This document shows positions 1-26,110 of a stretch of 26,110 bases of DNA, one piece after another; within the stretch, counting starts at the first letter, position 1; every line of letters starts with the position of its first letter. The DNA comes from an archaeon. Its GTDB lineage: Archaea; Iainarchaeota; Iainarchaeia; Iainarchaeales; Iainarchaeaceae. The stretch spans positions 1 through 26,110 of the forward strand of contig DATDXA010000014.1 of NCBI GenBank assembly GCA_035289485.1, given 5' to 3'. Under the pieces are notes generated by a model. It did not search any database. It saw only the letters and a program-made list of their open reading frames with translations, and was not told the origin of the DNA. A program made the position numbers and the translations under genes.

Positions 1-806
1 CTGAATTCTTCCGGCGTATCTTCCGTGAACTTTTTCATTCCCTCGCGCGTGAGCCTGTGCCCCATAAGCTCTTTGAACACGCCAAATGGCATTGTTGCAA
101 TGTCCGCGCCAACAATTGCCGCTTCGCGAACCTGCCTAGCATTTCGCAGCGATGCCGCAAGCACTTCGCTTTTGATTCCGTAATGGCGGAAAATCTTTAC
201 AATCTGCGCCACAAGATCAATTCCTGAAACAACGCCGTTATCCTCAAGCATTTTTCCTTCGTGCTCAAAGCCATTGAGCGGGAAATAATCTTCCTTGCCA
301 AATTGCATTCCTGCTTCTTTGCGCAGCATGTCATCAATCCTTCCGGCAAAAGGGCTTACAAAATCGGCGCCGGCTTTTGCAGCGGCAAGCGCCTGTTCTG
401 GAGTGAAAATAAGTGTGCAATTAATCGGGATTTTTGCCGCATGAAGTTCCTTTATCGCTTTTATCCCTTCGAATTCTTTGCCGGTTTCGCCCTCAAATGA
501 GGTGTTCACTGGTATTTTGATGTAAACATTCTTTGCAACGGGGTTGAATTTCTTGTAGAGTTTTTTTCCCTGCGCAATCATTCCTTTAGAATCCAGTTCG
601 GTGACTTCAAGGCTCACCGGGGTTCCTTTCGCGGTTTTGAGCGCCTTTTTGATATAAGTTTCAAGGGTTATTTTTCCGCCGCGCGACTGCATATCCTCAA
701 CGGCTTTCTTCACAAGCGATGGGTTCATTGTAATCCCATCGCAAACGCCTGCTGCGTATGCGGATTCAATTTCTGAAAGTATCGCGGAATCAAGGAAGAA
801 TTTCAT
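1..806 (-). CDS. tal: Transaldolase (TalC/FSA-like short family), 3' end runs off the window
   Basis: Manual translation from ATG at 806: MKFFLDSA...GITMNPSL...VSLEV...VYIKIP...NCTLIFTPEQALAAAKAGADFVSPFAGRIDD...VLAASLR. It has the Schiff-base Lys (IKIP) and the Glu/Phe signature (SLEV, SPF) of transaldolase rather than FSA. Missing from the ORF track because it has no stop in the window. Confidence 0.92.
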   Translation of the reverse strand, partial: MKFFLDSAILSEIESAYAAGVCDGITMNPSLVKKAVEDMQSRGGKITLETYIKKALKTAKGTPVSLEVTELDSKGMIAQGKKLYKKFNPVAKNVYIKIPVNTSFEGETGKEFEGIKAIKELHAAKIPINCTLIFTPEQALAAAKAGADFVSPFAGRIDDMLRKEAGMQFGKEDYFPLNGFEHEGKMLEDNGVVSGIDLVAQIVKIFRHYGIKSEVLAASLRNARQVREAAIVGADIATMPFGVFKELMGHRLTREGMKKFTEDTPEEF

Positions 807-864
807 GTTTTCACTCTAGAATTGAATGGTGAATTGCTTAAAAAGGTGATTGACTTATTCAAAG

Positions 865-1659
865 TCAAAGTGCCTGTGCATTGCCAAGTTCCTGAAGCAA
901 ATGGCCAAGATGCTCAATGTAATGTCGAGATTTAGTTTTATCCGTGCCCTCCTTGATTAGGGCACTGAATGCGGAGGAAAGGGTGTCATTCCCCTCCCAT
1001 GTTTTGCCGGTCGCGTATAAACTTGCCGCTTTTTTTATGTAAGGTGTCACAATGGCTGCTGCACGGGCGAACTCTTTCTCTCTAAAGCCAACAGCATATA
1101 ATGCGTGGCTTGAAGCGAGCTCAAGATTAAGCGTGTCCAAAATTTGCCTGCTGATTAGTTTCTCTGCAAATTTTCCTTTATTTTCCATGGCTTTGGACAT
1201 TAATTTTTGAGTCAGGATTTCATTTTCAAGCTCGGCGTTATTCCTGATATACCTGCTCGCAAAAAAGTCACCCATTTCTGAAGCGAGTTTGGGGTTAATG
1301 TTAGAGCCAGCTGCAATAATCTTTTCAGAAATTAGGGCTGAAAGCGCAGCTTCCTGCTGCTCGATTTCCGTAATAGTGAAACTCCTTCCTGCCTGTTCCT
1401 TTGCGAAACTAACGGCTGATTTTTTTATGCCCTTTATTGTTTCCGGGGCAGGCATTTGATTGCCCTTGAACCTTGCTTCAAATTCTTCAGCAGCAATCAT
1501 TGCCGAAGCGACAAATCGCTGGATTGTGGCGTGTTTCATGAAACGATTAGCTTGCTGAGAATTTTCAGTGAGCGCCCTGAGTTTTTCGCGCCTTTTCGCC
1601 CTTAAATTGGCCACTTTTAATGCAATTTTTGATTTAGTTCCGCCTTTCAGAGTTGGCAT
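865..1659 (-). CDS. Hypothetical protein, helical, with Lys/Arg-rich N-terminus
   Basis: Open frame of 264 aa from ATG 1659 (MPTLKGGTKSK...). Minus-strand TTTTTATA at 1683-1690 lies about 25 nt upstream, consistent with a leaderless start rather than the track start at 1707. Confidence 0.7.
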   Translation of the reverse strand: MPTLKGGTKSKIALKVANLRAKRREKLRALTENSQQANRFMKHATIQRFVASAMIAAEEFEARFKGNQMPAPETIKGIKKSAVSFAKEQAGRSFTITEIEQQEAALSALISEKIIAAGSNINPKLASEMGDFFASRYIRNNAELENEILTQKLMSKAMENKGKFAEKLISRQILDTLNLELASSHALYAVGFREKEFARAAAIVTPYIKKAASLYATGKTWEGNDTLSSAFSALIKEGTDKTKSRHYIEHLGHLLQELGNAQAL

Positions 1660-1736
1660 GCAAAAAATAATACTCTTTGAGGTATAAAAAGAATTGCCCT
1701 GCCACACTCAATATATGTGCAAATTGCTAGCGCAAT

Positions 1737-2348
1737 TCACTTCTTTGCCTTGTTAAAAAGTTCCTCAACCTTGGCCCAGTTTATCACGCTAAAGAACTGC
1801 TCCAGATAATCCGCGCGCTTGTTCTGGTACTTGAGATAGTATGCGTGTTCCCACACATCGACCCCTAGCACAACCTGCTTTCCCTGTGAAATCGGGTTGT
1901 CCTGATTCGGGGTTGAGATAACTTCAAGCTTCCCGTTTGAAACAGCAAGCCATGCCCATCCGGAACCAAACTGGTTTAATCCCGCGTTCTTGAATTTTTC
2001 CTTGAACGCATCAAATGAGCCGAAGTCCTTGTCGATTGCCGCCGCAATTTCTCCTGCCGGCTTTCCGCCGGCTTTCGGAGCCATCATTTCCCAGAAAAGG
2101 GCATGATTGTAGTGGCCTCCGCCGTTGTTTCGAACAGCGTTGCGGATTGATTCGGGTATAGCGTTTATATTTGATAGGAGCGACTCAATTGATTTGTTCC
2201 TGTATTCGGTATTGCCGTCAAGCGCTGTATTGACCTTGTCAATATATGCAAAATGGTGCTTGTCGTGATGTATTCTCATTGTCTGCTCGTCAATGTATGG
2301 CTCGAGTGCATTATACGCGTACGGCAGTTTCGGTAGATCAAATGGCAT
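1737..2348 (-). CDS. sod: Fe/Mn superoxide dismutase (Mn-type signature)
   Basis: LPKLPYAYNALEP, HHDKHH, NNGGGHYNH, FGSGWAW, NQD and DVWEHAYY motifs; GGAGG RBS upstream. Confidence 0.97.
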   Translation of the reverse strand: MPFDLPKLPYAYNALEPYIDEQTMRIHHDKHHFAYIDKVNTALDGNTEYRNKSIESLLSNINAIPESIRNAVRNNGGGHYNHALFWEMMAPKAGGKPAGEIAAAIDKDFGSFDAFKEKFKNAGLNQFGSGWAWLAVSNGKLEVISTPNQDNPISQGKQVVLGVDVWEHAYYLKYQNKRADYLEQFFSVINWAKVEELFNKAKK

Positions 2349-2442
2349 TTGGGAATTCCTCCTAAAGATAATCCAAATCTTAAGCTATTTAAAGGTCAAA
2401 TGTTTTTTAAGGGTAAGCTAAACATTAAATCGAATTTCCAGC

Positions 2443-2814
2443 CTAATTTAGCCATGGTTTTGCAGTGCCTTCGCGAACTAGCCTTACTTTCCTGGCCTTT
2501 TCTTCTGTTTTCATCATATTAATTTGCTTGGTTAATGAGCCAAGCATAGTTCTGATTTCTTTTAATCCCTCAACTTCTCCAAATCCCATTCTTTCCCTTA
2601 ATGCAAATTCTTTGGCCAACTGTTTCCACTCATTTTTTATCTCCACTAACTTTTTGATATCCATCTTTTCCGGATAGCGGTACATTAGCGTCAACCTTGA
2701 AACCATTTCACGGGAGATTGATGGCTTATGTTCTGCAGCGGCCCTCACAGTTGCAAGCCTGCGTTCCATTGCCATTTTCACAAGCCGTTTGTCACTAAAT
2801 ATGCCTTTTCTCAT
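2443..2814 (-). CDS. Hypothetical basic, coiled-coil-like protein
   Basis: 123-aa ORF whose ATG overlaps the TGA of the upstream metallopeptidase gene (ATGA overlap at 2811-2814). Confidence 0.6.
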   Translation of the reverse strand: MRKGIFSDKRLVKMAMERRLATVRAAAEHKPSISREMVSRLTLMYRYPEKMDIKKLVEIKNEWKQLAKEFALRERMGFGEVEGLKEIRTMLGSLTKQINMMKTEEKARKVRLVREGTAKPWLN

Positions 2815-3194
2815 TTTACAAGCACCTGCATATTTGCATATCTCTCAAGTTCGGCCTTCACATTCTGCGAGCACACATGGTCATGGTGCCGAAAGCCACC
2901 TCCAAAAGTGCGCGGGATGTGCATGAGCTCATGGATTATTGTTTCGAGCTGCTCTTTTTGCGGCTGCCTGTCAAACTTTTCAGTGATCAGTTCAATCACA
3001 TAAAAGCTCTTTTTGTGCCCCATTCCAAGCATCATCACTTTTCCGATGCAGTGAATGCGCGCAATTGTGCGCCTCGTTTTCGAGCCCCAGCTGCGAACAA
3101 CCGTGAGCCGATCTGGCATTACCCACTTATAACCGAGTGTTTTTGCAATTTCGTGCGATTTTGCTGTCCAATCAGGGTCAAATGCGTATTTCAC
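2811..3194 (-). CDS. Putative zinc metallopeptidase (archaeal COG4900-like, HExxH)
   Basis: RSWGSKTRRTIARIH, YVIELITEKFD and IIHELMHIPRTFGGGFRHH motifs. A GTG start at 3194 (VKYAFDP) avoids overlap with the divergent nth. Confidence 0.8.
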   Translation of the reverse strand: MKYAFDPDWTAKSHEIAKTLGYKWVMPDRLTVVRSWGSKTRRTIARIHCIGKVMMLGMGHKKSFYVIELITEKFDRQPQKEQLETIIHELMHIPRTFGGGFRHHDHVCSQNVKAELERYANMQVLVK

Positions 3195-3247
3195 GCAATG
3201 AATAGTGCTGTTTACAATAAAATCCTTTTCCCTGCAAAGTGGTACTG

Positions 3248-3877
3248 ATGCAAAAGCTTTCAGCAAAACAGAAAATGGCAATAAAACAGCTCATGGAACT
3301 GCACGCAAAAAGCTCGAAAATGAGGCTTGCCGCAGAGGGTTGGGGCGCGGATTGGAAAACGCTCATCACAACAATGATGTCAGCGCAGTCGCGTGACGAG
3401 ACAACAATCCCAATCGCAGCGCAGCTTTTTGAAAAATATTCAAATTTGCAAAGCCTCTCGCGCGCAAAATTTCAGGATGTGCTTGAAATTTTCAAAAGCC
3501 TCAACTACAACCGCAGCAAGGCAAGGCATGTGATTGCGTGCGCAAAAATGCTTGCGGAAAACCACGGCGGCGAGGTTCCCCACGATTTTGAAAAGCTTAT
3601 TGCGCTTCCGGGGGTTGGCAGGAAAACCGCAAATGTATTCCTCTCAGAGGCAGGGCATGATGCAATTGGAATTGATACTCACGCGGCATATATTTCCCAA
3701 AAACTTGGCTGGACAAAAAACAAGCGCTCCGCGCCGCACAAAATTGAAGAGGACTTAAAGGGGCTTTTCCCCAAAAAATACTGGAAAAATGTGAATCCCG
3801 TGCTTGTACGCTTTGGGAAGACGCACACGAGCAGAAAGAAAAAGGACGCCATTCTAGAGAAGATAAAACGCGGTTAA
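3248..3877 (+). CDS. nth: Endonuclease III (HhH-GPD DNA glycosylase/AP lyase) lacking the C-terminal 4Fe-4S motif
   Basis: LITTMMSAQSRD, HhH motif LPGVGRKTAN (catalytic Lys) and IDTH (catalytic Asp). No Cys cluster at the C-terminus. Confidence 0.9.
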   Translation: MQKLSAKQKMAIKQLMELHAKSSKMRLAAEGWGADWKTLITTMMSAQSRDETTIPIAAQLFEKYSNLQSLSRAKFQDVLEIFKSLNYNRSKARHVIACAKMLAENHGGEVPHDFEKLIALPGVGRKTANVFLSEAGHDAIGIDTHAAYISQKLGWTKNKRSAPHKIEEDLKGLFPKKYWKNVNPVLVRFGKTHTSRKKKDAILEKIKRG

Positions 3878-3890
3878 TTGACAATTTGAT

Positions 3891-4145
3891 TTATGGTTTG
3901 GCATATGCATTTTTTCTGTGTTTCACGCTGAGCAGGGCAATTTGCTTTTCCGGAAATGATATTTTTGCAATTATCCTGTATGCACCAACGCGCAGCTTGA
4001 AAAGCGGAGCTCCAGTAAGCCCCTCGAAATACAATCTCGGATTTTCTGCGCTGAGAAGCAGTTTTTCTTCAATTCTTTTCTGCACGGTATTTTCGAGCTT
4101 GCGCATTTCCTTTGCAAAGGTATCGGTTGCGATTAGCCTGAACAA
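3891..4145 (-). CDS. relE: RelE/ParE-family type II toxin
   Basis: 84 aa basic protein with FKLRVGAYRII and VKHRKNAY; TTG start with GGAGG RBS, directly after the antitoxin stop. Confidence 0.88.
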   Translation of the reverse strand: MFRLIATDTFAKEMRKLENTVQKRIEEKLLLSAENPRLYFEGLTGAPLFKLRVGAYRIIAKISFPEKQIALLSVKHRKNAYAKP

Positions 4146-4379
4146 CTAATGCCTCCATTTTTTTATGCCTTCTTCAAAGGGATGCACCCTGCCGGCTTTT
4201 ATGTCCTTAATGGAATCCTCTATCTGCTTTATTTCATCTTGGTCAAGTGCGGGCTCATTTTCGGCAATATTTATAAGCCTGCCAATTACCGTTTCATAAG
4301 ATTCCTTTTCATGGCTTTTCATGAGTGCGAGCCTCCTTTTTAGGGGGCTGCTTATCCTTATCATGGATTCTGATGGCAT
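4146..4379 (-). CDS. Cognate antitoxin of the RelE toxin (RHH-like N-terminus, acidic C-terminus)
   Basis: IRISSPLKRRLALMK...ESYETVIGRLI, then DEIKQIEDSIKDIKAGRV; AGGTGA RBS before ATG 4379; abuts the toxin gene. Confidence 0.8.
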   Translation of the reverse strand: MPSESMIRISSPLKRRLALMKSHEKESYETVIGRLINIAENEPALDQDEIKQIEDSIKDIKAGRVHPFEEGIKKWRH

Positions 4380-4391
4380 CTGTATCACCTA

Positions 4392-4418
4392 GTATACGTG
4401 TGTATACATGAATATAAA
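4392..4418 (-). promoter_or_regulatory. TA promoter with palindromic operator GTATAC-N4-GTATAC
   Basis: GTATAC at 4392-4397 and 4402-4407 lie between a minus-strand TTTATATT box (4411-4418) and the RBS. Confidence 0.6.
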
Positions 4419-4501
4419 ATGTTTACTGCAATGAATTTTTGGGGCAATGCGCCTCTTGGATGAAGTATTGCAATAAGCAAAGCCGATCCGCACCAAAAGC
4501 C

Positions 4502-4524
4502 TTTATAATCTTAACACGCGTTAA
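4502..4524 (+). promoter_or_regulatory. TATA box and adjacent inverted repeat upstream of the Fe-S operon
   Basis: TTTATAAT at 4502-4509 followed by TTAAC-ACGC-GTTAA at 4511-4524. Confidence 0.5.
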
Positions 4525-4562
4525 ATACCTATAAAATGACCTTTTTTGGAGGGTTAGTGACG

Positions 4563-5156
4563 ATGGAAACAACAAAGCATGAGCACAAGCACGAAGCGCA
4601 TACAGAAGCCGAAGGCCAGCTCATTACTAAGGATATGACAATAGGTGAAGTTGTCGCGCGCTACCCCGAAACAGCAGAAATTATGCTTGGATACGGCCTG
4701 CACTGCATAGGCTGCCATGTGAACCCATATGAGAGCATTGAAGCTGGCGCAATGGGGCATGGGATGCAGCCCGCAACGATTGAGCAGCTTCTAAAGGATA
4801 TGAATGAGGCCGTTGCCGGCGCGGGTTCTGATAAGGACATTGCGCTTTCAGATGCCGCGGTAAAGAAGTTTTCAGAGCTAATGGAAAAAGAGGGCAAAAC
4901 AGGCTGGGGACTTAAGTTTTCAGTAGAGCCCGGCGGATGCGCGGGTTATAATTATTCAATGGATTTTGCGCAAGCACCTGAAGCTTCTGAAAAAACCGTT
5001 GATGAAAAGGGAATGAAAATTTTTGTGGACAAGGAAATACTACCCATGATAAAGGGCGTTAGAATTGATTTCACAGACGGCCTCAATGGCACGGGGTTTA
5101 AGATTTCAAACCCTAATGCCAAATCAACCTGCGGCTGTGGAAAATCTTTCCACTAA
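4563..5156 (+). CDS. iscA: DUF1858 domain fused to an A-type Fe-S carrier (IscA/HesB/ErpA)
   Basis: N-terminal ITKDMTIGEVV...GLHCIGC...HG (DUF1858-like); C-terminal GGCAGYNY and NPNAKSTCGCGKSF (A-type carrier Cys motifs); His-rich N-tail; GGAGG RBS before ATG 4563. Confidence 0.9.
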   Translation: METTKHEHKHEAHTEAEGQLITKDMTIGEVVARYPETAEIMLGYGLHCIGCHVNPYESIEAGAMGHGMQPATIEQLLKDMNEAVAGAGSDKDIALSDAAVKKFSELMEKEGKTGWGLKFSVEPGGCAGYNYSMDFAQAPEASEKTVDEKGMKIFVDKEILPMIKGVRIDFTDGLNGTGFKISNPNAKSTCGCGKSFH

Positions 5157-5177
5157 TATTTCATAGGCTTTTTCTTT

Positions 5178-6056
5178 ATGCCAATCCAGATACTTCCTGC
5201 TGAAAATTCTAAAAGCGCGCCGCACGCGCGCCCACTGCCACATAACAATTCTGCGCAAAATACCCCTGGCAATTCAAGTGCAATGGCAAGGCCAGCGCAG
5301 CCAAATCCATTCCAGGCGCAAAGAAATTTGGTTGAAAAAAACCTGGAGAATGTAAACAAAGTAATTGCAATCCACTCAGGGAAAGGCGGAGTTGGGAAAT
5401 CTTTTTTTGCGGTAAATTTGGCGGCAAGCCTTGCGCAGTCCGGTTTCAAGGCAGGGTTAATTGATGCCGATGTCGATTGCCCTTCGTGCCACAAGCTTTT
5501 GGGGCAAACCGCAAGGGCGATGGCAGATGAGAATCAGCGCCTGCAGCCTCTAGAGTCTCACGGGATAAAATTTCTCTCCGTTGGAAATATGGTTGATAAT
5601 GAAAACTCGGCGCAAATAATGCGCGGGCCGATAATGTTCAAGCTGATTTCTGAAATGCTCTACAAGGCAAATTGGGGCACTTTGGATTATCTCATAATTG
5701 ATTTGCCTCCCGGAACTGGGGATAATCCGCTTACAATAATGCAGATTGCGCCGCTTGAGGGAATGATTGTTGTTACGCAGCCGCAGGAAGTTGCGCTTGT
5801 GGATGCTCGCAAGAGCGCTGACATGGCAAAGCGCATGGATATTCCTGTTCTTGGAATTGTTGAGAATATGTCGGGAGACGTTTTCGGCTCGGGAGGGGCG
5901 GAAGCGGCAGCGAAAACTCTCGAAGTGAAATTTCTTGGAAGCATACCGCTTCAGAAAAACATACGCGAGCTCTCGGATAGGGGAATCCCGCCAGTGATTG
6001 AAGACAAGTCGCTTCTTGCACTATTTGAGGGAATTTCGGAAAATGCTGGGTTGTGA
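5178..6056 (+). CDS. mrp: Mrp/ApbC/NBP35 P-loop ATPase (Fe-S carrier)
   Basis: SGKGGVGKS deviant Walker A, DAD, RGP, WGTLDYLIIDLPPGTGD, VVTQPQ and LGIVENMS motifs. Confidence 0.93.
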   Translation: MPIQILPAENSKSAPHARPLPHNNSAQNTPGNSSAMARPAQPNPFQAQRNLVEKNLENVNKVIAIHSGKGGVGKSFFAVNLAASLAQSGFKAGLIDADVDCPSCHKLLGQTARAMADENQRLQPLESHGIKFLSVGNMVDNENSAQIMRGPIMFKLISEMLYKANWGTLDYLIIDLPPGTGDNPLTIMQIAPLEGMIVVTQPQEVALVDARKSADMAKRMDIPVLGIVENMSGDVFGSGGAEAAAKTLEVKFLGSIPLQKNIRELSDRGIPPVIEDKSLLALFEGISENAGL

Positions 6057-6060
6057 TTGT

Positions 6061-6330
6061 ATGGTTGATCCACTATTAATTGGCTCGGCTGCCGGGTTTT
6101 TCACAACAATTGCAGCGCTTCCGCAGCTACTAAAAGCATACAAAACAAAATCCACCAAAGATATTTCAGAGCCAATGCTCATAATCACCTGCCTTGGTGT
6201 TTTTCTCTGGCTATCATACGGCCTTCTGCGCAGTGATTTGCCGCTTATAATTGCAAACATTTTCACATTCACTTTCTGGTTTCTGATATTCGCGCTCAAA
6301 TTCAAGTATGACGGCCTTAGTTTCCTGTGA
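6061..6330 (+). CDS. SemiSWEET / PQ-loop family transporter
   Basis: 89 aa with three hydrophobic helices; TTIAALPQLLKAYKTKSTKDIS, LWLSYG and PLIIAN motifs; ATG 6061 immediately follows the mrp stop. Confidence 0.88.
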   Translation: MVDPLLIGSAAGFFTTIAALPQLLKAYKTKSTKDISEPMLIITCLGVFLWLSYGLLRSDLPLIIANIFTFTFWFLIFALKFKYDGLSFL

Positions 6331-6397
6331 TAATTCGGCTCCCGCATATAACCATTTAAAACTCTTGCATGGATTATTTCCCTAAAACGGTGCCCAA

Positions 6398-7096
6398 ATG
6401 AAAGTGAAAATGAAGCTAACTGAGAGCAAGCCTGAAACACATGACACGCACACGTTAAGGTTTGAATCTGCCGAGCGGCCGGATTTCAAGCCGGGGCAGT
6501 TTTTCATGATTGAGTTCATGCGCACGGAAAAAATACCAAAGCGCTCCTACTCGGTTGCTTCCTCTCCTACAAAAAAGGGAATTCTTGAGCTCACGGTAAA
6601 GCAAATGCCAGATGGCTGGATTTCAAAGCTTCTAAATGAGGCAAAGCCCGGTGAAGAGTTCATGCTCGATGGCCCTTGGGGGCATTTTATTTTCGACCCG
6701 GCAAAGATGCAGAATATAATTCTTCTTTCTGCAGGCTCAGGAATTGCGCCCTTCAGGGGATTTTGCCAGTTCATAATCGATAATAAGCTCTCTACAAAAG
6801 TTACGCTGGCTTACAGCAACAAAACAGAAGAGGACATAATCTGCAAACAGGATTTGGTGGAATTTGCAAAGCAAATCAGGGGAATGGAGCTTATTCTCAC
6901 GCTTTCGCGCGAGCAAAAGGAAGGCTACCGTTCCGGAAGGATTGATGATGCCGCAATCAAGGATATCATCTCAAGGCGCGGGGCGGATGCTTACTATTTT
7001 ATCTGCGGCCCTCCGGTGATGGTTGCGGATACGGAAAAGCTGCTTTTGGAAAATGGGATTCTCAAGGAAAGGATAAAGACCGAGAAGTACGGGTAA
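6398..7096 (+). CDS. FAD/NAD(P)-binding ferredoxin-NADP reductase-family oxidoreductase
   Basis: FKPGQF, RSYSVAS, GWIS, GPWGHF, AGSGIAPF and YFICGPPVM motifs, ending in EKYG. Confidence 0.92.
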   Translation: MKVKMKLTESKPETHDTHTLRFESAERPDFKPGQFFMIEFMRTEKIPKRSYSVASSPTKKGILELTVKQMPDGWISKLLNEAKPGEEFMLDGPWGHFIFDPAKMQNIILLSAGSGIAPFRGFCQFIIDNKLSTKVTLAYSNKTEEDIICKQDLVEFAKQIRGMELILTLSREQKEGYRSGRIDDAAIKDIISRRGADAYYFICGPPVMVADTEKLLLENGILKERIKTEKYG

Positions 7097-7100
7097 AATT

Positions 7101-7595
7101 TCATTCACCAACAAATCTGATTTTGATTTTCTTTGCCCGCCTCGCATTTTTGAAGTAAACATATAATGTGGAAGGCGCAACCTTTTTCCCGATTTTTTCC
7201 GCAATGGCAGTGTTCAGCTCGCTCACTTTTACGGTCTGCTTGCCCGCCTTTTCCAGGCCAAGCAGGATTTTTTCAAGAAGCTGCGGCAAACCTGGATATC
7301 TCACATTATGCCTGCCGCCTCTTGTAAACCTTGCCCCAATCTCTTGCGAAATTGCCGCCGAGAGTGTACTAATCGTGGAAGTATGCACCCCGTATTTTTT
7401 AGCCAATTTCTGCGCAGGCAATTGTATGGGCTTGCCCTCCTGCCTCTGCTTTGCTATAATGTCATGCGCCTCGGCGAGCAGGAGCTTTCTAATCAGTGGC
7501 TGATTTCCTTTCATGTGAGGGTTCAATCCTTGAGGGAGCTTTTGCACCCCGCCCTGTGGCTGCCCATGCATCCATGCCGCAGTTTTCTTGCGCAT
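7101..7595 (-). CDS. Hypothetical basic protein, possibly with tandem HTH DNA-binding domains
   Basis: AQKLAKKYGVHTSTISTL and VSELNTAIAEKIGKKVAPSTLYVYF resemble HTH motifs. ATG 7595 lies about 25 nt from the TATA element at 7619-7626. Confidence 0.6.
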   Translation of the reverse strand: MRKKTAAWMHGQPQGGVQKLPQGLNPHMKGNQPLIRKLLLAEAHDIIAKQRQEGKPIQLPAQKLAKKYGVHTSTISTLSAAISQEIGARFTRGGRHNVRYPGLPQLLEKILLGLEKAGKQTVKVSELNTAIAEKIGKKVAPSTLYVYFKNARRAKKIKIRFVGE

Positions 7596-7618
7596 ATAGG
7601 AAGGATAATTGCCCAAGA

Positions 7619-7626
7619 TTTATATA
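7619..7626. promoter_or_regulatory. Bidirectional TATA box shared by scpB and the divergent HTH-like gene
   Basis: TTTATATA sits 24-26 nt from both ATG 7595 (-) and ATG 7652 (+). Confidence 0.5.
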
Positions 7627-7651
7627 TTCCTTCTGACTTCTATTCACTTGC

Positions 7652-8239
7652 ATGGACAAGAAAGAGGCAAAAAGGGTGATTGAAGCGGCGCTCTTCACAT
7701 CCCCTGGCGCGGTTTCCATAAAGGAGATTTCCGCCATCATAAATGTCAATGTCGCAGAAACGCGCATCATTGTAAATGAACTGATTCATGATTACGAGGC
7801 AAAGGACACGGCCCTTGAAATCCGCGATGAGGCGGAAGGGATAAGGATGACGGTAAAGGAAAAATATGAATCTCATGTTTCGCACATGGCGGCGGCGCCA
7901 GAGCTTCACAAGGGAATGATGAAAACGCTTGCGTATATCGCATACAAGCAGCCTGTGAAGCAATCAGAGGTAATAAATTTCAGAAACAGCAAAGCGTATG
8001 AGCACATAAAGATGCTGCGCGAGAAGGGCTTTATTCGAAAAGAAAAGAAAGGAATCACATTCGTGCTCTACACAACCCCGAAGTTCAGGGAATATTTCGG
8101 AAAAGATGCAGGGAAAGCGCCGGCACAGAACCTGCCGCAGGCAAAGAAGGAAGATGCCGCGCAGGATTCTGCAAATGAAGATGCGGAAGAAAATTCAGTT
8201 GAAGACAATCCGGACGAATCAAAGCCTAATGCGGAATAA
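7652..8239 (+). CDS. scpB: SMC-ScpAB complex subunit ScpB
   Basis: VIEAALF, KTLAYIAYKQPVKQSEV and LYTTPKFREYFG motifs; acidic low-complexity C-tail. Confidence 0.92.
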   Translation: MDKKEAKRVIEAALFTSPGAVSIKEISAIINVNVAETRIIVNELIHDYEAKDTALEIRDEAEGIRMTVKEKYESHVSHMAAAPELHKGMMKTLAYIAYKQPVKQSEVINFRNSKAYEHIKMLREKGFIRKEKKGITFVLYTTPKFREYFGKDAGKAPAQNLPQAKKEDAAQDSANEDAEENSVEDNPDESKPNAE

Positions 8240-8272
8240 AATTTCCTGTTTCAAAAAATTTGTTTTAATTTT

Positions 8273-8797
8273 CTATTTCGCGCTCATTACCTTTTTTTCA
8301 GGGCTCTTTTTCTTTGCAACACGGATTTCAAGAACGCCGTTGTTGAAGCTTGCGCGAACGCTCTCCTCATTTACATTGCACGGGAATTCGATGCGCTTTA
8401 GTGACTTTTTTGAGCCCTTTTCGCTCAGAAGAAGTGAATTTGCGGAAATTTTAAAATCAATGTCCTTGCGCGGGAGGTTTGTTGCATCAACTACTGCAAG
8501 TATTTCGGTCTTGAACTCGATTACTTCAACAAGCGGCTCTGAGTCCATCTTCTTTTTCAGCTCTTCGCCCAAGAATCCGAACTCATCAATGCGCACGCAA
8601 CCCTCGCCATCAAGCGAACATGTGAATGCGATCTTGAATTGTTTTGTAAAATCGACTGTGTCGGTTTCAAAAGTGTCCATGATGTCGGAAATTATGGTCT
8701 CCATTGTCTCGAAATCAACCTGTGATTCTTCAGTAGACCTTTTTTTCCAGTAAGCCGTTTTTTCACCCTCAAAATAACTTCTTCTGAAATTTTTCAT
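8273..8797 (-). CDS. hsp20: Small heat-shock protein (Hsp20/alpha-crystallin, archaeal type)
   Basis: IDEFG...EPLVEVIE and ASFNNGVLEIRVAK alpha-crystallin motif; overlaps the rnhB 3' end. Confidence 0.85.
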   Translation of the reverse strand: MKNFRRSYFEGEKTAYWKKRSTEESQVDFETMETIISDIMDTFETDTVDFTKQFKIAFTCSLDGEGCVRIDEFGFLGEELKKKMDSEPLVEVIEFKTEILAVVDATNLPRKDIDFKISANSLLLSEKGSKKSLKRIEFPCNVNEESVRASFNNGVLEIRVAKKKSPEKKVMSAK

Positions 8798-9419
8798 TCT
8801 TCAATGAACTGATTGTCTGCCAAGAGTGCCTTACTATTTTTGGCAATTCACTATGGTGTAACAAATAATTCTTTAAAAACCTAATTGTCTGCTCATCGTG
8901 CGGGTATCCGGAGCCAACTTCTCCGAATTCTTCTGAAATTTTTTTTATTTCGGCGTCCCTTTCAACTTTTGCAAGTACGGAAGCCGCTGAAACCACCGGA
9001 TAATTCACATCAGCCTTGTGTTCTGAAACAATTTTTACAGGAAATGAGACATATTTTTCTATTCTTTTCCCGAATTCGGCCATCACAACATCCGGAGAGT
9101 CAATATAGATTACATCCGGCCTGCTTTTTAGAGAATTAATCAGTTTTCCGGCATGCATCGCCTCTATTTCATTGAGGCTTTTTCTTTTCATCAGAGCATC
9201 TATCTCTTCAGCTGTGATGTGAGAAGTGTGGCTTTCAACAAGCATTTCTTTTATTTTGGGAAACTGCCTCTCACGCTCTTTTACTGAGAGCATTTTTGAA
9301 TCTTTTACGCCAAGTTCAACAAGCTTTTCCTCATCTTCCTTTTTTACAACCGCAATTGCCATTACAAGCGGTCCAATGCACGGGCCCCTTCCGGCTTCAT
9401 CGATTCCTGCGATAAGCAT
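8769..9419 (-). CDS. rnhB: Ribonuclease HII
   Basis: GIDEAGRGPCIGPLV, VKDSK, EHKAD..YPVVSAASVLAKVERD, GSGYP and VRHSW motifs. Confidence 0.97.
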   Translation of the reverse strand: MLIAGIDEAGRGPCIGPLVMAIAVVKKEDEEKLVELGVKDSKMLSVKERERQFPKIKEMLVESHTSHITAEEIDALMKRKSLNEIEAMHAGKLINSLKSRPDVIYIDSPDVVMAEFGKRIEKYVSFPVKIVSEHKADVNYPVVSAASVLAKVERDAEIKKISEEFGEVGSGYPHDEQTIRFLKNYLLHHSELPKIVRHSWQTISSLKNEKFQKKLF

Positions 9420-9491
9420 TCATATGGAGAAGCGATGACAAAAATAAAAAGGAGCTATCTTGCAAAAATAGAATGAATTGTAAAAAGATTT

Positions 9492-9815
9492 TCACTTGAG
9501 CTGATTGAGCGCCCTGTTCGCGCGGTCAACTTCTCTGTCGCAGCCTTTGCAAACTTCGAGTGTATCAAGTATGAGGCGCTTGTTGTCCCCAGTTGCCATT
9601 ATGGCAACTTCGCTGTAATTTTTCTTGCGCAAAATATCGAATTTTGCATTGAAAGCGGAGTAAAGGTCTCTGAGCGCTGATTGCACCTGCTCTTTTTCAG
9701 GGTTCCTGTCACTGCGGTTCGTGTGCAGGTGCGAACGCCCCATGCAAAGAAGGCAGTTTTTCTTAACAGATCTTTTGAGGTCATATTCATGCAATATTAT
9801 CTGTTCCAAATCCAT
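9492..9815 (-). CDS. Hypothetical protein with two CxxC motifs (putative Zn-binding)
   Basis: 107-aa ORF containing CLLC..RSH and CKGC. Confidence 0.65.
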   Translation of the reverse strand: MDLEQIILHEYDLKRSVKKNCLLCMGRSHLHTNRSDRNPEKEQVQSALRDLYSAFNAKFDILRKKNYSEVAIMATGDNKRLILDTLEVCKGCDREVDRANRALNQLK

Positions 9816-9918
9816 GTACTGAATGCTGTGGACGCTGTATTTAATGGTTTTTCCGCTTTTAAAGGCTGAAAATGTTTATAAGGGAGTTAACCTTACCTGT
9901 TTTGGAAGTGTTCAGGAA

Positions 9919-10536
9919 ATGCCGGCAAACAAAGAGACTGCTGCTCAATTTAACCGATGGCTTGCAAGGCAGCGCGCGAAAGAGAGGCATAACCAATATA
10001 TGGAGTACCTAAGAACGAAGCCAAAAGTCCGGATTGATGGCAAGCGCCCATATCCTGAGTTAAAACTTTTTTTCAGGGAGCTTCTAACAGGGTTGTCACT
10101 TTCCAGAAAACTTGCCCATAAAAATGAAAAAATAACTGCTGAAGATGTAAATCCAAAGAAGTGGCTGAATAAAGATTTTCTGGCACTATCTTCTAAAAAA
10201 CAGAAAGTGATGTTTAGAAATGTTAGCTCCGCATTAGTGACATTATCAAACAAGACCATTTCTTTAAGTGAGACAATATCGGCTTATCCTGATACTATTT
10301 CACAGCCGAAAACCAGAAAAGAAATTTTCCGAATAGCAAATGAATTTGACAGAGTAAATTCTGAGTTGAAAAAAATTGTGACAGATGATTACATGAGCGC
10401 TACAGGGAAAGGATTTTTTGGGGCGCAAGAAAATCGCTACATTGGGTCAGTTTGGCACAGAGTGGCCCACACTATTCCGGATTTATTAAGAAAAGCAGTT
10501 GATGAGGAAAAAATAATTAGAGAAAGAAAAAAATGA
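9919..10536 (+). CDS. Hypothetical basic protein
   Basis: Long AT-rich open frame; likely ATG at 9919 (MPANKETAA) downstream of TTTATAA at 9875-9881; no recognisable motif. Confidence 0.65.
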   Translation: MPANKETAAQFNRWLARQRAKERHNQYMEYLRTKPKVRIDGKRPYPELKLFFRELLTGLSLSRKLAHKNEKITAEDVNPKKWLNKDFLALSSKKQKVMFRNVSSALVTLSNKTISLSETISAYPDTISQPKTRKEIFRIANEFDRVNSELKKIVTDDYMSATGKGFFGAQENRYIGSVWHRVAHTIPDLLRKAVDEEKIIRERKK

Positions 10537-10553
10537 AGAAAGAAATGATGGCT

Positions 10554-11462
10554 TTACGCCACCACTTCTATGTTGAGCCTCTTTTTGAGCTCCCTGTACC
10601 TGTTTCTTATTGTAACTTCGGTTACTCCCGCAACGTTTGCGACTTCTTTTTGTGTCCTGCGCTCGCCTTTCAGAAGGCCAGCGATGTACACAGCCGCTGC
10701 CGCAACTCCGGTAGGCCCGCGTCCTGAGATTAGCCCGTTCTTGATTGCTTCCTCAAGGATTTTTCTCCCCTCTTCTTGCACTTCACCTGAAAGGTTCAGT
10801 TCTGAAGCAAACCTTGGGATGTAGTGTATAGGGTTTGTGAGCGGTATATCCAATTTGAGCTCGCGCACAAGGAACCTATAGGTCCTTCCGATTTCCTTCT
10901 TTGTAAGCCCTGAGGCTTCCGCCATTTCATTTAGTGTCCTTGGAACATTGTAGTTTCTGCACACCGTGTAGAGTACAGCCGCAACAACCGCTTCAATTAG
11001 CCTTCCGCGAATGAGCCCTTTCTTTACAGTTTTCCTGTAGAGAAGTGCCGCAGCCTCTATTAGCTGCTCTGGCGTGTTGAGATAGCTCGCAATCCTGCGC
11101 AGTTCAGTTAGCGCAATTGAGAGATTTCTCTGCATTGAAGAGCTTATAGATGCCCTCTTGTGCCACTTAATGAGCCTGTACATTTGCGCCCTGCTCTTTG
11201 AGGAAAGCTTGTTGCCCCTAAGATCAGTTCCGCGCCTGTCAATCATTGTGACAAGCCCCTTATTCAGCTTGACGTATTTCATTGGAGAGCCGGTTCTTGA
11301 CCTCTCCTCAGCCTGGTCTGAATCAAAGCTTCTCCATTCCTTGCCGAAATCAACTTCATCTTCAGAAATTATTAGCCCGCATGCGCCGCAGACTATTTCG
11401 CCTTTTTCTTCATCGCGCATTACTTTTGCACTGCCGCATTCAGGGCATTTCACATCAGCCAT
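10554..11462 (-). CDS. tfb: Transcription initiation factor IIB (TFB)
   Basis: Zn ribbon CPECG...CGACG, EWRSF B-reader, two cyclin repeats and VAGVTEVTIRNRYREL; GGAGTGA RBS before ATG 11462. Confidence 0.98.
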   Translation of the reverse strand: MADVKCPECGSAKVMRDEEKGEIVCGACGLIISEDEVDFGKEWRSFDSDQAEERSRTGSPMKYVKLNKGLVTMIDRRGTDLRGNKLSSKSRAQMYRLIKWHKRASISSSMQRNLSIALTELRRIASYLNTPEQLIEAAALLYRKTVKKGLIRGRLIEAVVAAVLYTVCRNYNVPRTLNEMAEASGLTKKEIGRTYRFLVRELKLDIPLTNPIHYIPRFASELNLSGEVQEEGRKILEEAIKNGLISGRGPTGVAAAAVYIAGLLKGERRTQKEVANVAGVTEVTIRNRYRELKKRLNIEVVA

Positions 11463-11617
11463 TGAATCACTCCCATATAGATTCCCTAGTTTCCCCCCAC
11501 AGGAAACTCGCCTCAAAACCCAACAAAAATTGAAAATTTAGATGAGTAAAGGGAACTAATATACTTCGTACCCTCATCCTTTATAAATTTTGCGGTTTAT
11601 TCGAAGAATTAGAAATT

Positions 11618-12124
11618 TTACTTATTATGGCTTGTTTTGGCTTTCTTAGCCTTTTTATCGCTATTTTTGGCTTTTTTGGTTTCCTTTTTTTCCTGCAAAG
11701 CGCTGCGATAATCTTTAATAAGTATGCCGCTAATCGTGCCGTTTTGCCCAGGCCTTGAAGTGACTTTTACGAAATTTTCAGAACCACCGGCTTTTACTTT
11801 GAGCACCGCGCCCCTTGTGATTACATTCCTTCTTGCAAACTGCGCATCCGCGTTGTTCTCAACTACGGAAATAATCTCATATTTGCCCATTTTTCCTGAA
11901 CCGGGCTCTGCTGCAGTTACTTCCCTTTCAAGCTTGACCTTGGTTTTATAGGTGTTTCCAAGGCCTTTTGCAACGTACCTGTCAACTTCATCGTCTTCAT
12001 CAATTGCAATGGTTGTGTGCGCTGGGTCCCCGCCTTTCCAAATAAGCCTCTTATCTGAGCGCCTTATTGTCATGCGCTTTCCGCCCGAAACCTTTGTTTG
12101 GGATTTTGAGTGCCACTGTGTCAT
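11618..12124 (-). CDS. rps8e: 30S ribosomal protein S8e
   Basis: QWHSKS..KVSGG, VVENNAD..FARRNVITRGAV and VTSRPGQNG motifs; Lys-rich C-terminal extension. Confidence 0.95.
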   Translation of the reverse strand: MTQWHSKSQTKVSGGKRMTIRRSDKRLIWKGGDPAHTTIAIDEDDEVDRYVAKGLGNTYKTKVKLEREVTAAEPGSGKMGKYEIISVVENNADAQFARRNVITRGAVLKVKAGGSENFVKVTSRPGQNGTISGILIKDYRSALQEKKETKKAKNSDKKAKKAKTSHNK

Positions 12125-12168
12125 TTTGAAAAACCTTTTTTAAGCCAAAGAGCGTAGGATACAATAGC

Positions 12169-12711
12169 ATGATTCCAATAAAGAGCGGAAAAAGACGCTA
12201 TAGCCTGCTTATTGGCAGAATTACTGAATTCTATAGCGCCACTATTAAAAAGCTTGCGCTTATTCAAAAGCGCGGATTTGCTCAAATCGCCCCTGCTTCT
12301 AAAATAGCCGGAGTTAGGCATATTTGCGCCGCGCTCGAGCACGCCATTTCCGCAGGGGAAAACGGCGGCGCATTCACAAAAAACCTTGAACTGGAATTTC
12401 TTGTGCGCCTTTTTGGGGAGAAGCAGCTAAACGCCGCGCTTTCGAAAGCGGAATTTGGGGATGAGGATGTTGCTCTGCTCATTGAATCCGGGGCGGGAGC
12501 AAAAGCAACAAAAAAAATCGTGGAAATAAAAAAAGCCCTGAACTTTGAAGAAATTAAAGGCATCAAAGCAAGCGCGCTTGGAAAAAACAAAAAAGAACTT
12601 ATGGAATTTTACAAAATCGGCGAAACTGAACTCGCAACGCTTTCAGATTTGGATGATGCGCTCGAAGAATTGGTGATTGAGAGGATTTCATTTGTGGCGC
12701 TTGAGAGATGA
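12169..12711 (+). CDS. cgi121: KEOPS complex subunit Cgi121
   Basis: IAGVRHICAALEHA, TKNLELEFLVRLFGEKQLNAAL and C-terminal LEELVIERIS match the Cgi121 pattern. Confidence 0.82.
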   Translation: MIPIKSGKRRYSLLIGRITEFYSATIKKLALIQKRGFAQIAPASKIAGVRHICAALEHAISAGENGGAFTKNLELEFLVRLFGEKQLNAALSKAEFGDEDVALLIESGAGAKATKKIVEIKKALNFEEIKGIKASALGKNKKELMEFYKIGETELATLSDLDDALEELVIERISFVALER

Positions 12712-12716
12712 CGCTG

Positions 12717-13109
12717 TCAAAGCATCTCCTTTTTCACCTGCGCAAACCTTGCAAAGTGCCGGTCTTTTGTGAACACCCCAAATCCATTTTCCTCCGCTGT
12801 CGCCGCAACTATGCAGTCTATGAGGCCGACCTGCCTTCCTTTTTGCTTTGGGCTATTCACTGTATGCCAGAGCATTCCCGCCCTTAAAAAACTCCTTTTT
12901 GAAACGCCAAGCATTCCGTTGCAGGATTTTTCCACGAGCGCTTCTATTTCCAGCGGATTAAAATTGTTTGAAATGCACCATTTTGAGAGTTCGGCAAAAG
13001 TGATGTCAAGGGCAAAGCACTCATTTTTTTCCAAAATATCCTTTGCCCTTTTTCCCAGCTGGGAGCCCAAAAGGATTTCTGCCCAAACCGAGGTATCAAC
13101 GACGTACAT
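12717..13109 (-). CDS. vapC: PIN-domain toxin (VapC)
   Basis: VVDTSVWAE, TFAEL, GLIDCIVAATA and FTKDRHF PIN motifs; start overlaps the antitoxin stop (TAATG). Confidence 0.92.
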   Translation of the reverse strand: MYVVDTSVWAEILLGSQLGKRAKDILEKNECFALDITFAELSKWCISNNFNPLEIEALVEKSCNGMLGVSKRSFLRAGMLWHTVNSPKQKGRQVGLIDCIVAATAEENGFGVFTKDRHFARFAQVKKEML

Positions 13110-13315
13110 TAAAACTCCCTGTCCTTTTCTTCCCTTCGAAACGGCTTTGCGCCCTTCATTGCGCCAAACAGCTTTTTCAGTGCTTCGGCTTTTTTCGGAT
13201 TTATAACGCTAAACTGCACTGTCTGGTTGAACTTGAGGTTGTTCTCCACCATGTCCTTCTTTTTTATTGAAATGGCCACCGAATTGCCAAGCCTTACGAT
13301 TTTTCCTTCAATCAT
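13109..13315 (-). CDS. vapB: AbrB/MazE-fold antitoxin (VapB)
   Basis: KIVRLGNSVAISI swapped-hairpin motif; GGTGA RBS; directly upstream of the PIN toxin. Confidence 0.85.
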   Translation of the reverse strand: MIEGKIVRLGNSVAISIKKKDMVENNLKFNQTVQFSVINPKKAEALKKLFGAMKGAKPFRREEKDREF

Positions 13316-13333
13316 TCAAATCACCCTAATGTA

Positions 13334-13348
13334 ATAACATGTTATAAC
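13334..13348. promoter_or_regulatory. Palindromic operator upstream of vapBC
   Basis: Perfect 12-bp palindrome ATAACATGTTAT (13334-13345) overlapping a second palindrome, GTTATAAC (13341-13348). Confidence 0.55.
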
Positions 13349-13385
13349 TTATTTTAATTCTTTGCGCTTTTCCCAAAAGTTCGCG

Positions 13386-15644
13386 TCATTCCTCACCCTT
13401 ATAATATTCATTCAGAACCTCATGTATTTTCGCAGCTTTAATCGGCCCCATCTTCTCAACTTCCTGAAGCTCCTTAATCGAGGCATTTACAATCGTTCTG
13501 ATGCTCCCGAATTTGCGCAAAAGTGCGTGCGCAAGCTGCGGACCGACAAGGGGAAAGCCTTCAAGCACATACTGCTGTTGCTGCTCGGTTGTAAGCCCTT
13601 TTCTTCCAACGCGCAGGCGGATTTCATTGTCCTTTCCTGTCTGCTCGCGCTTTGCAATCTGATACACTAGTTTTGCGGTTTCATCATCATCCGCAGAATA
13701 GAGAATCGGCACGCGGTAATTAAGTGCAATCGAAGCGAGAACCCCGCGGATTGCGTTTTCATGGATGTTGCGCGTCGTGTAGAGTTCGCGCGGGTCGCCT
13801 TCAAGTATAATGAGAGGCGCCGAGTAGTTCTGCGCCATTGAAGAGAGCTGGTTAAAGAGCCTGCCATCAAAAACCGAGCTCAAAAAATCATCAACCGTTT
13901 TCCTCTCCACGACAACATCATCGCTCAAAATATAATCCCCGACTTCAAGCTGCTTTACCTGTATCACAGCATCATAATTCTTGAGCTTAGTGATAACACC
14001 CGAAGCCTGCTCGCGCGTATCAACATAAATTATCACCTTGTCAGCGTACCCTGGAGTGTATTTCATCAGCGTCATCTGCTGGTCGAGTTTTTTTTGCGGG
14101 ATCAGCTGCGGCTTTTGCATATCCCGCAAGGTGGCTTTCATCTTTCGCTCCTTTGCCATTCCAGAATAATAAAACGCCTCATCGCGCGTATCTTTTGCAA
14201 GAAGAATAATCACTTTCCCTTCGCTTTTTCTGCCCGTGCGCCCGCGCCTCTGAATAGAGCGTATTTCAGATGGCACGGGTTCATAGAGCACAACCAAATC
14301 AACTTCTGGAATATCAAGCCCCTCTTCTGCAACGCTTGAGGCAAGAAGCGTGTTGTACTTGCCTTCCTTCAAATCAATAAGTATTTGCACCTGCTCTTTT
14401 TGCGTAAGGCCCCTGTCTTCGCCTTTGGTTGCCTGCCCAATGAAGCGCGCCGCTTTTATGCTCTCAATCGGCGCAAGGTATCGCTCAATTGCGCGGATGT
14501 TATTTCGGTAGTGGTTGAAAACTATGACCTTGCTTTCAGGTTTTTTGTGGAACTGATCAACAAGAATATGCTTTAGCGCCTCGAGTTTTGGGTGCACCTG
14601 CTTTTCTTTTACAAGCTGCTCTGAGAGCGCCCGCGCCTTCATGATGTTGCTGTCCGCCATCACGGTTTTCACTGCCTTTGATGAGCCGCTTAAAGCGCTA
14701 TCAGATGCCATTTTTTCCATGTACTCGTGCAGAGAATCTGTCCCCTGCGTTTCAAGCAGTGTGAGCGCGTGCGAAACCTTGAGAAGCGCGGCAATTCTCG
14801 AAGCCGCAAGGTAGAGCGATGGCTGGGTTTTGCCGTGCGAAACAATATCGCGCCTTATTTGCCCCTGCAGCATCAGCATGTCCTTGCGCGAGAAATACTT
14901 CTTGCCGATTCCAAAGCCCATTTTTTTTATGATTTCAATCTGCTCTTTCTGGAACCTATCAAGCAGCACCTTCGCTTCGAGGAATTTGGGCGGGAGGTCC
15001 ACTTTTACCCATTCCACCTTAATCTGATTCACATAACCCTTCACATCTTCATCATCGTGAGTTTTGATTTCGACATTTTTTATGAAAAGGTTTCTGCAAA
15101 CACTCTGGATTTTCTCCTCCTCGCCACCAGGAGATGCCGTGAGCGCGAGAATCAGCGGGTTTTCACAGTGCCGCACGTACTGCTCTGCTATGAAAACGTA
15201 ACTATAGTCCCCGATTGCTCGGTGGCTTTCATCAAAAACCACCAAACCGAAATCCTTGAGCGTAATTTCGCCTGACACCAGGTCATTTTGTATGGTTTGA
15301 GGGGTCGCTGAGATAATTTTTGCCTGCTCAAATGCTTTTCTGCGCTTCTCAGGGGCGATTGTTCCTGTGAGCACAATCATATCCTCATCTGCGATGTTGA
15401 GAAACTTCTTCATGCTCCTCTCATGCTGCACTGCAAGCGGCTTTGTTGGCGCCATGAAGAGCACTTTCTTTCCGGCTTTTAGAACTTCGGCTGAAACTAG
15501 AACCGCAACAACGGTTTTTCCAAGCGCTGTGGGCGCGACAAGAAGCGTACTTCCTTTTTCGAGGATGCGCGCTGCGAGAACTTCCTGGTATAATTTTGAT
15601 TCAACAGTTTCAGGCTTGATGAATGGGTGCGAAATGAACGCCAT
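13386..15644 (-). CDS. hef: Hef / FANCM-like DEAH helicase fused to an ERCC4 (XPF) nuclease with HhH
   Basis: APTALGKT, DESHRA, LTASPG, SVAEEGLDIPEVD and QRRGRTGR helicase motifs; VDTRE, GDY and VERKT..D nuclease motifs. True start is probably ATG 15644 (MAFISHPFIKP). Confidence 0.96.
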   Translation of the reverse strand: MAFISHPFIKPETVESKLYQEVLAARILEKGSTLLVAPTALGKTVVAVLVSAEVLKAGKKVLFMAPTKPLAVQHERSMKKFLNIADEDMIVLTGTIAPEKRRKAFEQAKIISATPQTIQNDLVSGEITLKDFGLVVFDESHRAIGDYSYVFIAEQYVRHCENPLILALTASPGGEEEKIQSVCRNLFIKNVEIKTHDDEDVKGYVNQIKVEWVKVDLPPKFLEAKVLLDRFQKEQIEIIKKMGFGIGKKYFSRKDMLMLQGQIRRDIVSHGKTQPSLYLAASRIAALLKVSHALTLLETQGTDSLHEYMEKMASDSALSGSSKAVKTVMADSNIMKARALSEQLVKEKQVHPKLEALKHILVDQFHKKPESKVIVFNHYRNNIRAIERYLAPIESIKAARFIGQATKGEDRGLTQKEQVQILIDLKEGKYNTLLASSVAEEGLDIPEVDLVVLYEPVPSEIRSIQRRGRTGRKSEGKVIILLAKDTRDEAFYYSGMAKERKMKATLRDMQKPQLIPQKKLDQQMTLMKYTPGYADKVIIYVDTREQASGVITKLKNYDAVIQVKQLEVGDYILSDDVVVERKTVDDFLSSVFDGRLFNQLSSMAQNYSAPLIILEGDPRELYTTRNIHENAIRGVLASIALNYRVPILYSADDDETAKLVYQIAKREQTGKDNEIRLRVGRKGLTTEQQQQYVLEGFPLVGPQLAHALLRKFGSIRTIVNASIKELQEVEKMGPIKAAKIHEVLNEYYKGEE

Positions 15645-15692
15645 GAGTTGATTCTGTGTGAAATTGGTTTTAAATGGTTTCAGGGGTTCGGT

Positions 15693-15765
15693 GCCGGTGC
15701 CACGCAACCGTTGCGTCGGTTGGGTGCGCATACGGCCGTCCCGCTTACAGCGGGACATAAGTTTT
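15693..15765 (+). ncRNA. Candidate structured intergenic RNA (two stable hairpins); strand uncertain
   Basis: Long imperfect hairpin at 15693-15736 and a perfect 8-bp stem GTCCCGCT-TAC-AGCGGGAC at 15738-15756; TTTTAAAT at 15668-15675 upstream and a T-run downstream. Confidence 0.35.
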
Positions 15766-15931
15766 CATGCCACTTGAAAATGAAAAAATGTGGTTGCTTG
15801 CTTTGAATTTCAATGCAAGCCTGCATCCGCTTTTTCACGCAAAATCGGGGCTTTTTAGGGGCTTTTTAGCCCAAAATAACCCCTTATTTTAAATTAATTT
15901 GCTCAGGAATGGTTTTTAGAGGTGGGTTTAG

Positions 15932-16150
15932 ATGGGGAACCAGATATTGCCTTTGGCTGCGGTGGACCGCATTATAAGAAAAGCGGGCGCAGGAAGGGTT
16001 AGCGAAGATGCGGTGGTAGCGCTCGCAGAAGTTCTTGAAGAGGAAGGCGTCAAAATCAGCCAGCAGGCTTCGGAGTTTGCAAAGCACGCAAACCGCAAGA
16101 CGGTTGTCGGCGCGGATATCAGACTTGCGCTAAAGCAGTTGAAGGGTTAG
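15932..16150 (+). CDS. Archaeal histone (HMf/HTk family)
   Basis: [22 protein letters not shown]...[10 protein letters not shown]...DIRLA histone fold; GAGGTG RBS and TTTTAAAT upstream. Confidence 0.97.
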
Positions 16151-16327
16151 TTATTCTTTGGGAAATTTAATTTTCTTCAAATTAATCGGTTTAAATATTG
16201 TATTCGTAGGTACCGGTTCAGAACCAGCCTTAATTCTCTCAAGCTGCTCAGGAGTTATCCTAGGGCTCCTAAAAGAACGGCGCGCTGGAAACTTGTTGAT
16301 TTTTTTAATAGGCTTGAAAGGCATCAT
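16151..16327 (-). CDS. Small basic hypothetical protein (58 aa), absent from the ORF track
   Basis: Manual translation: MMPFKPIKKINKFPARRSFRSPRITPEQLERIKAGSEPVPTNTIFKPINLKKIKFPKE*. It fills the gap and its stop abuts the histone stop. Confidence 0.5.
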   Translation of the reverse strand: MMPFKPIKKINKFPARRSFRSPRITPEQLERIKAGSEPVPTNTIFKPINLKKIKFPKE

Positions 16328-16356
16328 AAATTTACACTTTTTCTTTTCCGCTAGCG

Positions 16357-16388
16357 CTTTTCTTTTTTCGTGTAACGAAAAAGAAAAG
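16357..16388 (-). terminator. T-rich inverted repeat downstream of the KaiC-like gene
   Basis: CTTTTCTTTTTTCG-TGTAA-CGAAAAAGAAAAG near-perfect inverted repeat; on the minus strand TTTTCTTTTT follows the stop codon almost immediately. Confidence 0.4.
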
Positions 16389-16390
16389 GG

Positions 16391-17095
16391 CTATTTTAGG
16401 GCTTCCCAGAGTATTTCATCCTTCGGCCGCACTTCAATCCCATCGGACGTTATCGTGAAAGGGTGCACGGTTGCGCTGTGGTTTGTCCCGCGCATTTTCT
16501 TGACAAAAATGCTCCTATTAGGGGGCACAAAATACATTGCAATTACGGAATCTGCAACGTAATCCTCAACTCCGAATGCGTTATAATCAGTTTTTCTCCC
16601 CCGAGTTTCTGCAATCAGCATTGTTGTGCAGCCAAGCTCTCGGAGCGATTCCGCAAATGAATATAGCATGTGCCGGATTTTGCCCCTCTCCGCAATCCAA
16701 ACTCCAAGCGCGGTGGTTGAATCGACAACAAGGCGCTTGCAGCCCATGTCCTTTACAAGCTGGGCGATTACCTTCATCTCCTCCTCTATTTGAGACTCCA
16801 CGTTTTCCTGCGTGTGAAGGTTCATCCGGTATATTTTGAGCTTGTTTGCTTCCTGCAATGGCTTGAGGTCCCAGCCAAACGATTCTATGTTCCAGATTAT
16901 GTTTTGCAAATTGCCTTCAAGCGAGATGTAAAGCCCGGGCTCTTTGTACAATTTCGCCCCTGCAATGAGATAGCTAAGGCCGAAAATGGTTTTGCCAGTT
17001 CCCGAGCCGCCTGAAACCAGTATTGTCGAGCCTTTCGGAAAGCCGCCCTCTATTAACTCATCAAATCCTTTTATCCCAGACCTTATCCTTTCCAT
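16391..17095 (-). CDS. KaiC/RAD55 (RecA-superfamily) single-domain ATPase
   Basis: SGIKGFDELIEGGFPKGS, GGSGTGKT Walker A, RLVVDS Walker B and KMRGTNH motifs. Confidence 0.92.
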   Translation of the reverse strand: MERIRSGIKGFDELIEGGFPKGSTILVSGGSGTGKTIFGLSYLIAGAKLYKEPGLYISLEGNLQNIIWNIESFGWDLKPLQEANKLKIYRMNLHTQENVESQIEEEMKVIAQLVKDMGCKRLVVDSTTALGVWIAERGKIRHMLYSFAESLRELGCTTMLIAETRGRKTDYNAFGVEDYVADSVIAMYFVPPNRSIFVKKMRGTNHSATVHPFTITSDGIEVRPKDEILWEALK

Positions 17096-17670
17096 TTTTT
17101 TACCGCCCCAAGCGCTTTTTCAAAAACTTTTTTCTGTGAGAGCGCATCCGAGTCCACAACCAAATCGAAACGGCCCAAATCTTCTCCCATGCTGAATTGG
17201 TATAACCTTTGATATAATTCTTTTGTTTGCGCATCGCGCGACTTTATTTTGGCGAGGACTTCGTCAAAATCTAGCTGGTCCCTTTCGCACACCCTTTTTG
17301 CGCGAACTTCGGCAGAAGCATGCAGCCAGATGCGAAAAGCCTTCCCCTTGTACAAATATGGCATTGTCCAGGAATCCATTATCACATTTCCCGCGTCCGC
17401 GATTTTTTCAAGCTTCTCATCAAGCGCAATGTCAAGCGAGCCGTCCTTTTGCCGCTGCTTCATGAATTTCTTTGCCTCATCGCTCTCCCACCAGTCATGG
17501 ATTTTCTGAGGGGACGCGTCCATAAGCGCTTTCACTCCCTTGGTTGCCATCTCGCGCAAAATGGAAGAGGCGTGTATAACTTTCATTCCAAGCTCTTTTC
17601 CGAGCGCGTCAGCTAGAGAGCTCTTTCCTGAGCCCGCAAAACCGGAGACCATTATCAATTTGGCAGCCAT
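17083..17670 (-). CDS. cmk: Cytidylate kinase (archaeal type)
   Basis: VSGFAGSGKS P-loop, DIALD, IWLHASAEVRAKRV..RD and Y..LY...FDLVVDS motifs; overlaps the KaiC-like gene start. Confidence 0.85.
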   Translation of the reverse strand: MAAKLIMVSGFAGSGKSSLADALGKELGMKVIHASSILREMATKGVKALMDASPQKIHDWWESDEAKKFMKQRQKDGSLDIALDEKLEKIADAGNVIMDSWTMPYLYKGKAFRIWLHASAEVRAKRVCERDQLDFDEVLAKIKSRDAQTKELYQRLYQFSMGEDLGRFDLVVDSDALSQKKVFEKALGAVKKWKG

Positions 17671-17733
17671 TCAAACTGCAAAAAATAGGGAAAAAGTGTT
17701 TAAGAAGGTTGGGGGAAGTTTAATTTCAACTTT

Positions 17734-18396
17734 TCATTGCCCCAATATAGATTTTATTATTTCTGAACTAAAAGCATATCCTGTGACAATATTATTTAGC
17801 CCATTTTTGGCATTCACCGCAATAACAACATTAAACGGAAGAAGCGGAAGTTTATTTGCTTTGATTTCTTCTGGTGAAAGTTTAGCCGCACCAAATGCAT
17901 TGAGTGTATCCTGCCGTGAAACACTTTTTTCAACGTCATTTGTCACCGCATTTGTTTGCAAACATCTTCTTGTAATTTCATTAATTATTCTTGCTGCTTC
18001 AGCTTTTGGGTTTCGCGCTCCCAATTGGCCAAGCTTATCAATTAAAGGCTGAGGGCTTGGGTCGTTATAATCCAAAGATTTTGAAAGGGCGTCATGGCAT
18101 TGTTCAAACCCATGAAAAAGATAGCTTTCTACACCTTTCTTAATTTCGGCATACAGCTCCGGCCTTGTGTATATAGCTGAAAAGCCCATCTTGTCCATCT
18201 TTGGGTCATAGTAAACATGTTTCCTAGAAAACAGCTCTTTGAAAAATGAATAAGCGCCTGATGCTGTGTTAAACTTTGGAAAAGTGGCAGCTGAAACTTT
18301 TCTCAGGCCGGGCCTTTTAGGCATTGCCCTAATGACCCTTCTTCTTTTGCCAAGGGCGTTGCGCTTAACACTTTTGGAGAATCTAAGTATTGCCAT
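17734..18396 (-). CDS. Hypothetical protein with a very basic N-terminus
   Basis: 220-aa AT-rich ORF; minus-strand TTTAAATA at 18418-18425 positions a leaderless start at ATG 18396. Confidence 0.7.
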   Translation of the reverse strand: MAILRFSKSVKRNALGKRRRVIRAMPKRPGLRKVSAATFPKFNTASGAYSFFKELFSRKHVYYDPKMDKMGFSAIYTRPELYAEIKKGVESYLFHGFEQCHDALSKSLDYNDPSPQPLIDKLGQLGARNPKAEAARIINEITRRCLQTNAVTNDVEKSVSRQDTLNAFGAAKLSPEEIKANKLPLLPFNVVIAVNAKNGLNNIVTGYAFSSEIIKSILGQ

Positions 18397-18446
18397 GTAA
18401 CTAGTAACATTTCCAAATATTTAAATGAAGCATTTTAGGAGTAGGC

Positions 18447-19184
18447 TCAATAAGTGTTTTCTTTCCGGGGAAACTTCCCCTTCCGCACATCTTTTGCATA
18501 TTTTTTCAGCGCCGCAACCGCATCCTTTTTCAGGTTCGCATATTTCTTCAAAAATTGCGGCTTAAAATTCTCATCCGCATTCAGCCCCAAAATATCGTGA
18601 AACACCAGAACCTGCCCGTCAACATATCTTCCGGCGCCGATTCCAATCACAGGAATTTTGAGTTCTTCTGCGATTTTCTTCGCGATTTTTTCAGGCACCA
18701 ATTCCAAAACAAGCCACCTGCACCCGGCACGCTCAAGGTTTTGCGCTGCGAGCAGCAATTTTTGCGCTTCGCGCTCTTCACGCCCGCGCACTTTCGGCTT
18801 TCTGTCCGTTTGTGGCAAATACCCAAGATGCCCCATCACTTTGATGCGGCTGCGCGCGAGCTTTTGCACAATTGAAATTTTCTCTCCCTCAAATTTCACT
18901 GCGTCCGCTCCCGCACGCAGGAATTTTTTTGCATTCTTGAGCGCAATTGCAGGAGTTGAGAATGATTTGTATGGCATGTCCGCAACAACAAGCGCATTAG
19001 TTTTTGCGCGCGCAACAGATTTCACGTGCACAAGCATCTCTTCCATTCCGATTCCGCGCGTGCTCTTCATGCCGTGCACAACATTTGCGGCGCTGTCGCC
19101 CACAAGGATGATGTCAACTCCGGCATCATCCGCGATGCGCGCGGATGGGAAGTCGTATGCGGTTAGCATTACTATTTTTTTCAC
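18447..19184 (-). CDS. panB: 3-methyl-2-oxobutanoate hydroxymethyltransferase
   Basis: MLTAYD, ILVGDS, VADMP, AVKFEG, GHLG..PQ, LVLE and IGIGAG..VDGQVLV.HD motifs; GTG start overlaps the upstream stop (GTGA). Confidence 0.96.
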   Translation of the reverse strand: MKKIVMLTAYDFPSARIADDAGVDIILVGDSAANVVHGMKSTRGIGMEEMLVHVKSVARAKTNALVVADMPYKSFSTPAIALKNAKKFLRAGADAVKFEGEKISIVQKLARSRIKVMGHLGYLPQTDRKPKVRGREEREAQKLLLAAQNLERAGCRWLVLELVPEKIAKKIAEELKIPVIGIGAGRYVDGQVLVFHDILGLNADENFKPQFLKKYANLKKDAVAALKKYAKDVRKGKFPRKENTY

Positions 19185-19831
19185 GGCCTATTCACCACAC
19201 TCAAACTGGATTTCATCAGTTGAATCCCGCCAGACCACCGCATGCTAACGGATGCAAATGCGGAAGTTACAAGGTGCAAAACCAGTTCATCTTCGGGGAG
19301 ATTTCTAGCCGGCATGACCGCGCGAAATCCAATTTTGGCACTGTCGCCATACCTGCTTTTTGAAAGCAGTTCAAGTTTTTTCGTGCACGCTTTTGATGCC
19401 TCCGAAAGCTCAATAGCCCGATTTTCCATATACTGGATTTTTTTGGCGGCCAGCGGATCGGATAATAGCACACCGCCCAAGCCAAGAAAACCTTTTTTCT
19501 TGAACACTTTGTTTAGCAGTTTCATATACCCGCGCTCAGGAAGAATTGCCATGCGTACGCTCTCATTTATCGCTTGTTGTATTGCGGGAGTTTTTGAGTA
19601 AATATCAATTGCGTTTACATTTTGCATGTAAGGATGCGTCTCAAGTAGTCGTGCGCAGAATCTTTCCATCCCATCAGGGGTCAAAATTCGTTTTGAAAGC
19701 GCTTCCGTAGTTGGCACTTTCATCGGGCGCCTAATGCCGCCCCTTGGCCTTTGCGAATACACAACAGTGCGCCCTTTGCGAAAGCTTTTGGAAGTTCCGC
19801 CCCCTCTTGGCATAGTGCGTGGAGTAACCAT
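19181..19831 (-). CDS. Hypothetical protein with an Arg-rich N-terminus, translationally coupled to panB
   Basis: ATG 19831 lies 25 nt from a minus-strand TATTTAAG; its stop overlaps the panB start. Confidence 0.65.
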   Translation of the reverse strand: MVTPRTMPRGGGTSKSFRKGRTVVYSQRPRGGIRRPMKVPTTEALSKRILTPDGMERFCARLLETHPYMQNVNAIDIYSKTPAIQQAINESVRMAILPERGYMKLLNKVFKKKGFLGLGGVLLSDPLAAKKIQYMENRAIELSEASKACTKKLELLSKSRYGDSAKIGFRAVMPARNLPEDELVLHLVTSAFASVSMRWSGGIQLMKSSLSVVNRP

Positions 19832-19896
19832 AATTAGTAAATTGCCCGAACCAATACTTAAATAATCCTTTTTCATGCCCATTTGTAGGTGCAATA

Positions 19897-20814
19897 ATGG
19901 AGAAAACAGAGCTTATCTGGATGAATGGCAAGATGGTGGATTGGGAAAAGGCCCAGATACACATCCTCACGCACACTTTGCACTACGGCACAGGCATTTT
20001 CGAAGGAATTAGATGTTATAACACTTCGAGGGGCCCCGCGATTTTCCGCCTCAAAGACCACATAAAAAGGCTCATGGATTCTGCGCACATAATGCAGATG
20101 AAAACTCAGTACAGGCATGCGGATTATGAAAAGGCGTGCAAGGATATTGTTTCAAAGAACAAATTGAAGGAGTGCTACATCCGGCCTTTGATTTATTTTG
20201 GCTATGGAAAAATGGGCCTTGCAACGAATGGAGTGATTGTTGATTCAGCGGTTGCTGCATGGCCATGGGGTTCCTACCTTGGAGAAGAGGGGATAAAGAA
20301 CGGGATACGCGTGAAGATTTCCTCATACGCGCGCCACCATGTGAACGCGATGATGTCAAAAGCCAAAACTGCTGGAAATTATGTGAACAGCACAATGGCG
20401 AAAATGGAGGCGCTCAATTCAGGATATGAGGAGGCGATAATGCTTGATGGGCACGGCTATGTTGCGGAAGCCACTGGAGAAAATATTTTCATTGTGCGCG
20501 AGGGCGAACTAATAACCCCGCCGACCACGAATGCTTTGGAGGGAATCACGCGCAAATCTATAATCCAGATTGCAAAGGACAGCGGCATCAAGGTGCGCGA
20601 AGAGCTTTTCACAAAAGACCAGCTCTACATTTCAGATGAGTGCTTCCTTACAGGGACTGCGGCAGAAGTTACTCCAATCCGAGAAGTTGACAACCGCCAA
20701 ATAGGGACTGGAAAACCGGGGCCAATTACAAAGAAACTGCAGGCCAAGTACTTTGCTGTGATTCATGGAAAGGTGGGCAAGTACAAGAAGTGGCTTGATT
20801 ATGTGCATAAGTGA
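19897..20814 (+). CDS. ilvE: Branched-chain amino acid aminotransferase (PLP fold type IV)
   Basis: [29 protein letters not shown] (PLP Lys), [14 protein letters not shown] and [12 protein letters not shown] motifs. Confidence 0.97.
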
Positions 20815-20845
20815 GTTGCACTAATCACAAGGCAGAATCCAAAAG

Positions 20846-20873
20846 TTCGGCTTTCGCCGAAACCTATTTAAAA
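20846..20873 (+). promoter_or_regulatory. Hairpin after ilvE, overlapping the BRE/TATA promoter of the leuA leader
   Basis: TTCGGC-TTTC-GCCGAA hairpin (20846-20861); CGAAA BRE-like element, then TATTTAAAA (20865-20873) about 25 nt upstream of ATG 20895. Confidence 0.6.
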
Positions 20874-20894
20874 TCCTATAAACATAATCTAAGC

Positions 20895-20960
20895 ATGATT
20901 TCAGGCAATTCAAGCGCATTGGCAGTTGCACTGCTTCTTGTCCTTGGGCTGCCAGCATAA
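20895..20960 (+). CDS. Putative leu/ilv leader peptide MISGNSSALAVALLLVLGLPA
   Basis: 21 codons containing 6 Leu, 2 Val and 1 Ile, with a CTG-CTT-CTT-GTC-CTT run. It sits at a leaderless-start distance from the TATA box, upstream of leuA-ilvB-ilvN. Confidence 0.7.
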   Translation: MISGNSSALAVALLLVLGLPA

Positions 20961-21145
20961 GCACTCCGCCAAATTTTGCGGCTTCTGGAGTGCGAAACAA
21001 AAAGCTTCAGAAGTCCTTCTATCGGAGGGCAATTTAGGGGAAAACTGAAGGGATAAAATGGCAACGAAGCGCGTTCCGAGTTGCGATTCGGAAGCACGCG
21101 GACTTTGGTGCCTGCGGCACCAAGAGGCATGAAAGGCGATTTGAA
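20961..21145 (+). promoter_or_regulatory. Structured attenuator-like 5' leader of leuA
   Basis: Competing helices 20961-67/20987-93, 20980-91/21004-15 and 21005-10/21045-50; further hairpins at 21074-21093 and 21105-21123; AAGGCGA RBS-like site at 21133-21139. Confidence 0.6.
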
Positions 21146-22696
21146 ATGGCAAAAAAGCGTGTAATAAAGATTTTCGACACAACCCTGCGCGACGGCGAGC
21201 AGAGCCCCGGAGCGACGCTTACGCACAACGAAAAAATTTTAATAGCGCAGCAGCTTGAGAGGCTCAATGTTGACATCATTGAGGCGGGCTTTCCGGTTGC
21301 GAGCAATGATGATTTCACTGCGGTTAAGGAAATTGCGCAGAAAGTGCGCAAGCCAACTATCTGCGCCCTTGCTCGCTGCAAAAAAGACGACATAGACCGT
21401 GCCGCCGCCGCAATCGAGCCCGCGCGCAGGGGACGGATTCATGTTTTCCTTGCAACATCTCCTATTCACATGAAATACAAGCTGCAGATGACCCCCTCAC
21501 AGGTGATAGCGCAGGCGGGAGAGTGGGTAGCGTATGCAAAGCAGTTCACAACTGATGTTGAGTTTTCTCCAGAAGACGCCGGAAGAAGCGAACCTAAGTT
21601 TCTTCACAAAGTGCTTGCAAAAGTGATTGATGCGGGGGCAACAACCCTTAATATTCCGGATACGGTTGGGTACACGCAGCCGCACGAATTTGGGTCCCTG
21701 ATAAAAGGAATTATTGAACACACGCCCAATTACACCCCTGCTGTAACAATTTCCGCGCACTGCCATGATGATTTGGGGCTTGCGGTGGCAAACAGCCTTG
21801 CCGCAGTTGCAAATGGCGCAGGGCAGGTTGAAGGAACAATAAATGGAATCGGCGAGCGCGCGGGGAACGCATCGCTTGAGGAGGTTGTGATGAATCTTCA
21901 TGCGCGCGAGAAGTTTTTCAATGCGCGAACGCGCATAAGGCTTGCGCAGATTTACAACACGAGCAGGATGGTTTCAAATTTCACATCAATTCCTGTGCAG
22001 CCCAATAAGGCGATTGTTGGAAAGAATGCGTTCGCACACGAGGCCGGGATTCACCAGCACGGAATTCTCGCGAATAGAAAAGTCTATGAGATAATGAACC
22101 CAAAAACAATTGGAAAAGAAACCGAGCTTGTGATTGGAAAGCACTCGGGGAAAGCGGCGGTTGCGGACTTTTTGAAGGCGAAAGGGTTTGCGCCAAGTTT
22201 TGATGAGCTCGCGGAAATCACCTCAAAAATCAAGGAGCTTGCGGACAAGAAAAAGAAGGTTTTCAGCGAGGACATCCTCGCAATTGCGCGAAGAGTAACT
22301 AAATCCACGGCTGAAGAAATGGCGATTGTTAAGCTTGATGATTTGCAGATAACAACCGGAAACAAGCTAAAGCCCGTGGCGGTTGTAAAACTTATAGTGC
22401 ATGGAGTAGAAGTTACGGGAACTTCTACTGGAGTTGGGCCGATTGATGCGGTTTCAAAGGCAATCCAGCAGGCGCTTGGAAATCAATTTGTTCTAAGCGA
22501 TTACAGCCTGCGGACAAACACGGGCGGCACCGATGCGCTTGCGGATGTTTCGATTTCAATTACAAGCAAAAACGGGCAGCAGTTTTCGGGCGAAGCGCTA
22601 AATGAGGACATCACAATGGCTTCTGCCGAGGCGCTTCTAAAATGCATTAATAAATTAATGGAAGAGGAATATAGGAAAGGAGTGGGATCAAAATAA
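21146..22696 (+). CDS. leuA: 2-isopropylmalate synthase (DRE-TIM metallolyase with C-terminal regulatory domain)
   Basis: [62 protein letters not shown] and GVGPIDA motifs. Citramalate synthase activity cannot be excluded from sequence alone. Confidence 0.92.
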
Positions 22697-24384
22697 AGGG
22701 TGCTCGGGCTTTTTTGGAGGCGCTTAAGCGCAACGGTGTTCGCCACATGTTTGGGATACCCGGAGGAGTCGTAATCCCGCTTTATGATGAAATTTATCAT
22801 GAAAAGCACTTCAAGCACATACTCGTGCGCCACGAGCAGGGCGGCGCGCATATGGCCGAGGGGTATGCAAAAGCATCAGGAACCGTGGGCACTTGCCTTG
22901 GAACATCTGGGCCTGGCGCCACAAATCTTGTAACTGGAATTGCCGATGCGTTCATGGATTCAATTCCAATTGTTGCAATCGGAGGGCAGGTAACAACTTC
23001 CCTTATTGGAAAGGATGCTTTTCAGGAAGCGGACCTTATGGGAATCACAACGCCCATTACAAAGCACAATTTCCAGATTACCGACCCCAATGAAATTGAT
23101 ACAATTGTTGATTCGGCCTACCACATAGCGGCAACTAATAGGCCTGGGCCAGTTTATGTCGAGATTCCAAAAGATGTGCAGCAAAAGGAAGTGACTGCGC
23201 CAAAGGAAATAAAGCTCAAAGGATACAAGGTGCTCAGCGGTTTTGACAAGGAAGCGGCAAATGAAGCATGCAAGATGCTTCTTGGGGCGCAGCGGCCAGT
23301 GATTTTGGTCGGCGGAGGGGCGGTATATGCGGATTGCGCAAATGAGCTGCGCGTTCTCGCTGAAACCTGCATGATAATGGTTGCAAGCACTCTGCATGGA
23401 AAGGGAATTTTTGATGAGAGGCACCCGCTCTCGCTTGGAATGACCGGAATGCACGGCCAGCCGCCTGCGGTTTATGCGATACAGCGCTGCGATGTGCTCT
23501 TTACAATTGGGATACGCTTTGATGACCGTGTCACCGGTAGGCTTGATGGATTCGCGCCCGAAGCGAAAGTGATTCACATTGAAATTGATGCGAGCGAAAT
23601 TCACAAGAACCGCAAAACAGAGCTCGGGATTTTGGGGAATGCAAAAGAAGTGCTCACCTACATGGCGGAAACCGTAAAAAAGATGCAGTGGAAGAGCAAA
23701 GAGTGGAATGAAAAGCTGCATGCAATGCAGCGCGAATACGCCGAGGACATAAATATTGACGCGTCCCCGATTGACCCGCGCAGATTGATGTTTGAGCTTG
23801 GGAAAGTTTTCACCGAGGATACGATTGTTACAACAGGAGTTGGTGAGCACCAGATGGATGTTGCGCACTTCATAAAATTTTCCAAGCCGCGCAAGTTCAT
23901 AACTTCAGGCGGGCTTGGCACAATGGGTTTTGGAATACCTTCCGCAATCGGGGCGAAGGTTGCAATGCCAAATAACCCCGTGTTCAATGTGGATGGAGAT
24001 GGGAGCTTTGCAATGACGGTGCAGGAGCTTGCAACCGCGAAAGTGAACAACATCAAGGTTGTGAATGTGATTATGAACAATGCTTATTTGGGCATGGTGC
24101 GCGCGTGGAACGACATGTTCTATGAGGGCAGGCGCTCGCAGGTCTGGCTTGGCAAGATTCCTGATTTCCAAAAACTTGCCGAGGCTTACGGGCTTTTGGG
24201 GATTAGCGTTGAGAGGCCCTCTGAGATTGCGGATGCGCTGCAACTTGCAATGAAAAATGAGGAATCGAGCGTTCTTAATGTGCATGTGAACAACGAGGCG
24301 ATAGTGCTGCCTATTGTTCCGGCTGGGGCGTCAAATAGTGAGATGAAGGGCGCGCGGATACCTAAGGATTATTTCACGAAATGA
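22693..24384 (+). CDS. ilvB: Acetolactate synthase large subunit (start probably ATA 22693; the track start is TTG 22714)
   Basis: FGIPGG, RHEQGGAHMAEGYA, TSGPGATN, FQEAD, RFDDRVTG, SGGLGTMGFG and GDGSF...NN ThDP motif. Homology appears to extend upstream to (I)[10 protein letters not shown]. Confidence 0.96.
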   Translation: MKGARAFLEALKRNGVRHMFGIPGGVVIPLYDEIYHEKHFKHILVRHEQGGAHMAEGYAKASGTVGTCLGTSGPGATNLVTGIADAFMDSIPIVAIGGQVTTSLIGKDAFQEADLMGITTPITKHNFQITDPNEIDTIVDSAYHIAATNRPGPVYVEIPKDVQQKEVTAPKEIKLKGYKVLSGFDKEAANEACKMLLGAQRPVILVGGGAVYADCANELRVLAETCMIMVASTLHGKGIFDERHPLSLGMTGMHGQPPAVYAIQRCDVLFTIGIRFDDRVTGRLDGFAPEAKVIHIEIDASEIHKNRKTELGILGNAKEVLTYMAETVKKMQWKSKEWNEKLHAMQREYAEDINIDASPIDPRRLMFELGKVFTEDTIVTTGVGEHQMDVAHFIKFSKPRKFITSGGLGTMGFGIPSAIGAKVAMPNNPVFNVDGDGSFAMTVQELATAKVNNIKVVNVIMNNAYLGMVRAWNDMFYEGRRSQVWLGKIPDFQKLAEAYGLLGISVERPSEIADALQLAMKNEESSVLNVHVNNEAIVLPIVPAGASNSEMKGARIPKDYFTK

Positions 24385-24452
24385 GAGTTTGTTGAATTGA
24401 AAAGCGGAAAATGAAAATTGAATTGAAAAATGATGGAACTTGGTGTGATTTT

Positions 24453-24911
24453 GTGGAAAAATTCTTTCTAAGGCTGATTGTTGAGCAAAGAAAGGGCGTG
24501 ATGGCGCGCATTGCAACCCTTCTTGCGCGCAAGGGTTACATCATAGGCTCGATTTGCGTTGGAAAGCATATCGAAGAGGGCGAGGCAAGCATTGTACTTA
24601 CGCTGCGCGGTGAAGAGGCCGAGGTCAAGAACGCAAAGGATTTGCTTGGAAAACTAATCCATGTGATAAGCATTGAAATGTATCATGAGAGCGATGCTGT
24701 GGAAAGGGAACTGTGCCTTCTAAAGGTTGAAAAGGGCGAGGACTTGAAGGCGAAACTTTCAGGGTTTGATTTTAAGGTTGTAAAAGAGGGCAAGGATTTT
24801 GCGGTCGTGGAAATAATTGATTATCCTGCAAGAATTGAGGAACTTGTGGCGCTTGCAAGGAAGAATTTCAAGGTTCTGGACATTTCGCGTTCCGGAGCGA
24901 ATGCGATTTGA
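24453..24911 (+). CDS. ilvN: Acetolactate synthase small (regulatory ACT) subunit, divergent
   Basis: GVMARIATLLARKGY.I.S, KLIHVI, VERELCLLKV and ISRSG motifs. GTG 24453 follows a GGTGTGA RBS (alternative ATG at 24411). Confidence 0.85.
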   Translation: MEKFFLRLIVEQRKGVMARIATLLARKGYIIGSICVGKHIEEGEASIVLTLRGEEAEVKNAKDLLGKLIHVISIEMYHESDAVERELCLLKVEKGEDLKAKLSGFDFKVVKEGKDFAVVEIIDYPARIEELVALARKNFKVLDISRSGANAI

Positions 24912-24914
24912 AGT

Positions 24915-25505
24915 TCACCTATAATCGTAAGGCAGATAAAATACCCACCTGCCTTTTGATGGCCTTTGAGGATTTGTGTTTCCGGTTGTCATGATATCAA
25001 GAAATTGCGGAGGAGGGCCACCGTGAGCGCTATTTGAAAGCAGGCCATTTGAATCAATCGACAAAAAATTTCTTTCCATCTGTTGCTCTGCCAACAGAAA
25101 ATTTTCACGAACTGATTGGGGGAGTTCATATATCTCGATGGGCTTTATTCTTGACATTACAAGATATTTTCCGATTCTGCCATGAACTTTTATGGACTTC
25201 AAAATATATCGACCAGATTTTAATGATCCGGCTCTTACTGCCCGTTGATGCAAGAGAAAATCCCGCCTAAGCCGTTTATAGTAAAAACCATGGTCTGCTT
25301 GCCGTTGAGTATCTTTTATCGCCAATTCAAGTGGGCCAAAACGCAATAGCCTCACCCTTCCGGATACATCCAAAACAGGGAGACTTCCAAAAAATTTTGC
25401 CGAAAGCCTTGAATTAAGGAAGTTTATGGCAGTCTCAGGAGTGAATTTTACGGGCTTAATCGCTGCACTACGAACTGATTTGCGCCTCAAAAGCTTTCTT
25501 TGCAT
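24915..25505 (-). CDS. Hypothetical protein, basic N-terminus, possible degenerate kinase-like fold
   Basis: Antisense ORF between ilvN and ilvC; leaderless ATG 25505 about 25 nt from TTAAATA; LAIK, YLVMSRI and HGG...DIM segments. Confidence 0.6.
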   Translation of the reverse strand: MQRKLLRRKSVRSAAIKPVKFTPETAINFLNSRLSAKFFGSLPVLDVSGRVRLLRFGPLELAIKDTQRQADHGFYYKRLRRDFLLHQRAVRAGSLKSGRYILKSIKVHGRIGKYLVMSRIKPIEIYELPQSVRENFLLAEQQMERNFLSIDSNGLLSNSAHGGPPPQFLDIMTTGNTNPQRPSKGRWVFYLPYDYR

Positions 25506-25577
25506 ATTCAATCCATCCAAAGGTACTTATTTAATTCTTATTAAGTTGATTTATTCTATACTATTTGGGGGTTTTTG

Positions 25578-26110
25578 ATGAATTTAATGCGGGACAAGGA
25601 CGCGGATTTGAAGGATTTGGAAGGAAAAATAATAGCCGTTCTGGGCTACGGCGCGCAGTGAGCTGCGCAGGCCATGTGCATGAAGGATTCTGGCCTAAAT
25701 GTGATTATCGGCCTTCGCAATGGAAGCGAGAGCGTCAAAAAGGCGAAAGATTATGGTTTTGAAGTTTTAGAAACTGCGGAAGCTGCAAAGCGCGCGGACA
25801 TAATTCACGTCCTTCTCCCAGATGAAAAGCAGGGTGAAGTGTATGAGAGCGAAATAAAGCCGCACCTAACAAAAGGCAAGACACTTTCATTTTCGCACGG
25901 GTTCAATATTTGTTTTGGCTTCATTAAGCCACCTGCAGATGTTGATGTGCTGATGGTTGCGCCAAAAGCCCCAGGAACCGAGGAGCTAAAGCAGTTCGTT
26001 GCCGGCTTTGGAGTTCCTGCGCTCATTGCAATAAAGCAGAACCATTCGGGAAACGCGAAAAAAACCGCGCTTGCAATGGCAAAGGCGTGCGGCTTTACGC
26101 GCGCGGGAGT
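25578..26110 (+). pseudogene. ilvC: Ketol-acid reductoisomerase with an in-frame TGA at codon 28 (pseudogene, sequencing error or readthrough); runs off the window
   Basis: Manual translation: [46 protein letters not shown]...ADIIHVLLPDE...FSHGFNI...VDVLMVAPKAPG...FGVPALIA. TGA is at 25659-25661. Confidence 0.9.

Follow-up and report, generated by a model that had tools for sequence, protein, structure and literature searches.

A candidate leader-peptide attenuator ahead of leuA-ilvB-ilvN in a DPANN-type archaeon

A textbook example of gene control in bacteria is attenuation by leader peptides, which requires a ribosome close behind the RNA polymerase. Whether a biosynthetic operon of an archaeon might be controlled in this way is the question raised by the region upstream of leuA-ilvB-ilvN in the window, a stretch of 26,110 nucleotides of contig DATDXA010000014.1 from a member of the Iainarchaeaceae. 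In this operon, leuA (21146..22696, plus strand) encodes a 2-isopropylmalate synthase of the bacterial type (NF002086, 698 bits; TIGR00973, 655 bits; both above the cut-offs) and is preceded by an SD-like AGGCGAT (21134-21140, plus strand). It is followed on the same strand, with short gaps, by ilvB (22714-24384) and ilvN (24411-24911). Leader-peptide attenuation in an archaeon was not found described in full-text literature searches. Based on the comparison with related genomes given below, we regard it as fairly probable that the element ahead of leuA is a ribosome-read leader-peptide attenuator of leuA-ilvB-ilvN, in which a helix termed P2 would be the OFF form and a hairpin termed P1 the ON form, the output being most likely linked to FttA/aCPSF1.

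The putative promoter of the leader and of the leuA-ilvB-ilvN transcript (20858..20874, plus strand) consists of a TATA-like TATTTAAAA at 20866-20874 and a BRE-like CGAAAC just 5' of it; CGAAAC-TATTTAAA is retained in 13 aligned sequences of the family. A promoter scan of the region gave no sigma-70-type site, and a terminator scan gave no terminator downstream of the leader. The upstream open reading frame (uORF), MISGNSSALAVALLLVLGLPA, comprises 21 codons and a TAA (20895..20960, plus strand; ATG at 20895, TAA at 20958-20960). Promoter, start codon and length of the reading frame were thus as proposed in the first-pass annotation of this DNA. The distance of 29 nt from TATTTA to the ATG lies in the genome-wide peak of TATA-like hexamers before long ORFs (-32 to -28), and the TATA spacing is that of the leaderless genes of this genome. 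Judged from this promoter geometry, the uORF is probably leaderless, with transcription starting at or adjoining the A of the ATG. The base before the ATG is a C in 11 of 13 family members. In two other families, f21 and f26, a short 5' UTR is found instead, with an SD-like GTG or GGTG a few nucleotides upstream of the ATG.

The codons proposed to act as sensor are a Leu/Val run, LAVALLLVLGL (codons 9-19; 20919..20951, plus strand), which reaches to two codons before the stop. Over the final 14 codons in 21 leaders, the mean entropies of the first, second and third codon positions are 1.32, 0.73 and 1.51; between codons -10 and -5 the second position is almost always T, and the first and third vary. 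This triplet substitution pattern, together with the leaderless promoter spacing and the SD-like motifs in f21 and f26, is indirect support for translation of the uORF. Among the 294 residues encoded by these last 14 codons are 135 Leu, 72 Val, 35 Ala and 11 Ile, one Met and no Phe or Trp. Across the proteome of this genome, Ile and Val are equally common; in the leader tails Ile is rare.

A small hydrophobic, possibly membrane-bound peptide with a function in trans, linked to the operon by no more than a common promoter, is very improbable as an explanation of the uORF. Its C-terminal half is hydrophobic and its N-terminus loosely conserved (M-x-F/S-G/S-N), as such a peptide might have it, yet the hydrophobic stretch of 12-14 residues is too short for a membrane span. 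The single residue contributed by Phe, Met and Trp together and the scarcity of Ile also argue against a peptide function, as do the occurrence of the uORF only before leuA or ilvB and the variation of its sequence between families, among which the layout of run, stop and hairpin is kept.

Immediately behind the uORF, P1 (helix 1:2 of the first-pass annotation) is formed by a 5' arm GCACTCC (segment 1; 20961..20967, plus strand), which begins at the first base past the stop codon, and a 3' arm GGAGTGC (segment 2; 20987..20993, plus strand), of which the first bases can also lengthen P2. The 5' arm is followed by loop L1, CCAAATTTTGC (20968..20979, plus strand), A-rich and then T-rich; most family members have the A run and the T run in this order, with no conserved length of the latter. 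The start of P1 lies between -1 and +1 nt relative to the stop codon in 21/21 leaders, and the helix has 7-12 bp. All of its seven pairs (7/7) are changed on both sides among the relatives, and helix 1:2 is recovered unaided by RNAalifold. The hairpin was found exactly where it had been predicted, and with its retention in 21 distinct genomes and covariation at every pair it is the best-founded of the proposed helices. For the single sequence, the fold departs only modestly from expectation, with z = -1.8 over 281 nt and z = -2.0 over 65 nt; the evidence beyond chance comes from the relatives.

A covariance model of the element (R1) was searched in 23 genomes of the window's family and then in other families. 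It gave one match per genome, in a total of 21 distinct genomes from five families, at sites only upstream of leuA or ilvB. Within the family, 13 strong matches (E of 6e-13 or better) were obtained, all upstream of leuA; they cover 12/12 genomes bearing leuA as well as G018, where leuA is cut by the contig end. The 10 family genomes without leuA contain no element, the sole R1 match among them being a false one inside a coding region. The remaining 8 matches are distributed over four other families. A pattern scan of metagenomes returned three true matches, which correspond to the leaders of G008, G006 and G015, and two chance matches.

Beyond these genomes, the combination of at least five Leu/Val/Ile and at least three Leu in the last eight residues with a hairpin whose energy is at most -8 kcal/mol and which begins no more than 4 nt from the stop was found in 43/50 leuA upstream regions across the phylum, the thresholds having been fixed after the data were seen. 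In the window genome, 6/705 upstream regions including that of the real element show the same combination, corresponding to a background of 5/704. Short Leu/Val/Ile-rich reading frames upstream of leuA in related genomes, and covarying helices behind them, were what the first-pass annotation had asked of its own proposal; both are present, and its core reading survives.

The codon content of the leaders tracks the genes which follow. In families with leuA-ilvB, the last 12 residues of 26 leaders contain 167 Leu and 74 Val; ahead of leuA without ilvB there are 123 Leu and 6 Val in 17 leaders, and where ilvB is first in the operon 6 Leu and 10 Val in two leaders. A Leu/Val mix thus stands before leuA-ilvB, Leu practically alone where ilvB is missing, and more Val than Leu before ilvB, a relation with exceptions (G148 and G174 carry Val in the run ahead of a leuA-leuB-leuC operon) which rests on few independent lineages since the relatives share ancestry. 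The order leuA-ilvB is retained at 10/10 loci checked in families f1, f6, f21, f26 and f28.

These counts bear on the suggestion that the uORF is translated without sensing anything and forms part of a constitutive device, for instance for ribosome loading on the leaderless 5' end, mRNA stabilisation or insulation of the operon, with a hairpin that is structural or blocks decay. Such a device would not need the Leu/Val run, and it gives no reason for the run to lose Val in the absence of ilvB or to turn Val-rich before ilvB. It would also be expected at other operons, yet it is the single one in the genome: when leaderless uORFs were screened for runs of any amino acid, only the leuA leader stood out. 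The lack of a terminator-like U-tract in the window genome speaks for it, and so does the leuA ribosome-binding site, which is not sequestered by the leader; a role of this kind is nevertheless improbable. Occlusion of that site by the Leu/Val run or by the leader fold had been considered as a separate candidate and was not supported: the duplexes were no better than codon shuffles (1/43 below 0.05, median 0.42; the leuA starts used for this pairing are predicted and at some loci approximate).

The second helix, P2 (2:3), extends over 20980-91 and 21004-15, with an 8-bp core of GGCTTCTG (20980-87) and CAGAAGTC (21008-15). Its 5' arm (20980..20987, plus strand) is situated in the loop of P1, directly next to the P1 3' arm. 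Loop L3 (20994..21007, plus strand) has 13-18 nt in relatives and a conserved run of at least four A just before the P2 3' arm. The latter (21008..21015, plus strand) is the most conserved block of the element, with invariant columns, and is kept in families f1, f6, f24 and f26 and partly in f21. In the alignment, 85% of the P2 cells are paired; 5/8 pairs vary on one side only, none (0/8) shows compensatory changes, and several mismatches are uncompensated. In 12/15 sequences the 3' arm pairs best with the P2 5' arm, and with the first 10 nt past the stop masked, a helix of the P2 arms forms in about 12/15. In the window, P1 and the 12-bp P2 are nearly iso-energetic (-15.4 vs -17.2 kcal/mol). 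Since helix 2:3 overlaps helix 1:2 by only 0-5 nt, coexistence of the two as an H-type pseudoknot is as easy as exclusion, and since the P2 core shares at most one base with P1, exclusion is not obligatory. Of the earlier proposal for helix 2:3, the conserved 8-bp core therefore stands; compensatory changes are absent, and the mutual exclusivity with helix 1:2 is not required.

This geometry allows for a variant with the same sensor, in which P1 and P2 together form an H-type pseudoknot as a protective ON fold when the ribosome stalls upstream. The fold would shield the only pyrimidine-rich stretch of the leader (L1 and the P2 5' arm) from FttA/aCPSF1 or a nuclease, and a ribosome at the stop would expose it. 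The topology and the loop lengths (L1 10-13 nt, L3 13-18 nt) fit such a fold, the P2 5' arm in the P1 loop adjoining the P1 3' arm without a spacer; the length range of L3 is narrow, compared to the free length of the spacer downstream. A conserved A run is located towards the 3' end of L3 and a T run within L1, which is the loop make-up of triple-helix pseudoknots. As for the effector, the genome encodes an FttA/aCPSF1 homologue, matched by two parts of a single 1098-aa open frame, and FttA is described in a short review as preferring U-rich nascent RNA (PMC13681488). However, P1 covaries and P2 does not, and in f21 the P2 5' arm is lacking and the AGAAGTC block partly kept. A protective pseudoknot as the decisive fold appears unlikely.

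The strong conservation around the P2 3' arm might also point to a binding site. Behind the arm follows NTT and then an A in 11/13 relatives (CTTC in the window), and this CAGAAGTC-NTT block is conserved beyond what pairing needs, part of it persisting in f21 without a partner. In addition, the last three codons of the uORF are conserved at synonymous sites within the window's family. No partner for these codons was found within 30 nt in the window's family; when the search was widened to 100 nt, the region spanning the P2 5' arm through the P1 3' arm was often the best target, but only 4/16 sequences beat their shuffles. P1, P2 and the CAGAAGTCNTTA block could hence be bound by a protein or a small ligand, the overlap with the uORF being incidental or an aid to folding, and a similar suspicion is voiced by the authors on the actinobacterial LEU element (PMC1262725). 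Such a site would leave unexplained the triplet pattern of the uORF, the contact of stop codon and P1 in 21/21 leaders and the correlation between codons and operon. Nor does the element match an Rfam family: a cmscan of 20500-21500 with E up to 10, Leu_leader included, returned five chance-level hits to unrelated families only. A binding site as the main function is quite improbable. A tRNA/tmRNA scan of the window was negative. Two further pairings or readings were abandoned: pairing of the P2 3' arm with the Leu codons of the uORF was no better than in codon shuffles and varied in position, and a T-box-like reading, with CTTCTG as Leu specifier codons and TGGN after them, was dropped on the basis of the ends of tRNA-Leu.

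In the window genome, no run of at least four T follows helix 1:2 or the helix at 20980-21015, in agreement with the first-pass annotation, in which every hairpin had been described as lacking a U-tract. Runs of at least four T behind P1 are seen in 3/13 family members, in 7/9 sequences of f21 and in 10/16 of f11; with 10/13 members lacking one, a conserved U-tract terminator was rejected for the window's family. In f21 (nine sequences), a helix joins the last uORF codons to the P1 5' arm, with 95% of the cells paired and, in one, two compensatory changes; this helix competes with P1 in 8/9. The sister families show what reads as a terminator/antiterminator layout, and it would give the right feedback logic.

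For the leader in the window, we propose a regulatory function, a direction of control and an output step, and we infer the stalling, the choice of the ON fold and the output as follows. The transcript would start at or adjoining the ATG of the uORF, which would therefore be read as a leaderless message. With plentiful amino acids, the first ribosome would reach the UAA and, because P1 begins on the base past the stop, would upon termination keep the P1 5' arm in its mRNA channel. The freed region of the P1 3' arm could then pair with the conserved 8-mer downstream to form P2, here of 12 bp and slightly more stable than P1, which is taken as the OFF form. With Leu- or Val-tRNA scarce, the ribosome would stall on the Leu/Val codons, two or more codons short of the stop; it would thereby be clear of P1, so that P1 could fold once made. 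P1 would then either block the extension of P2 or lock P2 in a pseudoknot, and is taken as the ON form. The output would most likely be premature termination or cleavage of the transcript ahead of leuA by the archaeal RNA polymerase together with FttA/aCPSF1, an output of this type being proposed because neither helix has a U-tract here. The ON role assigned to P1 is opposite to its apparent terminator role in the sister families and would need rewiring. Also speaking against this scheme are the P2 pairs, none with compensatory changes, the overlap of at most one base between P1 and the P2 core, the missing U-tract, and the conservation of the last three codons at synonymous sites, for which no convincing partner was found.

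Among known systems, the enterobacterial leaders leuL-leuABCD, ivbL-ilvBN and ilvL-ilvGMEDA combine a uORF that carries a run of pathway codons with ribosome-dependent helices, the codons differing between the leu and ilv types. The archaeal element resembles them in the short uORF before a biosynthetic operon, the run of pathway codons, the helices directly behind it and the operon-dependent codon content. It differs in the BRE/TATA promoter, in the probably leaderless uORF and in the absence of a hairpin-plus-U-tract terminator in the window genome; moreover, the run ends two codons before the stop, directly at which the first helix starts, and archaeal RNA polymerase and FttA would execute the output. 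In Rho-dependent leader attenuators (tnaC; mgtL/mgtA), the position of the ribosome on the leader ORF gates access of a factor to the nascent RNA. Were FttA the effector, these would be the closest parallel, with the difference that FttA/aCPSF1 is a nuclease and Rho a helicase, and that no loading site is defined here.

The actinobacterial LEU element, to which the locus had been likened in the first-pass annotation, is described as a uORF with a Leu run followed by a candidate pseudoknot or alternative hairpin before leuA, of unsettled mechanism, and closed by a stem in which the Shine-Dalgarno box of leuA pairs with the Leu codons (Seliverstov et al. 2005, PMC1262725). The likeness holds for the architecture only, namely a Leu-run uORF and a candidate pseudoknot or alternative hairpin upstream of leuA. 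It does not hold for the defining stem, in which the Leu codons are joined to the ribosome-binding site of leuA and which is absent here according to the codon shuffles (1/43, median 0.42); the distance to leuA is variable here, and no sequence similarity was found. Mycobacterial leaderless polycysteine sORFs are described as sensory first cistrons which rely on ribosome pausing and have no classical terminator (Canestrari et al., bioRxiv 10.1101/834739). They share with the present leader a leaderless first cistron (here by promoter geometry only) and a run of pathway codons; unlike what is described for these bacteria, no structure sequestering the downstream ribosome-binding site was found here. 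The Corynebacterium ilvBNC leader and the ilvB-II uORF are reported to have a conserved uORF upstream of ilvB together with several hairpins, and their mechanism is debated (PMC11857589, PMC10272879). The layout is similar to that described here, theirs being bacterial and terminator-based.

Taken more widely, ribosome-mediated attenuation in Archaea might be the standard control of Leu/Val synthesis across this DPANN phylum, with a bacterial-style terminator/antiterminator in some families and, in that of the window, a U-tract-free switch of hairpin or pseudoknot presumably acting via FttA. This wider reading is a real possibility, short of probable. If true, transcription and translation in archaea would be coupled tightly enough for regulation, RNA hairpins could steer archaeal termination, and genome-reduced DPANN archaea with few biosynthetic pathways would still regulate Leu/Val synthesis. 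The element occurs in natural variants that have or lack a U-tract, have or lack the second helix, and carry Leu-only, Leu/Val or Val-rich runs, and it could serve as a test system for coupling as a means of archaeal regulation, for RNA-directed termination in archaea and for FttA in the role of Rho.

The conserved element ends before a purine-rich, variable spacer (21016..21145, plus strand), which was not counted as part of it. Helix 3:4 (21005-10 / 21045-50) with its enclosed hairpin, put forward in the first-pass annotation as the third component of the switch, was seen in one MFE fold of the window sequence; as a general feature it has to be given up, as the spacer does not align and the helix is specific to the window genome. 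The spacer has no second copy elsewhere in the genome and differs in length and sequence in every relative. Three minus-strand ORFs (20876-21226, 20910-21182 and 21034-21393) were judged spurious because the spacer which they cross is not conserved. Besides helix 3:4 and hairpins, the spacer contains a 24-codon ORF (21058-21132) and a stretch that duplicates the start region of leuA; the spacers to leuA in the family range from 72 to 185 nt.

The leader upstream of leuA-ilvB-ilvN, a short uORF rich in Leu and Val codons followed by RNA helices, is a real, conserved and specific element. Inspection of the window sequence located the TATA box TATTTAAAA at 20866-74 and a frame of 21 codons from the ATG at 20895 to the TAA at 20958-60, all on the forward strand; the first-pass annotation had placed these features and its helices correctly. 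The gene annotation also bears out its gene assignments, with ilvE (19897-20814), leuA (21146-22696), ilvB (22714-24384), ilvN (24411-24911) and ilvC (from 25674) all on the forward strand and a LeuA of bacterial type. The window is archaeal by gene content, encoding TFB (TFIIB repeats and zinc ribbon), ribosomal protein S8e, a Cgi121-type KEOPS subunit and a Hef-like helicase-nuclease. Its assembly comprises 64 contigs (1.16 Mb, 90% complete), and the phylum set contains 215 small genomes, apparently of one order throughout.

Several other features were seen in the window. A 201-aa ORF between ilvN and ilvC (24915-25520) and a 237-aa ORF divergent from ilvE (19181-19894), both on the reverse strand, have no Pfam or NCBIfam match. 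A 156-aa ORF on the same strand (2811-3281), adjoining a superoxide dismutase gene, matches Pfam PF18894 'putative phage metallopeptidase' (E = 1e-11). Between the ilvE end and the leader BRE/TATA lies a perfect hairpin/palindrome (TTCGGC-TTTC-GCCGAA, 20846-20861), which shows no conservation in relatives and may be an ilvE 3' end signal or a protein-binding site. In the spacer before leuA (21016-21145), the leuA start region recurs: the stretch 21036-21085 resembles 21122-21172 (AAATGGCAA..AAGCG.GT, about 19/22 bases) and opens a 24-codon ORF (21058-21132; MATKRV..., cf. LeuA MAKKRV...). Its sequence suggests that the 5' end of leuA was duplicated in tandem over a short stretch; two hairpins, near 21069-21100 and 21107-21121, sit within the copy.

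Comparison of the regions preceding leuA orthologues across related genomes revealed a layout shared by 12 genomes of the window's family and a further one from a neighbouring family. It consists of BRE/TATA, an ATG approximately 25 nt on, a frame of 21-25 codons ending in a run such as LVLVLLA, the stop, and directly thereafter a GC-rich hairpin (P1; 20961-67 with 20987-93), whose loop holds a block near GGCTTCTG or GACTTCTG; CAGAAGTC and then NTT follow 13-18 nt beyond P1 (hand count). A covariance model of this stretch returned exactly one copy per genome, with 13 strong matches in the 23 genomes of the family, every one upstream of leuA. The element was present in 12 of 12 family genomes with leuA as well as in G018, where leuA is cut by the contig end, and in none of the ten without leuA. 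An order-wide sample of 151 genomes yielded eight further true members from four additional families; three weak matches were discarded, since their sequences proved to lie inside coding regions. In family f24 the element is found upstream of ilvB rather than leuA (verified in G064, by eye in G078), and G064 has no leader upstream of leuA. One metagenome contig carries a leader identical base for base to that of genome G008 through the 3' arm of the second helix and about 25 bases further. Past that point it diverges, and the 230 bases read after the match contain no leuA start, a picture suggestive of rearrangement.

LeuA genes of this type occur in 50 of the 215 phylum genomes. A fixed test, with criteria chosen after data inspection, called for at least five Leu/Val/Ile and at least three Leu in the last eight residues and a hairpin of -8 kcal/mol or lower starting no more than 4 nt from the stop. 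It was passed by 43 of 50 leuA upstream regions (leuA-bearing genomes minus one fragment, plus G018) and by 6 of 705 upstream regions of the window's genome, the real element included. Of the seven regions that failed, three (G040, G191, G180) do carry a Leu-run uORF, with a hairpin barely beyond the thresholds. The uORF rich in branched-chain codons, which the first-pass annotation had proposed to look for in relatives, is conserved both by this count and in an alignment of 21 leaders.

These 21 leaders were aligned at their stop codons and the last 14 codons scored. Mean entropy was 1.32 at the first codon position, 0.73 at the second and 1.51 at the third, and position 2 was almost always T in codons -10 to -5, a triplet pattern indicative of selection for Leu/Val/Ile codons rather than for RNA sequence. 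The 294 residues include 135 L, 72 V, 35 A, 11 I, one M and no F or W, with Ile as frequent as Val in the proteome. A reading of the peptide as a membrane helix was rejected, the hydrophobic stretch being too short and too monotonous. Genome-wide, TATA-like hexamers peak 28-32 nt upstream of the ATGs of long ORFs, as is characteristic of leaderless mRNAs; the leader start context, with TATTTA beginning at -29, fits this. The base before the ATG is C in 11 of 13 family members. The f21 and f26 leaders have their TATA approximately 20 nt farther from the ATG, which is preceded at a few nt by an SD-like GTG/GGTG motif. Over the last three codons and the stop (20946-20962; family alignment A1), synonymous sites too are conserved, which does not hold for the preceding codons. 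This end reads YTG CTA GCT TAA GC in most relatives, including the palindromes GCTAGC and GCTTAAGC, versus CTG CCA GCA TAA GC in the window. No convincing pairing partner was found for it.

Codon content of the last 12 residues was also compared with the operon, the leuA-ilvB order being verified in 10 loci and other arrangements in 13. Leaders preceding leuA and then ilvB (26 leaders; f1, f6, f21, f26, f28) contain 167 Leu and 74 Val, those preceding leuA without ilvB (alone or with leuC, leuB or ilvE; 17 leaders; f11, f16) 123 Leu and 6 Val, and the two with ilvB first (f24) 6 Leu and 10 Val. Exceptions are G148 and G174, which carry Val in the run although the operon is leuA-leuB-leuC. That codon content tracks the downstream genes is suggestive and, because families are few, not statistical proof. 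On comparative grounds, the sensing part of the element is well supported.

P1 comprises 7-12 bp, and its start lies between -1 and +1 nt relative to the stop in each of the 21 leaders. In the model-fitted alignment all seven pairs showed changes on both sides, with a covariation score reached by none of 500 shuffles; one pair alternates between U-A (8 sequences) and C-G (7). RNAalifold picks P1 unprompted, with compensatory changes in 5/5 predicted pairs. The second helix, P2 (8-bp core, 20980-87 with 21008-15), is paired in 85% of cells and varies on one side in five of eight pairs (C-G to U-G, A-U to G-U). None of its eight pairs was compensated in the same alignment, and several single changes produce mismatches; of P1 and P2, only P1 covaries. 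For the P2 3' arm, the P2 5' arm region is a far better partner than the uORF in 12/15. P2 extends into the P1 3' arm by 0-5 bp in relatives (read off alignments), reaching 12 bp in the window; in f21 its 5' arm is absent and AGAAGTC partly kept.

Single-sequence folding of the window leader was unimpressive (z about -1.8 to -2.0) and gave two near-equal folds, P1 (GCACTCC with GGAGTGC) at approximately -15 kcal/mol versus the 20980-21015 helix at approximately -17 kcal/mol. P1 and the P2 core are predicted to be able to coexist as an H-type pseudoknot without inter-stem spacer, or equally to act as competing folds. In the pseudoknot layout, loop L1 (20968-20979) is A-rich and then U-rich, and L3 (20994-21007) spans 13-18 nt with an A run. 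P1 and P2 are close in nested-fold energy; when the 10 nt that follow the stop are masked, about 12/15 form a P2-arm helix. This arrangement fits the ribosome-masking scheme of the first-pass annotation, but is equally compatible with coexistence of both helices.

We infer the switch and the output step as follows. The geometry of the ribosomal mRNA channel is established for bacterial ribosomes and is assumed here. A ribosome awaiting Leu- or Val-tRNA would keep its A site two or more codons short of the stop, with P1 out of reach, whereas a ribosome at the stop would reach P1. Since reach differs in this way, P1 folding would be the sole thing directly changed by ribosome position, and correct feedback would require folded P1 to correspond to ON. 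In the window's family, a terminating ribosome would hold the P1 5' arm and P2 would form (OFF), while with a stalled ribosome P1 would form and limit P2 or make it a pseudoknot (ON). No sequestration of the leuA ribosome-binding site by the leader was found. The spacing between element and leuA varies freely (72-185 nt); this variation speaks for termination or cleavage and against translational occlusion, an output that the first-pass annotation had considered. A scan for T runs in the window detected no U-tract after the leader helices, as had been remarked before. A homologue of the archaeal termination factor/nuclease FttA/aCPSF1 is encoded in the window's genome as two matching parts inside one 1098-aa open frame (contig C31, 49166-52375).

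The final uORF codons pair with the P1 5' arm in f21, f28 and some of f11. In f21 this pairing involves 95% of cells, compared to 22-57% with a slid partner; it shows two compensatory changes in one sequence, counts reached by 71-78 of 500 shuffles. At least four T follow P1 in 7/9 f21 and 10/16 f11 leaders. From its sequence, this layout is a putative antiterminator/terminator pair with the right feedback logic: upon an early stall the free uORF end would hold the P1 5' arm and allow read-through, and a ribosome on the last codons would release that arm to form the terminator hairpin. Both the pairing and the U-tract are absent in the window's family, which must therefore work differently. 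The f11 leaders are almost pure Leu runs, often followed by 5-9 T. The LeuA open frames of f11 are about 385-425 aa long and match no more than residues 3-390 of 516, so that the C-terminal domain is seemingly missing.

No Rfam family matches the element, and full-text literature outside subscription journals yielded no paper on leader-peptide attenuation in archaea; leader-type control known elsewhere is met here in a domain of life for which that literature offered no description. The enterobacterial leu/ilv leaders are nearest in concept. Nearest in architecture is the actinobacterial LEU element (Leu uORF and pseudoknot; PMC1262725); the archaeal element lacks the stem that defines it, which joins the SD box to the Leu codons. 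Among leaderless sensing ORFs, the nearest are the mycobacterial polycysteine sORFs (bioRxiv 10.1101/834739). Bacterial relatives of the archaeal LeuA (48-55% identity) have Leu-run leaders of their own in 24 of 63 loci, counted with a loose filter (at least four Leu in eight residues). No sequence similarity between the archaeal and bacterial leaders was seen. Since leuA is of bacterial type and its bacterial relatives often have such leaders, the gene and the principle of its leader may have a common origin, and the leader idea, or even the unit, may have arrived with leuA. Examples of bacterial leuA genes with Leu-run uORFs (e.g. ...RLLLLLP) are found in Kistimonas, Motiliproteus, Neptunomonas, Microbulbifer and others (loci L056-L134).
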